Sequence record: OZ556245.1
Direction: 5' to 3' (one strand)
DNA: 64,000 nucleotides
DNA from: a phage
Shown here: piece after piece, positions 1 to 64,000 of the stretch
Layout: the number at the start of each line of letters is the position of its first letter
Numbering within the stretch: the first letter of the stretch is position 1
The notes under the pieces: generated by a model
Database searches by the model: none
The model's input: only the letters and a program-made list of their open reading frames with translations
What the model was told of the DNA's origin: nothing
Made by a program: the position numbers and the translations under genes

Positions 1-603
1 CAATGGTTCCGAGATAGATGTTTTGAGGCAGGTAGTGCACCTATAGTGTTTAATATCACTGGAGATTTAGTATCATATTCTAAAGATGTTCCTTTATTCT
101 TTATGTACGGAGATACACCGAATGAATATGTTCAGTTGAACATACATGGTGTAACGATGTATGGCCGTGGCGGGAATGGCGGTAGCAATAGTCCTGGCTC
201 AGCTGGGGGTCATTGTATTCAAAATGATATTGGTGGGAGACTAAGAATTAATAATGGCGGAGCTATTGCTGGCGGCGGTGGCGGCGGTGGCGGCGGGTAT
301 TATTCTCCTTTTTCACAAATGAGATTGACCTTTGGCGGTGGCGGCGGTCGTCCGTTTGGCGCACCGGGCGGATCTATTAATATGCAATCAGGAGCAACTG
401 CTGGTACTATTTCTGCGCCAGGCGCAGGGTCTGTGAACGGTATCTACAACGGCGGGTCTGGTGGTGAAGTTGGCTCCGCAGGAGGTAGATGTAATATTCG
501 TGGTCAAGGATATGAATACGATGGCGGAGCTGCTGGTTATGCCGTCATAGGGTCTACACCGACATGGCAAAACGTTGGAGCAATATATGGTCCAAGAGTA
601 TAA
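1..603 (+). CDS. 38: Tail-fibre receptor-recognising adhesin gp38, C-terminal part (5' end lies outside window)
   Basis: Frame is open from base 1 (ORF-track start at 46 is an internal GTG); glycine-rich blocks ([38 protein letters not shown]) alternate with variable segments as in T2/T6-type gp38; holin t follows immediately as in T-even genomes. Confidence 0.7.
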
Positions 604-609
604 TTTTTG

Positions 610-617
610 AATAAATA
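610..617 (+). promoter_or_regulatory. Possible late promoter for t (AATAAATA, one mismatch to TATAAATA)
   Basis: aataaata about 19 nt upstream of the t start codon; weak match. Confidence 0.25.
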
Positions 618-635
618 CCCTTAAAAGGAGGGTCT

Positions 636-1292
636 ATGACAGCACCTAGAATATCATTTTCGCCCTCTGATATTCTGTTTGGTGTTCTAGATCGCTTGTT
701 CAAAGATAATGCTACCGGGGAAGTTCTTGCTTCCAGGGTAGCTGTCGTAATTCTTTTGTTTATAATGGCGATTGTTTGGTATAGGGGAGATAGTTTCTTT
801 GAGTACTATAAGCAATCAAAGTATGAAACATACAGTGAAATTATTGAAAAGGAAAGAAATGCACGCTTTGAATCTGTCGCCCTGGAACAACTCCAGATAG
901 TTCATATATCATCTGAGGCAGACTTTAGTGCGGTGTATTCTTTCCGCCCTAAAAACTTAAACTATTTTGTTGATATTATAGCATACGAAGGAAAACTACC
1001 TTCAACAATAAGTGAAAAATCACTTGGAGGATATCCTGTTGATAAAACTATGGATGAATATGCAGTTCATTTAAATGGACGTCATTATTATTCAAACTCA
1101 AAATTTGCTTTTTTACCAACTAAAAAGCCTACTCCCGAAATAAATTACATGTACAGTTGTCCATATTTTAATTTGGATAATATCTATGCTGGAACAATAA
1201 CCATGTACTGGTATAGAAATGATCATATAAGTAATGACCGCCTTGAATCAATATGTGCTCAGGCGGCCAGAATATTAGGAAGGGCTAAATAA
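636..1292 (+). CDS. t: Holin T (lysis timing)
   Basis: 218 aa, same length as T4 holin; N-terminal TM segment (VAVVILLFIMAIVWY) and large C-terminal domain; strong RBS aaggaggg 4 nt upstream of ATG; synteny after gene 38. Confidence 0.9.
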   Translation: MTAPRISFSPSDILFGVLDRLFKDNATGEVLASRVAVVILLFIMAIVWYRGDSFFEYYKQSKYETYSEIIEKERNARFESVALEQLQIVHISSEADFSAVYSFRPKNLNYFVDIIAYEGKLPSTISEKSLGGYPVDKTMDEYAVHLNGRHYYSNSKFAFLPTKKPTPEINYMYSCPYFNLDNIYAGTITMYWYRNDHISNDRLESICAQAARILGRAK

Positions 1293-1565
1293 TTATTTGT
1301 TTGTATACATTTCTAGATATCGATATACACCCTCAAAACCCTCGTTGAATTCGTCGATGAGGGTTTTCTTATCTTCTTGAGTTAATTCAGAAACAATTTT
1401 ACGGAATGAATTCTGATTTAACTTTCTACCTTCATGCGTTACTCCAATCTCATTCAGAAATGCAATAAAATTAGCACGATTCTCAACAATATCTTCTCTG
1501 GAAAATTTAATCAAAATAGACGCAACAGTAATAATTTCACGAACTGTATCAATATTTTTATTCAT
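1293..1565 (-). CDS. asiA: Anti-sigma-70 factor AsiA
   Basis: 90 aa starting MNKNIDTVREIITVASILIKFSRED, recognised as T4 AsiA; ATG verified at 1565. Confidence 0.9.
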   Translation of the reverse strand: MNKNIDTVREIITVASILIKFSREDIVENRANFIAFLNEIGVTHEGRKLNQNSFRKIVSELTQEDKKTLIDEFNEGFEGVYRYLEMYTNK

Positions 1566-1577
1566 TAACTATACCAC

Positions 1578-1730
1578 TCAATTAGTTGACTTTGTTATAA
1601 TATCATCAGACGCTTGATTTGTAAACTGGTCTGTGGTATTTTCTTCAAAAATTTTTTCTACGAATTCCTTGAACGACTTACGTTCCTGAGCTACATTATG
1701 CTCGATTACTTTTTCAAGATTATGACTCAT
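1578..1730 (-). CDS. Small hypothetical protein (asiA.1-like position)
   Basis: 50-codon ORF MSHNLEKVIEH...; its ATG overlaps the arn stop (ATGA). Confidence 0.35.
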   Translation of the reverse strand: MSHNLEKVIEHNVAQERKSFKEFVEKIFEENTTDQFTNQASDDIITKSTN

Positions 1731-2005
1731 TCGAAATAATCTTCAATTTCATAATCAAGGACATAAATCATTATAGTTTTTAATACATCATCAATACTTT
1801 TTCCTGGAGCTGGAATTACGTAAAAATATCCCGCCTTTGAGTTATCTTTATAAGTTCCAATCAAGAAATCATTATTCCCAAGATGTAGTTCTTCAACTAA
1901 TTCATTAACAATTGAGTGGTATAAATTTGGTAGAAACTTGTATAGCTTTTCTAGAATATCAATTTTGATTGTGTATTGAACCACAGACTGAGAATCAATA
2001 ATCAT
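1727..2005 (-). CDS. arn: Anti-restriction nuclease Arn (anti-McrBC)
   Basis: 92 aa, acidic, T4 Arn length and position between asiA and motA. Confidence 0.8.
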   Translation of the reverse strand: MIIDSQSVVQYTIKIDILEKLYKFLPNLYHSIVNELVEELHLGNNDFLIGTYKDNSKAGYFYVIPAPGKSIDDVLKTIMIYVLDYEIEDYFE

Positions 2006-2088
2006 AGACCTTCCCCTTATGTTTCTGTTTGCGATTAGATTCTTTAAACGCTTTCTTCTTATCCTTATGGACAGAAGCTTTATTAAAA

Positions 2089-2307
2089 TTATGTTTTGCG
2101 ACTAAATTGTTCATAGTGCTGAATTACCTCTCTTAGACATTTGCATGTGAATGAAAACTTTTTAGCTACACCACATTCAAATATATGTTCTCTTAAATCA
2201 CGCGTGTCAGTATATCCCATCTCAACAATAAAATGTCTTATTAGATTTTTATCTTTATCATTGAGAGAATTAAAATAATCGGATTTTGAATTAATTTCCC
2301 TGGCCAA
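2089..2307 (-). CDS. Hypothetical early protein (arn.x-like)
   Basis: 72-aa ORF in the arn-motA interval. Confidence 0.4.
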   Translation of the reverse strand: MAREINSKSDYFNSLNDKDKNLIRHFIVEMGYTDTRDLREHIFECGVAKKFSFTCKCLREVIQHYEQFSRKT

Positions 2308-2587
2308 ATTGAATAACCTTTAGTTGACGTTTTAGTTCTTTTATCATTTCTTCGTTCATCGCAATATAAAGATCGCGTAAAGCAGGTTTTAGCATTCCAT
2401 TTACTGGAGAACTAAATGGACATACATAATCTTTTCCTACGAGCTTTTTGGTGAATTCCATATCACAGAACTGAAATGCCGGTTCATTGGCATAAATTCC
2501 CCAATTAGTTGACATCATTTTATTGGCATATTCCAACGCCTGGATTTGATTCTTAATTCCATCAATTTGAAACTTTTTAATATTCAT
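2291..2587 (-). CDS. Hypothetical early protein (arn.x-like)
   Basis: 98-aa ORF, head-to-tail with neighbours. Confidence 0.4.
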   Translation of the reverse strand: MNIKKFQIDGIKNQIQALEYANKMMSTNWGIYANEPAFQFCDMEFTKKLVGKDYVCPFSSPVNGMLKPALRDLYIAMNEEMIKELKRQLKVIQFGQGN

Positions 2588-3048
2588 TAGTAAAGGTCCT
2601 CAGAGTAAAGTTCTTTTTCACTACCACCGCGTTCAATACGTACTTGTCCGGCGTAAGTTGCAATAATCATTGCTTCTTCACGTGTCCAGTAATTGCTATA
2701 CTGATCAATAAACCCTTGGTCATCATCACAAACTTGCTGAGTAACTAATTGGGGTTTAACTACATCTAAAACTTCTGCCATATCTTTAGAATAATGACGA
2801 GCACCTGGAATAACAAGAGTTCGTCCATCTTTTAATTTAAAACGGTTGGCGGCACAAACAATTCGTCGTTGATACTTTTGGTTTTCATCCCAGTATGCGG
2901 TCTGCCAACAGATTTCAGGAACTTCTTTCAGAATATCTTCTTCTGTGCATTTATAACCATGTGCTTTAAATTTTTCAACAAGACTTTCTGGAGTTTCACG
3001 AGATAAAGGAACATTCAGCATTTTTAAACGATTAATAAATGGGTTCAT
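2587..3048 (-). CDS. Hypothetical early protein (arn.x-like)
   Basis: 153-aa ORF with overlapping stop/start against both neighbours. Confidence 0.45.
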
Positions 3049-3389
3049 TTAAACCATCCTTTAATACGCTGCCACAGAGTTTTCTGTTGAGCTTTGTTAA
3101 CACCAATTGAGCGAATAACTGGTTGAGATTCCTGGAATTCTTTATAATCAGCAAGGTAAATTTCGTAAGCCGATTGAACAAAGGTACTAATCGCTGCCAT
3201 GAAGTTTTTACGTACACCGCCAGGAGCTACTCCGTTAGGTAATTCAGAATTTTCACGAATAATTAAATATAGCCCAGTTCTAACTTTAACAATAGTTCCA
3301 AGATAAGCTCCATGATACCAGATATCCCACCCCTCTTGAGTGGGTTCTGCACAACGACGAAGTTCATTAACAATTTCTAACTTGTTCAT
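3045..3389 (-). CDS. Hypothetical early protein (arn.x-like)
   Basis: 114-aa ORF immediately downstream of motA. Confidence 0.45.
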
Positions 3390-3399
3390 TATTTATTCC

Positions 3400-4035
3400 T
3401 CACAGTTCAGATGCTACGGTGATTACTGCTTCAATGTTTTCTGCCGAGCGTTTAATGTCAAGATACACATTGCCGTTTTTAGCGATTTTACATGACATTC
3501 CGATATCAGTAAATTTCTGAATATGATGTTCCATCATTTTGTATCCAAAAATTCGCATATTTCCATTGTTATTAATTTCAAAATTACGAATTCCGTGAGT
3601 GCGTTTTTCTAAAATAGCAAGATAGTTACTGCGGTAAGTTTCAACCTTTTTAAGAACAAATCCATTTTCATCTAAAAGTTTTAGCATGAGGTCTTTATCT
3701 TCTTCCATATCGGAAGTAATCTCACGAGCTTTACGAGTTGCTCGTTTTTTCAGCAGTTCAGGAGCATTTTCCTGTGCATATAAAGTTGCCGCATTTGAAA
3801 TAATATCCTGAGCTTCACCTGTAATGATCAATCCATCACCAGATTTCTCCACCAGGCCTTTTTTAATCAATACCCCAATATTACTATTAACTACTGCATT
3901 ACCTAAATCTGGATGCACCTCACGAACTTCTGCGGCTGTAATGAAATCTTTCTTAGCAATGGTAATTAAAATCGCAGCAGTTTTTTCATTCAGAACATCG
4001 TTAGAAGCTTTGATGATGTAAGTTACTTTAGACAT
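3400..4035 (-). CDS. motA: Middle-transcription activator MotA
   Basis: 211 aa, MSKVTYIIKASNDVLNEKTAAILITIAKKDFITAAEVREVHPDLGNAV recognised as MotA; RBS ggag 7 nt upstream. Confidence 0.9.
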   Translation of the reverse strand: MSKVTYIIKASNDVLNEKTAAILITIAKKDFITAAEVREVHPDLGNAVVNSNIGVLIKKGLVEKSGDGLIITGEAQDIISNAATLYAQENAPELLKKRATRKAREITSDMEEDKDLMLKLLDENGFVLKKVETYRSNYLAILEKRTHGIRNFEINNNGNMRIFGYKMMEHHIQKFTDIGMSCKIAKNGNVYLDIKRSAENIEAVITVASEL

Positions 4036-4072
4036 TTTAATCTCCGTTTCAGTTCATTTATTTGATAGGTCT

Positions 4073-4101
4073 ATAGTATCATGTTTAAAGCAGAAGTAAA
4101 C
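4073..4101 (-). promoter_or_regulatory. T4-type early promoter driving motA
   Basis: Minus strand reads GTTTAC - 17 nt - TACTAT, upstream of motA. Confidence 0.6.
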
Positions 4102-4140
4102 ACTTTTTTGCACTCTTTTTCAAGAGCTCTAATAAAGTAC

Positions 4141-4368
4141 TTACTTAATGTTCAGATTACGAACTTCGATTTCGTCTTCATGGGCAAAATCAAACTGTTT
4201 GAATTCTGTGTCACCTTTAAATTTAAAAATCATTGTGAAGAAAGTCAGAACACCAGGTTTTTCTTCACGAACTCCACAGATATCATATTCAATACCATCT
4301 ACAACCAGTTTGTTAGCAGTCAGAGCATTTTTAGCTTTAACGATTTCGTTTTCGATTTTAAATTTCAT
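4141..4368 (-). CDS. Hypothetical early protein (motA.1-like)
   Basis: 75-aa ORF between two early promoters. Confidence 0.45.
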   Translation of the reverse strand: MKFKIENEIVKAKNALTANKLVVDGIEYDICGVREEKPGVLTFFTMIFKFKGDTEFKQFDFAHEDEIEVRNLNIK

Positions 4369-4417
4369 TTTTTGTATCTCCGGGTTGTTTGTTTCAGTTC
4401 ATTTATTTGATAGTTGT

Positions 4418-4447
4418 ATAGTACCATAAAGCTTTATGCTTGTAAAC
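4418..4447 (-). promoter_or_regulatory. T4-type early promoter
   Basis: Minus strand GTTTACA - 17 nt - TACTAT; lies inside the 76-bp repeat 4407-4482. Confidence 0.6.
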
Positions 4448-4464
4448 CGTTTTGTGAAAAAATT

Positions 4465-4497
4465 TTGAAATAAAAAAGGGAGAGCCTCGGCTCTCCC
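4465..4497 (-). terminator. Rho-independent terminator after the gene 52 operon
   Basis: Stem gggagag/ctctccc with 6-nt loop, followed on the minus strand by UUUUUUAUUUC. Confidence 0.6.
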
Positions 4498-4502
4498 TAA
4501 AA

Positions 4503-4652
4503 TTACTGCATGACTGTGATAACTGTCATGATAACACGTTGAATTCCGAACGCAAGAAGACCTCCTGCTACGGCAGGAACAACACCTAAACCCGCCAGTA
4601 AAATGCCACCAGATACTAATGCAGCGCTTGTAATACCTATGAATGGACTCAT
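4503..4652 (-). CDS. Small membrane protein
   Basis: 49 codons, MSPFIGITSAALVSGGILLAGLGVVPAVAGG..., ATG overlaps gene 52 stop (ATGA). Confidence 0.4.
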   Translation of the reverse strand: MSPFIGITSAALVSGGILLAGLGVVPAVAGGLLAFGIQRVIMTVITVMQ

Positions 4653-5977
4653 TTGATTTCCTCTAAATCTTTGGTGTATTCTGTAACTACATCAGTAGTT
4701 TTCCAATATTCGTTTTCTTCTTTTTTAGCTTTAGCTTCTTCAGCAAGTTTCTTTGCTTCGTCGGAAGTCATATGAAAAATATTCATTCCAACTAGTTTAT
4801 CAACATAAGAAGAATACATATCAATTTTAGAAAGTTCTTCGGTCAGTTCTTTGCGAGTTTTACCTTGTACAACAATTTCACCTGAAATTACTTTCTTAAT
4901 GAAATGTGCCTTGGCAAAGGCTAAACGAAATGCTGATTCAGTTTCTTTGATTTTGTTATCAATTCGTTTTTGGACATAAGTTTTACGAACTTCAACGAAG
5001 TCTTTGATTAAATCAACTACGTTATCGTAAACTTGTAGTTTTCCTTTCTCATTAATAACGGTAATATTCTGGGAACGACGCTCAATCAACCCGAAGTCTT
5101 TCATAATTTTTGCATGGCGTTCTTCTTCGTTATCGCTTAAGGAATATTCTTTACGGAATTTAACTTTGAAGCCAAAACCATGCTCACCGCAAGCATCATC
5201 CCACGTAATGAAACCTTTATCTTCAAGCGGGTCTAAGATTTTACTCACATAAGTTTCACGATCATACTTATACGGAATCTCAGTGATATGCATTTGAGTT
5301 CGCGAAGTAAACTTGTACGTTCCACGAATTTCATATTGACCGTCAATTTCAACGACTTCACCACGAAATTCTGGGAATTCTACCTTAGGTTTAGTTACTT
5401 TCTTTCCTTGAAGAGCTTGCAATACAGCTTTCTTGACAGAAGAAACACTATGAGGAAGAATGTAAGTTGCATAACCAGTTGCAATACCGGAAACACCATT
5501 AAGAAGAACAGTAGGAATAATAGGCAAATAGAAAGCAGGCGGAATGTGTTCTTTATCTTGATGTACCGGAGCATATTCAGTATCTTTATATACGTTATAG
5601 AAATTTTTACTTACACGAGCAAAAATATAACGACTTGCCGCTGCTTTTTGAACGGTACGAGAACCAAAGTTTCCTTGACCATCTAACAGAGGAAAGTTAT
5701 TATTCCAAGTATTAGCCATCAAAGCACCTGCGTCTTGTGCAGAGTTTTCACCATGATGATATCCAAGGTCTGCTACACCACCTGCAATAGAAGCGAGTTT
5801 GTGAAACTTATCTTTATTTCCTCGTGCCAAATCAAGAGCTCGAGCAATAACAAATCGTTGAACTGGCTTAAATCCATCAATCATATTTGGGATAGCACGA
5901 TTTTCAACCGTGTACATAGCATAAGCCAATGCTTCGTTATCAATGATACTTTTTAAATCGCGATTATTCAGTTGCAT
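4649..5977 (-). CDS. 52: DNA topoisomerase II medium subunit gp52 (GyrA-like)
   Basis: 442 aa, T4 gp52 length; ATG verified; synteny. Confidence 0.9.
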   Translation of the reverse strand: MQLNNRDLKSIIDNEALAYAMYTVENRAIPNMIDGFKPVQRFVIARALDLARGNKDKFHKLASIAGGVADLGYHHGENSAQDAGALMANTWNNNFPLLDGQGNFGSRTVQKAAASRYIFARVSKNFYNVYKDTEYAPVHQDKEHIPPAFYLPIIPTVLLNGVSGIATGYATYILPHSVSSVKKAVLQALQGKKVTKPKVEFPEFRGEVVEIDGQYEIRGTYKFTSRTQMHITEIPYKYDRETYVSKILDPLEDKGFITWDDACGEHGFGFKVKFRKEYSLSDNEEERHAKIMKDFGLIERRSQNITVINEKGKLQVYDNVVDLIKDFVEVRKTYVQKRIDNKIKETESAFRLAFAKAHFIKKVISGEIVVQGKTRKELTEELSKIDMYSSYVDKLVGMNIFHMTSDEAKKLAEEAKAKKEENEYWKTTDVVTEYTKDLEEIK

Positions 5978-5981
5978 AAAT

Positions 5982-6122
5982 TTACCATACTAGTGAATGT
6001 AGTGCCATAATAACATCAGAAATGAAAAGCACGACTTGAATTAATCCGAACATTACTCCATAATATAGTGCTACCAATAAAGTAGCAAGGGCTAATGAAT
6101 AGCCCAAGATTTTCTTAATCAT
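5982..6122 (-). CDS. Small hydrophobic membrane peptide
   Basis: 46 codons [33 protein letters not shown]...; below ORF-track cutoff, translated by hand. Confidence 0.35.
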   Translation of the reverse strand: MIKKILGYSLALATLLVALYYGVMFGLIQVVLFISDVIMALHSLVW

Positions 6123-6273
6123 TAGTAGATAACAACACAAATGTTAAATATGCACACATACCCTGAGATAAAGCTTGTGAAAACACGCTGTTAGCATCGG
6201 TGCAGATAGTTAAAACACATGCTACTATCCAACAAATCATTGAAATAATTCCAATAATTTTCGTAATATTCAT
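6115..6273 (-). CDS. Small hydrophobic membrane peptide (ac-like position)
   Basis: 52 codons [26 protein letters not shown]...; preceded by RBS GAGGAG; same region as T4 ac (51 aa). Confidence 0.4.
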
Positions 6274-6370
6274 AATATTCTCCTCGATTGTTTTTAAAAC
6301 CTAAAACACCGAAATTTTTAAGATTGTTACGATAGAACTGCATCACATGTTCGTTATGGAAATTACTCAT
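6191..6370 (-). CDS. stp: Stp-like peptide, C-terminally extended
   Basis: Hand translation [18 protein letters not shown]... matches the first 18 residues of T4 Stp as I recall it, but continues to 59 codons; start overlaps ndd stop (TAATG). Confidence 0.5.
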
Positions 6371-6822
6371 TAGTATACCTGCAAAACAAATTTAAAGTTA
6401 TCAGCCAACATACGGTTCATTTCTTCAAGTGTTTGATACTCAGAATGATGATTACGAGTAAACGCTAAAGCTAACTGACCTTTTCCAAATCCTGTCGTCA
6501 AAGGTTTCATCTTAGAAGCAGGCAAATAAAATACTGCGTATGGAACATTATTATTTGCAATAGTGCGCGCGAGCTGAGACCGACGTTGACGAATATGACT
6601 TAGAACTGCACTGAATCCTTGTTTAGAACGCTGATTACCTACATAAAATCGTGCAGATACGCATGAACCATATGAACCATCGAATTCGCTTATTAAAAAG
6701 TAAAATCCAGGTTTAGATAAAATATCTTTGTGCGGAGTTCCCAAAAACCATTCACCGCCCTTGATTGTACCAATAACAGTAGCACCTGCATTATTCAGAT
6801 CAGTAACAGTCATGTATTTCAT
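6370..6822 (-). CDS. ndd: Nucleoid disruption protein Ndd
   Basis: 150 aa, position upstream of stp, T4 Ndd-like size. Confidence 0.7.
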
Positions 6823-6881
6823 ATTAATTTCCTCTAATTATTTTCTACTCCAAGGCCGCATGAATACACACGGCCGATAAA

Positions 6882-7097
6882 TTAATCGTCGCAGTCGACG
6901 CTCAATTCCCAGAACTCTTCTACGGTATAAGTTTCAGTATCATTTTCAATACAGAAACGTTCATTACTGTTGTTTGCTAAAGTAGCATTAACTGTCATTT
7001 TCTCGCTAGTGCTCTTAAGAGGTGAAATACGAATTAACTGATCACCACTATCTAAGCAAAAAATTTCGCCAACTTTTACATCTTTAAAAATTTTCAT
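6882..7097 (-). CDS. Hypothetical protein (ndd.x-like)
   Basis: 71-aa ORF. Confidence 0.4.
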   Translation of the reverse strand: MKIFKDVKVGEIFCLDSGDQLIRISPLKSTSEKMTVNATLANNSNERFCIENDTETYTVEEFWELSVDCDD

Positions 7098-7212
7098 AAT
7101 TCACCTCAGGGAGTATAAAATCCAAATGCAGTTGTTGACCATCCCATCCAATACGGAAAATTTGCACCGACGTAAAACATGAGAATATAAAACCAACCAC
7201 TCAATAAATTCA

Positions 7213-7431
7213 TCATTTTACACCATTCCAAATTGTTTCAACCACAGATTTTAAGCCATTTTGATGAATGTCCATTCCGACAACTGCCATCAAATAAATT
7301 CCAACTACAACTGAACCTAAGGCAAAAATCAGCATGAAAATGAATAAAGCCGGAAAAATATTATCGAAAAACCATTCAATAAATGTAAAAGCACTGCGTT
7401 TACGCTTCATATTTTCCTCACATAAATCCAA
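7213..7431 (-). CDS. Small membrane protein
   Basis: 72 aa with hydrophobic core FPALFIFMLIFALGSVVVGIYLMAVV. Confidence 0.4.
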   Translation of the reverse strand: MDLCEENMKRKRSAFTFIEWFFDNIFPALFIFMLIFALGSVVVGIYLMAVVGMDIHQNGLKSVVETIWNGVK

Positions 7432-7531
7432 AGTAAGCGTTTAATACATCAATCATTAAAACGATTGGGAATATACTCAAAACTACTAGTATTATAACTA
7501 CATTCCATATAGCTTTAACAATCTTTTTCAT
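7418..7531 (-). CDS. Small membrane peptide
   Basis: ORF-track ORF trimmed to the ATG downstream of the promoter at 7559-7589; MKKIVKAIWNVVIILVVLSIFPIVLMIDVLNAYFGFM; RBS cctcc. Confidence 0.35.
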   Translation of the reverse strand: MKKIVKAIWNVVIILVVLSIFPIVLMIDVLNAYFGFM

Positions 7532-7558
7532 TTTCTGTTCCTCCGTAGTTGATAGTTG

Positions 7559-7589
7559 TATAGTACCACAAAGGAACAGTCTTGTAAAC
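7559..7589 (-). promoter_or_regulatory. T4-type early promoter
   Basis: Minus strand GTTTACA - spacer - TACTATAC; part of the recurring cassette. Confidence 0.55.
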
Positions 7590-7805
7590 AACTTTTTAAA
7601 AATATTCGTAATAAATGTGAATACCAATCACCACTGCCGAAACTTGTGCAACCCACCATGCACAAGCAATAAGTACAGAATTCAAAATTTTCATAATAAC
7701 CTCATTACAAAAGTAAATGTTAAACAAATTAATGGAATACTAACTAACCAAACAAAACACCACCACAATGAACTCATAGTTCAATCTCAACGATTTTCAT
7801 TTTAC

Positions 7806-8012
7806 TCAATAATCCGCTAAAAGATCGACGATTGTATCACGAAGACATTTATTCGCGATACGTTTAAGAGCAATTTCAGTTTCTGGAGCATTTTGAATAA
7901 TCATTGAATTCAATTCAGCTTCAGCAAACTGAAGTTCTTTAACTAATTCAGCTTTATATTTTCCTTGCCCTTTCTTAGCTTTTGCTCGTTTTAATTCAGC
8001 TGTAGTAAACAT
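7806..8012 (-). CDS. Hypothetical protein
   Basis: ORF-track start is TTG; trimmed to ATG at 8012 preceded by GGAGA. Confidence 0.4.
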   Translation of the reverse strand: MFTTAELKRAKAKKGQGKYKAELVKELQFAEAELNSMIIQNAPETEIALKRIANKCLRDTIVDLLADY

Positions 8013-8045
8013 TTTATTCTCCAAATCCGTATCAGTTGATAGTTG

Positions 8046-8076
8046 TATAATACCACAGTCCTTGTGGTATGTAAAC
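8046..8076 (-). promoter_or_regulatory. T4-type early promoter
   Basis: Minus strand GTTTAC - spacer - TATTATACA. Confidence 0.55.
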
Positions 8077-8093
8077 CATTTTGTGAAAATTTT

Positions 8094-8651
8094 TTAAATG
8101 GAAAGATACCATCCGTTGTAGTTGCTTTTTCTTACAACCTTACGAAGGTCTTCTCTATCACCGATGAACTTCGGAGTGTACTGGATGACACCTGGATGAA
8201 TTTCTTTAGTGTTGAATATAATTATACAGTCAGCGACCTGATGATTCAGAATGGGCCCTAGATTTATTCCAGAACCGTATGGATACTCTCCGCTGCATCC
8301 TGTTGTTACAGAAATCCAACGCGAGTCAGTTTGATGTGTCTTAACTTCTACGCGAAGCCCGCAGTATCTTGGATGCGCCAATACATCCCATGCGTATGTA
8401 TACGGGTCATTAACATCCTCTTGGCCTTTGTTAACATACCCGCTTAGCCAATCTGCTACAAAAAACTCTGCGTACACCGCGATACGACATCTTTCAATAA
8501 CTTCTGCTTTATCCTGGTTCGGGTTTTGTTTTAAAGAGTATCTTGCTGTATCAGCAATTTTGACCTTCATTTCACTAGTCAAGTCACTGTTCGATAGGGT
8601 AAATGTCGGAATCTGAAATAGTCTCTGTAAACCCGGATTCGTTTTCTGCAT
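8094..8651 (-). CDS. denB: Endonuclease IV DenB
   Basis: 185 aa, T4 DenB length, located downstream of rIIB. Confidence 0.7.
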   Translation of the reverse strand: MQKTNPGLQRLFQIPTFTLSNSDLTSEMKVKIADTARYSLKQNPNQDKAEVIERCRIAVYAEFFVADWLSGYVNKGQEDVNDPYTYAWDVLAHPRYCGLRVEVKTHQTDSRWISVTTGCSGEYPYGSGINLGPILNHQVADCIIIFNTKEIHPGVIQYTPKFIGDREDLRKVVRKSNYNGWYLSI

Positions 8652-8913
8652 TTAGACTTTCCTTTTTACCGCTGAGATAAGCGTTATATACTTTAAGAGT
8701 GCCGTAATAAATTCGGTCATTTTCATCTAAAGACTCACGGTCAAGTTCATCGAGTTCCTTTTTATCCATGACTATAACATCATTGCAGTAAAGAAACCCA
8801 AGTTTTTCGTGACCAAACTCAAATTTATTGCAGTACACAATATTAGCGTGATGATTTCCGTGTAGATTAATCTCTTTTATGTCGGAATCACCGATATTCA
8901 TACAATAAATCAT
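8584..8913 (-). CDS. Hypothetical protein (start/extent uncertain)
   Basis: 109-aa ORF overlapping the denB 5' end by 68 nt in another frame. Confidence 0.3.
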   Translation of the reverse strand: MIYCMNIGDSDIKEINLHGNHHANIVYCNKFEFGHEKLGFLYCNDVIVMDKKELDELDRESLDENDRIYYGTLKVYNAYLSGKKESLNAENESGFTETISDSDIYPIEQ

Positions 8914-8933
8914 AATTTTTCCTTAAAACAAAA

Positions 8934-8945
8934 GGGCCGAAGCCC
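8934..8945 (-). terminator. GC hairpin with UUCG loop at gene boundary
   Basis: gggc-cgaa-gccc on plus strand, so the minus transcript has a UUCG tetraloop. Confidence 0.35.
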
Positions 8946-8951
8946 CTTATT

Positions 8952-9146
8952 TTATTTGAATTGTGCAATTCTTTTTTCTAAACAATCTGCGTAAGATTTC
9001 ATTGAGATGAATTGTGAAAGCAGTAATTCTTGCTCAACTTCATTAATCATTAGAAACTTTGTGCTTTCTAAAAATTTGCTCAGTGCATTAATTTTGAGCA
9101 TTAATTGATCGTATTCTTCTTTTACTCGTGCTTGATAACCTAACAT
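8952..9146 (-). CDS. Hypothetical protein
   Basis: 64-aa ORF between rIIB and denB. Confidence 0.4.
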   Translation of the reverse strand: MLGYQARVKEEYDQLMLKINALSKFLESTKFLMINEVEQELLLSQFISMKSYADCLEKRIAQFK

Positions 9147-9160
9147 AATTTTCCTTAGTT

Positions 9161-9176
9161 AAGGGCCGAAGCCCTT
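9161..9176 (-). terminator. GC hairpin with UUCG loop overlapping the rIIB stop codon
   Basis: aagggc-cgaa-gccctt, 6-bp stem. Confidence 0.4.
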
Positions 9177-10113
9177 ATTTAAATTGTTCAGTAACGTCTT
9201 CAACTACTTCGTATTGGCAGGTACGCATTTTAGCATCGTTGTAATCAATCGGAATTGATACTACATCACGCGGATGCACTTTAACTTTTACAACTCGACT
9301 GGTTGAACTGCCAAAGTGACGAATATAAGATTTAGAACACACATGCAGACCACGAGAACAAGTTTGTGTATCATCGTCATTCACACGAGTACGTGGCATT
9401 TTAACTACTTTACCAGGACTGTTATCAAAAGTATTTGAATGACAGTCAAAGTAATTGCTGCGAACTACTTTCCAAGCATAGAAGTAGCCATCTTCTGTAA
9501 TTTCAATATCGTTTGCTACCAAGAAATCAAAGAGTCGAGATACCGCTTTTTGGCTTGGGTTTTCCAACAGATTTTCCAAGAACGGAAAATAAAATTCAAA
9601 GTTTTCGCCTTTTTCCATCGAATCGAGAATACGATCAACTAAACCAGACCGCAATTCAATATTTTGATAGAACAAGCTTCCACCTTCAATTCGAACATCA
9701 CCGGAAATATATTTTTCAACGGCGCGACGAACATTAATTTTTTGTGCCGCTTCTTCCAATTTATCTGCAACAAGCAGATTAAGAATTTCCTGGAAGTTTG
9801 AATGAGTATTAGGAGTTGCGTTATAAGTTACACCATCAACAGTAATTGAAATGAATTTTTTAGATGCATTCCAAATAATGTCAGATTTAGCAACTGGAGC
9901 GATAGTTGTATCGCTATTAACTTTAACCGTAATGTCACCGCTAATGGTAACTTTGGAACGCTCAGCTTCTTCAGCATTTTTCAAAACACGACGGATTGTG
10001 TCAACCGATACACCTTGCCAATCAGCCAATTCCTGTTGGGTGTAATTACCACTTGAATACAGTTTGACAATTTCAGCTTGTTCGTTTTTGGTCAGGCATT
10101 TAATATTGTACAT
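9175..10113 (-). CDS. rIIB: rIIB membrane-associated protein
   Basis: 312 aa, T4 rIIB length; immediately downstream of rIIA; ATG verified. Confidence 0.9.
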   Translation of the reverse strand: MYNIKCLTKNEQAEIVKLYSSGNYTQQELADWQGVSVDTIRRVLKNAEEAERSKVTISGDITVKVNSDTTIAPVAKSDIIWNASKKFISITVDGVTYNATPNTHSNFQEILNLLVADKLEEAAQKINVRRAVEKYISGDVRIEGGSLFYQNIELRSGLVDRILDSMEKGENFEFYFPFLENLLENPSQKAVSRLFDFLVANDIEITEDGYFYAWKVVRSNYFDCHSNTFDNSPGKVVKMPRTRVNDDDTQTCSRGLHVCSKSYIRHFGSSTSRVVKVKVHPRDVVSIPIDYNDAKMRTCQYEVVEDVTEQFK

Positions 10114-10124
10114 AATTTTCCTTA

Positions 10125-12302
10125 TTAGGCCGCAAGGGCCTTCATAGTTTTAGCGATTTGGGAAACTTCATCATCACTTAAAGAGTTGCGATAACCGATG
10201 AAGTCGGAAACAATACGGAATTTCTTGGTAAACTCAGCAACCATTTTATCACTGTTTTTTGAAGCATTATTTGATAATACATCAAAAAGATTAGTTACTG
10301 TCCAGATGTCATGACCGATGGTACCTTTTCCACCGTTGAAATATATACCCTGCAATGAACTAACCATATTACCAAGGCGAGTATATTCTTCAGAAACTTC
10401 ATCTACACTGAAGTACTTCATCATAAAATCTAACTCAGGATACTTGATAATTTTATCAATATATCGTTTAGCTGAACTTGAATAACCTACATACTTATCA
10501 TAATCTACAGCATCAAAAGCATCTACATATAAATCACGTAGAGTTTCAAAAATACATTGGCACTGACCGAGTTCTTTTACCTTTTTCTGCAAAAGCGGAC
10601 GAATAACATAAAATTCATTAATGCCAATAAGATTAGCCATACGAGTCAAAATACTCGTAGATGGATGACAAAGCGATGTAGTACCATCCATAGAGAAAAT
10701 ATCAGAACGATGCATGTATGCTACATAACCAGTAATTTCATCTGCTTCTGATGTGAGTGTAAACAGTTCCTCTTTTTCCCAGCGTCCGTCTTTAATTTCA
10801 AACTTAAATGCAGTAGCAGCTTTAGGACGAGGAGCTTTACTTTTAACTACCTTCGGAATATAACTTTTAACTAAAGCTTCAATTTCTGACAAATAATGAA
10901 TGTTAACTTCATCACTTTCAAACATCGCAATAATATCAGGAAGTAAATCAATCTGCGATTCTACTTCCGGGTTAATAAACAGAAGACGCTCATTATGATG
11001 AATATTTAAAGTGTTATTAAATTCACTATCATCTAACGCATGTGCTAATCCACGGACAATATTAACACGATTTTTAATATCATCAATAACGATATTAATT
11101 TTTGTTGTATTAATACCGAACAGACGATAGCTTGATGCAACGGCTGAAGTTTCATGGCTTTGCTTAATGCGTTTCAGTCGAGGGTCAAGATTTACTTCAT
11201 ACACAACCCCTGCATTACATAACTTACTATCAGGTTCAAACATGCTCTGCATCTTCTTATATGACAAATTTTTAGTCGTGAATTTGACTGAATTACTAAT
11301 CATATAATCTCGAGCAGAATACCCCATCTTCATCAATTCGCGATATGTGTGACGAGGAGATGTAGATTCTTTAAATCGTTTTACATCTTCATTAAATGCT
11401 TGCTCACTAAGTTCTTTAACTCGTTCAATAATATTTTTACGAGTACGATCATCCAGTGAAAGAGCCTCGCGAGATGGAGCAATATCAAGTGAACCCATTG
11501 GAAACTTAATGTAATTCACTTCATTACGAATGCTTAGCCAGTTACGCTCTCTAATAACACCATCAATAGGATAAACAATACCGCCATAGATGGCATACAA
11601 TCCACCACGATCAGGCCAATATCTTTCTGGATTTACGCCATAGTAGTCATCAAAATCCGGAAAATAATCAATTTCACGGTCAAGACCATTGATGATAGCC
11701 AAATCTTTGAATGGCCGCATGATATAAGAAACTTCATAAGCAAAGTTTCTAAAGTCTTTTTCTTCAACTGGAACTACGATTTCAATACCAGTTTTATCAT
11801 CTGGGCCCATTTCTTTTACAAATGTAGGTTTAATTTGTGGACCATCGCCATCCATATAAGCTACATAACCACGAATTTCGCCTTTATGATACGAAGTAAT
11901 ACTAAACGTATCAGTATAACTAAATGGAGATTTAGAACCTAAACCAAATCCGCCAATGAAATCGTTGGATTCGGCTTTAGATGAACTGAAGTATGAATTA
12001 TACAGACCAGGAGAATTATCATCACCTTGAATATCAAAATCGCTCATACCCGGACCAAAATCTCGGCAAACAAATCGCGGATCTAATCGTCCTGGAACTT
12101 GAATGATAAATTTTTCATGATTTCCATTGAGAGCATGGGCGTCAATCATGTTGGTAATCAATTCACGGACTACTGCGCGAATCTTGTTTGTATACAAATC
12201 AGATGACAGAATTTTAAATACTTTAGGAGATGCTGTGATGCTAAATGCTTTTGATTTAGAACCATTACCAAGAATTGTTTCTTTTTCAGTGGTGATAATC
12301 AT
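10125..12302 (-). CDS. rIIA: rIIA protein
   Basis: 725 aa, T4 rIIA length; ATG verified; synteny rIIA-rIIB-denB. Confidence 0.9.
10127..10141 (-). terminator. GC hairpin at rIIA-rIIB junction
   Basis: aggcc-gcaag-ggcct immediately after the rIIA stop. Confidence 0.35.
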
Positions 12303-12312
12303 AATTTCCTCA

Positions 12313-12516
12313 TTAATTCATATTGCGTTTAATAACTTCAGCAACTTCTAGTAGTTCATCTTTAGTTGCGGTGTCGGATTGAATTTTATCTCTAATATCC
12401 TTAAAGCGGTTTTTAAACTCTTCGGCTTCTCCCATATCGAAAAAGCGTTGAATGATTCTATATTCTCGATGAACTGCTTTATCAAAAAGTTCTAAATTTA
12501 CTTTATATGATTTCAT
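12313..12516 (-). CDS. Hypothetical protein (rIIA.1-like)
   Basis: 67-aa ORF between gene 39 and rIIA. Confidence 0.45.
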
Positions 12517-12541
12517 TTCAATATCCTCATTTGCCCAATTA

Positions 12542-12571
12542 ATTATACCACATCCTTGTGGTAAAGTAAAC
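12542..12571 (-). promoter_or_regulatory. T4-type early promoter overlapping the gene 39 stop codon
   Basis: Minus strand AGTTTAC - spacer - TATAAT (consensus -10). Confidence 0.6.
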
Positions 12572-14388
12572 TATTGGCTCATCCATTCTTTACGAAGGTC
12601 AGCATTATCTCCCATGAGCATTTCAAAAAGCTCTTTCCAGTTCTCAGGAAGTTTAACAACATCATATACTGGGTTTTGAATCATCTCACGGTATTCAGAT
12701 TTTTCCAAAGAGCCAAGTCCCTTAATATAACGGATGCTATGTTTAGGTAGAGCATCTTTGGCACTCTCATATTCAGCGACTGTATAAAACCATTCTTGTT
12801 TTTTACCGACCTGAGCGATGATTACAGGAGTTTTGACGAAGCGAATTCTTCCTTGTTCAAACAGTTCTGGCCAATTACTAAAAAATCCGAGCAGAGAAGG
12901 ATAAATGCTTCCTAGACCATCATGGTCGGCATCGGTCATAATTGCAATATTATGATAATTCAAGTTTTCAGCCTTTTCACCAAGAACTAATCCAGTGATT
13001 GCGCAAATATCAAACAGTTCTTTGTTTTTAAGCATATCAGCATATGACATACCCCAGCTGTTAAGAACTTTACCGCGTAATGGATAACCACCATGAAGTT
13101 CTTTATCACGAACATCAATAAGATATCCGATAGCCGAATCACCCTCAGTCAAGAAAAGAGTAGTGTCAGCATCTTTACCACAAAGATTCGCTTTAATATG
13201 TTTATGAACCTTAGCTTTAGAAGCCTTTTTAGCTGCTTTAGTTTCTGCTGCCTTTTCTGCAGCCAATTTACGAGCCAAAGCAGCTTCAATAATTGGCATT
13301 AAAATTGCTTCATTGTTTAAAATAGCGCGTGAAATCTTTTTAGCATCAAGCTGAATATGACTACGAATTTCACCAAATGGAGAAGTCAAACGCTCTTTAG
13401 TTTGAGAATCAAATCGCATGTTTTTCATATCACGAACAAACATGACGATAGTCAAACATTCTTTAACACGTGCTTTAGTTACATCAATTTTGAACTTGCG
13501 TTTGATTTGTGGAATAAGGTCTTCACAAATATCATCCATAACACAGTCAATGTGATGACCACCATTCTTAGTATGAATGTTATTAACGTATGTTAATTGA
13601 CGAAAACCATCCGGTGAACGACCAACCGCAATAGAACAATTTTCTTGTTCTTGAACAATAGCATGCTCATCATATTGGCGTGCGTATTTCTTAAAATTAC
13701 CCTGAACCTTTTTACCATTAAAGGTAAATTGAATATCAGGATAAACTACTGCAAGTGTCTGGAGACGATCTAGTGTAATGTCAAGATAAACTTGAGATAG
13801 CTCATTAGTTTCAAATGACATAAAATCAGGAATGAAAGTAACACGTGTTCCTTTCCATTTTCCAGGAATATCTTCCCATGATTTATTTTCCATGCCATTT
13901 GAACAACGAACTACAATATTATTTTGACCGTCGCCAGTTTCACCGATAAACATCACAGAAAAAATGTTAGTTAAACTAGAACCAACACCGTTCATACCGC
14001 CAGTGACGCGTTCTTTGTCATCACCAAAGTTACCACCTGCTTTTGGAATAGTCCAGGCAGCAACAGGACCAGGAATTTCTTCACCAGTAGGTGTTTTAAC
14101 CATCGCTTGTGGAATACCACGACCGTTATCTTCAACTGTTACTTGATTGTTTTTGATAGTAACATTAATTTTATTCGCGAATTTAAACTTAGTACGAATA
14201 CCTTCATCTACCGAGTTATCGATAATTTCATCAATAAGCTTAACAAGACCAGGTACATACTGAACACTTTCCCATTTACCAAACAGAAAGCGCTCATGCA
14301 TTTCATTAGCGGAAGAGCCAATGTACATGCCGCTACGCTTTTTGATATGTTCAATATCGCTCAGAATTTTAATTTCATTCTTAATCAT
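12571..14388 (-). CDS. 39: DNA topoisomerase II large subunit gp39 (GyrB-like ATPase plus Toprim), unsplit 39/60 form
   Basis: ORF-track start is GTG; ATG at 14388 gives 605 aa MIKNEIKIL...; motifs GMYIGS, EIIDNSVDE, Toprim LFLTEGDSA; continuous frame with no gap. Confidence 0.9.
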   Translation of the reverse strand: MIKNEIKILSDIEHIKKRSGMYIGSSANEMHERFLFGKWESVQYVPGLVKLIDEIIDNSVDEGIRTKFKFANKINVTIKNNQVTVEDNGRGIPQAMVKTPTGEEIPGPVAAWTIPKAGGNFGDDKERVTGGMNGVGSSLTNIFSVMFIGETGDGQNNIVVRCSNGMENKSWEDIPGKWKGTRVTFIPDFMSFETNELSQVYLDITLDRLQTLAVVYPDIQFTFNGKKVQGNFKKYARQYDEHAIVQEQENCSIAVGRSPDGFRQLTYVNNIHTKNGGHHIDCVMDDICEDLIPQIKRKFKIDVTKARVKECLTIVMFVRDMKNMRFDSQTKERLTSPFGEIRSHIQLDAKKISRAILNNEAILMPIIEAALARKLAAEKAAETKAAKKASKAKVHKHIKANLCGKDADTTLFLTEGDSAIGYLIDVRDKELHGGYPLRGKVLNSWGMSYADMLKNKELFDICAITGLVLGEKAENLNYHNIAIMTDADHDGLGSIYPSLLGFFSNWPELFEQGRIRFVKTPVIIAQVGKKQEWFYTVAEYESAKDALPKHSIRYIKGLGSLEKSEYREMIQNPVYDVVKLPENWKELFEMLMGDNADLRKEWMSQ

Positions 14389-14442
14389 CACTTATCCTCG
14401 TTTGGTTTCGGGAATATTATACTCCGGTAATCATAAAGCTAA

Positions 14443-14456
14443 AGGCCCGAAGGCCT
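14443..14456 (-). terminator. GC hairpin with UUCG loop
   Basis: aggcc-cgaa-ggcct immediately after the stop of the 14458-14727 gene. Confidence 0.35.
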
Positions 14457-14457
14457 T

Positions 14458-14727
14458 TTATTTAAAACGGATAGTCGAATCCTTGAAGAATAGACCAGAA
14501 CACACGGTTCCTTCTACTTTCTGCCCAGTAGGTCCAATAGCACGAAATCCAGTATGTTGAAAATCATTTTCAGAGCAACCGAACCAGTTGTATCCAGTGA
14601 TTTCAATATTAGTAAAACCACTTGAAGACAAAACTTTGGTTGCATTATCAGCATCAGTACATCCTGCTAAAGACACTGCTAATACTAATGCTGCGATAGA
14701 ACGATTAATATATTTCATAGTTTTCAC
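14458..14727 (-). CDS. Putative lipoprotein
   Basis: Signal peptide with lipobox LAGC (MKTMKYINRSIAALVLAVSLAGCTD). Confidence 0.5.
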   Translation of the reverse strand: MKTMKYINRSIAALVLAVSLAGCTDADNATKVLSSSGFTNIEITGYNWFGCSENDFQHTGFRAIGPTGQKVEGTVCSGLFFKDSTIRFK

Positions 14728-15101
14728 TTAAATTTAATGGCTTGAAGGAGACTAATAATTCTCAAGCGACTTCTTTCATCTTTAACTGTAAATGAAAGAG
14801 GGTCACCAGATTTCATAGTGATAGTGCATTCAAAATCAAAACCTTCGGGGACTTCTTCGAATAGGTCAAATTCTTCATCATATATTAGAACATTACTCTG
14901 AAAACTGTGAAGAATTTTTCCATCATTTCCAGATGCTGTACTAATCATTGTAACATTATGGCCTTTCATATCTTCAACGATAAATTCGCTTGTAGATATT
15001 ACGGCATTAATAGAACCATTCCTATAAATAGAAGAAAGTAGATATTTCTTTTCTTCACCTTCGCGAACACGATATTTCTTACCGATTTTAAACATAATCA
15101 C
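14724..15101 (-). CDS. Hypothetical protein
   Basis: 125-aa ORF. Confidence 0.4.
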   Translation of the reverse strand: MIMFKIGKKYRVREGEEKKYLLSSIYRNGSINAVISTSEFIVEDMKGHNVTMISTASGNDGKILHSFQSNVLIYDEEFDLFEEVPEGFDFECTITMKSGDPLSFTVKDERSRLRIISLLQAIKFK

Positions 15102-15274
15102 CCTTTAAGTAAGTCGTAAAAACCACCATTCACATGCTTAGGAGCAGAAGGCCGACGAGTAGACAGACGATGACATTTAGGGCAAACATCATTTTCTCGT
15201 TCAGAAATCTTTTTAATTTTTTCATATTCATGCCCACAATCTTCGGATTGGCATTTATAATCATACATTGGCAT
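15098..15274 (-). CDS. Small zinc-ribbon protein
   Basis: 58 codons by hand translation: MPMYDYKCQSEDCGHEYEKIKKISERENDVCPKCHRL..., i.e. CxxxxC...CxxC. Confidence 0.4.
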   Translation of the reverse strand: MPMYDYKCQSEDCGHEYEKIKKISERENDVCPKCHRLSTRRPSAPKHVNGGFYDLLKG

Positions 15275-15276
15275 AA

Positions 15277-15696
15277 TTATTCCTTAAAGTGTGCTTTCAA
15301 CATCTGATACAAGGACCATGCCTGTTCATTATTTTCAATAGTGACTTTCATTACCGGGAATTCTGTGAAATCTTCTATTTGTTCTTGCTCTTCCTGCTCT
15401 TGTTCTTCAGCAGCCTGATATGGATTTTCCACTTCATCAAAGAATTCAGCTTCATTCGATGAAAGCCAAATAAAATCTTCATCCAAAATATCTTTACCAG
15501 AAGATAGTACTAAATTTCCAGCAAATGACATAATTTTAATAGGACGCCCAAGAGCATCCACATCTAAAATTTTAAAAGGATGCATACCTAAACGCCGCGC
15601 ATAGATTCCGTTATCAGTATGGTCTTTAATAAAATTTTCTTGAGCTTGTTTATTTTTAAATTGATACCATTTATTAACTTCAAATTTAATAGCCAT
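15277..15696 (-). CDS. Hypothetical acidic protein (goF-like position)
   Basis: 139 aa with acidic tract [10 protein letters not shown]. Confidence 0.4.
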
Positions 15697-15911
15697 TAAT
15701 AAATTTCCTTCCAGTAAGTTGTACCGTCTTCAGTGATTTCACGAAATACACCGTAAATTGGTTGTTTATCCCCAACCTTTTCATACACATAAACCGAAGT
15801 CAAGTGAGTAAACTTAGCAGTGTGTTCCTTTTGAACTACTACCAAATCTGGATCGAATAACACATCTTCAAATTCGTCATTAGTGCAGTTCTGAACAATT
15901 TTACGTTTCAT
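15696..15911 (-). CDS. Hypothetical protein (cef-like position)
   Basis: 71-aa ORF. Confidence 0.35.
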
Positions 15912-16082
15912 TACAATTTCCTCATTAATTGAACATTGGAGCGATGCGTTTCAGAAGAGTAGCAGCACCTTTGGCAAATTTTCCATTTTATTCTCCAAGT
16001 TATTTTCTGTATCAGTAGTTGATATTGATATAGTACCATAATCAACTACTGATGTATATAGTTTTATGAAAAATTTTAAACT

Positions 16083-16574
16083 TTATGCATAGCGAGCTTT
16101 GCTATAGTGTTTAATCCAACTTTCAGGAATGACTTTGTATGTTCCTAAAAATACCACATTGTACAACTTAACGCCATCTTCTACCCATTGATCTGTAATG
16201 TATGCACACATAGCGCGAGTACGATGAGGAAGTGGTTGTCCACCTTCAGTAAATTCAAACTCATAAGGAGCAACGAACTTAATAGCTTGACCGAGTTTCC
16301 ACTTAAAGTCTACACCTACATGCGAAGTATCAATCGTTTCAATTCCTTTAGCAGGAACAGCTTTCAAAAACGCAGATTCAAGAAATTTCGCGCGAACATA
16401 ACCAAACTGAGGTTTAGACTTTCCATCTTTAGGAATGATACGAACTTTTACTTCAGAATCTTCATCTTTAACACCATGCTTAAGCTGAATGCTTACAATT
16501 TCGACCAATTTTCCTGCTGCTTTAGAACGGGATTTATCAGATACACGAGCTAATTCACCAATATTAATAATCAT
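16083..16574 (-). CDS. motB: MotB-like early protein
   Basis: 163 aa; position between gene 39 region and dexA matches T4 motB; ATG verified. Confidence 0.5.
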   Translation of the reverse strand: MIINIGELARVSDKSRSKAAGKLVEIVSIQLKHGVKDEDSEVKVRIIPKDGKSKPQFGYVRAKFLESAFLKAVPAKGIETIDTSHVGVDFKWKLGQAIKFVAPYEFEFTEGGQPLPHRTRAMCAYITDQWVEDGVKLYNVVFLGTYKVIPESWIKHYSKARYA

Positions 16575-16650
16575 AGTTATCTCTCACTTGTTAAAAAGAT
16601 TTTATACTCCGCGGGACCATTATACTCTGGTCCCAAGAGTTTGTAAACTA

Positions 16651-17190
16651 TTAATTCAAAATAGCTACCACCGCACTACGAGGTACTACACTAAAATCAC
16701 CTGCATGAACAACGTTCAGAAGTTCAACACCATCTTCAATCCACTGGTCTGTTACCCAACCACAGACCGAAACAAATGGGGTCTTGATAGCTACAGCACA
16801 AGTCAAAAGGTCAGTAGGATCGCATTCTTGAAAGAGGATAAGCTCTGCTTCAAAGACTATAGTTTTAATTACTTCATCATTATCTAAGCGTTGTGCTCGA
16901 ATCACATAAGCTTTATTCTTATCATGCCAATTACTTTTTGAAAAACTTTTAACCACAAACTCGCCTTCACCAAAAACACTAGTCAATGCTTTATAACCCA
17001 AACTTAGTTCAGTAGTTTTAATTTCAGTTTCAACCAGTTTGTAGGTTTTGCCGATTTCAATAGCGGTAGTCATAGTAGGTTCCTTAATTTCTAGTGGTTT
17101 AACAGGGCATACATAAGTGCTTACAACATCAAAATCAATCAGTTTAGCTACCGGATTTGGTGTGTATTCAGGATTATAATTAAATTTCAT
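16651..17190 (-). CDS. Paralog of the MotB-like protein
   Basis: 179 aa; C-terminal block VCGWVTDQWIEDGVELLNVVHAG aligns with CAYITDQWVEDGVKLYNVVFLG of the adjacent gene. Confidence 0.45.
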   Translation of the reverse strand: MKFNYNPEYTPNPVAKLIDFDVVSTYVCPVKPLEIKEPTMTTAIEIGKTYKLVETEIKTTELSLGYKALTSVFGEGEFVVKSFSKSNWHDKNKAYVIRAQRLDNDEVIKTIVFEAELILFQECDPTDLLTCAVAIKTPFVSVCGWVTDQWIEDGVELLNVVHAGDFSVVPRSAVVAILN

Positions 17191-17192
17191 AA

Positions 17193-17693
17193 TTATCTCA
17201 TTTCAATAAAATCTATAAGTTCAGCATGGGATTTACGGAACATTACTTGATGTCCGCCAATGATAACTTGGTCATCTGGCACTTCGTATACAGCAAGATA
17301 AAATCCTTTAGAAGATAATTCTTCACGCTCTTCTCGTGTGAACCATCTCATCATATCATATTCACTAGCGAAAGCAAAATGATAAAGAGCTATAAACCAT
17401 CCTGGAATATGATATTCTACTCCAACATAATCTTTCTTGAACTTAGTATTAATTACTATATTAGCGTTTTTAACTAATAGTTTATCTTCATGTGGTACAG
17501 GAATTCTTTTATTATCATCGCTATGATGCATAAAATTAGGTCTACTATAACCTACACGTAATAGCCACTCTTCGCTCCATGAATCTATTATACTCCTGTA
17601 CGGCGTTATTTGAACACAAAGATTTCGACGTATTGTTATAGCATCTTCATAATCAAGAATACTAAACGATGATTCAACACGATAAATTTTCAT
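17193..17693 (-). CDS. Hypothetical protein
   Basis: Trimmed to the ATG (MKIYRVESS...) downstream of the promoter at 17719-17750; RBS cctc. Confidence 0.4.
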   Translation of the reverse strand: MKIYRVESSFSILDYEDAITIRRNLCVQITPYRSIIDSWSEEWLLRVGYSRPNFMHHSDDNKRIPVPHEDKLLVKNANIVINTKFKKDYVGVEYHIPGWFIALYHFAFASEYDMMRWFTREEREELSSKGFYLAVYEVPDDQVIIGGHQVMFRKSHAELIDFIEMR

Positions 17694-17718
17694 TTTATTA
17701 TCCTCAGTAGCTATGGTG

Positions 17719-17750
17719 TTATAATACCACAACTAACCGAGGAAGTAAAC
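17719..17750 (-). promoter_or_regulatory. T4-type early promoter
   Basis: Minus strand GTTTAC - spacer - TATTATAA. Confidence 0.6.
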
Positions 17751-17756
17751 AACTTT

Positions 17757-18440
17757 TTATCGTTTTGTTGGAAGAGACAGAGGATCGCACTCTTCCTCTG
17801 ACGGAGCATCTTCAAGACCCATAGCATATCGCAAAGCATACTTCATCATCAGGATGTCTTTCGCACAGTCATGAATAGAATCATGCGCAACGAATCCGTC
17901 TAAAGTTCCCTTTGGAAGAGGACATGTAGTCATATCACGAACAAGCAGAAGTGCTTCAATTCTGGTACGAATATCACGCTGATTCCAGAATTTACATGGT
18001 TCTAACTTAAATGTATCAAGCTCATTCTCAGAAACGCCGTTAAAACGTTGAATATCACGAATGAGATCGACTAAAATTGGAAAATCAAACGACATTCCAC
18101 GGCACCAGCCTTGAGATTTCCAAGGATCAATGTTATGTGCATTGATGTAATCATTAAATTTTGCAATACCGTCGATAGTGCTTACATCTTCATCTGATGG
18201 CGCAATATTTTTTCGAGCTTCAGGAGATTGATTTTTCCACCATTCGATAGTGCTTTTAGTAAAAAGACGATGTCCTTTTTGGCTTTTTAAATCAAACTTG
18301 ATTTTAATGCCGCGTGAAACTAATTCATCAAATGTTTCAACTACTTCTGGGTTAGGATCAAAGGCAATAACAGCTAAGTCAATAACAGCTGCTTTTTCAC
18401 CGCTTCCCATTGTTTCAAAATCTATAATAAAATCAAACAT
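17757..18440 (-). CDS. dexA: Exonuclease A DexA (DnaQ-like 3'-5' exonuclease)
   Basis: 227 aa, T4 DexA length; Exo I motif FDFIIDFETMG. Confidence 0.8.
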   Translation of the reverse strand: MFDFIIDFETMGSGEKAAVIDLAVIAFDPNPEVVETFDELVSRGIKIKFDLKSQKGHRLFTKSTIEWWKNQSPEARKNIAPSDEDVSTIDGIAKFNDYINAHNIDPWKSQGWCRGMSFDFPILVDLIRDIQRFNGVSENELDTFKLEPCKFWNQRDIRTRIEALLLVRDMTTCPLPKGTLDGFVAHDSIHDCAKDILMMKYALRYAMGLEDAPSEEECDPLSLPTKR

Positions 18441-18715
18441 TAAATTTTCCTCGCTAAATCGCGAATTTGACCTACAGTATAATCTTGGATATAAACTTTA
18501 TTAACGGGCTCATCAATAAATTTTGCCATAGATTCAATATCTTTTTGTATCTCTTCAAGACTGTATACTATCTTTAAAGCTTTTTCGCGAATAGTAACAT
18601 TATCAGGTCCTGGATTTTCTTGAATGACAGCTTTAACATTTGCCATAAGAGATTTAAACTGATGCAAACTCAATTCAATCATTAATAACCGCCTTATAAA
18701 GATGGCTAATTTCAC
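18440..18715 (-). CDS. Hypothetical protein
   Basis: 91-aa ORF. Confidence 0.35.
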   Translation of the reverse strand: MKLAIFIRRLLMIELSLHQFKSLMANVKAVIQENPGPDNVTIREKALKIVYSLEEIQKDIESMAKFIDEPVNKVYIQDYTVGQIRDLARKI

Positions 18716-18935
18716 CTAAAATATAATCACTGATTGTAACAGTTTTCACTTCACCGCAAAAGAATTCTAACGCAATCAAATCTCGTTCAATTTCTTCCAA
18801 TTGAAGCATTAACTTGCCTGATTCAATTTTTACATTTGTACGATTTTTACTATAAGCTATTTCATAAATTTCGCTCACTTTATCTTGAAGCAGATAAAAC
18901 TGGTCTTTAGTTATTTCCACGAATAGCTTCCTCAA
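18675..18935 (-). CDS. Hypothetical protein
   Basis: 86-aa ORF; start uncertain. Confidence 0.35.
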   Translation of the reverse strand: MRKLFVEITKDQFYLLQDKVSEIYEIAYSKNRTNVKIESGKLMLQLEEIERDLIALEFFCGEVKTVTISDYILGEISHLYKAVIND

Positions 18936-19167
18936 ATTTAATTAGTAATTTACAGACACTTTCATCTAGCGTAATTACCGTATCTGTATTACTGTGATAT
19001 GATTGTTTTTCAATTCGTTTAATTGCTAGTATAGTATCACTTATAAGATTAAGCTTATAAAGGAGCTCAGCTCCTGTTACCATAACACTGAGGTTATCTT
19101 GCTTATCAGTGTGCTTCTTTATACCATCTATTAGACGATTTAAATATTTTGAATTGATGTTAATCAT
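18907..19167 (-). CDS. Hypothetical protein
   Basis: 86-aa ORF. Confidence 0.35.
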   Translation of the reverse strand: MININSKYLNRLIDGIKKHTDKQDNLSVMVTGAELLYKLNLISDTILAIKRIEKQSYHSNTDTVITLDESVCKLLIKFEEAIRGNN

Positions 19168-19173
19168 ATATCC

Positions 19174-20493
19174 TCACACATAAAACACATCATAACGACC
19201 ACGAGTGACACCAACATAAAGAAGCTGCTGAGCCAATTCAGCGTCTGCATAATGAATACAAGGCGTATAGATGAAAGCACGGTCTACAGACATACCCTGC
19301 GCTTTATGGAACGTTGATGCAGGAAGTGCTTTCACTTTACTAAACTGTGATTTAGCATCCCAAAAATCACTCCACGGAGCTTTTCCACCTTTATTCCAAT
19401 TTTTATAAGTTTCTGCTGTTTTACCTAAAAATAGGTTAAACTTATACAGCTCTTCATCAGATGAAATTATTTTAATCTTTTCACGATAATATTCATCATC
19501 GCCGTAAGTTTCTACTGTTAAATCCCAATGACGAATTAGATATTCTCCAGAAACACCACGAGCTTTAACAAATGTTGATGTATACTCTGCTTCTATAATA
19601 CGAACTAATTGTCCGTTATTAAAAATAATTTCTGACACAGGCTTTCCATCAATTTTATATGTTTTAATTAATGGTTCCTGCATTACAATAATTTCACCAA
19701 CGATAAAATCTTTATCAGTTTCAAAAATCTTTTTGCGAATAATGCTATTTAACTTATCAACAGATTTATTCGTAAATGCCATTACGCGATTTTCAAACAA
19801 ATCATCTAGTGATTTTACGATTGAAAAATAATTTACCATAAAATCGCGTAAAGCGGTATCACCAGTAAATCCACGTACTCCATGGCCGTCAACAACTTTA
19901 TCATAAATCCACTTACCGTTGCGAACATCAGTAGCTACATCAATAATAGGAGCATTACTGCGTTTAACTTCAGTGAGTTCACACTGATAAAAATCTTTAT
20001 GTGTAAAGAATGGACTGATATAAGCAGTGTTTTCTCCTGGGTCAACAGGTCTAATTTGCTTATTATCCCCTATTCCAATTATAGTACACCATGGCGGGAT
20101 AGTTGAAAGTAGAATTTTGAATAGCTTTCTATCATACATTGACACTTCGTCGCAGATTAATACTCTGCATTTAGCTAAATCCGGTACTTCTTTTTGTTCA
20201 AAAAGAACGTTTTCTTCATATGTTACTGGGTTAATTTTAAGAATACTGTGAATAGTACTCGCTTCTTTCCCTGACAGTTTTGAAAGAATCTTTTTAGCTG
20301 CATGTGTAGGAGCTGCTAAAATAATGCCAGTTTCGCCTGTAGATATTAAGGCTTCAATGATAAACTTGGTAAGAGTAGTCTTACCAGTACCGGCAGGTCC
20401 ATTAATAGTCACATGATGTTTCTTTTCTTTGATAGCCCTCATAACAATGTTAAAGGCATTTTTCTGACCTTCGGTCAAATCATCAAATGTCAT
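19174..20493 (-). CDS. dda: Dda DNA helicase (SF1)
   Basis: 439 aa, T4 Dda length; Walker A GPAGTGKTT; ATG verified. Confidence 0.9.
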   Translation of the reverse strand: MTFDDLTEGQKNAFNIVMRAIKEKKHHVTINGPAGTGKTTLTKFIIEALISTGETGIILAAPTHAAKKILSKLSGKEASTIHSILKINPVTYEENVLFEQKEVPDLAKCRVLICDEVSMYDRKLFKILLSTIPPWCTIIGIGDNKQIRPVDPGENTAYISPFFTHKDFYQCELTEVKRSNAPIIDVATDVRNGKWIYDKVVDGHGVRGFTGDTALRDFMVNYFSIVKSLDDLFENRVMAFTNKSVDKLNSIIRKKIFETDKDFIVGEIIVMQEPLIKTYKIDGKPVSEIIFNNGQLVRIIEAEYTSTFVKARGVSGEYLIRHWDLTVETYGDDEYYREKIKIISSDEELYKFNLFLGKTAETYKNWNKGGKAPWSDFWDAKSQFSKVKALPASTFHKAQGMSVDRAFIYTPCIHYADAELAQQLLYVGVTRGRYDVFYV

Positions 20494-20801
20494 CGTAAAT
20501 TCCCTGCAATTGGTATACTAACAATACGCCCAGTATCTAAAATTCGCCGATATAATCTTTGTGTGTCTACATCAGGCTTAACACGTTTAACTTCTATTTT
20601 ATTAAACCAAAACTTGCGTGGAGTCTCAACTAATCTCGGAATTCCCATACCTAAAGCTAGTCGATACTGCTCTTTAAGAGTAGTAAATACTTTATCAGCA
20701 ATCTCCCTTTCAAAAAATACAGCAGGGCGATGTTCATCAAGCGGAACTGGCGCCGTAAATCCATCTTTATCTCTATAAACTATCGCATATACATAAAACA
20801 T
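20490..20801 (-). CDS. Hypothetical protein (dda.1-like)
   Basis: 103-aa ORF coupled to dda. Confidence 0.45.
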   Translation of the reverse strand: MFYVYAIVYRDKDGFTAPVPLDEHRPAVFFEREIADKVFTTLKEQYRLALGMGIPRLVETPRKFWFNKIEVKRVKPDVDTQRLYRRILDTGRIVSIPIAGNLR

Positions 20802-20802
20802 A

Positions 20803-21549
20803 TTATCCTCGGATAAGTTTAAAAATTGAACAATTTAGCGGGTATCCTCTTTTCAGTTTAAGTTTATCAATAAAAGACAAGTTTTGATACCGCTCTACAC
20901 CTTGAATAATTTTATCACACATATCATATTGCATTTCTGCTTCTGACAACTTTTTCACAGTTTTCCAATCCGAGCCTTTAAGAAGAACGTTCAATTTAAC
21001 AACTTCAGCGCCTTCTGCTATACGAGAACCATCAATACGAGCTTTGAGTGCTACAATCGTTAGCTTAATATCAGAGGTTTGTTTTGATTTAGAAAGCTGA
21101 GAAATGTGTTCAATTCTGTTTTCACGTTTTTTCTGTATAGCTTTAATTTGATTATAAGTCTTTTTGATTTTAGCCCATTTCTTTTCATCTAAATTTAATT
21201 TATGAACTTTTTTCGCAGATGAACGACCAATTCGCAAAGCAAATAAATCACGCTTTTCAATCAACTCTTCTAAAGTATAATCAGAACGAAATGTATTGTA
21301 CTTTTTCTTTACTGCAATAACATTCCCTTTAATGTATCCAACGTTATTATCAAAACGTTCTAATGATAATTTCTCTCCTTCAATATGGTTATCAAAAGGT
21401 TCTCCCGAGTAAGCGCAAACTTTCTGATCTAAAATGTTCTTAATGTAATTGAAGTCTAAGTTAAAATCTTTAGAACGTCTTTTGGCAGATGCCTGAGTGT
21501 GCTCTAGACGACGTGTAATTTTACGAATTTGATTTTTAGACAGTTTCAT
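20803..21549 (-). CDS. Hypothetical basic protein in the srd position; possible degenerate HNH-like segment
   Basis: 248 aa between dda and modA; CAYSGEPFDNHIEGEKLSLERFDNNVGYIKGNV loosely resembles an HNH core. Confidence 0.4.
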   Translation of the reverse strand: MKLSKNQIRKITRRLEHTQASAKRRSKDFNLDFNYIKNILDQKVCAYSGEPFDNHIEGEKLSLERFDNNVGYIKGNVIAVKKKYNTFRSDYTLEELIEKRDLFALRIGRSSAKKVHKLNLDEKKWAKIKKTYNQIKAIQKKRENRIEHISQLSKSKQTSDIKLTIVALKARIDGSRIAEGAEVVKLNVLLKGSDWKTVKKLSEAEMQYDMCDKIIQGVERYQNLSFIDKLKLKRGYPLNCSIFKLIRG

Positions 21550-21579
21550 ATTTTTCTCACGGACGGGTTAACTACTTAT

Positions 21580-21609
21580 ACTATAACATTTTTACTTCAG
21601 TTTGTAAAC
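21580..21609 (-). promoter_or_regulatory. T4-type early promoter
   Basis: Minus strand GTTTACA - spacer - TATAGT. Confidence 0.5.
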
Positions 21610-21665
21610 AACTTTATGAAAAATGCTTTAAAACTTTCGTGGTATAATGAATCTAAGTCCTTCCA

Positions 21666-22268
21666 TTATAGATTAAATCCTTCAAAATCAAGAGTATAGA
21701 TAGTGTATGTTGAATACTTTTTATACTCGTATCTATCCGCAATTCTAAATACACTTCCAGCTGGTATCATTACTTCTTGTTCATCTGAAACTAATTCCAT
21801 ATTACGATAGCGATGGCTATCTGGAAACTTAAAACTTGGACTATATTCTTTACAGCGTAGAGCTTTTATAGCATACTCCTGGAAATTAAACACCATAGGA
21901 GCTTTGAATTCAAAAATAACTTGTGTATTGTATTCTAATCCAGAAGCAAAATGTAGAGCTATATTTTTATCATATGAAGCTGATACTACTTTATCAAATG
22001 TAATAATATCAATTCCTTGATTTAACACCTGTTTAGTCTCAACTGGAACACCTCTCCAAAGAGGTTTATCGTTTGGTTCCAAACGAGATTTGATTATTTC
22101 ATTTAACCAAGAATGATCGTCTGGTTTATTAGTAATACAATGAATTAAAAGTTCAATTTCAGATAAATTAAATCCTTCGGAAAGTAATTCTTCACGAATA
22201 GAAGCACGCACCGATGCATCCATTGATTTGATTTTAAAATCTTTTAATTGCATTGCTGAATATTTCAT
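21666..22268 (-). CDS. modA: ADP-ribosyltransferase ModA
   Basis: 200 aa, T4 ModA length; catalytic-type EQEVMIPAG motif; paralog of the adjacent gene. Confidence 0.7.
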   Translation of the reverse strand: MKYSAMQLKDFKIKSMDASVRASIREELLSEGFNLSEIELLIHCITNKPDDHSWLNEIIKSRLEPNDKPLWRGVPVETKQVLNQGIDIITFDKVVSASYDKNIALHFASGLEYNTQVIFEFKAPMVFNFQEYAIKALRCKEYSPSFKFPDSHRYRNMELVSDEQEVMIPAGSVFRIADRYEYKKYSTYTIYTLDFEGFNL

Positions 22269-22888
22269 TCAACTACCTCAATATCATACACTTTAAATGT
22301 TCCAAATGAATCATGTAATTTTTCTTTTGAAATAGAAGTTATTTTATACTTTCCAATTGGAATCATCCATTCTTGTTCACGTACAATCATCATTAAGTTA
22401 TCAGTACGTTCTGAATCTAATCCATCAGTATCTTCATATGTATACTTAAACTCAGTATTAGGAGAAGAAAGTATAATATCGCTGATATGGTCAGAATAAT
22501 TAAAAGCTTTATCAGTTTTTAAGCGAAATATTATTTCAGTGGAATATTCAACATAAGAAAAATCACAAGCTGTGTGCAAACTAGTAGTAAATGAATCTAC
22601 TCTGTTCGTTGAAAACACTTCTCCGATTTGTAAATCTTTAATGAGTTCTTTTGTCGATTTTGATATACCACGATATAGCTGATAAGGCGATTTAGTTAAA
22701 TGCTTTTTAACGATTTTATTCAACTGCTGATGAAGAGCTTCATTCTTTTTGGCTTCCATACATTGCCAAAGAATTGACTGTTCAAAGTCAGTAAATTTTT
22801 CACAGACCTTTTTATACATATCATATTGAAAATCGACACTTTCAGCTTTTATAGATAACTGTTCAACATCTGCGAGATTAATAATCAT
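22265..22888 (-). CDS. modB: ADP-ribosyltransferase ModB
   Basis: Trimmed to ATG at 22888 (207 aa, T4 ModB length) with RBS GGAGG; EQEWMIPIG motif. Confidence 0.7.
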   Translation of the reverse strand: MIINLADVEQLSIKAESVDFQYDMYKKVCEKFTDFEQSILWQCMEAKKNEALHQQLNKIVKKHLTKSPYQLYRGISKSTKELIKDLQIGEVFSTNRVDSFTTSLHTACDFSYVEYSTEIIFRLKTDKAFNYSDHISDIILSSPNTEFKYTYEDTDGLDSERTDNLMMIVREQEWMIPIGKYKITSISKEKLHDSFGTFKVYDIEVVE

Positions 22889-22914
22889 GATAGCCTCCAT
22901 ATACTTCAGAAGCT

Positions 22915-22944
22915 ATCATATCATTGTTAGGAAGGAAAGTAAAC
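22915..22944 (-). promoter_or_regulatory. T4-type early promoter for modB/modA
   Basis: Minus strand GTTTAC - spacer - TATGAT. Confidence 0.5.
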
Positions 22945-22955
22945 AACTTTTTGAA

Positions 22956-23138
22956 TTATTTTGCCCAGGGAGCCCAAGGCGGAGGGTCAAGATGGTATGA
23001 AGCTAGTTCTTCTAGAAGAGCATCTGGGGCTTCAATTCCATAATTCTGTAATACTATACGGTACTCTTTCTTATAATCACTAGAATCATTCTGGATATTC
23101 GTAGAATGATTATCTTCTAACATCTCAAATAAATCCAT
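22956..23138 (-). CDS. Hypothetical protein
   Basis: 60-aa ORF. Confidence 0.3.
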   Translation of the reverse strand: MDLFEMLEDNHSTNIQNDSSDYKKEYRIVLQNYGIEAPDALLEELASYHLDPPPWAPWAK

Positions 23139-23146
23139 ATTAATTC

Positions 23147-23629
23147 CTAGCGATAAAAACCAAAATAACGATTAGCTTCAATAATCTTTCTTTCTTCTTC
23201 AGATATTCTCCAGCGTAGTCCAACATCAAAATGAGCCCAGACCATCTTAACAAATGCATTTATATCTTTAATATCTTCAATAATGAATGTTTTACTTTTA
23301 GAAGGTTGACCTGCTAAATTAAGTGCTAATTTAACTTTATCGTCTTCAAACAGGGCAAAAAGACCATATTCATGAGCTCTTTTATAGCCTTTAATAGTTA
23401 AAGCTTCAGAAGAAGAAAACGGTGAATCAGTATTCTGTAAAATATCTTCAGTATGCTTTATAATTAGAATAACATTTTCTGGATATTTTCTTTCTTTTAT
23501 ATCTTTAATTAAAAGATCCGGATTTTCTGCTAAAGGAATAATTAATGAGCATTTTTTATCAAGTGCATTTACTGATTTACCTTCTTTAGACATAAATTCT
23601 ATTGAATAATGTTTTGCTACTTCAATCAT
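23147..23629 (-). CDS. Hypothetical protein (mrh-like position)
   Basis: 160-aa ORF. Confidence 0.4.
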
Positions 23630-23782
23630 GTGATTTCCTTTTGCCTACTAATGGACCGTCAGGAATTTTGTTTTCCTGGATATATTTCTCATTTTCTTCC
23701 ATCATTTTACTGCCAATTTTAAGAAGCAAATCCATTGCTTCATTTGCTTTAGCTTTAGCCTCTTCTAATGTCATATCTCTGT

Positions 23783-23986
23783 TCATGATTTATCCCCATA
23801 GATATCTCTCATCAATTTAAGCGCTGAGCGTTCTAATTTCTTTTCTTTCTCAGCACTAATCATTGATTTCATCAATTCTTCTGATTCGTTCTGCATTTCT
23901 TTATTTACCTGTTCAACCCAACCATCGTCAATGTACATTGAGTTTGGTCTATTGAACCATTCAAGCATCTTCTTCAGAACTTTCAC
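23783..23986 (-). CDS. Hypothetical protein
   Basis: 67-aa ORF. Confidence 0.3.
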
Positions 23987-24458
23987 TTGTTTTACCTAAA
24001 ACAATAGTAGGAGCATCGTCAAATTCATGAATTTTTAGCAATTTTGGATTTAAATTATTCCATACATAATAAATGAAGTATGATAAAGCATCTTCACTCG
24101 CAATTATAAATTTATTTCCTTTATCTATTTTCCAGTCATATACTGAATCATATGAATATAATGGCAATGGTTTATTGTTATAATATGATTCAGCAACATC
24201 AATATAGTTAGATTTAGTAAATGCTTGAATTGACATAAATGGAGAATTTCGTACAGTTTCAATAATTCCGATCTTTTTAAGTTTTATTTCAACATCTTCT
24301 GGAACTGGCATTGAAATAAAATCTTCTACTAGATACATGTTATTATCATATCTTTTATCAATTATTACTGCTACTGTAATTGGAATATCTTTAGCAAATG
24401 CCATGCTATCACTGCTAATATACATTTCAAACAAAATTGCTTCCATAATTTTCCTCAA
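23961..24458 (-). CDS. Hypothetical protein
   Basis: 165-aa ORF. Confidence 0.35.
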
Positions 24459-24793
24459 TCACAAGATGTAGATGAACAACTAGAATCACAAGAACTTCCA
24501 CATGAATCGCCCGTCCACACATGAACAGGAACATTAGTATCATATGAATCAGAACTAGACTGTGTATTCTGCGTATTAGATGATGTAGGTGTTGACCAAC
24601 GCCAAGGATTTTTATAATATTCCTGGGCTTCTTCATAAGTCATAGTAACTGCTTCTACTGTTCCATCTCCCATATAAACATATTCAACTACAGTTAAAGG
24701 AAGGTAGTCATTTGAAATAGGAACTACACCTTCTCCGGGAGTCGTAGAGAAAAAATCCGTAAAGAAACTTTTAAACCAATTAAAGATAAACAT
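24455..24793 (-). CDS. Hypothetical protein with Cys/Ser-rich C-terminus
   Basis: 112 aa ending [15 protein letters not shown]. Confidence 0.35.
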
Positions 24794-25005
24794 TACAAAA
24801 AGCCTCTTTGAAATTCGACTCTTTGAAATCCACCCCAGTCAGTGTATCGCATTTCAGCATTGAACTCGACTGAACCATCTGCATGCATCATGAATGAATG
24901 CGTGACGATATCACAATCCCAGCTTTTCATACCCCATTTATCAGAGATAGCTTTATCAAGAACCTTCTGGAGGTCTTCATTTGGTTTAATCCAGCGATTT
25001 AACAT
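24793..25005 (-). CDS. Hypothetical protein
   Basis: 70-aa ORF downstream of the early promoter at 25032-25061. Confidence 0.4.
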   Translation of the reverse strand: MLNRWIKPNEDLQKVLDKAISDKWGMKSWDCDIVTHSFMMHADGSVEFNAEMRYTDWGGFQRVEFQRGFL

Positions 25006-25031
25006 AGTGCTCTCCTCTATAAGATAATTTT

Positions 25032-25061
25032 ATTATACCATACTTGTTTTGGAAAGTAAAC
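25032..25061 (-). promoter_or_regulatory. T4-type early promoter
   Basis: Minus strand GTTTAC - spacer - TATAAT. Confidence 0.55.
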
Positions 25062-25071
25062 CGGTAAAATG

Positions 25072-25095
25072 AAAAAAGGACTCCCGGAGGAGTCC
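25072..25095 (-). terminator. Rho-independent terminator after soc
   Basis: Stem ggactcc/ggagtcc, loop cgga, followed by U6 on the minus strand; 8 nt after the soc stop. Confidence 0.6.
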
Positions 25096-25103
25096 TTGAA
25101 TTA

Positions 25104-25349
25104 TTAACCACCAGTTACTTTCCACAAATCTTCGTTTGCAGTAATCCATGCATCACGTTGATTTTCTTCGTATACAGTAGTATATGCTGCTTTTTCTGAA
25201 GGGAATGTCTGGTAATGAGCACCAGAAATTTTGTGAACGTCAGAATAAAGAGGGAAAGCTACAGAAATTTCCTTTCCTTCAATTTTCTTATTTCCATCTA
25301 ATTTTTGCTCAAATGTTTTAATATTAACATAACCGCGAGTACTAGCCAT
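25104..25349 (-). CDS. soc: Small outer capsid protein Soc
   Basis: 81 codons MASTRGYVNIKTFEQKLDGNKKIEGKEISVAFPLYSDVHKISGAHYQTF, recognised as Soc. Confidence 0.9.
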   Translation of the reverse strand: MASTRGYVNIKTFEQKLDGNKKIEGKEISVAFPLYSDVHKISGAHYQTFPSEKAAYTTVYEENQRDAWITANEDLWKVTGG

Positions 25350-25365
25350 GTAATTCTCCTTTTAT

Positions 25366-25575
25366 TTAAATTACATGACTATTTATAATAAATTCTTGCG
25401 GAACGTTAAAATACCCAATTTTAGTTAATATAACAACATCACCGTTAATAATTACCGGAGAATAATCGGCTGGAGCATTAAACTTCCAATGAGCTCTAAT
25501 ATTATATCCATCAGAACCAAATGCTCGACTAGCCGGTTTCCCGGCTTTTTGCCATGCATAAAAATCAAATTTCAT
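25366..25575 (-). CDS. Hypothetical protein
   Basis: 69-aa ORF in the slot where T4 carries segF. Confidence 0.4.
   Translation of the reverse strand: MKFDFYAWQKAGKPASRAFGSDGYNIRAHWKFNAPADYSPVIINGDVVILTKIGYFNVPQEFIINSHVI
25380..25387 (-). promoter_or_regulatory. Late promoter TATAAATA upstream of soc
   Basis: Exact TATAAATA on the minus strand about 30 nt upstream of the soc ATG. Confidence 0.5.
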
Positions 25576-25772
25576 TTTGAATGCTCTATAATTAATTTTA
25601 AGGCTTCTTCATGCACCTTACCTAATTGTATATGTCCAGTTTTAATTGTGTAAGCTTTGTGGAGCTGATTAGATAAGAGCTCACATACGAGCTCTTTGTC
25701 ATAATTTTTAAATAGCTGGTCAATACGTTTCTTGTGGGCTTTCTTAAGCTGGCGTTTATTTAAACGAGCCAT
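25572..25772 (-). CDS. Hypothetical basic protein
   Basis: 66-aa ORF. Confidence 0.4.
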   Translation of the reverse strand: MARLNKRQLKKAHKKRIDQLFKNYDKELVCELLSNQLHKAYTIKTGHIQLGKVHEEALKLIIEHSK

Positions 25773-26290
25773 TAATAACCTCGGTCTTGACGAGCGAAGT
25801 TTTCAGCATTTTTCAGATAATAAAGTTTAAAGATTTCTTCAGCCGTAAGACCGAGACCTTGGAACATGTTCAGAACGAAATGAAGAATATCAATCATTTC
25901 GAATTTAATTTCCAACTGGTCTTGTGGAGACAAATCAGTAATCAGAGTTTCACGTCGTTCACCATGCTGAGCTTTCCAAGGCTTCCATACAGCAGATGCA
26001 TCTTTTTCACCATTGCTCATACCACCAAGAGAAGTCAATAGTTCGCGGAATTCATCATCAATATAATCTTTCTGATTACGCAGCCAATCAACAACTTCAC
26101 CCGCAGTAGCCAAATCATCAGGATGACGGTTATATTCAGGTTTATCTTTAGCTAAACGAACCTGCAGAGATTTCTGCATATCAAGCATAACCTGCAGCGG
26201 GTCTTTTTCATCACCGAGAATATCCCAGTATTCATTTTGAGCTTTATCAGCGCCTTCAATCAGTTGTGAACATTCATTAAAGTATGCCAT
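25772..26290 (-). CDS. 56: dCTP pyrophosphatase gp56 (MazG-like)
   Basis: ORF trimmed to the internal ATG (MAYFNECSQLIEGADKAQNEYWDILGDE...) giving about 172 aa, T4 gp56 size. Confidence 0.8.
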   Translation of the reverse strand: MAYFNECSQLIEGADKAQNEYWDILGDEKDPLQVMLDMQKSLQVRLAKDKPEYNRHPDDLATAGEVVDWLRNQKDYIDDEFRELLTSLGGMSNGEKDASAVWKPWKAQHGERRETLITDLSPQDQLEIKFEMIDILHFVLNMFQGLGLTAEEIFKLYYLKNAENFARQDRGY

Positions 26291-26361
26291 TATTTTTCCT
26301 TTCAATTCATGGGTTAGTAGATTAATTATACAATAAATATATAAAGCAATAAGGAGGATAT

Positions 26362-26457
26362 ATGGTACAAAAATTAATGGCACTTGTCGATGCCATAAAA
26401 GGTAATAAAAAACGTATAGCTTTTACTATTTCTGTTATGATAGGAATTTTACTCTGA
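26362..26457 (+). CDS. Possible small plus-strand membrane peptide
   Basis: RBS aaggagg then ATG; MVQKLMALVDAIKGNKKRIAFTISVMIGILL; in-frame TGA followed by 34 more sense codons. Confidence 0.25.
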   Translation: MVQKLMALVDAIKGNKKRIAFTISVMIGILL

Positions 26458-26558
26458 AATTTTGTTTTATCACCAATTGCTATTGCTCATGGTGTTAATA
26501 TTCCGGTAATTACTCTTGATACATTCGTAGATTTAGCATTTGCTTTGGTTGGGTTAAT

Positions 26559-27587
26559 TTAAATCTTAGCATATTTAGATAGCCGCATTTTAGCCATCAA
26601 CCCTTGGGCAATATTATTTTTCATATATTCCATAATTTGTTTAGGGGTTGCACCTTCCTTTCTAATCATATCATTAACATCTTTTGATTTCCAGGGAGAT
26701 TTGTCCCAAAACATAACCCTTTCTCCTGCATCAACTAATTTAGTCATTCGTTTAATAGTGTCAGGATGACGAGGTTCATTATCTAAAACCCATACACGTC
26801 TATCTTTAAATGGAACAATTTCTAGGTCTAATTGACCACCCGTAATAGCTATACCATTTTCAATAAAAAGTGAATCTATAGGTCCTTCTAGAACATATAC
26901 ATCACCATCTTTGACTCGTTCGACTCCATAGATTTTTGTTGCCTCAGGATAAGCTTTGATGGTGATATATTTTTGAGGAGCATCTTTCTTTAATGCACGT
27001 CCTTGAAAAGACTCGGCTTTTCCGTTAGCATTATAAATTGGAATAACAAGACGAGGCTCAGGTATTTCCTTTTTATATGTTCCTGGCGCTATGCTATTAA
27101 CTAATTTAGGCCATTCGGTTGTAAACCAAAGATATTTCCATTTATTCTTTGGAATACAACGAGCTTTTACATATTTTATAATTGGATGGTCTTCCGCCAG
27201 TTTATCTAATCTAATGCATGACGGAAGAGATTTAATTATTTTCTTCTCAGGTTGTTTAGGAAGTTCTTTAGGTTTTTCTACTGGACGACTTTTACCTTTT
27301 TCTTTTCTTATTTCAAAGATATACTCACGATATAAATCAGGTTCAAACTCCTTTAAATATATTCCGATTGGTGCATGATAGTTGCAGTTATAACAATGAA
27401 TATTTCCTTCATTATTATCACCATAATACCATCCACGGGCTTTATTTTGGTCGGTTTTTGAATCTCCACAAACAGGGCATCTAAACCGTAATTTAAAAGT
27501 TGAACTATTATTTACTTGTGTGAATTTAGGTAAATGAGCTAATGCACGGTATGCAAACTCATTATCAATCCAAGGTATTGATGACAT
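26559..27587 (-). CDS. 61: DNA primase gp61
   Basis: 342 aa, T4 gp61 length; N-terminal zinc ribbon CPVCGDS...CYNC; Toprim-like region. Confidence 0.9.
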   Translation of the reverse strand: MSSIPWIDNEFAYRALAHLPKFTQVNNSSTFKLRFRCPVCGDSKTDQNKARGWYYGDNNEGNIHCYNCNYHAPIGIYLKEFEPDLYREYIFEIRKEKGKSRPVEKPKELPKQPEKKIIKSLPSCIRLDKLAEDHPIIKYVKARCIPKNKWKYLWFTTEWPKLVNSIAPGTYKKEIPEPRLVIPIYNANGKAESFQGRALKKDAPQKYITIKAYPEATKIYGVERVKDGDVYVLEGPIDSLFIENGIAITGGQLDLEIVPFKDRRVWVLDNEPRHPDTIKRMTKLVDAGERVMFWDKSPWKSKDVNDMIRKEGATPKQIMEYMKNNIAQGLMAKMRLSKYAKI

Positions 27588-27589
27588 TT

Positions 27590-27754
27590 TTACTCTTCTT
27601 TTTCTTTAGATTCCTCTTTTTTCTTTTTAGGAATCTGTTCAGGACCTTTATTTACTACAGCGCCTGATGTTGTTCCAGTGGAGATATTTTCAGGATTACC
27701 ACCTGAATCTCCAGCTACCATATCTTCTTTAATAAATTCTTTATATGTTTTCAT
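27590..27754 (-). CDS. Small hypothetical protein (61.1-like)
   Basis: 54 codons MKTYKEFIKEDMVAGDSGGNPENISTG..., hand-translated. Confidence 0.3.
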   Translation of the reverse strand: MKTYKEFIKEDMVAGDSGGNPENISTGTTSGAVVNKGPEQIPKKKKEESKEKEE

Positions 27755-27755
27755 A

Positions 27756-28112
27756 TTAACCTCTATTCATAAAAGCATTAAAAATTTGGTCATCAATCGA
27801 TGGAACAGCAACCTTTTCGGCATCATTTAGCAAATCATTAATTTCATCAGATAGCATAACGCATGTACCTTTATTTCCTGTAATTGTTACTGCACAATTA
27901 CGAACGTTTTCTTTATCAAATTTTAGGTTAATATTTTCGTAGTGAAAATCCTTTAATGCCGAATATATTTTTAAAATGAAATTGTCTTTTACTGCAATAA
28001 ACCCAACTTCACTATTAAAACGTGGTTCATGGAAACTGTAATAAACCTTTTCATCTATAAAATCGTATGAAATTTTTTCCATTTTTAAATATGAAAATTC
28101 AGAACTGTACAT
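27756..28112 (-). CDS. Hypothetical protein (61.2-like position)
   Basis: 118-aa ORF between sp and 61. Confidence 0.45.
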   Translation of the reverse strand: MYSSEFSYLKMEKISYDFIDEKVYYSFHEPRFNSEVGFIAVKDNFILKIYSALKDFHYENINLKFDKENVRNCAVTITGNKGTCVMLSDEINDLLNDAEKVAVPSIDDQIFNAFMNRG

Positions 28113-28124
28113 ACTAACCTCTAA

Positions 28125-28418
28125 TTACTCACCTACCACTTCAGCGATGATATTTTTATTATTAAAGTTTTTATCGCAATACAGAACATAATTATACTGC
28201 ATTACACCGCCAGACTTAAGCTGTTTTTGCACTTCAGCTTTCATTTCAGGACGATCACGCTCAACGATATTCATAATATCTGCTTCAATTTGAGTTTCAA
28301 CTTCAGTCTGATCTGCAGTCATAGACCATTCACACAAATCTTTGTCATAACCCGCCATAGCAGGCTGAGCAGCGCAAGAAGATAAAGCAAAAATTGTAGC
28401 AAAGATAAATTTTTTCAT
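28125..28418 (-). CDS. sp: Periplasmic spackle protein Sp
   Basis: 97 aa with N-terminal signal peptide MKKFIFATIFALSSCAAQPAMA; T4 Sp length and position. Confidence 0.65.
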   Translation of the reverse strand: MKKFIFATIFALSSCAAQPAMAGYDKDLCEWSMTADQTEVETQIEADIMNIVERDRPEMKAEVQKQLKSGGVMQYNYVLYCDKNFNNKNIIAEVVGE

Positions 28419-28476
28419 GATAATCTCCTCAGTAGTTTATGTTTATAGTATCTCAATTTCCAATAAAAGTAAACAG

Positions 28477-28776
28477 CTATTTTAAAACTTCTGCATAATC
28501 ACATGTTACAAACTGTTTCTCTAACTTGGCGATTTTACGAAAGTATCTTTTGCATTGACGAATCTGTCGCTTCGTAGGGCGCACAGCAAACTTAATAAAT
28601 TCCACTCGACCAAATGGAGGACTTTCTTCTGCTGGAATATCTAATACCAATTCCCACGTATCTACAATAAGTGCTTTGAATTGAGTATTTTTCCTGACAT
28701 TATACGGAGTAGGTTTAAATAAAACAATATGCATATTATCCTCGGCAATCCACTTCACATACTTTCTTGTCATCAA
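28477..28776 (-). CDS. Hypothetical basic protein (61.4-like)
   Basis: 99-aa ORF. Confidence 0.4.
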   Translation of the reverse strand: MMTRKYVKWIAEDNMHIVLFKPTPYNVRKNTQFKALIVDTWELVLDIPAEESPPFGRVEFIKFAVRPTKRQIRQCKRYFRKIAKLEKQFVTCDYAEVLK

Positions 28777-28918
28777 TGAAAGCTTTAACTAATGCTTTAT
28801 TAACTTCAGCGTATTGATTAGTAGCCCATTGAACGTCATCTTTCATCATTGTGATTTCTTTAGTAAACATGCTTTCGTTCTTAAACCACCCCATAAAAAC
28901 TACCTTTACCAATTCCAT
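28736..28918 (-). CDS. dmd: Dmd antitoxin-like protein (inhibitor of RnlA/LsoA)
   Basis: 60 aa, immediately downstream of gene 41 as in T4. Confidence 0.6.
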   Translation of the reverse strand: MELVKVVFMGWFKNESMFTKEITMMKDDVQWATNQYAEVNKALVKAFIDDKKVCEVDCRG

Positions 28919-28976
28919 AACAATCTCCTCATTTAACCAACAAGACTACTATACCATAGTCTTGTTGGCTTGTAAA

Positions 28977-30404
28977 CTAAAATTTTAATTCATTTGCCAA
29001 AGCATCTAACTGAGCTCGAGCAGATTCGTTTCTTTGATAGCGATTCTGTTCAGCCTGAATCTGCTGTGAACCTGCTACTTCGTTCACTTCAGTTGGAGTA
29101 GAATCTTGTTCAATTTCTACCCATTTCTGATTTCCTTTTTGAACACCCATCAAAAACTTATTCCATTTATTCTTATCACCGTATCGTGATTTGATTTGCT
29201 TAATGAGTTGTTGTTCAGCAGCTGCTAACTCCTCGGTTTCAATGACCGCAAGCATAAAATCGGCTGTTGCTGGAAGACCGGCAGATTCTGCGATATCGCT
29301 CATGTTAACATCAGAAGAATCCCAAGCTTGTTTACCAACCTGTGCTGCAGTCCAAAGAACAGTTTCAGTTTCAACAGCCAGAGCACGCAATTCCTCTGCG
29401 ATAGCTTTAACAGTTGTGTAACTATTTTCTGAGTAAACTCTGATGCGGCAAGATTTACAAATACCCAGATAGTCAACAATAATGATTGTTGGAACAAAAT
29501 TCTTCTTGAGCTTCAATTCATTCAAGAGAGACCTGAATGTATTAGCGTCTGCTCCACCAGTAGGATACTGTTTAACGATTAAACGGCCGAGAGTAGATTT
29601 CTCACGCCATTTTTCCATTTTTCCTTTATACTCAGCGTAAGAAATATGCCCATCATCAATGTCATCAAGAGAAACATCAAGCATATTAGCGTCAATACGC
29701 TTAGCACAGACTTCTTCTGCCATTTCCATGGAAATGTAAAGAACATTATGTCCGAGCTGCAAATAATCTGCTGCCAATGAACACAGACCTAATGACTTAC
29801 CGACGTTAACACCAGCCATTAAAACGTTCAGTGTTCCAGTTTCAGCTCCGCCTTTAGTAATTTTATTTAGAATTTTGAGTTTAAATGGAACCTTACGAGC
29901 TTTATTCATATAAGATAGCCAACGTGCTTCGTAGTCATCTATCCAATCATGACCAACGTAACTATCAAATGAAATTGATAATGCTTGGCGCATGATGTCA
30001 GGAATAGCACCTACATCTGGCATTTTCTTATTTCGTTTTTCTGGAGGAAGCTCAGCATTAGTTTGAATTTCAATTATTTTAGACGTAGCATTAAACATCG
30101 CCCTTTGCTGAACATATTTTTCTGTTTCTTTTACTAACCAGCTGTGGTCTTCCGGAGAATCGGCTAGTTTTGAAATAAGTGTTTTTACACCAGAATATTC
30201 TGTTTCAGTAAATGAACTATTTTCTAATGCAACATTTAACGCATTAATAGATGGAACGCTATGGTATTCATTAACATGAGATTTAATTAATTTGAATGTA
30301 TTTTTAGCTGGACCACTTTCAAAATATTCTGAATCCATATATGGCCAAACTTTTGAAAAATAAGCTTGATCAAATATGAGATGGGAAAGAATAATTTCTA
30401 CCAC
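28977..30404 (-). CDS. 41: Replicative DNA helicase gp41 (DnaB-like)
   Basis: 475 aa, T4 gp41 length; Walker A GVNVGKS; start codon at 30404 is GTG. Confidence 0.9.
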   Translation of the reverse strand: MVEIILSHLIFDQAYFSKVWPYMDSEYFESGPAKNTFKLIKSHVNEYHSVPSINALNVALENSSFTETEYSGVKTLISKLADSPEDHSWLVKETEKYVQQRAMFNATSKIIEIQTNAELPPEKRNKKMPDVGAIPDIMRQALSISFDSYVGHDWIDDYEARWLSYMNKARKVPFKLKILNKITKGGAETGTLNVLMAGVNVGKSLGLCSLAADYLQLGHNVLYISMEMAEEVCAKRIDANMLDVSLDDIDDGHISYAEYKGKMEKWREKSTLGRLIVKQYPTGGADANTFRSLLNELKLKKNFVPTIIIVDYLGICKSCRIRVYSENSYTTVKAIAEELRALAVETETVLWTAAQVGKQAWDSSDVNMSDIAESAGLPATADFMLAVIETEELAAAEQQLIKQIKSRYGDKNKWNKFLMGVQKGNQKWVEIEQDSTPTEVNEVAGSQQIQAEQNRYQRNESARAQLDALANELKF

Positions 30405-30413
30405 ACTTACTCC

Positions 30414-30776
30414 TTAAAAGAATTTAAATTTTTTCTTTGACCTTTTATTAAATGCATCTTGTAGTTGCATTGTAATACATTTTTCTACATGAGGAGCTAA
30501 CTCAGCTTTTCTTTCTTGGTCAAGAACAGCAAAGTCCATTACGACTTTTCCATCAACCCAATCTAATTTTGTCACATACACAATGTGTGTAGAACCATCT
30601 TCTAGTTTAATGACAATCTCCTGGATAACATTTTCCATGGCAGATTTAATTATCTTAAGAGATTCATTAAAAAGACGTTCTTTTCTTTCTTCTTCCCCCT
30701 CCGAAGAGGGGGATTCATCGATAATTTCTAGATCTAAATCTAAATCATCTTTATTCATTAAATTCTTCCATATCAC
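30414..30776 (-). CDS. 40: gp40-like head assembly protein
   Basis: 120-aa ORF between uvsX and 41; start is GTG, alternative ATG at 30758. Confidence 0.5.
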   Translation of the reverse strand: MIWKNLMNKDDLDLDLEIIDESPSSEGEEERKERLFNESLKIIKSAMENVIQEIVIKLEDGSTHIVYVTKLDWVDGKVVMDFAVLDQERKAELAPHVEKCITMQLQDAFNKRSKKKFKFF

Positions 30777-31932
30777 TTAACTGATCTAGGTCAGTTTCTA
30801 AATCAGCTGCTGATTTACTTTTGCTTTCTGGAGATTTAAATTTTTCAACCTTTGAGTTAATCAATTCATCAACTTCAGCTTCAACAATTTCATTACTATC
30901 AATAGCACCTAACTGATAAGCACGTTTAATAGCGTCTCGGAATGGTTGATGCTTAAATAAAGGACCCCAGAATGTAGTGCAGTTGGTATCTTTTGCACGC
31001 CAAGATTTTTCTTCTCGAATCATCTCGCCAGTTTCTTCGTCAAGAAATTCACGAGCATACCAGCCATTTTTAGGTTTTACCACAAATCCTAATTCAAGAG
31101 CCATATCTAACAATCCAGAATAAGGATCGATACCACCGTCAAATTTAACATCAATAAAGAATTTACTTTTTTCTTTAACGGTACGAGATTTTTCTACATT
31201 TAGAACAAATTGATACCCCTGAAGATCAGAACCATCTTTAATCTGGCGCTTACCGATAATGAATACAGTATCAGCCGAATACATTACGCCTGTACCACCT
31301 GTCATCACGGTTTTACTGAACATTTCAATTGTTTCAATTGTATGGTTAACCGCAACGCATGGAATGTTTTTAATACTAAAATAAGGAGTAACAATACGGA
31401 ATAATGACTTCAGTGATTTAGCACGAGTCATATCTGCCACAGATTTTTCATTCAAGGCATCTTCCGTTTCTTTCTTAGAAGCCATATTACCGATTGAGTC
31501 GATGAATACAATAACTTTTTCACCACGCTCAATAGCTTCAAGCTGATTCACCATATCAATTTTCAGCTGTTCAACTGACTGAATTGGTGTATGAATTACT
31601 CGTTCCGGGTCAACTCCCATGGATCGCAAATAAGCTGGAGTAATACCAAATTCGCTATCATAAAATAGACATACCGCGTCAGGATATTTGTTCAAATACG
31701 CCGCAACCATAGTCAAAGACATATTTGATTTAAAGTGTTTAGAAGGACCTGCAAAAATGGTTAAACCAGACTGCATTCCACCATCAATCGCACCTGAAAT
31801 AGCGATATTAAGCATTGGGATTTTTGTACGGATTACATCCTTTTCATTAAAGAATTTAGATGTAGTCAGTTCAGCAGTCATTTTAGAAGTGGAAGCTTTA
31901 ATCAAACGGGATTTTAAATCTGCAATAGACAT
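30751..31932 (-). CDS. uvsX: UvsX recombinase (RecA-like)
   Basis: 393 aa; P-loop GPSKHFKS; synteny. Confidence 0.9.
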   Translation of the reverse strand: MSIADLKSRLIKASTSKMTAELTTSKFFNEKDVIRTKIPMLNIAISGAIDGGMQSGLTIFAGPSKHFKSNMSLTMVAAYLNKYPDAVCLFYDSEFGITPAYLRSMGVDPERVIHTPIQSVEQLKIDMVNQLEAIERGEKVIVFIDSIGNMASKKETEDALNEKSVADMTRAKSLKSLFRIVTPYFSIKNIPCVAVNHTIETIEMFSKTVMTGGTGVMYSADTVFIIGKRQIKDGSDLQGYQFVLNVEKSRTVKEKSKFFIDVKFDGGIDPYSGLLDMALELGFVVKPKNGWYAREFLDEETGEMIREEKSWRAKDTNCTTFWGPLFKHQPFRDAIKRAYQLGAIDSNEIVEAEVDELINSKVEKFKSPESKSKSAADLETDLDQLSDMEEFNE

Positions 31933-32009
31933 TCATTTTTTCCATAGGCATCATTATATTTTCCTCACTGGTTAAAGATAGAGTAATTATAACACAATAA
32001 ATTTAGGCA

Positions 32010-32852
32010 TTAATCAACTGCTATTGGATGAATAGCATTAAACTTATGAAACGCTTCTGATTTTTCTTTGCGCGAAACACACATGCGAAGAACCTTTAAT
32101 GGCTCGTCTTCTTCACCCAACGATTTTCTCTTTTCAATATTCGATGTTTTCCAACGAGCTTGCTCTGGAAACTCTCTATTGATTTGCTCAAGAGCTCTAT
32201 TATGTTTTGAATTACTACGAATTGAACTACATCCGCCAGGAGCCTGTGCTTTTCCAGACACAACTAGATATTTGAACAGGGCCAAATGCGGATAACCTTG
32301 ATTAATTAAATTGAGAAATGCATACATATCTTCGCATAAATCAATTTTTCCATACCCAATTTGTTCTGTCGTGAGTTTTCCGAGGTCATACCAAGTATTC
32401 GTGAATCCATATGAATTTTCACGATAATTACCCCAAGATGAAGTAATTTTAAAAATTGGTAAACGAGCATGACCATGATAATACCCACAATCCATGGCAT
32501 CTTCAACGTATTGAATCAATTCATAGAACTGTTCACGAGTTAACTGATTAATTTTATCTACGCAGCGACGATCATCTTTCTTTCGCATTGAACTCATACG
32601 AATAGTAGTATCATCATCAATCATCCAAATTCGTTGACCTGCATACATATCAGTAATTGCTTTACGAGTACCAGCAATTCCATTAACATCATCAGGAATA
32701 GTTATAATTTTGGCTCTAGACCCGTAAGCGTCATAATAAGCTTTTTCTTCGTGTTCACGTACTACAATATGCGGTTCATAATCAGATGGAAACATATCAA
32801 GGGCAGAAACTGCCCCTACGCGTTGATAGCTTGGAATTACGAATTGAATCAT
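32010..32852 (-). CDS. Glycosyltransferase in the beta-gt locus (candidate T2/T6-type HMC glucosyl modifier)
   Basis: 280 aa from ATG at 32852; IPSYQR and MIDDD motifs suggest a GT-A fold; occupies the slot between uvsX and 42 where T4 has the 351-aa beta-gt; coupled ATGA to gene 42. Confidence 0.5.
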   Translation of the reverse strand: MIQFVIPSYQRVGAVSALDMFPSDYEPHIVVREHEEKAYYDAYGSRAKIITIPDDVNGIAGTRKAITDMYAGQRIWMIDDDTTIRMSSMRKKDDRRCVDKINQLTREQFYELIQYVEDAMDCGYYHGHARLPIFKITSSWGNYRENSYGFTNTWYDLGKLTTEQIGYGKIDLCEDMYAFLNLINQGYPHLALFKYLVVSGKAQAPGGCSSIRSNSKHNRALEQINREFPEQARWKTSNIEKRKSLGEEDEPLKVLRMCVSRKEKSEAFHKFNAIHPIAVD

Positions 32853-33589
32853 TTCCACTCACCGTTATAATCTTTTTTCGCAATATGAGTTTCGCCAGTT
32901 TTCCACCAATGGTCAACCAAATAAAAATGACGGGAATACACATGAAGGCTTCCGACATTCCATATAATGGAACCTGCTTTATACTGACGAGTTGAATCAC
33001 CTGCATTCAAATCAGATACTAATTTATCTAGTACGTATTTTTGCCATGCATAATCATTACGGAATCCGAAGACCACGTCATTTGAACGCATGCTTACTAC
33101 TGCATTGACTTTCTTATCACGAATCAGGTACTGTACTGTATTCGTACACATGAAATCTGACATACCGTCTTTATTGTAGTCAAACTGCATGGATGGACGA
33201 GTATAAATCATGATACCACGTCGAGAATCAGGATTTTGACCAAGTTCAGCTAAACACATATCATACTGGGCATAGTTATCTTCTGACCAGATGGCCCAAC
33301 CATAATTCGAGTTAATTTCGCCTTTAGAAGATGCTACCTGCTGCCAAATCTTCGGTGTTTCACCCGGAATATCTTTAACAAACAAACTTTTAGATTTATA
33401 CCATTCAAGTTCATGTTGAATGTATTCATCATTAAGAGCGCCAAAAATAAACGGTTCATCTGCTACAAATGATGCACCAATAATTTCAATAGTTTTAACA
33501 CCAGTTTTATCAACTACGAAATCTTTTTCCTTTAATGCAAGCCCCAAATGAAGACGGATTTCTTCAACTGTCATAGAGTCACTAATCAT
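32849..33589 (-). CDS. 42: dCMP hydroxymethylase gp42
   Basis: 246 aa, MISDSMTVEEIRLHLGLALKEKDFVVDKTG recognised as gp42. Confidence 0.9.
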   Translation of the reverse strand: MISDSMTVEEIRLHLGLALKEKDFVVDKTGVKTIEIIGASFVADEPFIFGALNDEYIQHELEWYKSKSLFVKDIPGETPKIWQQVASSKGEINSNYGWAIWSEDNYAQYDMCLAELGQNPDSRRGIMIYTRPSMQFDYNKDGMSDFMCTNTVQYLIRDKKVNAVVSMRSNDVVFGFRNDYAWQKYVLDKLVSDLNAGDSTRQYKAGSIIWNVGSLHVYSRHFYLVDHWWKTGETHIAKKDYNGEWK

Positions 33590-33742
33590 TTAAACCTCAA
33601 TTGATACATTCATATTTAACTTGTAACAGTAATAAACCCCAACCTATAATAAGTGTCGGAATCATAAGAGGAACTGTTACGCTATAGTATATACTTATTA
33701 TAATCATCAAGATTAAAAGCAATACTGCTAAAATTTTGCTTT

Positions 33743-33994
33743 TCATTCCTTCTCTCTGATGATAATTACTTGGTTTTGCTGTGCAGATTTTTTAGTTTCA
33801 CCCGCAATTGACCAAATAAATGTAATAAACCAACCAATGATTGACCAGTTAAACAGTAAAGATGTGAAAAAGATTCCTACTGTCGATTTTGACCCACGCA
33901 TCAAGGCGATGAACCACGGAAGCATGTATATAATAATAGCCAACACGCCTGAAACTAAAACCATAAAAATTGAACCTGCTACTAAAGTTTCCAT
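33743..33994 (-). CDS. imm: Immunity protein Imm (superinfection exclusion)
   Basis: 83 aa, two hydrophobic helices, T4 Imm length and position. Confidence 0.8.
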   Translation of the reverse strand: METLVAGSIFMVLVSGVLAIIIYMLPWFIALMRGSKSTVGIFFTSLLFNWSIIGWFITFIWSIAGETKKSAQQNQVIIIREKE

Positions 33995-34001
33995 GTTTTC
34001 C

Positions 34002-34382
34002 TCACTTAGTCAAATTTTTTACGCATGAATTATAAGAATTCACTACATACTCCATTGGAGCATTTTTACCAGTACGCCATTGGTAATTATTAGCCCAATT
34101 AGCCCAAAGTTCGGCGCAGTAGTTTTCAATTTTTTCTTCGCGTGTAATTACATCCGAATTACGATATGCTTGGGCAGATTCATCTGGACGAATAGCTTCA
34201 TCAAAATTCGCCTGCATTTGTTCTACTGTCTGTTTTGGAGCTTCTTTATAACACTTGACGTTAGGATTATAAAATTTGCTTGAACAGTTTACAATTTTTC
34301 CTACATCAGACTGATTTACTACCGGTCCTTGAGCTACACAGCCAGTAAGACCTAATGCAATAACCAAAATAGCAATTTTCAT
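34002..34382 (-). CDS. Putative lipoprotein (imm.1-like)
   Basis: Signal peptide with lipobox LTGC. Confidence 0.5.
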   Translation of the reverse strand: MKIAILVIALGLTGCVAQGPVVNQSDVGKIVNCSSKFYNPNVKCYKEAPKQTVEQMQANFDEAIRPDESAQAYRNSDVITREEKIENYCAELWANWANNYQWRTGKNAPMEYVVNSYNSCVKNLTK

Positions 34383-34392
34383 AATAATTTCC

Positions 34393-34650
34393 TCAAATAC
34401 AAGTAGTAATTACTCCAGTAGTGCTTACACAGGTATTACCTAATTGAACACCAAGCGTTCCATTAGTATTCATATGAAGATTATCATCAATTTTTGTTGA
34501 TACTTTACCATTCATGTGAATAACAGTATTAGATTCAATCACATTCTGAGTGTCATTTTCAATATCAATAAATGGAACAGCTGCTAATGCAACTAGAACA
34601 ACTGCTAATGCAACTAAACACGCTGCTAAACAACCATAAACAATTTTCAT
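34393..34650 (-). CDS. Small secreted/membrane protein
   Basis: Trimmed to the ATG downstream of the promoter; MKIVYGCLAACLVALAVVLVALAAVPF... Confidence 0.4.
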   Translation of the reverse strand: MKIVYGCLAACLVALAVVLVALAAVPFIDIENDTQNVIESNTVIHMNGKVSTKIDDNLHMNTNGTLGVQLGNTCVSTTGVITTCI

Positions 34651-34683
34651 TTTATTCTCCAAATCCGTATCAGTTGATAGTTG

Positions 34684-34714
34684 TATAGTACCACGGAAGA
34701 ACAGGGATGTAAAT
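34684..34714 (-). promoter_or_regulatory. T4-type early promoter (weaker -35 ATTTAC)
   Basis: Cassette shared with 8046-8076 and 61337-61366. Confidence 0.45.
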
Positions 34715-34797
34715 AGTTTTGTGAAAAAATTTTTAATGAATTTACAGGACCTAGAATCATCTATTTTTATTAAGTATAGATTTATATTACTTGTATG

Positions 34798-34818
34798 AAA
34801 AAGGGACCCGGAGGTCCC
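34798..34818 (-). terminator. Rho-independent terminator after gene 43
   Basis: gggacc-cgga-ggtccc followed by U5 on the minus strand. Confidence 0.6.
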
Positions 34819-34831
34819 TAGATTTATTCTA

Positions 34832-37528
34832 TCAGCCAAACAGGAAGTCTAACGAAGCTTTTTCTTCATAGTCCATACCCGCCGATTCACACATGCCCGC
34901 AAGCGGTTTAACAAACGATTTTTGGAACAAAGTTGAGTAGTCAATCCAAGACAGTACATCAGAACGAATTTCTTTTGGAAGTTCTGTGCCTGATGGCCAA
35001 GCAATGCACTTGTCACCAAATGGATTTCCTTCACGTAATGGAAGAACCATTACCTTATTTCCATCCAAAATTGGAGCTACACCTAAACCGCTAACAGCTC
35101 GACGATAAGTTAGCACACCACGAATATGGAACGGACATTTAAATCCTGGCCAACCTTTATCATCATATTTCGCTATATCGTTCGCAGTTTTTACTTCAGC
35201 AATAACTTTATAGTCAAGTTGACGATATTCTTTCTCAAAGTTCTTGTAGTATTCTTGGACAGACTCTTCGCCTTCCTGAAGAATACGACGAATACTTTCT
35301 TCGAGAGCTTCTTGTACTGCTTTTGGTGTTGAACTCTGCTGAGTTTCCATACCCATGATTTTTAGATGTGGTTCAGCAAATCGCTTATCTTCCATATCAT
35401 AAACGTTCAGAGCATAACGTTTTTTCGCTTTCCAAAATCCACCAACACCCTTTGAACCAAGCGGAGGACAAGAAATAGCTTCACGGTCCATATGCATCAG
35501 ATGCTCGCGGTTATTCATATAATCACATAACTCACGATATGCAACATCAATCATAGGTTCCATCTTTTTCTTACCAAACTGATTCATGAATTCAACTAAA
35601 TCATTTTGTTCTTTAAAGCGATCAAGACCTACTTTTTCAATTACTTTATCTACACAAACATATACCGAATCAGTATCACCTGCTGCGATGAAATCTTCAC
35701 CATTAGTTCCACACACTTTATTTAGATATTCATTAATTTTGCGAGCAATCCACTGAATACCGACTTGACCGAAAATTGTGATAGCAGTAGCATTTCGCAA
35801 ATCATAGTAACGGAAATGAATATTACCAAGAGCGCCATAAAGACTGTTAATAAGAATTTTACGGTTCAGCTGATTTGTGTTAGCAAGTGTAGCAGCTTTT
35901 TCACATTCTTCAATCAGACTGTTAAGAACAGATTCGGTGTAATTCGATAATTCGTTTAAGAAATCATCACTGAACTTAACATATCGTTCAACTTCTGGTT
36001 TAGTTGAGCAAGACCCTGCACCTTTCATAATAATCTTTTTAATAGATTCGGCATTCATTTCTTCCGCGAACATTTTCTTTTTCCAATCTTTACGCTGGAA
36101 AAATACTTTAGCGATTTCCTTTGGAATGATACCTTCTTGGTGCTTATCATACATCCATCCATTCGGAGAGCAAGAATATTCATCACTTGGCTTAGGAGCT
36201 GTTCCTGCGATATATTCATGAATTGGATGAACTTTAAACTGCCCGCGAATAGTCTCAGGACTAATGTTAACCTGACGAATAATGCTAGGATACAGAGACG
36301 TCAAGTCAAAACTCATAATGTATCGACGAGCAATCGGTTTAGGTTCAAACACAAATGCACCTGGAAAACTCTGTTTAACGTGCGAACCTTGTTGAGGAAT
36401 AACCTTATGTTCACCTTTCAGTGAGTTAAAAATAATAGCGTCCCAAGTTTTAATAGGACTCATTACACCAGAAAAAGGCATTTTAGCGTAATAAGACATA
36501 CTTAAAACTAGATCGATAAACCCACGAATTTTATCAATTGCTTGAACTGATTCTACGTCAATGATGTTATAACTAATGTATCGTTGATGATTAGTCTCAC
36601 GAAGTTTATTAATAGGACCATCGTACGGCAATTTACCTTTTTTGGTTTCATGTTGAGCAACTGATTCCAAAGAGAACGATGGCAAATTAGTAAATGCGAA
36701 TTTCTTGTACAAATCTAAATAATCAAGAATAGATACGCCATCAATAGAATAAATTTCTTTACTACCGTACATATTTTGAATTAGTTTAGATTTTACTCGA
36801 CCGATTGGAGAGAAGCGTTTCATACTACGTTCACCGAGAACCATTTTAACACGATTCATGATATACGGAACGTCAAATCCCTCAATATTCCAACCAGTAA
36901 AAATAGCAGGTCGTTTCTGTTCCCAGAGATTGATATATTCCATGAGCATATCACGCTCATTATCGAATGGCATATAAATTACTCGGTCAAGAATTTCTTG
37001 AGGAACTTCATCACCACCTTCACAGTCAAGCTTAGCAGCTAACTTTGCATCCCATTTTGATACTGAACCGTACATTGAATTCAACAAATCAAAGACGTAA
37101 AAACGATCATCAATTGAATCATAATGAGTGATAGCATCAATTTCATATTCTGCTTTCATTGGGTCAGGAAATTTATCACCAGTAACCTCAATGTCGCAGT
37201 TAGCTACACGAACAAATTTTCGGTCATAAACAATTTCTGAACCATATGTATCACTGATATAAGCGAGTTTAAAATCGTTCATACCGAGAGCTTCGAGACC
37301 GATGTCTTCCATTCGCTTCATCCAGTCTCGTGCATCTTTCATTGATGGAAATTTTTGAGGAGCACAATTTTTACCATAAATGTCTTTGTATTTTGACTCT
37401 TCCTTACAATGCCTAAACATAGTCGGAAGATATTCTACTTCACGGGTACGTTCCTTTCCATTTTCATCAATATAACGTTCAACAATATTATTTCCGACTG
37501 TTTCGATAGAGATATAAAATTCTTTCAT
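34832..37528 (-). CDS. 43: DNA polymerase gp43 (family B)
   Basis: 898 aa; exo motif DIE, polymerase motif DTDS; T4 gp43 length. Confidence 0.95.
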   Translation of the reverse strand: MKEFYISIETVGNNIVERYIDENGKERTREVEYLPTMFRHCKEESKYKDIYGKNCAPQKFPSMKDARDWMKRMEDIGLEALGMNDFKLAYISDTYGSEIVYDRKFVRVANCDIEVTGDKFPDPMKAEYEIDAITHYDSIDDRFYVFDLLNSMYGSVSKWDAKLAAKLDCEGGDEVPQEILDRVIYMPFDNERDMLMEYINLWEQKRPAIFTGWNIEGFDVPYIMNRVKMVLGERSMKRFSPIGRVKSKLIQNMYGSKEIYSIDGVSILDYLDLYKKFAFTNLPSFSLESVAQHETKKGKLPYDGPINKLRETNHQRYISYNIIDVESVQAIDKIRGFIDLVLSMSYYAKMPFSGVMSPIKTWDAIIFNSLKGEHKVIPQQGSHVKQSFPGAFVFEPKPIARRYIMSFDLTSLYPSIIRQVNISPETIRGQFKVHPIHEYIAGTAPKPSDEYSCSPNGWMYDKHQEGIIPKEIAKVFFQRKDWKKKMFAEEMNAESIKKIIMKGAGSCSTKPEVERYVKFSDDFLNELSNYTESVLNSLIEECEKAATLANTNQLNRKILINSLYGALGNIHFRYYDLRNATAITIFGQVGIQWIARKINEYLNKVCGTNGEDFIAAGDTDSVYVCVDKVIEKVGLDRFKEQNDLVEFMNQFGKKKMEPMIDVAYRELCDYMNNREHLMHMDREAISCPPLGSKGVGGFWKAKKRYALNVYDMEDKRFAEPHLKIMGMETQQSSTPKAVQEALEESIRRILQEGEESVQEYYKNFEKEYRQLDYKVIAEVKTANDIAKYDDKGWPGFKCPFHIRGVLTYRRAVSGLGVAPILDGNKVMVLPLREGNPFGDKCIAWPSGTELPKEIRSDVLSWIDYSTLFQKSFVKPLAGMCESAGMDYEEKASLDFLFG

Positions 37529-37587
37529 AGATATTCCTTAGTTTATAGCCCGAGTTATTAGGCTCTTGATATATTATACTCCAAATA

Positions 37588-37603
37588 AGGGGCCGAAGCC
37601 CCT
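37588..37603 (-). terminator. GC hairpin with UUCG loop between regA and 43
   Basis: aggggc-cgaa-gcccct. Confidence 0.4.
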
Positions 37604-37606
37604 TGC

Positions 37607-37975
37607 TTAATTACCAATCGTATATTTTGGAACGAGTTTCCATTCATGTTTTTGTTTAAAAGAAATAACTCGGAAGTTATTGGTTAAATCTTTCATAAAA
37701 GTTCTTTGACCAGGAACGATTTCAATCAGTCCCCAATCTTCTAACAGCCACGCAATCGAATCACGACGAACTTCATCTTCTTCTGTCATTTCAACCTGAC
37801 GGCCATCCATACGAAGCATTTCTTTAAAATGAACGATATAGTATAGTCCTTTTTTCTGAAGAATATGACAGGACTGATACAGAACTTTATCTTTATTATT
37901 AGCAATTCCCATACGAGTCAAGGTTTCTTTTACTTTCAGAAAATCTTCAGGTTTTTTAAGAGTAATTTCAATCAT
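37607..37975 (-). CDS. regA: Translational repressor RegA
   Basis: 122 aa, T4 RegA length; synteny. Confidence 0.9.
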   Translation of the reverse strand: MIEITLKKPEDFLKVKETLTRMGIANNKDKVLYQSCHILQKKGLYYIVHFKEMLRMDGRQVEMTEEDEVRRDSIAWLLEDWGLIEIVPGQRTFMKDLTNNFRVISFKQKHEWKLVPKYTIGN

Positions 37976-37976
37976 T

Positions 37977-38540
37977 TTACCATTCCAATGCTAGTTTTTT
38001 GAATTGTTTCTGTTCTTTTACATTCTTAGTCACTTCTTTTAAAAAATCATCCGTGACTAAACCTTTTAGTTCTTTTAATACTAAAGGAAGTTTTCCATTT
38101 TTAGCAAGAATTGATTTATAGTTAATTGCATCATTTGTATTAACTTGATACCGCTTAGCAAGTAACTTAATAATCAATACTTCAGTAGAATCTTCAACCA
38201 GTTTTGCCCATTTACCATATCTTTTACCACGAGGAACAGCAGCCATTAGATAATTAAAATGAGCTTCATCGCTTAAACCTGATCCAATTAAATTCATAGC
38301 ATATACAGCTGGCATGCACTCAGGAAATTGTGATAATGCATTCTCAACCATGTATTTTGAATAATCTTTTTGAGCAATAGAGCATTTAGTTTTATTATTA
38401 ATAGCTCCAATTATTTCAAAAAATTCATTTTCAGCTTTTTCCTTAAAAGAATCAGCAGCAGATTGGACAGCTGTCCAATCTTTTGAATACCAAGCAACTT
38501 GATGCTCGTTTAATTGAATATCATCTTCAAATAAGCTCAT
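37977..38540 (-). CDS. 62: Clamp loader small subunit gp62
   Basis: 187 aa; synteny. Confidence 0.9.
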
Positions 38541-38541
38541 A

Positions 38542-39501
38542 TCACTTCCACTGCATTTCGCATGCTAATTGAATGAAAAGATATGCTAAATGTAATTCCG
38601 TATTAGCCGCAATTCCATGATACTGGTTATTTTCACCAACAATTTCATACATACGAATAATACTTTGCGGAGTTACGCGTGTATAGATTTCTTCGGCAAG
38701 TTTACCTACGAACCACGAATAATCAGCTGCATATTTTGGTGCTAAAGCTCTGAGCTGTTTAACATCTTTATTTTTGAGAGACTCAAGAACATCATCAATA
38801 GCACCACGATCGTTAGTAACCAGTGATAAAATACCAGCATCCAAAACACCTTTAGATGAATAACTATCGAGCTCGCCGATAGTTTTACGAAAATCAGGAA
38901 AATTCTTTTTAACCAAAGCTGCTACAACTTTCATATCAGCTATAGCAATTCCTTCATGCTTGCAGATTTCAGTCAATCGACGAATCATCTGCTTCATCAT
39001 TTCAATTTTATCTTCATCGGTCGGTTGACCGAATGTAATAACACGACAGCGTGACTGAAGCGGTTTAATAATACCATCAATATTGTTAGCAGTAATAATA
39101 ATACTGCAGTTTGAACTATAAGCTTCCATAAAGGAACGAAGATGTCGCTGAGACTCTGCTAACCCTGAGCGGTCAAATTCATCAATAACGATTACTTTTT
39201 GACGACCATCAAATGAAGCTGCACTAGCAAAATTAGTCAAAGGACCACGAACGAAATCAATTTTACAATCTGATCCATTCACAAACATCATATCAGCATT
39301 TACATCATGACACAATGCTTTTGCTACAGTTGTTTTACCTGTTCCTGGAGAAGGAGAATGAAGAATAATATGTGGAATCTTACCTTTACTTGTAATAGAT
39401 TTAAAGGTTTCTTTATCAAAGGCGGGAAGAATACATTCATCGATAGTAGATGGACGATATTTTTGTTCAAGAATGTGTTCTTTTTCATTTACAGTAATCA
39501 T
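38542..39501 (-). CDS. 44: Clamp loader ATPase gp44 (AAA+)
   Basis: ORF-track start is TTG; ATG at 39501 gives 319 aa; Walker [10 protein letters not shown]. Confidence 0.9.
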
Positions 39502-39532
39502 AATTTCCTCATTCAAGTTTTAGTGTAAATTT

Positions 39533-39548
39533 AAGGGCCGAAGCCCTT
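39533..39548 (-). terminator. GC hairpin with UUCG loop after gene 45
   Basis: aagggc-cgaa-gccctt, 3 nt from the gp45 stop. Confidence 0.4.
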
Positions 39549-39550
39549 TA

Positions 39551-40237
39551 TTAAAAGTCGTGGGTAGAATCAGCTTCAAGAGCTACTACATAATTCGCGT
39601 GTTCACCTTCAAATTTAGCAGCACCTTGTTTACCTTTTGCCCAGAGCAGAAGTTTATAATTTCCTGGTTGCATTTTCATATTTGCCATATTGATAATGAA
39701 ATTAAATGTATTTTCACCATCATAATCACCAAGAGTCAAAGAATATTTAACACGGGTCAAAGCAGAATCTTCTACTTTATTAAAACCGTTAATTACGATT
39801 TTTCCTTCTTTTACTGTGATAGCAATTGTATCAATCTGCAGACCACGAGATACACGCAACAGCTGTTGAAGGTCTTCAGCTTTAATTTCAGTAACAACAG
39901 ATGCTACCGGGAATGGAATTGGTTTATTAGGAGCAACTACTGTACTTGGATCGGCTGCTGGCCAAAAAATTGTTGAACGAGCATCAGCAATTTTAATATT
40001 TCCATCTTCTGACTGGGAAATTTCTGCATCGTCATTAACTAGGGACAGAATACCGAGAAAACCGTTCAAATCGTAAATTGCTACATCAAAATCAATAGTG
40101 TCAGAAATATTTGCTTCCGCATAAGTTGTACCATTAACTGCGCGAGTCATAATAAATTGACCAGATTTAAGCATAATACCAGAGTTAATAGTAGCGAAAT
40201 TTTTAAGCAGAGCAGTAGTATCTTTAGACAGTTTCAT
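39551..40237 (-). CDS. 45: Sliding clamp gp45
   Basis: 228 aa; synteny. Confidence 0.9.
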   Translation of the reverse strand: MKLSKDTTALLKNFATINSGIMLKSGQFIMTRAVNGTTYAEANISDTIDFDVAIYDLNGFLGILSLVNDDAEISQSEDGNIKIADARSTIFWPAADPSTVVAPNKPIPFPVASVVTEIKAEDLQQLLRVSRGLQIDTIAITVKEGKIVINGFNKVEDSALTRVKYSLTLGDYDGENTFNFIINMANMKMQPGNYKLLLWAKGKQGAAKFEGEHANYVVALEADSTHDF

Positions 40238-40261
40238 GTAATTTCCTTCAATTCAAATGAG

Positions 40262-40292
40262 ATTTAATTTTATAACTAATTTAATAAAGCAA
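40262..40292 (-). promoter_or_regulatory. Candidate MotA-dependent middle promoter for gene 45
   Basis: Minus strand TTGCTTTA (MotA box) about 12 nt upstream of TAAAAT. Confidence 0.35.
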
Positions 40293-40682
40293 TTAACGAT
40301 TAAAATCGGCAGCAATTGTTTCCGCAACAATTTGAGCAGCGACAATTAGGCGTTCATCTGCATTACCACAATAATCGTCTTCAAGGCGTTCACCGCATGA
40401 AGTCATAATAAATTTAGCACCAGCATTTAAAGATTCTGTCGTATGTTTGCGCATTAGTTCAATCCATTTATTACTTACTTCGCGATCGATAGCTTCATAA
40501 TACGCATGACGAGCAGGTGCAGATTTAATTTTGCTCTGAATAACTTCCATCGCGTTATCAGAAAGAGACAAAACCCATGCTCGACGAATTTTATTTTGGT
40601 TTTGTGGATTTGAATCAGAACGCACGTGTTTTGGCTGAATATCTTTTACATCAACAGTATAATTCACAGTAATTTTAGTCAT
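40293..40682 (-). CDS. rpbA: RNA polymerase binding protein RpbA
   Basis: 129 aa; synteny. Confidence 0.8.
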
Positions 40683-40691
40683 AATACACCT

Positions 40692-40880
40692 TTAGTCATA
40701 ATAATCAGTAACAGTCCAAGCTTCATTTCTGTTGGACATTATTTTCGTATATTCTGCTTTAAATGCATTCTTAAGCATAGATTCAGTAACTATATGCTCT
40801 TCATTAGAAAAATTATTTCTCAGAATATATCGTTTTATTTCAGGAATAGTTAATAGATGCTGTCCAGTTGAATATTCCAT
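40692..40880 (-). CDS. Hypothetical protein (45.2-like)
   Basis: 62-aa ORF. Confidence 0.45.
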   Translation of the reverse strand: MEYSTGQHLLTIPEIKRYILRNNFSNEEHIVTESMLKNAFKAEYTKIMSNRNEAWTVTDYYD

Positions 40881-40935
40881 GTTTTTCCTCCATAGAGATT
40901 ATACTCTAATAAATTAAAGCATAATCTCTTATAAA

Positions 40936-42618
40936 TTAAACCATTACAGTAAATCGACCAACTTTCTTCATTTGAAGATGCTGACCATATTCTTGTGGGT
41001 CATGGTCTTTATGTGAAATTATAAAAACATTAGTATTTTTCATTGAATTTATAATATTAGCTACACCTTTAATACCTTCGGCATCAAATGACCCATCAAA
41101 CACTTCATCGAGTATTAATGTACTAATACTAACACCAGATACAATAGAAGCAATATCACGCCAAGTAAATAAAAGAGCAATATCAATTCGTGCTTTTTCA
41201 CCTTCACTAAATGAAGCATAACTAAAATCTTCACGACCACGGGATTTAATTGTCTCATTAAATTCTTCATCTAATGTAAACACATAATCCGCTTCCATTA
41301 TTTTAAGATAATGGTTAATCTGCTTATTAAATAATGGAATGTACTTTTTAATAATAGCACCTTTAATACCAGAATCTTTGAGCATATCAGTCAAAATTCC
41401 TCTGTGGTATTTTTCCATTACCAAATTAGTTTTTGTCTTAACAATTTTATCAAGTTCTTCTTGAAGCAGTGCTATTTCATCAGCATGGTCAATAAACTCA
41501 GATGATGCTTTTTCTATAGCTGCTTTAACTTTTTTAGCTTTATCTACCGTCGTGATTAGAGATTGCTTTTTATTGCGAATATCATTCGCCAACGTCTGCT
41601 GGGTTTTAATATTATCTCTGTATTCATCAACAAGAACTTTTAAATTATCACGATGTGTTGAAAGCTGTTCAAACGAATGTGTGCATTCAGAAACTTTATC
41701 TTTAATTTTAGAAACAACTTTATCACCGGAACTTAATTGTGACAAACAGGTTGGACATAATCCACCTTCGTGATACATATTAATGACTTTATTATACGAG
41801 TCAATTTTTGATTTAATTAAAAATGCTTCTTGACCGATTTTATTAAATGCATCAGTCGGGTCTTCATCCAAAACAATATTAACTAATCTTTCATTAGCTT
41901 CTTCTATTTCCGATTTTAACGTTCTAGCTTCTTTTGCCAAATCATCATACATATTCTGCAGACGAGTAAGGTTATCACCGGTTAATTTTTTCTGGCGTTC
42001 AACGTTATCATTATATATTTTAATTTGCTGGATAATACTATCTTTTTTAACATCAAGCACTTGGTTTTGTGAATTTAATTCACGTATTAGTGCTTTATTA
42101 AGCTTATCCATTTCAGCTAATGTTCCTACCTCGAGCAAGTCTTCGACGAGTTTTCTTCTTGCAGGAGTGGATAGGCCCATAAAAGGGGTATATCCAGCCG
42201 TGCCGAGTACGACGATTTGTTTGAAACTGGCATATGACATTCCGATAAGCTGTTCAAATTCTGCTTGGAAATCTTTACTGCTGGCAGATTCATTAAGACG
42301 TGTACCGTTAACGGTGATTTCGAAAACATTCGGTTTTTGTCCTCTTTTGATATAGTACTTTTTCTCATCATATTCCATCCACAGTTCAACTAAAAGTTCT
42401 TTCTTATTTGTGCTGTTTATTAATTGACCTTTCTTTACATCACGAAATGGCTTGCCAAAAAGCCCAAATGTGATGGCTTCTAACATAGTAGACTTACCAC
42501 CGCCATTTCGTCCAGTAATAAGAGTTTTTTGAACCTTATCTAGTTGAATGTCAATAGGATTTCCACCTACTGACATTATATTTTGATACCTAACTCGGTT
42601 TAGTTTAAAATTCTTCAC
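40936..42618 (-). CDS. 46: Recombination nuclease subunit gp46 (Rad50/SbcC-like)
   Basis: 560 aa; Walker A GRNGGGKST, central coiled coil, CPTC zinc hook; start codon at 42618 is GTG. Confidence 0.9.
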   Translation of the reverse strand: MKNFKLNRVRYQNIMSVGGNPIDIQLDKVQKTLITGRNGGGKSTMLEAITFGLFGKPFRDVKKGQLINSTNKKELLVELWMEYDEKKYYIKRGQKPNVFEITVNGTRLNESASSKDFQAEFEQLIGMSYASFKQIVVLGTAGYTPFMGLSTPARRKLVEDLLEVGTLAEMDKLNKALIRELNSQNQVLDVKKDSIIQQIKIYNDNVERQKKLTGDNLTRLQNMYDDLAKEARTLKSEIEEANERLVNIVLDEDPTDAFNKIGQEAFLIKSKIDSYNKVINMYHEGGLCPTCLSQLSSGDKVVSKIKDKVSECTHSFEQLSTHRDNLKVLVDEYRDNIKTQQTLANDIRNKKQSLITTVDKAKKVKAAIEKASSEFIDHADEIALLQEELDKIVKTKTNLVMEKYHRGILTDMLKDSGIKGAIIKKYIPLFNKQINHYLKIMEADYVFTLDEEFNETIKSRGREDFSYASFSEGEKARIDIALLFTWRDIASIVSGVSISTLILDEVFDGSFDAEGIKGVANIINSMKNTNVFIISHKDHDPQEYGQHLQMKKVGRFTVMV

Positions 42619-42878
42619 AAAAGATTCCTTTTAATGTATCTTTTAGACCATTCTATCATATCATCATAATCTAAAAAGTATTCATCAAATTCAGCCATGC
42701 AAACAACACCTTGCGCTGCTTTTGATGTGATATAAATTATTCCAACATATCTAGAATCTTCTTCGGTGTAATCAATATTTGCTACGAATTCATCGTTAAT
42801 GTCAAATGTCGAAAACTTCACAGTATGCATCCTTAATACAAGATACAGCCATATCTTGTAATGATTTAGGTGTGTCAT
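42615..42878 (-). CDS. Hypothetical protein (46.1-like)
   Basis: 87-aa ORF. Confidence 0.35.
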   Translation of the reverse strand: MTHLNHYKIWLYLVLRMHTVKFSTFDINDEFVANIDYTEEDSRYVGIIYITSKAAQGVVCMAEFDEYFLDYDDMIEWSKRYIKRNLL

Positions 42879-43065
42879 TATCTAAAATGTTGAAGTTAAA
42901 AGATACAGCCCAGTCAGTGCAGACCGTAACCTTTTTAATACAATTATCTTCAACCTCTAGCGGTTCAAACCAATATTCAATAATTTCTTTATGCCCAATA
43001 TCATCTTTTACTTCGCATTCAAAATGCTGACTCATCATAACATTTTTAAATTCATCAAAAGTCAT
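42802..43065 (-). CDS. Hypothetical protein (46.2-like)
   Basis: 87-aa ORF. Confidence 0.35.
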   Translation of the reverse strand: MTFDEFKNVMMSQHFECEVKDDIGHKEIIEYWFEPLEVEDNCIKKVTVCTDWAVSFNFNILDNDTPKSLQDMAVSCIKDAYCEVFDI

Positions 43066-44081
43066 TGTGTTGCCTCTACATATAACTGGTTTGCATATTG
43101 AATAAGTGCTTCGCGATCAGAATCAGTGATGTCTGGAATTGCATTAATGTATTCTTCCATTAACGTCTGAAGTGATTGAACTTCAACTTCTTCACTATCA
43201 TCTGACTCGACAGAGTTATCAATCTTTGACACAACTCGTAATGAATGCACAACTTTTTCTAGTTCAGATTCGAACTTCGTTAGATTTTTGTCTACTTCAG
43301 TTACTATAACACGCACTGATAGATTTGTAAAATCTTTATAGTCAATTTTTCCCTTAAATGGATATTGAATTCGACGATGCCAGGTAGTGTTGTTTGGAAT
43401 AAATTCCATTCGTTCTGTTTCTGTATCAAACATCCAGAACCCACGAGGGTCATTCTCGTCACCCGCAGTTAGTGTCCATGGTGTCCCAATATATCTGACG
43501 TTAGCAGCCTCAGAGATAGTATGGAAGTGACCAGACCACACCTCTTTATAAGTCTTAAGGAAATCAGGTTCAAGACCGTGAGATTTCATTCCTTTATAAA
43601 AATAAAATCCATTCAGTTCCCAGTGACCAACACAAAAAGAAGCAGATGAAGTTTTAATATGTTCAAGAATTTCACCAGTATTTTCTTCACACATCCAAGG
43701 AATTAAATCAATCAAACATCCGTCAAAATCTACTGTAGTAGGCTTATCATATACTTTAACATTAGGATATTTAGCCAAAAGCTCAGTAGAAGCATTTGGA
43801 GTTAAAGTATTTTTAAAGTGCATATCATGGTTTCCTACGACAGTATGTAGGGTAATACCAGCATCATCAAGCATTTGAACTATTTCACGAGCGAACTCCA
43901 TAGTTTTATGCGTAATTGCTTTTCGCACATCAAAAATATCGCCGTATTGAATCCATGTAGTAATTCCGTTTTTCTTAGAATATTCTATTGCTTGTTTAAT
44001 TCCATCCAACTGAATGGATTGAACCCATTCATCGTCGGCTTTAACACCTAAATGCCAATCACCTAAATTTAAAATTTTCAT
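43062..44081 (-). CDS. 47: Recombination nuclease subunit gp47 (Mre11/SbcD-like)
   Basis: 339 aa; phosphoesterase motifs GDWHLG and GNHD. Confidence 0.9.
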   Translation of the reverse strand: MKILNLGDWHLGVKADDEWVQSIQLDGIKQAIEYSKKNGITTWIQYGDIFDVRKAITHKTMEFAREIVQMLDDAGITLHTVVGNHDMHFKNTLTPNASTELLAKYPNVKVYDKPTTVDFDGCLIDLIPWMCEENTGEILEHIKTSSASFCVGHWELNGFYFYKGMKSHGLEPDFLKTYKEVWSGHFHTISEAANVRYIGTPWTLTAGDENDPRGFWMFDTETERMEFIPNNTTWHRRIQYPFKGKIDYKDFTNLSVRVIVTEVDKNLTKFESELEKVVHSLRVVSKIDNSVESDDSEEVEVQSLQTLMEEYINAIPDITDSDREALIQYANQLYVEATQ

Positions 44082-44241
44082 ATATCAAGAACCGTCATTG
44101 AAATGCAAAATAAAATTATTGAAATAAATCCATCTGGAGTGCTAAAGAACCCAATCCAACATGCTCTAGTGAATAGATAAAACGCGAGAAAAAGTACCAC
44201 ATATCCAAGAAATATCATTATATCAAACTCCGTATAAAGCT

Positions 44242-44259
44242 AAAGGGCCGAAGCCCTTT
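44242..44259 (-). terminator. GC hairpin with UUCG loop overlapping the alpha-gt stop
   Basis: aaagggc-cgaa-gcccttt, 7-bp stem. Confidence 0.4.
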
Positions 44260-45460
44260 ATTTTGTAATAATGTCAAACTGTTCTTTAAAGCAGAAGCTT
44301 GAATCTTGATGCTGATACAAAAATTCATAAGCTTTTTCGCGTTCACGGTCATAAAGAGCTCGGTCAGATGACAGTTCTTTAATACGTTCAAATGTTGATT
44401 CCATGTCATTTTCATCAAACCAAACGATACCGCTATCATGAGAAATTAACGGAGTATTATCAACACGGAATTTTAAATTTTCGCCAGTAGATTTCCAAAA
44501 TACCGGAATTGTTCCACACGCACCAAGCTCGAGATGAGTATATTCTAAAGAACGTTGTAGATATTTTTTATCCAACTTACTCAGCTGATAACCAAATCCG
44601 GATTTACTCATGCGTTCAAGCATTTCGCTATTTACATAACGGTCGAGAATTTGCGTCGGCAAATTAGGAGCAATTTTAATTTGGTCTACTTGATGAAGAC
44701 GATAATATTCGTATGGAATTCCTTTTTCTTTAATAGGAATGAACGCTGGAGAACGTTCCAGACCTTCCATAATAGTACTTAATCCCGCAGGTTTAAGATG
44801 TTTTTCGTGAAAATCAAACATCTGATAAAAACCTTTCCATGTAGTCGTACGACCGATCCAACGGTTGACATTCATATTAATTTCAGAAACATCTTTCCAG
44901 TAGGTTGATCGAACCTTCGCAATATCCATAGGAGGCTGAAAGTTGTATACAGTCGGTGCTTCTTCAATATCATCAAACAGAGAAACTGTTTCTGGATACC
45001 ATTCTTTCATCAAAACTTTATTAAAATCGCCATTATCAGAATGACTAAAAATAACATCAGCTCGACGAACAGTTTCTTCTAATCCCAAATTTCGGCGCAA
45101 AGAAAGAGAAGAATGGTCATGTTGATAAACTACAACACGAACCGAAGGTTTAATGTTATCAATAATTTTTTTATAGTTATTAATAGTGTCTTCTTCGACT
45201 GAAGTAGCAGGAACTGAATTGATAATTAGAATATCACAATCATTTACCAGCTTAAGTGTTTTATCGTATTCTTTTGCCAATAAAACCGGAATTGAAAATG
45301 ATTTATAATCATGCGCACAATTACGGGTAAATGATTTATCTTTAGCATAAACCAAAGTTACTTCATGACCATTTTTAATAAACCAATCACGTTGCTCGAG
45401 AGAAAATTTAGTTACGCCGCAACCTTCAAGACCTCGAGCCATAAAAATGCATACTTTCAT
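44258..45460 (-). CDS. agt: DNA alpha-glucosyltransferase
   Basis: 400 aa, T4 alpha-gt length; position between 47 and 55. Confidence 0.8.
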   Translation of the reverse strand: MKVCIFMARGLEGCGVTKFSLEQRDWFIKNGHEVTLVYAKDKSFTRNCAHDYKSFSIPVLLAKEYDKTLKLVNDCDILIINSVPATSVEEDTINNYKKIIDNIKPSVRVVVYQHDHSSLSLRRNLGLEETVRRADVIFSHSDNGDFNKVLMKEWYPETVSLFDDIEEAPTVYNFQPPMDIAKVRSTYWKDVSEINMNVNRWIGRTTTWKGFYQMFDFHEKHLKPAGLSTIMEGLERSPAFIPIKEKGIPYEYYRLHQVDQIKIAPNLPTQILDRYVNSEMLERMSKSGFGYQLSKLDKKYLQRSLEYTHLELGACGTIPVFWKSTGENLKFRVDNTPLISHDSGIVWFDENDMESTFERIKELSSDRALYDREREKAYEFLYQHQDSSFCFKEQFDIITK

Positions 45461-45510
45461 TTAATATCCTCATTGTTTTGGTTTATTTTACCAAAAATTT
45501 ATAAAGCAAT

Positions 45511-45530
45511 ATAGGAGCCGAAGCTCCTAT
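45511..45530 (-). terminator. GC hairpin with UUCG loop
   Basis: ataggagc-cgaa-gctcctat, 8-bp stem. Confidence 0.35.
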
Positions 45531-45700
45531 CCGCATAATACACCATACAGAGGCTCATTAGAGCTTCTAAATTTTATACGCTTATATGTTATAGTTCCTT
45601 CTGCTTTAGCTTTATCATGAGACTCTTTAAAGCGTCTCATCATTTCTGCTTTAGAGGAACGAATTTTATTATAATCTATTTCAGAAGTCTGGGTGTTCAT
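45527..45700 (-). CDS. Small hypothetical basic protein
   Basis: 57 codons by hand translation MNTQTSEIDYNKIRSSKAEMMRRFKESHDKAK... Confidence 0.3.
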   Translation of the reverse strand: MNTQTSEIDYNKIRSSKAEMMRRFKESHDKAKAEGTITYKRIKFRSSNEPLYGVLCG

Positions 45701-45703
45701 CTT

Positions 45704-45910
45704 TCACAGTTGCCACCATTTTTTGACTTGATAGGAATCAACCCACACTTTCATATTAGGGTCTGCTCTTACAATAGGAGGATTAACTTCTTTAATTGAA
45801 CTATCATGGTATTCTTTTTCAGAAATTTTCACACAAAGATGACCGTTCAAAGATTCAGTAAATCCTGCATTAATTTTAAGACGCTTGAATTTTACGTTTG
45901 TAAGCATCAA
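45704..45910 (-). CDS. Hypothetical protein
   Basis: 68-aa ORF. Confidence 0.35.
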   Translation of the reverse strand: MMLTNVKFKRLKINAGFTESLNGHLCVKISEKEYHDSSIKEVNPPIVRADPNMKVWVDSYQVKKWWQL

Positions 45911-46193
45911 TCATATCCTCAATCTGCGATCTAGTAGTCTTCCAAAGAATACTAATGAGTTCATCGTTATATGGCTGTTTTAGAATATCCCGACTTTTCT
46001 TGATAGCATATTCGTATTGAGCAAAATTATTGTTTTCAGCTGCAATCTGAGCGTGCTTATAAAGACGGTTCAGTTCGCGTTTGTTTTTAGACAATAACTT
46101 ATTTGCTTTTCTTTCTGCTTCAAGACGGTTCTTTTCTTCAATAGAAGAAATAAGCTTTTCCACTTCATCATTAATTTCGGGTTTATCAGTCAT
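45876..46193 (-). CDS. Hypothetical coiled-coil protein
   Basis: 105-aa ORF. Confidence 0.4.
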   Translation of the reverse strand: MTDKPEINDEVEKLISSIEEKNRLEAERKANKLLSKNKRELNRLYKHAQIAAENNNFAQYEYAIKKSRDILKQPYNDELISILWKTTRSQIEDMIDAYKRKIQAS

Positions 46194-46194
46194 A

Positions 46195-46413
46195 TTATTT
46201 CTCTAATATAAAATAAAAATCATCATCTGTTAAATGATACCGATAGTTTAATTCTACACCATTAGATTTAAAAGCGGTATCATACGGATTTTCTGGATCA
46301 ATATCAATGTCAAGAGCTAAAACTTCCCTGAGATACATTTTAAGTAAATAGGGAATAGCTTCAACTTCAGGTATTTCTTCCAAGAATCCGGAGAGGTTAA
46401 TCGTTAGCCTCAT
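46195..46413 (-). CDS. Hypothetical protein
   Basis: 72-aa ORF coupled to gene 55. Confidence 0.4.
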
Positions 46414-46954
46414 ATAAAAAATCCAAACTAGGAGAATCGTCTACAACACTTTTCTTTTCAGCCCCCGGTGTTCTATAGGTTGATTCTTCGTAATGCGTCA
46501 TTTTATCGTAGATGTCTTGAATAAAAGTTTCATCTACTAACGCAACCATATCGTCGTCACGACTGTCATAGACATTGTGAACGAAGTAACTGTATTTCTT
46601 TGCAACTTCCTTACGTTCTTTTTTAATACGTTGGACGAATGCATTAAAACAAGCTTGAGTTATATATGCATGCGGGTTTTTATATTTCGTTTCATCAAAA
46701 TTATGAAGCCCCTTAATAGAAGCTTCTATACCATCTGCAATCATTTCTTGTTTCCAGGATTGGGTGTATCCTGAAAAGTTGAAACGTTTAGATAAGCCTT
46801 CTGCAATAAGCATAATGGCTAATCCGATAGTATCATTCTGACGAACTACTTTATTTGGGTCTTTATTATTTGCTAATTCTGTTTTCCAATCAATAATAGC
46901 TTGTAAAAGCTCTTTATTGTTTACGTAATTATATTTAGGCTTAGTTTCTGACAT
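46397..46954 (-). CDS. 55: Late-transcription sigma factor gp55
   Basis: ORF-track start is GTG; ATG at 46954 gives 185 aa ([17 protein letters not shown]...), T4 gp55 length. Confidence 0.85.
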
Positions 46955-47032
46955 TTTCACCTCTTAGCTCAATTCATAGATCTATTATATCATAATATTT
47001 GAAGATCTATCTTAAAGCATAGAGGATATCAG

Positions 47033-47302
47033 TTATCTAAGTAAGCAGTATGCTTGGAACACTTTCTCCATCATCTTTTTAAATTCATGAATATCTATGT
47101 AATGACTAGTTAAATCAGCGTGATATAAAAAGTCTAAAAACTTTTCATGCGTGCTAACATATTCGCTTTCATTTAATTCAGAAACATGGCTTTCCCAATA
47201 TCCAACACCAGTCTTATTTGGGAAAAATGAAATTTTCATGTATTGATCAACATAGAAAATGCCATAATTTTCAATAGTAATAGAAATATTAATAAATTTC
47301 AT
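47033..47302 (-). CDS. Hypothetical protein
   Basis: 89-aa ORF. Confidence 0.35.
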   Translation of the reverse strand: MKFINISITIENYGIFYVDQYMKISFFPNKTGVGYWESHVSELNESEYVSTHEKFLDFLYHADLTSHYIDIHEFKKMMEKVFQAYCLLR

Positions 47303-47520
47303 GCATTCATCAACTTAGCCGCTTCAAGAGCTGCATCTAGTGAATCAAACTGGTCAACATATTCAATCAATTCGCCGTAATTAGCGTATAACCACCATTG
47401 GCTAAATTCATACTCAAGGATGAATCCATTTCCTTCAATTTGAGTTAAACCAATGCCATTTGTATTTACTTCATATCCGGCAAGACGTAAATCGTTAATA
47501 AGAGCTTCGTTCATATTCAT
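47299..47520 (-). CDS. Hypothetical protein
   Basis: 73-aa ORF. Confidence 0.35.
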   Translation of the reverse strand: MNMNEALINDLRLAGYEVNTNGIGLTQIEGNGFILEYEFSQWWLYANYGELIEYVDQFDSLDAALEAAKLMNA

Positions 47521-47843
47521 ACCTTAGCAATTTTCAGGTCAGCAAATTTTTTCTTGCGTTGATTTTTCATACGACGAATAGTTTTATCGGAAATTTCATG
47601 CTTTTGATAAGCTTTAGATTCTACACCAAAAGCTTTAACATCAAATTCTGACAAGATATATTGAACCAACAATTCGCGGACAGTATTGCGTCCAATCTTC
47701 TGATCGTTTTGTTTCATCGTCTGATGAAGCTCTTTTTCCCATTTATCCAAAATTTGAGGAGTTACAATATCGCCTTTTTCTAGCAAAGAAACCACTTTAT
47801 CATATGCGTAAGAATTGATGGCGTTTTTAATTTGAATAGTCAT
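47517..47843 (-). CDS. Hypothetical protein
   Basis: 108-aa ORF. Confidence 0.4.
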   Translation of the reverse strand: MTIQIKNAINSYAYDKVVSLLEKGDIVTPQILDKWEKELHQTMKQNDQKIGRNTVRELLVQYILSEFDVKAFGVESKAYQKHEISDKTIRRMKNQRKKKFADLKIAKV

Positions 47844-47878
47844 ACATTATCCTCAATTGCGTTAAAATTTTATTATCC

Positions 47879-47897
47879 AAAAAGGGCCGAAGCCCTT
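47879..47897 (-). terminator. Rho-independent terminator
   Basis: aagggc-cgaa-gccctt followed by U5 on the minus strand. Confidence 0.55.
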
Positions 47898-48096
47898 AGC
47901 TAAACTGTTTGGCGCCCTTCCAGCCTTCGTACATCATTGCGGCTGATATTAATATTGCTCCTGAGCAACTTGAATATTTGTGATTCCAAAACCAGTTTAG
48001 AAAAACTTCGTCATCAATACCTTGAGCTATCATATTTTCAAAGAACTGACGACGAGCTTCAGCAATTCGTTGCGATAATTTAGATTCAGGATTCAT
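47896..48096 (-). CDS. Hypothetical protein
   Basis: 66-aa ORF. Confidence 0.35.
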   Translation of the reverse strand: MNPESKLSQRIAEARRQFFENMIAQGIDDEVFLNWFWNHKYSSCSGAILISAAMMYEGWKGAKQFS

Positions 48097-48312
48097 TTAA
48101 ATTTTCCAGTTACCATTTTCATCAATAAATTTAATCCAGTCATTTACTGACCACTTGGTCGTATCGCCTTTTGGAGCAACATTTAAAGTGTATAATCCTT
48201 GTTTAAAAAGCATGCGTTTGATATTCATATTTTCCTCAGCTGTAACGATAGCACTCGTTTGATTTACGCTTAGCAACTCGTTGAGAAGTATTGTAATCAA
48301 AATCATCGTCAA
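48097..48312 (-). CDS. Hypothetical protein
   Basis: 71-aa ORF. Confidence 0.35.
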   Translation of the reverse strand: MTMILITILLNELLSVNQTSAIVTAEENMNIKRMLFKQGLYTLNVAPKGDTTKWSVNDWIKFIDENGNWKI

Positions 48313-48574
48313 TGTAAACTGATTTTTTCAACTTTCTTACTTCACCACGTAATTGGCGATTTAACTCATCTTTAACTTCTGAATCAATGCCTTTCATTCT
48401 ACGCCATTTATCAGAGCGAAAAATGTTTTCGACCATATCTTTATGACTTACACCATCAGGAGCTTTACGCTTTCCAAAATAGTCATAATCACGCACTTTT
48501 AAATCTTTACGACGATACGTTTTACCCATGGAGTTTAATTTCCTTAGCAACTGAACTAAATACAGCACGATCAC
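48236..48574 (-). CDS. Hypothetical basic protein (start uncertain)
   Basis: 112-aa ORF overlapping its neighbour. Confidence 0.3.
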   Translation of the reverse strand: MIVLYLVQLLRKLNSMGKTYRRKDLKVRDYDYFGKRKAPDGVSHKDMVENIFRSDKWRRMKGIDSEVKDELNRQLRGEVRKLKKSVYIDDDFDYNTSQRVAKRKSNECYRYS

Positions 48575-48704
48575 AAATCATCTGTTTATGTAACTTGAGT
48601 ATAAGATAATAAACTTCAAAGCCGTTTACATAAGTAACACGAACAACATTACCATTAATAAAATAATACTGTCCCTTTTTAATTTCTTTATCAACCACAA
48701 CCAT
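48522..48704 (-). CDS. Hypothetical protein
   Basis: 60-aa ORF downstream of the promoter at 48734-48764. Confidence 0.35.
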   Translation of the reverse strand: MVVVDKEIKKGQYYFINGNVVRVTYVNGFEVYYLILKLHKQMICDRAVFSSVAKEIKLHG

Positions 48705-48733
48705 ATCAATTCCTCAAAGGCAATTCATGTGTT

Positions 48734-48764
48734 AATAATACCACAGTTTGAACTTCTTGTAAAC
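48734..48764 (-). promoter_or_regulatory. T4-type early promoter
   Basis: Minus strand GTTTACA - spacer - TATTATTA. Confidence 0.5.
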
Positions 48765-48843
48765 AACTTTGTGAAAATTATTTTAGGGAATGATAAGAAG
48801 GGAACGATAGTTAGAATGGTAATATACAGAATGTGAGAAAGAA

Positions 48844-48857
48844 AGGCCCAGAGGGCC
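48844..48857 (-). terminator. GC hairpin after the nrdH-like gene
   Basis: ggccc-aga-gggcc. Confidence 0.3.
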
Positions 48858-48861
48858 CATC

Positions 48862-49170
48862 TTAGTCTTCTATGATATCTCTATCATATCCAAGTGAAAT
48901 GAGAGTTTCTTTGAACTGTTTAATGTTCTTTTGTCTAGAATCATTAATGAAAATGACTGGATACCGAATGTTAAGAGATGTGAATCCAGCACGTTTAGCA
49001 AGAGATACAATCAGTGGACGATCATACTCAATCTTACCATTATTTGTAAGAACTTTATAGAAAGTAAAAGGAGCATTGAGCTCCTTTAAAAGTTTTGTAA
49101 CTGATTGACATCCAGGACAACGACCTACTTCATCTGGAATTCCATAGACTTCAATCTTGTTCTGTTTCAC
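48862..49170 (-). CDS. nrdH: Glutaredoxin-like protein NrdH
   Basis: 102 aa with CPGC redox motif; adjacent to nrdG/nrdD. Confidence 0.6.
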   Translation of the reverse strand: MKQNKIEVYGIPDEVGRCPGCQSVTKLLKELNAPFTFYKVLTNNGKIEYDRPLIVSLAKRAGFTSLNIRYPVIFINDSRQKNIKQFKETLISLGYDRDIIED

Positions 49171-49172
49171 AA

Positions 49173-49385
49173 CTATTCCTTACTAAGAGCAGCATTCAGT
49201 TTATTAGTAATTTTATCCAGACGCTCATTGAACTCGCTAGAAGACAGTCCTTTTTCTGGAGAAATCAAACTAATCACGAAAAATATAGCAATAAAAGGAA
49301 TAAGAAAAATAGCACCAACTGCCATAAACAAAAAGAACGTTACAGTTGTAAGAAAATCAGCTAAACCTTTACGAAATTTATACAT
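49173..49385 (-). CDS. Small membrane protein
   Basis: 70 aa with one long hydrophobic segment. Confidence 0.4.
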   Translation of the reverse strand: MYKFRKGLADFLTTVTFFLFMAVGAIFLIPFIAIFFVISLISPEKGLSSSEFNERLDKITNKLNAALSKE

Positions 49386-49500
49386 ATTTTATCCTTAATT
49401 GATTAACCAAGCATTGATAAGCACTAAACTATATTGTGAATAAAATTCTGGACCAAAATGAAAAATCATATCATTTATAGTGTCCATAATATAATTCAAT

Positions 49501-49971
49501 TTAATCATGTTTCCACACCCCATCGGTATTTGACCAAAGTCGCTGATTATCTGATCCTCGCCACAGCTTTTTGGTCGGAAGATTTTTCTCATACTTCCCA
49601 TCAATAATAACATCAACATATTTAAGCATTTCTAGTTGTTTAATATCCTCAAACTTATATCCTGTCCACAACCAAATGCTTTTATTTGGATAAAGATTTT
49701 TTACTGTTTGAACAATGCAATGAATAACATCTCGGTTATCAGGATAGAGAGGGTCTCCTCCAGTTATAGTCAATCCTTCTATATAATCATTATTCAAACA
49801 TTCAATTAATTGTTCCAGTGTTTCACCAGTGAATGGAACGCCATTTCTAGCATTCCATGTTGATTTATTATAACACCCTTCGCATTTATGCAAACAACCT
49901 GTAACGAAAAGAACGACCCTGCATCCAGGGCCATTCACAAAATCACAAGGATAAAATCTATCATAATTCAT
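49501..49971 (-). CDS. nrdG: Anaerobic ribonucleotide reductase activating protein NrdG (radical SAM)
   Basis: 156 aa; cysteine cluster CDFVNGPGCR...GCLHKCEGC; overlaps nrdD stop. Confidence 0.85.
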   Translation of the reverse strand: MNYDRFYPCDFVNGPGCRVVLFVTGCLHKCEGCYNKSTWNARNGVPFTGETLEQLIECLNNDYIEGLTITGGDPLYPDNRDVIHCIVQTVKNLYPNKSIWLWTGYKFEDIKQLEMLKYVDVIIDGKYEKNLPTKKLWRGSDNQRLWSNTDGVWKHD

Positions 49972-51785
49972 CGGTGTTTAACCCTATGCATGATTTCTTT
50001 ATTTTTTCCAAGATTAAATCCGCGTTCATTCGGATTTCCCAAATAACCACAAGTTCTTCTTATTGTGTTCATCTTTTTAGGATCAGTTTCTCCACAAATA
50101 GAACAAACAAACCCGTTTTCAGTAGGAGTCATTTCATGGGTACTTCCGCATGTAAAACATTTATCTACTGGCATATTAACACCAAAATAATCTAAATGTT
50201 GTGCAGCATAATCCCATACAGCCTCAAGACCTTTTAGGTTATTTTTCATATCAGGAAGTTCAACATAAGAAATGTGACCACCTGTCGCAATGAAATGATA
50301 TGGGGCTTCGCGAGAAATCTTTTCAAACGGAGTAATATTTTCTTCTACTGAAACATGGAAACTATTAGTGTACCAGCCTTTATCAGTAACATCCTTTACA
50401 CTTCCATATTTCTCAGTATCAAGTTTACAGAAGCGATAGCACAGGTTTTCAGCAGGAGTAGAATACAAGCTAAAAGCAAAACCGGTTCTTTCAGTCCACT
50501 GCTTAAGACGAGCATTCATTTTAGTTAAAATTTCCTGTCCAATATCACGACCGACAAGAATATTCAATTCGTGAATACCAATGTATCCTAAGGACACTGA
50601 ACTTCTACCGTTTTTAAATAACTCAATTATGTCGTCATCAGGTTTAAGACGAACCCCAAATGCACCTTCTTGGTAAAGAATAGGAGCAACAGTCGCTTTA
50701 ACTCCTTTTAAGGAACTAATTCTACACATCAAAGCTTCAAAACACAAATCCATTCGTTCATTGAACAATTCAGCAAATTTCTGTTCATTGAACTGTGTTC
50801 CAATATAAGAATCTAACGCAATGCGAGGAAGATTCAGTGTTACAACGCCAAGATTATTACGTCCATCAAGAATTTCATTACCAGTCGAATCTTTCCATAC
50901 GCTCAAGAAACTACGGCAACCCATTGGAGAAACAGGAATAGATGAGCCGGTGATAACTTTATTGTTCTTAGCTGAAATAATATCAGGATACATTCTTTTG
51001 CTTGCACACTCTAAAGCAAGCTGCTTAATATCATAGTTCGGATCGTCCTTATAAAGATTAACACCTTCTTCAACGAACATAACAAGTTTAGGGAAAATAG
51101 GAGTTATCCCATCACGGCCAAGGCCTTTAATACGATTTTTCAGAATTGCTTTCTGAATCATTCGTTCAGTCCAGTCAGTTCCCGTACCAAATGTAATTGT
51201 TACAAAAGGCGTTTGTCCGTTTGAACTAAAGAGAGTATTTACTTCATATTCATAAGCTTGGAATGCATCGTATACGTCTTTTTCTGTTTTAGATTGGGCA
51301 TAATTCAATGCATCGGCGATTTGCCATTTTTCTGCATCCTCAATATGTTTTGCATAGGTGCGTTTAACATAAGGAGAAAGTACTTTATCTACATTCGCAA
51401 AAGTCGTTCCGCCATATTGATGAGAAGCAACCTGCGCAGTAATTTGTGCCATAATTGCAGTAGCAACGCCGATTGATTTAGGAGTTTCAATCTGCGCATT
51501 ACCGAGCTTAAATCCGTTCTCAAGCATTCCTTTTAAATCTACTAAACAGCAATTAGTAAATGGAAGAGCAGGGGAATAATCAATATCGTGGAAATGGATA
51601 ATTCCGCTTTCATGCGCTTTCATAATAAAAGACGGGACCATATTTTTGGCAATGTGTTTAGACACAATACCAGCCATAAGGTCCCGTTGAGTTGGAAAAA
51701 CACGAGAATCTTTATTAGCATTCTCGTTTAAAAGGTCTTTATTAGTTTTATGAATCAATCCTTCAATTTCTTTTTCAATTGTCAT
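49968..51785 (-). CDS. nrdD: Anaerobic ribonucleotide reductase NrdD, intron-less
   Basis: 605 aa continuous; glycyl-radical motif RRTCGYLGN; C-terminal zinc ribbon CFTCGS...CSICGE. Confidence 0.9.
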   Translation of the reverse strand: MTIEKEIEGLIHKTNKDLLNENANKDSRVFPTQRDLMAGIVSKHIAKNMVPSFIMKAHESGIIHFHDIDYSPALPFTNCCLVDLKGMLENGFKLGNAQIETPKSIGVATAIMAQITAQVASHQYGGTTFANVDKVLSPYVKRTYAKHIEDAEKWQIADALNYAQSKTEKDVYDAFQAYEYEVNTLFSSNGQTPFVTITFGTGTDWTERMIQKAILKNRIKGLGRDGITPIFPKLVMFVEEGVNLYKDDPNYDIKQLALECASKRMYPDIISAKNNKVITGSSIPVSPMGCRSFLSVWKDSTGNEILDGRNNLGVVTLNLPRIALDSYIGTQFNEQKFAELFNERMDLCFEALMCRISSLKGVKATVAPILYQEGAFGVRLKPDDDIIELFKNGRSSVSLGYIGIHELNILVGRDIGQEILTKMNARLKQWTERTGFAFSLYSTPAENLCYRFCKLDTEKYGSVKDVTDKGWYTNSFHVSVEENITPFEKISREAPYHFIATGGHISYVELPDMKNNLKGLEAVWDYAAQHLDYFGVNMPVDKCFTCGSTHEMTPTENGFVCSICGETDPKKMNTIRRTCGYLGNPNERGFNLGKNKEIMHRVKHR

Positions 51786-52255
51786 TTTAAACTCTTTCTA
51801 AGCTGCTTCTTAAATGAAGCTATTAATTGTGTTTTAGTGTCAGATTCATTATATTCAAATCCTCTTTGAAGCATCTCAGCCATCATTTCCTCTTTTCCCA
51901 AACGAGAAAATTCCTTTGATTTATCTCCAACGAAGTTAGGGTGAATATTATTTTGGGTGTAATCGGATTTTAAATAAGTAAGTAAATTTTCTAACCATTC
52001 AAGATAATCAACGCCTTGCCCCTTTAAGCCAGAACGATTAAATTTGTGTTTCATTTGACCTTCCGCTGCATTGCAAAGATTACAGAGCAATCCACGTACC
52101 TTTCCTGCTTTTGGTCCATTTAATTCATGGTCATGGTCAAGGTGATTAGCTTGAACATCAGGATTTAGTTCTCGTTGGCAAATTAAGCATTTACCGTTTT
52201 GTGCGTTATAAAATTTCTGTTTTTCTTCTTTATATAATTTGCCAGTCAATAACAT
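51782..52255 (-). CDS. 49: Endonuclease VII gp49 (Holliday junction resolvase)
   Basis: 157 aa; zinc/H-N-H region CLICQRELN...DHDHELNG. Confidence 0.85.
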   Translation of the reverse strand: MLLTGKLYKEEKQKFYNAQNGKCLICQRELNPDVQANHLDHDHELNGPKAGKVRGLLCNLCNAAEGQMKHKFNRSGLKGQGVDYLEWLENLLTYLKSDYTQNNIHPNFVGDKSKEFSRLGKEEMMAEMLQRGFEYNESDTKTQLIASFKKQLRKSLK

Positions 52256-52296
52256 AATAAACCCTTACCTTAAATAGATAAGGGTATTTATTATTT

Positions 52297-52782
52297 TCAA
52301 GTATTGTAAAACATTTGATGCAATCGCTTATATTGCCGAATCTTTTGGTCAGAAAAAGAAATTTGAGTTTCAAGCCATTCAATATATTCTGCTGCAGCTT
52401 GCATCAAATTTCCTTCATAACCATCATTATTTTCTTGTGCAGCTAATTTAGCTAATGCATATGAAATACGTTCACCTTGAAAAGCGGCTTTAGGTTTATG
52501 AAGAGCTTGATCAACTCGTTCTACAACTTCTTCAATTTCGCCATTTTCCGCTGATTCAGTATTCCACAAGCACCAATACGTAATTGGCTTATCATAGATG
52601 TTAATAATCTTTCCATCAGAAAGTTCAATTTCAATAATTCCAGTATCAGGTTCTATATCATCTTCGCATTCTTTTGCAAGTTCACGAACTTTAAAGACAG
52701 TACCTGCACTAAGTTCCGGCCAGTAATTACACAGCCCTTTATCAGCACGATTAATTCTAAACCACTTATCTACTGCAATCAT
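52297..52782 (-). CDS. pin: Pin-like protein (inhibitor of host Lon protease)
   Basis: Trimmed to ATG at 52782 giving 161 aa, T4 Pin length; position after gene 49. Confidence 0.5.
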   Translation of the reverse strand: MIAVDKWFRINRADKGLCNYWPELSAGTVFKVRELAKECEDDIEPDTGIIEIELSDGKIINIYDKPITYWCLWNTESAENGEIEEVVERVDQALHKPKAAFQGERISYALAKLAAQENNDGYEGNLMQAAAEYIEWLETQISFSDQKIRQYKRLHQMFYNT

Positions 52783-52905
52783 GTCCCATCTCCATATCAA
52801 TTAAGTCGTTTATCGTCGGTTCATTATATACTGTTTCTTCATCAGTGTAAACCGGTTCTTCCGGCTCTGGCTCTACTGTTTCCCATCTAGCCGCCCACCA
52901 AGGTT

Positions 52906-53226
52906 TTATAGCGTAATCCATTCTCGTACTGTCTGAGTTACTACACGTTCACGGGGCTCGACTAGTTCAACAGTCGGAACTGCATAATACCAGTCAGAAT
53001 GGTAAGAACCTGAGCGAGTTTCATTTACAGACACATGAACGTTATGTTTTGGACTAAAATAAACACACTGACGATAATGGCATTTACCATCTTGTACCCA
53101 ATCTTCTATTTCGATAGGTTTAAGATAATCCGAAAAATCGAAATCATAATTTTCTGAAAATGCATCATGGTCTTCGATGATTTCACTCAGAACTGCATCA
53201 ACATCTAATTTATTTTCAATAGTCAT
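52906..53226 (-). CDS. Hypothetical protein
   Basis: 106-aa ORF. Confidence 0.35.
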   Translation of the reverse strand: MTIENKLDVDAVLSEIIEDHDAFSENYDFDFSDYLKPIEIEDWVQDGKCHYRQCVYFSPKHNVHVSVNETRSGSYHSDWYYAVPTVELVEPRERVVTQTVREWITL

Positions 53227-53236
53227 TTTTCACCAA

Positions 53237-53446
53237 TTAATTTCGCAATTTATTAAGTTCTTCATAATCAATCCAGGATTCTAGTCCTGATGGCAAATCA
53301 GATTCAATTTCCCAAAGAAGTTCTTCAATTTTCTGAAGACGATCTAATTCTTCAGCAGGAATAGTAACCATTGACGGAGTTCTTGATACGCTAATATCGT
53401 AAATCATATTTACCCCAGTTTGACCATACAATCGCCATATTTCCAT
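53237..53446 (-). CDS. Hypothetical protein
   Basis: 69-aa ORF. Confidence 0.35.
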   Translation of the reverse strand: MEIWRLYGQTGVNMIYDISVSRTPSMVTIPAEELDRLQKIEELLWEIESDLPSGLESWIDYEELNKLRN

Positions 53447-53625
53447 TTAGAAATAGACTTTTCACCATTAGAATAATAAACTTCAAGTTTAGCACGATTA
53501 TTTTTAATTTGAATAACCTTTGCTGTCATCAAAGTTCCATACCCATAATAAACTGCAACCTCATCACCTACATATACCGCGCTTCCGCGGTAGTCATGGA
53601 TATAATCAGTTCCTTCGAGCATCAT
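53410..53625 (-). CDS. Hypothetical protein
   Basis: 71-aa ORF. Confidence 0.35.
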   Translation of the reverse strand: MMLEGTDYIHDYRGSAVYVGDEVAVYYGYGTLMTAKVIQIKNNRAKLEVYYSNGEKSISKWKYGDCMVKLG

Positions 53626-53885
53626 TTAAAGTATTCCCGCAATTGGTCAAATCCACCAATATGACTTCCATCAGGAGCAAATACTTGCGGCATTGTCAAA
53701 CCAATTTGAGTATCACGACCTAGTTTCGTCAGAAGCTCAGCGATTTTCTCATCATCAAAAACACCTTTTTCCGGCATAATGTTGATAAATTCAAACGGCT
53801 GTTTCTTCACAGTCAAAAGACGTTTTGCATTATCACAATACACGCATTTATGGATACTGCTATCATAACCATATACTTTAAACAT
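53622..53885 (-). CDS. nrdC: Thioredoxin/glutaredoxin NrdC
   Basis: 87 aa [24 protein letters not shown]..., recognised as T4 thioredoxin; CVYC motif. Confidence 0.9.
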
Positions 53886-54129
53886 AATATTCCTTAATTC
53901 CTAGTACTTGTTTAAAAGTCTCGTCGTAATCAAGACTTTGGCCCGTTTGTTCTTTATGTTTGTATATAATATCACTTACTTCTGATAGCATATTTTTATA
54001 TGAACGAGTTAAAGCAGATTTAAGCACGCTGTATCTATCAGGAAATTTACCATGTTCATAATAATAAGCTATTGCTAATTCACGGACTGCCTTTTCAGCA
54101 GTCTCCATATATTCTTTACGCTTTGTCAT
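53878..54129 (-). CDS. Hypothetical protein (nrdC.1-like)
   Basis: 83-aa ORF. Confidence 0.4.
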
Positions 54130-54433
54130 TTTCTTCTCGGTTAAATCGGTGTTTGCAATGACGGCATTTATAACGAAGATTACTAGTCTGCCAATGGACT
54201 AATTGAACCTGTTCAGTACCGCATTCAGGACAATTAGGAACGCTTTTAGAAGCCCTTTCGCGACGTTCAACCATAGCCATAATGGCATCCCAAGCTGGAG
54301 GTTTAAAATCTAAATCATCGCAACCATGAATCTTTCCACACATTTCCAGATCGTCTTCTTCACCAGCCATAATAATTTTAATTAGACTGGAATTACTTGA
54401 AGCTGCAATATCTTCTAATAAGCGCTTTTTCAT
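54116..54433 (-). CDS. Hypothetical zinc-ribbon protein
   Basis: 105 aa with CPECG...CRHCKHRF. Confidence 0.4.
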
Positions 54434-55359
54434 TTCAATACCTCAATAGCATTACGTAAACCATTTGCTTTTGCATTAAGAGCTTTTAACAATTTGGTGT
54501 GTTCGGCAATCTGGGCTTCAACTTCAATTAAACGAGCATTGAGATATTCACGTTCTTCGCTCAGGTTATCAACCTTTTCTACTTTAGGTTCTTTTACAGC
54601 TGTCTTATATGTATTAGGGTTCTTCAGTTTAATTAGAATGCGTGAACTGTATAACATTGAACCATTATCTTCGGTTTCGTCATACATTTCTACTACGTCC
54701 ATGATTTTTAACATCATGCGGAGTTTATAAGACAACGAACGAATAGTTTTGTTGTGCTTATTAATTTCTCTAGAGTTCATGGTGCCGAGATTACGTGAGT
54801 AATAATAAGGAACCTGGATATTAATTAGCACTGATGAACCACCTGGCTTATGTGTTACTTCATCAGCAATAACCCAGTCCTTAACATGAACTGTATTTGT
54901 ACGGTCATCACCAGCAGTAAATAGTTTGCGAGCATGCTTAAAAAGCATATTCACTTGGGTATTGAATTGACAAGCAAATTTATCAGCAAATTTAGTTTCA
55001 GGAATGGTAGATAACCAATCAGCCAAATGGGTCTTTTTAACATCGTTAACAATAGTAAATTCAACCAAATCGGTTATAGATGTCGTAGATTTAATGAAGC
55101 TCGGCTTCATAAAGTTTTTAATGTTATCGCGAGCTACAGTAGAAGATAACATACGAGAACGTTTAAACCATTCAAGCAAATTGCCTAACGAATGAGAATA
55201 AGCGTTTTGAGTATCTTTACAGATATGATTTTCCTGGCCAACATATTGAAGGAAATCACGAAGAATATTATTGATTACTGCTCTGTGTCCGATATTATAA
55301 TTACGGTGTTTAGTAATAAGGCTGTCAAAATAATCAATATAATGTTTACGAGTTTTCAT
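54430..55359 (-). CDS. Coiled-coil paralog family member 1
   Basis: 309 aa; C-terminal heptad-rich tail; shares ...FKHARKLF... block with members 2-4. Confidence 0.45.
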   Translation of the reverse strand: MKTRKHYIDYFDSLITKHRNYNIGHRAVINNILRDFLQYVGQENHICKDTQNAYSHSLGNLLEWFKRSRMLSSTVARDNIKNFMKPSFIKSTTSITDLVEFTIVNDVKKTHLADWLSTIPETKFADKFACQFNTQVNMLFKHARKLFTAGDDRTNTVHVKDWVIADEVTHKPGGSSVLINIQVPYYYSRNLGTMNSREINKHNKTIRSLSYKLRMMLKIMDVVEMYDETEDNGSMLYSSRILIKLKNPNTYKTAVKEPKVEKVDNLSEEREYLNARLIEVEAQIAEHTKLLKALNAKANGLRNAIEVLK

Positions 55360-55411
55360 GTTCTTCTCACTTGGTTAATGATTTATACTCCGAGCCATCC
55401 TTGGCTTTAAA

Positions 55412-56413
55412 TTACTTAATTAACTGTAAAGCTTGTTCAAGACGATCCAGGCGATTAACAGATTCTTCCCAAATCCTTTTAGCTTGCTCATATTCTTTCT
55501 GCGCTTTATTAGAAATTTCTAGAACTTCTTTATAAGCTTTTTCTAATGCAATAACTTCTGGACGAATTTCTACCGGTTCAGGTGAATCGTCAAGACATTC
55601 CATTAGTTTCTCAAGGGTAGTTTCTTCTTTAGGAGTATTCACAATTTCTTCACATTTTTGTTGATAAATTTCTTTATCAGTCGGTGAGTACGCACACTTT
55701 ACTTCACGGAGACTAACTACAATTTTATATCCTTCCCAACCGCATATATTCTTAAAAGGATAAGTATGAATATTTTCTACTGTTTCCATACAAAGTAATG
55801 CGGTCTCTAACTGACGAGTTATATCGCTAGCAATTGAGAAAAATTTATTAATGTTCTTTTGATTAGCTTCTGGTGTAAAAAATTCATAATTCACAAAAAT
55901 AGCTGCTTTATTTTTATCAAGTTCATATTCTTTTATGATAATCATATCAGAAGCCCAAGGATGAATTTGACGATAATCGCCATAGCATAATTTAGAAGCT
56001 GATTTTAGAATTTGCTTTTTGAAAAGTCTGAAATTACTAATCCAACGACGAGTAAAAATATTCTCAGGGTCTTCTTTATTATTAAGATGATATGAATTAA
56101 CATCACCGAACCAATTATATCCTACTACATCTTTAGTTCGTTTAATTTCTTTCCCAAATTTACCGAGAATATCTTGGTTAACTAAATATGAAAGAAGACG
56201 AGAACCTTTGAAGGTTTCCTTAATATCATCTTTATATTCGCGACTAGAAATTTTATGAACTTCATGAATAAATTTGTTGGAAGAGACAATACTTGCATCA
56301 GTATTATTGAGCCATTGATTGATAATGGAAATAACACTATTCTGACTAGACACAGGTTTAACTTTATCATCAATAACGCTATTGAATGATTTGATATATT
56401 CGTTACGAGTCAT
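55412..56413 (-). CDS. Coiled-coil paralog family member 2
   Basis: Trimmed to the ATG (MTRNEYIK...) downstream of the promoter at 56442-56471; block FTRRWISNFRLFKKQILKSASKL. Confidence 0.45.
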   Translation of the reverse strand: MTRNEYIKSFNSVIDDKVKPVSSQNSVISIINQWLNNTDASIVSSNKFIHEVHKISSREYKDDIKETFKGSRLLSYLVNQDILGKFGKEIKRTKDVVGYNWFGDVNSYHLNNKEDPENIFTRRWISNFRLFKKQILKSASKLCYGDYRQIHPWASDMIIIKEYELDKNKAAIFVNYEFFTPEANQKNINKFFSIASDITRQLETALLCMETVENIHTYPFKNICGWEGYKIVVSLREVKCAYSPTDKEIYQQKCEEIVNTPKEETTLEKLMECLDDSPEPVEIRPEVIALEKAYKEVLEISNKAQKEYEQAKRIWEESVNRLDRLEQALQLIK

Positions 56414-56441
56414 ATTAATCTCCTCAGTAGAAAGTAAGAAC

Positions 56442-56471
56442 ATTATACCACATCCTTGTGGCAAAGTAAAC
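56442..56471 (-). promoter_or_regulatory. T4-type early promoter overlapping the upstream stop codon
   Basis: Near-identical to the promoter at 12542-12571 (attataccacatccttgtggNaaagtaaact). Confidence 0.55.
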
Positions 56472-57493
56472 TAGTTTAGTGCATTTAGTGCATTGTTCAG
56501 TTTAGAACGTTGCTTCGTAAGATTTTTGACTTTTTCTTGAGCTTTTTCTAGCATCTTTTCAGCTTCTAACACTTCATTAGTTGCTTTAACGAGTTCATCA
56601 TCTACTGCCTTGATAGACTTCTCAATCGCATCCGCATGCCATTTTTCAACAGGTTTAAGACTCGGATTTTCAACAGGAAGAAAATTCACTTTATTGAATT
56701 TCCATGCATCTTTATTACTTGAACTATACATCCAAAATTTAGGATCGTTTGATGAGTAATTGGATAAATTTAAGTTATCTTGCACTTCCTGCTTTTTCTC
56801 TTGTGGGACTTCGTCCTTTCTCAAAAAATCGTATTTAAATGAAACGATCATATCAAGTTCATACGTTGTTGTATGTTCCCAATTTCGCTCAAAATGAGGT
56901 AAAATCTTAGACTGAACAGCGGCAACAACATCCATATACTTAAATGCTTCTGTCAACTGTGATTTAAGGCATTCGCAAATTGAAAGAGAATTTTTTGTAT
57001 TAGGTTTAAAGCTAATTCGCGCAGTTCTGTTATTTTCTTTTAATGGTCTTACTTCCATCTGAAGAGTATAATCATCAAATTTCAGATTCTTTAAGTTAAT
57101 ATCAGAACCTTTTAATCGACTCGCAATTGATAAAATTTGTTTTAATTGTTTACGGAATAGAGCAATAAATCTCCATTCAATACGATAATGATTTGGATTG
57201 AAAAATCCAGATGATAAATCGACCTTACTTTGACCAACGCCTTGAACAAATAGAGGATTTTTATAATCAATAGTTTTACAGAAATCGGTGAGCTGCTCAC
57301 GAGCAGTCATTTGTGTAATATATCCTGCTTGGTTAAAATTGCGCACCCATTCACTGCTGTTCAGATGTTTAAAGGCATGAATGGAACAATTAACTTTACC
57401 AAGGTCTAAATTATTTTCACACAAAAACGTCATAGCATCACGAGTATAGCTGGCATTACGAACCATATCTTCAATTTGAGAACGAGTTTTCAT
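56471..57493 (-). CDS. Coiled-coil paralog family member 3
   Basis: 340 aa; block YRIEWRFIALFRKQLKQILSIASRL; C-terminal coiled coil. Confidence 0.45.
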   Translation of the reverse strand: MKTRSQIEDMVRNASYTRDAMTFLCENNLDLGKVNCSIHAFKHLNSSEWVRNFNQAGYITQMTAREQLTDFCKTIDYKNPLFVQGVGQSKVDLSSGFFNPNHYRIEWRFIALFRKQLKQILSIASRLKGSDINLKNLKFDDYTLQMEVRPLKENNRTARISFKPNTKNSLSICECLKSQLTEAFKYMDVVAAVQSKILPHFERNWEHTTTYELDMIVSFKYDFLRKDEVPQEKKQEVQDNLNLSNYSSNDPKFWMYSSSNKDAWKFNKVNFLPVENPSLKPVEKWHADAIEKSIKAVDDELVKATNEVLEAEKMLEKAQEKVKNLTKQRSKLNNALNALN

Positions 57494-57501
57494 GGTGTTC
57501 C

Positions 57502-58392
57502 TTAAGATTTAAGTAAATCGACAATTTTAATTAACTTTTCACGCTCAGATTTAGCTTTACTACTCAGTCCAGATAGTCTGAAAATTTCATCATCATATTG
57601 TTGAATAGAAATATTCAGCTCTTCAATTTGCTTATTAAAATAATCAATTTGTTCAGAATGTTTTTCGTTACTACGAACTGGTACAGGTTTCGTAGGCAAT
57701 GTAGTTGAACTGGATTCATCCGGGCGGTAAATTAAAATACAACTTGAACCAATAGGGCATTTTGCACCAGATGAATATTCTAATGTTCCAGATTCTTTTA
57801 AAACTTCAAAAGCTAAACAGAGATGATGCCCCATATTAATATAATCTGTAGAGCGAGCTCTGATGTAATAATCATCGCCACGAATACTAAATTTAAAGCA
57901 TTTAAGGTCTTCTGTATTATTGGTCTTAAAAATCATTTGTTTATCTAGACCTTTAGCTAATCGAGCGCCTAATGCTAATAATCGTCTTTGATTTTCCCAC
58001 AAATCCGCAATCATTTGATCGAATGATAATTTTGGCATCAGTCGACCATAAAGGTCATATCCTTTATTATAATTACGAAGGATTTCATTCGCGTTAATAC
58101 GAGACAATGCTCCAATTTTATTAAGGGCTTTCATAATGCGATTAGATAAACTCATTCCAGATCCGTTTGTTCGCTGCAAATGTTTTTCTAATCCAAATCC
58201 AATATCAACTTTAAACTTATCTAAAATTTCTGCATGAACATCTCTGTCGATAACATTCAAATCCAAAGTTGAGTTAAATCTATGAAAAAATTTATCTGGC
58301 TCTGCACTGCGAAATACAGTCCATTCATTCATCATTTTTTTATTAACTAAAGATTTAATTACTGCATTGACATTATTAATTACTACTGACAT
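57502..58392 (-). CDS. Coiled-coil paralog family member 4
   Basis: ORF-track start is TTG; ATG at 58392 with RBS GAGG; block LWENQRRLLALGARLAKG. Confidence 0.4.
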   Translation of the reverse strand: MSVVINNVNAVIKSLVNKKMMNEWTVFRSAEPDKFFHRFNSTLDLNVIDRDVHAEILDKFKVDIGFGLEKHLQRTNGSGMSLSNRIMKALNKIGALSRINANEILRNYNKGYDLYGRLMPKLSFDQMIADLWENQRRLLALGARLAKGLDKQMIFKTNNTEDLKCFKFSIRGDDYYIRARSTDYINMGHHLCLAFEVLKESGTLEYSSGAKCPIGSSCILIYRPDESSSTTLPTKPVPVRSNEKHSEQIDYFNKQIEELNISIQQYDDEIFRLSGLSSKAKSEREKLIKIVDLLKS

Positions 58393-58399
58393 ATTTTCC

Positions 58400-58807
58400 T
58401 CACTCAATTTCAATTTTACTAAATATACAGAATAAGATGGAACAGACTATATAAGCACCACACACAGATTGAACTAATACCATTCCAAAGAACCAAACAA
58501 TATTATCAAACAATGTCTGTTTTACGTCGAAAGGACGTAAACTTACAGTAATATTATCACCTTTTTCTATTGAAGAATACATCTCTGGGGAAATATATTC
58601 ACTAAATCTATAACCGTCTTTTAGTTCATATACGGCAATAAACGATAAACTAGACCCTTTTCCTTGTGTTCCTGTAATGGTATTAACTACAGTAACATCA
58701 TAATCTTTATAATGCATATAATCATTAATTGCGTAATAACCATATGCAATTACTACACATAAACAACATATCAATAAATTCAATCTTTTAATTATCAACT
58801 GTTTCAT
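58400..58807 (-). CDS. Membrane protein
   Basis: 135 aa with N- and C-terminal hydrophobic helices. Confidence 0.4.
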   Translation of the reverse strand: MKQLIIKRLNLLICCLCVVIAYGYYAINDYMHYKDYDVTVVNTITGTQGKGSSLSFIAVYELKDGYRFSEYISPEMYSSIEKGDNITVSLRPFDVKQTLFDNIVWFFGMVLVQSVCGAYIVCSILFCIFSKIEIE

Positions 58808-58862
58808 AATAATCTCAATTAAAAGGGCTTAGAACCATTATACCATCCTTGGTATAAAGCGG

Positions 58863-59390
58863 TTATGCGAGTACCGTCTTTAACCGTTCTTCAAACTTCC
58901 GAAGAGTATTTTGGCGTTCAGCTCTTTGCTTTTTGTAAGTTTCAATACGCTCTGAAATGAGAGAGTATCGTTCATTTACTGATTCTTTCATAAAATCAGG
59001 AATTTCACGAGAAGCTTTAATCTCGTCAAATTTATCAATAACAGCCTGCTCTTCAGCAATTAAGTTATCATACATTAAAATATCTTTCTTGATGAACTCA
59101 ATATCTTCTTGAGTTACACGAGATAATTTAGATGCTTTATCCTTTTTGTACTGTTCGTTAGTATCACGAGACCAGTGTAATGTACGATTTTTATTCGTAT
59201 TTTTGTAAATTTCTACAATACCGATCTCATCGATAATAACGATCCAATTCCAACGGGATTTGTAAATTTGTCCTCCATCAACAGTGATTTCACCTCCAAT
59301 TGAGATGTCATTAAAGAACTTGCTTTGCGCTTCAGATTTAAATTTACCATCGTTGTAATTTACCAAGTTGAAAATATCTTTAGCGTTCAT
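58863..59390 (-). CDS. Hypothetical protein with C-terminal coiled coil
   Basis: 175 aa; first gene after the early promoter at 59419-59448. Confidence 0.4.
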   Translation of the reverse strand: MNAKDIFNLVNYNDGKFKSEAQSKFFNDISIGGEITVDGGQIYKSRWNWIVIIDEIGIVEIYKNTNKNRTLHWSRDTNEQYKKDKASKLSRVTQEDIEFIKKDILMYDNLIAEEQAVIDKFDEIKASREIPDFMKESVNERYSLISERIETYKKQRAERQNTLRKFEERLKTVLA

Positions 59391-59418
59391 TTTGTGTTCC
59401 TCCGTAGTTGATAGTTGT

Positions 59419-59448
59419 ATAGTACCACAGAGGAACAGTCTTGTAAAC
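59419..59448 (-). promoter_or_regulatory. T4-type early promoter
   Basis: Minus strand GTTTACA - spacer - TACTATAC; cassette shared with 7559-7589. Confidence 0.55.
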
Positions 59449-59450
59449 CA

Positions 59451-59765
59451 CTAAAAGAAACTTCTTTCACATTTTTTTCCACTGAACCATGCACTTACCG
59501 CTTTCTTGGTCTCAGGAGCAGTGTTATCCATAAACCATTCAAAGGCAGCCTTTTTATGATTCTGGAGGGCTTCTCGGGCTTTAATCTGCTCACGGTCTAT
59601 TAACACTAACATATGAGCCTTTCTTGTCACCATGGGCTTCTTATGATTTTTTGAATACTCCCAGTCATTTGTCCATCGCATTGTCGTTGCGAACTGAAAT
59701 ACTGCTTCTTTAATTTTAGTTTCGTAAATTTCACGAGCCTTTGAGTATAACATCACTACCTCCAT
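59451..59765 (-). CDS. Hypothetical protein
   Basis: 104-aa ORF. Confidence 0.35.
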   Translation of the reverse strand: MEVVMLYSKAREIYETKIKEAVFQFATTMRWTNDWEYSKNHKKPMVTRKAHMLVLIDREQIKAREALQNHKKAAFEWFMDNTAPETKKAVSAWFSGKKCERSFF

Positions 59766-59854
59766 TCACCAGTTTAATTCTAGTCATCTTTTTAATGGCA
59801 GTCCATATAATCTATTTCTGAACTGCCTTTTTGTCATAGAAGTCCTCTTATGAA

Positions 59855-60823
59855 TTATTTCAGAAGAGTAACCTCAGCAATTTCTTCCCAACCGTTTTTG
59901 TCGGTCATAATAAAGTCAGCAAGATAAAGAGCAGTACGCAGTGAAACATTGCGTAAACGATTAACATTAACTTTCATCCATGATAATGCTTTATAAGTTT
60001 CTTCATCAGAAAGACCGCGCTTTTGCATCATGTCAGTTGAAAGAATAACATCTTCAACCCTGACCATAATTTCTTCATTAGTGTGAACACCCAAATCTAA
60101 ATAAACCGAGCGGGACACTAATGCTTGTAAATGTGGAGCAAGTTTAGTACCACGGTCTAATTCGCGGTCAATGTCAACGTTTGTGATAAAAACAATCGTT
60201 CCTTTAAATTCAAACTCACGCTCAATGCCTTTTTCTTCTAAGTAAGAAGACGCAGTGCTCCAGCAGACTTTACGGGTCTCTCCAGTGTCCAGAGCGGCTT
60301 TTAGAAGATTAAGAATATCCATATCAGAGAAAACATCCACATCATCAATCAAAAGGACAGAATTCTCTTCACGATTATTCCAAAGCTGCTCATAAAGACC
60401 AATACCAGAGATTTTACCATTAATGCTTTTATATTCAATGTATCCAATATCATTTGCTTTATTCAAAGCTTTATCTAAAGAATACGTTTTACCAATACCT
60501 GCTGCGCCAGAGATAATTAATGAACGAATATTTCCATTAATAATACCATTCGTCATCATTCCCATAACATTAAATCTTTTATTAATGCGGGTTTTCATAT
60601 CTTCATATGATTCTTTAACTTCTTCAACTTTTACACCATCATATGAAATATCTGATTTGTAAACCCAAACACCGCGACGCTTACCGTCAATTTCAACAAA
60701 AACTTTACCATCTCCTTGTGCATCTACCGGAGCATTATCTGGGAACCATTCGCCTAAGAGCTCAAAAGTTCCAGAGATTTCTTTACCGAAGTAGATACCC
60801 TTATTGATAGTTACAGTTTTCAT
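59855..60823 (-). CDS. P-loop NTPase (AAA-like ATPase)
   Basis: ORF-track start is GTG; ATG at 60823 with RBS GGAGAA; Walker A ISGAAGIGKTYS, Walker B VLLIDDVD. Confidence 0.5.
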   Translation of the reverse strand: MKTVTINKGIYFGKEISGTFELLGEWFPDNAPVDAQGDGKVFVEIDGKRRGVWVYKSDISYDGVKVEEVKESYEDMKTRINKRFNVMGMMTNGIINGNIRSLIISGAAGIGKTYSLDKALNKANDIGYIEYKSINGKISGIGLYEQLWNNREENSVLLIDDVDVFSDMDILNLLKAALDTGETRKVCWSTASSYLEEKGIEREFEFKGTIVFITNVDIDRELDRGTKLAPHLQALVSRSVYLDLGVHTNEEIMVRVEDVILSTDMMQKRGLSDEETYKALSWMKVNVNRLRNVSLRTALYLADFIMTDKNGWEEIAEVTLLK

Positions 60824-60859
60824 TTTATTCTCCAATTTCACATTTGTTTTGATAGGGTA

Positions 60860-60889
60860 ATAGTATCACACTACTACCCTACTGTAAAC
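60860..60889 (-). promoter_or_regulatory. T4-type early promoter
   Basis: Minus strand GTTTACA - spacer - TACTAT. Confidence 0.5.
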
Positions 60890-60892
60890 AAT

Positions 60893-61156
60893 TTATTTTA
60901 ATGTTTGCCAAATTTTTACTGCTTCGCGACGAGATACTTCTACAGCTCCAAGTTCTACGGCTTTTTGGCGTCGGCGAGCATGTAAGTCATAATGTTTAAT
61001 GCGTTTATCTTGAAACCAAGAACGTTTCATTCCTATTGCTTCTGCCATTTTATGAAGCTCTTCAATATCTCCATCAGTGAACATATGACAATTTTTAGTT
61101 GGATGACCGCGAAGTTTCCATCCATGATTCATTAAAACATCTACGTAAACTGTCAT
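60893..61156 (-). CDS. Hypothetical protein (nrdC.11-like)
   Basis: 87-aa ORF. Confidence 0.4.
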   Translation of the reverse strand: MTVYVDVLMNHGWKLRGHPTKNCHMFTDGDIEELHKMAEAIGMKRSWFQDKRIKHYDLHARRRQKAVELGAVEVSRREAVKIWQTLK

Positions 61157-61302
61157 TGATTCTGCTCCAAATATGTTTCTATAATTTTCTGAGCGAGATA
61201 AACTGCGTTATCTTCAGTTGCATCTTCTAAGAAATTTTCAAAATAAACTGAAATTTCTTCTGTGTCAATCAACTTTTTTACTTCAATTAACGTAGTTTTC
61301 AT
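61153..61302 (-). CDS. Small acidic protein
   Basis: 49 codons MKTTLIEVKKLIDTEEISVYFENFLEDATEDNAVYLAQK..., coupled ATGA to the next gene. Confidence 0.35.
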   Translation of the reverse strand: MKTTLIEVKKLIDTEEISVYFENFLEDATEDNAVYLAQKIIETYLEQNQ

Positions 61303-61336
61303 TTTATTCCCCAAATCCGTATCAGTTGATAGTTGT

Positions 61337-61366
61337 ATAGTACCATAAAGCTTTATGCTTGTAAAC
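61337..61366 (-). promoter_or_regulatory. T4-type early promoter inside the 76-bp repeat
   Basis: Identical to 4418-4447. Confidence 0.55.
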
Positions 61367-61390
61367 CGTTTTGTGAAAAAATTTTGAAAT

Positions 61391-61414
61391 AAAAAAGGGA
61401 GCCCGAAGGCTCCC
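61391..61414 (-). terminator. Rho-independent terminator after the NTase-like gene
   Basis: gggagcc-cgaa-ggctccc followed by U6 on the minus strand. Confidence 0.6.
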
Positions 61415-61416
61415 TA

Positions 61417-62430
61417 TCATTTATAATAACTTCGATGGTTTTCAAGATAAACCCTCTCAAGGAAGTCATCCCAAAAACACATGTCTACTTTTTGCTGCAT
61501 ACCGTTCTTAGAAGCTTCAATGGATGCTGCTTCTACTTGATCGACCACATCTTCCAAAAACTCTTGAACAGTTTTAAATGGATGTTTACCCAACTTCACG
61601 TCGAGAATAAATGGAGCGTCTTGAAGTGGATAGACTAAGTCACCAGTTTTGTAAATTTCCAATAGTTGGAGTCCACCACGGCAAGCATGACTCAGAGCTT
61701 TCCAGTCAATGCCCTCATTAGCTTCGGCCTTACGAGCGCGTTCGCCGTATTCAGCATCAAGTTTATTCAAAGATTGCTTAAGCTCGATAAGAGAAAGCGT
61801 TGTTTGATATTTACGACCCAACACGGTGTAGAACGTTTGTGGGCCTGTTTTCTCATGATTATGGAATACCCATTCACAGAATTCGTTCTCTGGAAGACGA
61901 TGCTTAATATCTTCAACTTTAGTTCGACGCTGCTTAATGGAACCGTCTTCTTGGTAATCAACCCATTGCTCAGGGATTTGATTAACTACTTTCAATACAT
62001 CACGTAATGCGGCCAAACGAGAACCCTTAACACCGTATTTAGAAGCTTGCTTGCGAACATATCCTAAATAGGATTTCATGTTAGTCGTATAAAAACGAGA
62101 ACGATTGTCTTGAATAAACTTCCATACATCAGGCAAATCAGATTTAACCACTAGTTCCGGTGGAGTGTGGAGCATATCCAATGCTACAGTTTCACCATCT
62201 GCAGCTAATTTAAAGAAATACTTAAGACTATATAGTTCATGGTCAATATCATCTTTAGTGTTTTTAGATGATGTGTTGTTAGTGTTTTTACTCATATGCT
62301 CTTTAACATTTCCGATAAGAATATCGCGAGCAGGAGGAACAAAGATTTCTTTAAAATCTACATCAGATTCTGGAGTAGAAGTTCCATAAAGATGACTACC
62401 AAAATAGCTTTTCATTACTGTTTTCATCAT
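61417..62430 (-). CDS. Putative Pol-beta-superfamily nucleotidyltransferase-like protein
   Basis: 337 aa; N-terminal YFGSHLYGTSTPESDVDF matches the G[SG]-x9-D-x-D NTase signature; coupled ATGA to the upstream membrane-protein gene. Confidence 0.4.
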   Translation of the reverse strand: MMKTVMKSYFGSHLYGTSTPESDVDFKEIFVPPARDILIGNVKEHMSKNTNNTSSKNTKDDIDHELYSLKYFFKLAADGETVALDMLHTPPELVVKSDLPDVWKFIQDNRSRFYTTNMKSYLGYVRKQASKYGVKGSRLAALRDVLKVVNQIPEQWVDYQEDGSIKQRRTKVEDIKHRLPENEFCEWVFHNHEKTGPQTFYTVLGRKYQTTLSLIELKQSLNKLDAEYGERARKAEANEGIDWKALSHACRGGLQLLEIYKTGDLVYPLQDAPFILDVKLGKHPFKTVQEFLEDVVDQVEAASIEASKNGMQQKVDMCFWDDFLERVYLENHRSYYK

Positions 62431-62912
62431 TCAGCCTTATATTCAATAACAGGACATACTTTAGCTTTACGCGCTTTTAAAAATTCGACGATAATAGATT
62501 TCTTGGGTTGAATAGGCTCAAGTCCATTTTTGATTCGTTCTTCGTTTTGTACAATGAGCTCAATTTCTTTATTGAGCTTTCGGTCGTTATATTTGTCTAA
62601 CAACCAGGAAGGACCAATTACCGCCCCGACAGCAATAAGAACCATGACCGATAATGCTAAAATGCCTATACCAATTGAAGCCGGAACTAATGTCCATAGG
62701 CTACTAAAGACAAAGAATTTAATTAAAATTTCTTGGCCAATTATTGCGGTACCCGCTAAAGTTGCAAATCCAACAATTGAAACAGCTAATACCGGGAGAA
62801 ACGTTTTCCAAAAATAAGCACATAACGTTTTTGGACGATTCCATGTGCTGTTAAATGCCGAGTAAATTTTATAGTGCCAAGAGTTTTCATTAATAACCAT
62901 AATTATAATCAT
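62427..62912 (-). CDS. Multi-pass membrane protein
   Basis: 161 aa with hydrophobic helices (FLPVLAVSIVGFATLAGTAIIG; IGILALSVMVLIAVGAVIG). Confidence 0.45.
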   Translation of the reverse strand: MIIIMVINENSWHYKIYSAFNSTWNRPKTLCAYFWKTFLPVLAVSIVGFATLAGTAIIGQEILIKFFVFSSLWTLVPASIGIGILALSVMVLIAVGAVIGPSWLLDKYNDRKLNKEIELIVQNEERIKNGLEPIQPKKSIIVEFLKARKAKVCPVIEYKAE

Positions 62913-63430
62913 CCTTTCATTGAAGGTGTAACAGTTGTTAAATACTTAATCATAGCTTCAGCTTCTGATTTTGATAATGAAATTTCTCCATTGTTTTGAC
63001 GAATAGAAATAAAATCCGGATGACGGTCACCACCAGCTTTTAAAACACACATATAAGTATCAGTTTCATCTTCAATATCTGAAATGATTGAAGCAGTTCC
63101 ACATGAATGTGGTTTTTGATAAATCAATGCAGCTTTTCTTCCACCGTTTGACTGTTCATAAACTTTTAACACATCAAACAAATCACTTCTTTTGTCAATA
63201 GCTAAGATGTTGTTTTCATCTTCAATGTTAAATCCTTCGGATACTTCATAAAGTGTCACCCATAAATCACCTATATCAATAACAGCGTTCACTTTTCCAT
63301 GACTTTCAAGAGCATGACAAATTTTCTTGATTTCATCATAACTCATTTTAATAATATCATCTCCTTGAATAAGAAAGATGTCATTTTTAAATTCAACACG
63401 AATTAAACCGCTTTCACTTGAAATAAACAT
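62909..63430 (-). CDS. Hypothetical protein, paralog of the 63437-64000 ORF
   Basis: 173 aa; C-terminus SKSEAEAMIKYLTTVTPSM resembles TKDEAIALKTYLDSVIPTM of the upstream ORF. Confidence 0.4.
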   Translation of the reverse strand: MFISSESGLIRVEFKNDIFLIQGDDIIKMSYDEIKKICHALESHGKVNAVIDIGDLWVTLYEVSEGFNIEDENNILAIDKRSDLFDVLKVYEQSNGGRKAALIYQKPHSCGTASIISDIEDETDTYMCVLKAGGDRHPDFISIRQNNGEISLSKSEAEAMIKYLTTVTPSMKG

Positions 63431-63436
63431 ATTTCC

Positions 63437-64000
63437 TCACTTTGAAATCATAGTTGGAATGACAGAATCGAGATAAGTCTTTAGCGCAATAGCTTCGTCT
63501 TTGGTAAATGTGACAATATGTGAACGAAAATCATCAATTTGACGAATAGTTAAGACATCTCCATCTTCATAGCATTTTGACACATTTAAAACAGTTTCAT
63601 CATTTTGATCGCACTGATCGCAAGCGTTAGTAATAATAGCATTGCAATTTTTGAGCCATTTTAAACTATGTTTTCTTTCATTAGAATAATAAAAATATTT
63701 AATCTTATCTATAAAACTATCCCAATGGATAACTGATAAACACATTGACTCACTTTTAATATTAAATCCTGGACATGAAGAATAAAAATGAATTTTGTGC
63801 TCATCATTGATGCTTACTATTTTATCAGTATAAGGATATTCAATTTGGGTTAAATGAATGATTTCGCTAGGAGTAAAATATAGCATATCATCTTCTTGTG
63901 TCAAGCGATACATGTTATTTACTTTTTCTATAGCCAATTCACCAAAAAGCGGACTAACTTCTAATACTAATCGTTTCATATTAATCCTTTTTACTGACAT
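63437..64000 (-). CDS. Hypothetical protein (ATG at window edge; may extend upstream)
   Basis: 187-aa ORF whose ATG is the last three bases of the window. Confidence 0.35.
   Translation of the reverse strand: MSVKRINMKRLVLEVSPLFGELAIEKVNNMYRLTQEDDMLYFTPSEIIHLTQIEYPYTDKIVSINDEHKIHFYSSCPGFNIKSESMCLSVIHWDSFIDKIKYFYYSNERKHSLKWLKNCNAIITNACDQCDQNDETVLNVSKCYEDGDVLTIRQIDDFRSHIVTFTKDEAIALKTYLDSVIPTMISK

Follow-up and report, generated by a model that had tools for sequence, protein, structure and literature searches.

What is the role of a phage nucleotidyltransferase (NTase) gene that overlaps the gene of a small membrane protein, and do the two form a signalling pair? We examined this question at one end of a 64,000-nucleotide stretch of phage DNA (record OZ556245.1, hereafter the window), a Tequatrovirus sequence that is 99.6% identical to the record of another Tequatrovirus, the near-identical phage UGKSEcP2. 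An initial annotation, made from the letters alone, had described four tightly packed minus-strand genes followed by a terminator, with a pair of paralogs, a membrane protein and a Pol-beta-type NTase among their products, and had suggested nucleotide signalling. We found that the packing and the terminator hold up, as do the membrane protein and the pair of paralogs, whereas the signalling function is not supported.

The four-gene cluster and its transcription signals

All four open reading frames were recovered on the minus strand between positions 61417 and 64000, in the order mobD.1, its diverged paralog, a small membrane protein and nrdC.11. The cluster is already known and belongs to ordinary, catalogued T4-family biology; its four genes probably form the end of an early transcription unit of T4 type, located in the variable nrdC-tk region of a Tequatrovirus. 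The initial annotation had assigned none of the genes to T4, and two of them proved to be direct T4 orthologues: the last product (337 aa) is 98% identical to T4 NrdC.11 (NP_049709) and the first is 84% identical to T4 MobD.1. Because NrdC.11 and MobD.1 lack experimental characterisation in T4, the locus does not reduce to four close homologues of characterised T4 proteins with unrelated functions, an outcome that the annotation had set against its own proposal.

The mobD.1 orthologue (63437..63979, minus strand, 180 aa) is a member of the y05I family with predicted PUR/Whirly-like repeats. Its frame had been opened at an ATG at 64000; the frame is genuine, but this start is almost certainly an artefact of the window edge and the real one ATG 63979, since the Pfam domain begins at residue 11 of the resulting 187-aa frame, and since the stop of the upstream gene (TAA, 63983-63981), which ends one base before ATG 63979, falls within it. 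The families PF24449 and PF24448 match above threshold both in the 187-aa frame (134.2 bits, 2.7e-39, and 83.3 bits, 1.6e-23, respectively) and in the tandem 173-aa product of the next gene (62909..63430, minus strand; 116.5 and 82.9 bits), which is not found in T4. With 27% identity (E = 3e-10) and the same two Pfam families, the first two genes are indeed paralogs, as had been claimed. The N-terminal domain of the 173-aa protein was modelled by AF2 as a PUR/Whirly-like fold and its C-terminal part with low confidence; the word-indexed homologue search gave close relatives only, and therefore the alignment was shallow and the C-terminal domain poorly modelled. Both MobD.1-type proteins are predicted on this basis to be PUR/Whirly-like single-strand nucleic-acid binders; they have no sequence similarity to PUR (Pur-alpha) or Whirly proteins, and the likeness lies in the predicted fold.

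Downstream are the gene of the small conserved membrane protein (62427..62912, minus strand, 161 aa), likewise not in T4, and the nrdC.11 orthologue (61417..62430, minus strand), which encodes 336 aa when read from ATG 62427. The operon-like packing is visible at the gene junctions, in short gaps and stop/start overlaps: GAGGAAAT separates the mobD.1 stop TGA (63439-63437) from the paralog ATG at 63430, the stop of the 173-aa gene and the start of the 161-aa gene share ATGA (62912-62909), and the stop of the 161-aa gene and the NTase start share ATGATG (62430-62425). Annotators of the 99.6%-identical phage start the membrane gene at ATG 62900 and not at 62912, which gives 157 aa. Stop/start overlaps are the norm throughout this region, in T4 and UGKSEcP2 alike. 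When the 173-aa paralog and the membrane protein were used as tblastn queries, no further copy of either turned up in the whole window or in T4 40-62 kb.

The transcription unit is closed by an intrinsic terminator (61390..61415, minus strand), and a terminator scan (match 61415-61396) and RNA folding confirmed that it is a strong hairpin. It consists of an 8-bp G+C stem (AGGGAGCC/GGCTCCCT), a TTCG loop and T6 (61415-61390), with a folding energy of -17.3 kcal/mol (z = -4.0) and an equally good fold in 0 of 200 shuffles. Consensus scans revealed just beyond it a T4 early-type promoter-like site, TTTACA-N17-TACTAT (61337..61365, minus strand), which may start the next unit (a 53-aa gene and a DUF4031 gene) and would thereby mark the 3' boundary of the cluster. 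A sigma-70-like consensus match inside mobD.1, TTGACA-N16-TATATT with a TG (63877..63904, minus strand), is a possible internal promoter. The transcription unit extends upstream past the window edge, and in UGKSEcP2 the consensus scan placed early-type promoter matches 0.6 and 1.4 kb further upstream of the cluster. Two intrinsic terminators flank the unit; between them the scans gave early-type promoter matches only, with no MotA-box and no late motifs, and the promoter consensus suggests early expression of the cluster. An Rfam scan of 59500-64000 found no RNA family.

Family, fold and catalytic residues of the nucleotidyltransferase

The Pol-beta NTase motif noticed in the last protein is genuine, as judged by a profile match, the fold and the conservation of its residues. 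The protein scores 43.7 bits (E = 3.4e-11) with the Pfam family RlaP (PF10127), whose cutoff is 23, over residues 7-135 only, that is, the N-terminal NTase half, and it matches phrog_388 ('nucleotidyltransferase') at 1.5e-136; a divergent phage homologue scored 62.9 bits to PF10127. In 336-aa numbering, G10-S11...D22-x-D24 does not vary among 61 homologues, and neither does D62, the third catalytic acidic residue that the initial annotation had left to be located. The catalytic codons lie on the minus strand at 62364-62362 (D22), 62358-62356 (D24) and 62244-62242 (D62). In the AF2 model G10 and S11 sit on strand 1/helix 1, D22 and D24 on strand 2 and D62 on the strand of residues 61-67, and there is an additional beta-rich insertion at residues 154-208. 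Pfam at E <= 0.1 returned RlaP and a sub-threshold NTP_transf_2 match and nothing else, and NCBIfam gave no match. PDB-chain searches with the single sequence and with the 61-sequence profile found nothing meaningful in a PDB set that did not contain the PfRlaP structure. RlaP is the sole family match at the sequence level, and the NTase belongs to this RNA-repair family. In many records the NrdC.11 protein is named 'thioredoxin', and correcting this annotation is the practical value of the locus.

A CD-NTase or OAS reading was rejected: Pfam gives RlaP, PADLOC matched none of the four cluster proteins nor the neighbouring ATPase, and the top fold matches include no cGAS, OAS or CD-NTase. Nothing in Pfam, in PADLOC or among PDB sequences links the protein to the suggested nucleotide-signalling or 2-5A-synthetase-like families. 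When the model was used in a fold search, the best match among solved structures was HalB, a DNA-synthesising NTase, and other matches were KNTase/ANT(4'), LinB, DrrA, GlnE and MNT/HEPN-type proteins. Aminoglycoside and lincosamide NTases, MNT-type AMPylases and terminal transferases could serve as models for an enzyme that transfers nucleotides to small molecules, proteins or DNA ends in host takeover or anti-defence, and such a reading would also accommodate the C-terminal half that the RlaP Pfam model leaves uncovered and the modelled beta-rich insertion. We consider a non-RNA substrate unlikely, however, given that RlaP is the only family found by sequence, that the two characterised Pseudomonas RlaP enzymes do not act on DNA or protein, E. 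coli protein and DNA remaining unlabelled (PMC12776372), and that the genes recurring beside full-length homologues encode RNA ligases and Ro rather than resistance proteins or toxins.

Genomic neighbourhoods of the nucleotidyltransferase and the membrane protein

We surveyed 80 loci of full-length cellular NTase homologues (32-54% identity), counting RNA-repair neighbours within 5 kb. Such a neighbour was present in 13 loci (Pnkp ligase, 6; RtcB, 5; TROVE/Ro60, 4), and the repair gene often lay directly upstream of the NTase homologue on the same strand. The genomic context that defines RlaP, with cellular homologues adjoining Pnkp ligase, RtcB or Ro/TROVE, is reproduced in these loci. Among the viral homologues, four have a gene for RtcB, a P-loop kinase or a PNKP-type phosphatase in their vicinity; beside nrdC.11 itself, in the window and in T4, there is no RNA ligase or Pnk gene.

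The upstream partner had been described as a multi-pass membrane protein, and its hydropathy profile supports this, with a hydrophobic block at residues 37-105 that has room for 2-3 transmembrane helices and basic termini on either side. It matches phrog_944 at 7e-51 and has no Pfam or NCBIfam match. A word-indexed homologue search gave close relatives only; homologues are present in 1319 phage records. Its invariant residues are W8, C27, Y29, F30, W31, K142, K145, K147, C149 and P150, and the family motifs, an N-terminal NSWHY...LCxYFW and a C-terminal basic YLKAxKxKxCP, are retained over 28 clusters.

Of 78 viral NTase loci, 39 have the membrane gene upstream in the same orientation; the other 39 have none within 6 kb, and the membrane protein is absent from all 80 cellular loci. 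In other T4-like phages 0 to 5 genes separate the membrane gene from the NTase, and Pfam assigned no family to ten of these intervening genes. In T4 the homing endonuclease mobD stands in for both the paralog and the membrane gene, and the 98% identical NTase is retained. With this replacement in T4, the membrane protein is evidently dispensable for the NTase; we therefore rejected a required membrane partner, and the pairing first proposed as a functional unit, which no cellular locus shows, is not obligatory.

The same observations bear on a Hailong-like or other signal pair, in which the NTase would make an oligonucleotide (e.g. oligo-dA) or a different nucleotide signal to gate or regulate the membrane protein, the pair serving superinfection exclusion or the NTase acting as an anti-Hailong decoy. 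Here, a TM gene followed by an NTase gene with overlapping stop and start mirrors the HalA-HalB order (PMC13434031), and half of the viral loci have the membrane gene in this position. Nevertheless, we regard such a pair as very improbable: the 61-sequence profile found no HalB similarity among PDB sequences at E <= 10, PADLOC (whose release may not include Hailong models) matched neither protein, and HalA, with its channel and crown (PMC13434031), is a far larger protein than the one of 161 aa here. The mobD replacement, the cellular loci and the variable spacing of the two genes also argue against it, as does the fact that Pakpunavirus, ICP1, Kuravirus and other phages have the membrane family but not the NTase.

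The membrane family adjoins four types of RNA-repair enzyme in at least five lineages of unrelated phages. Its neighbours are RlaP in T4-like phages, Rnl1 and a kinase in Pakpunavirus, and elsewhere DRB0094 ligase, PNKP phosphatase or a P-loop kinase; Pfam was uninformative on the neighbours in ICP1, Kuravirus and further phages. This recurrence is a modestly new lead. We suggest, with considerable doubt, that the phrog_944 protein, often preceded by a y05I/PUR-like protein, belongs to phage RNA-repair modules as a part that has so far gone unrecognised. As a membrane anchor, regulator or sensor it could work with the end-healing or sealing enzyme of the phage in question, possibly bringing repair to the sites at which tRNA-cleaving toxins enter or act. 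If the link is true, a membrane component joins a pathway thought to be purely cytosolic.

At only slightly under even odds, the four genes may instead be mere passengers of a hyperplastic early region with no functional relation to one another, their packing reflecting ordinary T4 gene density and the membrane protein acting alone, e.g. in exclusion or lysis timing. The commonness of stop/start overlaps in T4 and UGKSEcP2 is consistent with this, as are the mobD swap, which cleanly takes out two of the four genes, and two Aeromonas phage contigs (IMGVR_UViG_2974605215 and 2595698668) in which the membrane gene and the NTase are tens of kb apart. Mere synteny is harder to reconcile with the recurrence of the membrane family beside repair enzymes and with the y05I-type gene that lies directly upstream of the membrane gene in many T4-like lineages.

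A proposed role in RNA repair and its relation to known systems

RNA repair was first discovered in T4, where the PseT polynucleotide kinase-phosphatase and Rnl1 counter PrrC. We propose, with a probability of about 0.6, that NrdC.11 adds nucleotides to damaged RNA ends in tRNA repair, as a counter-defence step and not in signalling. Our analysis establishes which genes these are, the family and fold of the NTase, its catalytic residues and the genomic link between its homologues and RNA-repair genes; from them we infer that RNA 3' ends are the substrate and that the enzyme serves tRNA repair against host nucleases in vivo. Using D22, D24, D62 and two metal ions (Mn2+ in characterised relatives), NrdC.11 would put one or two untemplated NMPs onto the 3'-OH of a broken RNA and so replace nucleotides excised by 'smart' anticodon nucleases such as RloC, after which phage Pnk and RNA ligase would reseal the tRNA. 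The membrane protein would be an accessory partner, dispensable for the NTase, and any part played by it or by the PUR-like proteins is likewise conjectural. To our knowledge, no genetic link of nrdC.11 to PrrC or RloC has been reported; the locus offers a handle on whether phages restore the nucleotides taken by RloC-type nucleases. It has been predicted that phage RlaP restores nucleotides ahead of ligation (PMC7824862). T4 mutants without nrdC.11-mobD.3 are viable (PMC9825161), which fits an accessory role but reveals no phenotype. Counting against the proposal are the HalB structure as best solved match, the lack of a ligase or Pnk gene next to nrdC.11, and the minority of cellular loci (13 of 80) that have RNA-repair neighbours.

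Hailong HalB and HalA (PDB 9dbh) have no detectable sequence relationship to the NTase or the membrane protein described here. HalB carries out protein-primed poly-dA synthesis, of which our NTase gives no sign, and the HalA-HalB pairing is obligate, whereas the membrane partner here is dispensable and unrelated in size to HalA.

The closest comparison is with PfRlaP and PaRlaP, the two Pseudomonas enzymes, which add 1-2 NMPs to the RNA 3'-OH with a preference for Mn2+ (PMC12776372, 2025 preprint); the same study placed T4 NrdC.11 in the RlaP family, in SSN cluster 5. These enzymes have in common with our NTase PF10127, the GS...DxD...D set and homologues linked to RNA ligases. In the PfRlaP crystal structure the terminal helix of a C-terminal helical domain packs back on the NTase domain, and our protein may likewise combine an N-terminal NTase domain with a C-terminal helical domain. 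However, NrdC.11 belongs to a different SSN cluster from the assayed enzymes, and its C-terminal substrate-binding half is divergent, Pfam aligning the N-terminal half only. Relative to the PseT/Rnl1 pathway of T4, the role proposed for NrdC.11 would add one more end-processing step. The pseT and rnlA genes of T4-like phages are located elsewhere on the map, away from nrdC.11, whereas in other phages genes for an Rnl1-type ligase and a P-loop kinase directly adjoin the membrane family.

Gene content of the cluster and the T4 comparison

The window is Tequatrovirus DNA (726 phage records match, the best at 99.6% identity), and the four minus-strand ORFs that the initial annotation described are indeed present. 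The first product (63437-63979) is 84% identical to T4 MobD.1 and the second, a 173-aa protein (62909-63430), is its paralog at 27% identity; Pfam T4_y05I_N and T4_y05I_C match both. They are followed by a 161-aa product (62427-62912) matching phrog_944, "membrane protein", and by a 337-aa nucleotidyltransferase (NTase; 61417-62430) that is 98% identical to T4 NrdC.11. We found no T4 counterpart of window 62432-63411, which holds the 173-aa paralog and the membrane gene. Comparison with T4 revealed a clean cassette swap, in which the HNH homing endonuclease gene mobD (T4 56450-57257) takes up precisely this position; the breakpoints coincide with the stop of mobD.1 and the start of nrdC.11. 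The cluster is T4-family biology that has been catalogued already.

MobD.1-type proteins are predicted to contain a beta-beta-beta-beta-alpha unit three times, as in Pur-alpha, and on this basis they are probably single-strand nucleic-acid binders, a prediction that agrees with the Pfam label "putative transcription factor". The model of the 173-aa paralog is good for the N-terminal domain only (pLDDT 79-91). In addition, one 179-aa protein (P0351) appears to be a recombinant of the tandem paralogs, with a MobD.1-type N-terminal half and a C-terminal half of the 173-aa-paralog type.

Read directly from the sequence, the cluster junctions are, in order, TAA-T-ATG, TGA-GGAAAT-ATG, ATGA and ATGATG. 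The proposed terminator was also found, at 61415-61390 (8-bp G+C stem, TTCG loop and T6 run); its fold of -17.3 kcal/mol (z = -4.0) was equalled by none of 200 shuffles. The proposed first start at 64000 did not hold: this ATG is a window-edge artefact, since the TAA of the upstream gene lies at 63983-63981, the Pfam domain starts at residue 11 of the ORF, and the mobD.1-type gene is annotated from 63979 in the 99.6%-identical phage. The transcription unit extends upstream past the window end. On the minus strand of the near-identical phage UGKSEcP2, between the flanking terminators, the sole promoter matches are T4 early-type TTTAC(A/T)-N17-TAnnnT sites 0.6 and 1.4 kb upstream, and no MotA-box or late TATAAATA motif was found there. 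An early operon, as initially proposed, is therefore plausible from these consensus matches. A near-consensus sigma-70-type site (TTGACA-N16-TATATT, extended TG) also lies within the mobD.1 coding sequence at 63877-63904; the promoter that drives T4 mobD reportedly lies in the 3' portion of the gene upstream.

Two small genes lie between nrdC.11 and nrdC.10 (window 60836-61293) and have an early-type promoter match of their own: a 53-aa ORF (61153-61314) and a gene for an 87-aa DUF4031 protein (60893-61156). Neither is present in T4. The 328-aa nrdC.10 orthologue (59855-60841) strongly matches phrog_1250 (unknown function); its P-loop AAA/STAND NTPase matches are weak, all under Pfam thresholds.

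The nucleotidyltransferase and its genomic neighbours

The initial assignment of the 337-aa product as an NTase was correct. It scores above the gathering score of Pfam RlaP (PF10127), in an alignment limited to residues 7-135. G10, S11, D22, D24 and D62 (336-aa numbering) are invariant across 61 homologues (34-54% identity); D62 is the third catalytic acidic residue that the initial annotation sought. In a confident AF2 model (pLDDT 93.9, pTM 0.81), an alpha/beta NTase domain forms the N-terminal part and a helical domain the C-terminal part, and residues 154-208 make up a beta-rich insertion; PDB sequence searches found no sequence-level relatives among solved structures. Many GenBank and UniRef records call NrdC.11 homologues "thioredoxin", and one "HNH homing endonuclease"; evidently these names are errors that spread from the designation nrdC.11 or from genes nearby.

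We then clustered the neighbours of full-length NrdC.11-like proteins at 80 bacterial and archaeal loci. Pnkp ligase (PF16542), RtcB (PF01139) and TROVE/Ro60 were the most frequent conserved neighbours, together at 13 of the 80 loci, and in several (e.g. L108, L120, L126, L063) the repair gene immediately precedes the NTase gene in the same orientation. Near the NTase, 4 of 78 viral loci carry RtcB, a P-loop kinase or a PNKP-type phosphatase. These RNA-repair neighbours support RNA repair over signalling for the NrdC.11 subfamily itself. The pairing with a membrane protein had suggested nucleotide signalling or modification. In T4-like phages the membrane gene always precedes the NTase gene in the same orientation (39/78 viral loci), separated from it by 0 to about 5 genes. 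The membrane protein occurs at none of the 80 cellular loci. The signalling and CD-NTase readings are without sequence support, as is a Hailong system (HalA membrane protein with HalB NTase), and all three are undercut because the membrane partner is dispensable.

The membrane-protein family

The membrane protein is hydrophobic over residues 37-105, a length that could accommodate 2-3 TM helices, and has basic N- and C-termini. Its family (1319 phage records) shares the motifs NSWHY...LCxYFW (N-terminal) and YLKAxKxKxCP (C-terminal) and two invariant cysteines; a y05I-type gene, full-length or short, usually precedes it. Outside T4-like phages the family occurs without the NTase, yet next to other enzymes of RNA repair: in Pakpunavirus an Rnl1-type ligase and a P-loop kinase, in L031 a PNKP-type HAD phosphatase, in L036 a DRB0094-family RNA ligase, in L052 an AAA_33 kinase, and in L190 a kinase together with the NTase. 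Neighbours in the remaining lineages are uninformative or unrelated. For about 20 independent lineages, each with a chance expectation of a few percent, five hits correspond to roughly 1e-3, a rough and post hoc estimate, and the link is thus suggestive, not decisive.

Pseudomonas phage PJNP029 (L004 3001-4764; likewise L029, L030 and L035) has a compact, putative cassette for RNA repair that encodes an HTH_37 protein, the membrane-protein homologue, an Rnl1-type RNA ligase and a P-loop kinase; genes for PRPP synthetase and NAMPT come next. IMG/VR contig 3300022221_000194 (L190 2304-6311) combines the homologue with overlapping P-loop kinase (4913-5332) and RlaP NTase (5319-6311) genes, and a 159.8-kb phage (IMG/VR 651703001; L032/L187) carries a longer RlaP NTase (372 aa) between two membrane-protein paralogs.

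Relation to characterised RlaP enzymes

The recurring link of this membrane-protein family to RNA-repair enzymes is the sole part that is possibly new; the NTase itself belongs to a family whose RNA-repair activity was recently described. According to a December 2025 preprint (PMC12776372), two RlaP enzymes from Pseudomonas extend RNA 3'-OH ends by one or two NMPs, with a preference for Mn2+ and for mimics of cleaved tRNA; they are inactive on DNA and protein, and partially rescue aminoacylation of a tRNA short of one anticodon-loop nucleotide. T4 NrdC.11 is listed there as an RlaP member in another similarity cluster, the assays covering the Pseudomonas enzymes only, and a 2021 survey (PMC7824862) predicted the same role for phage RlaP.
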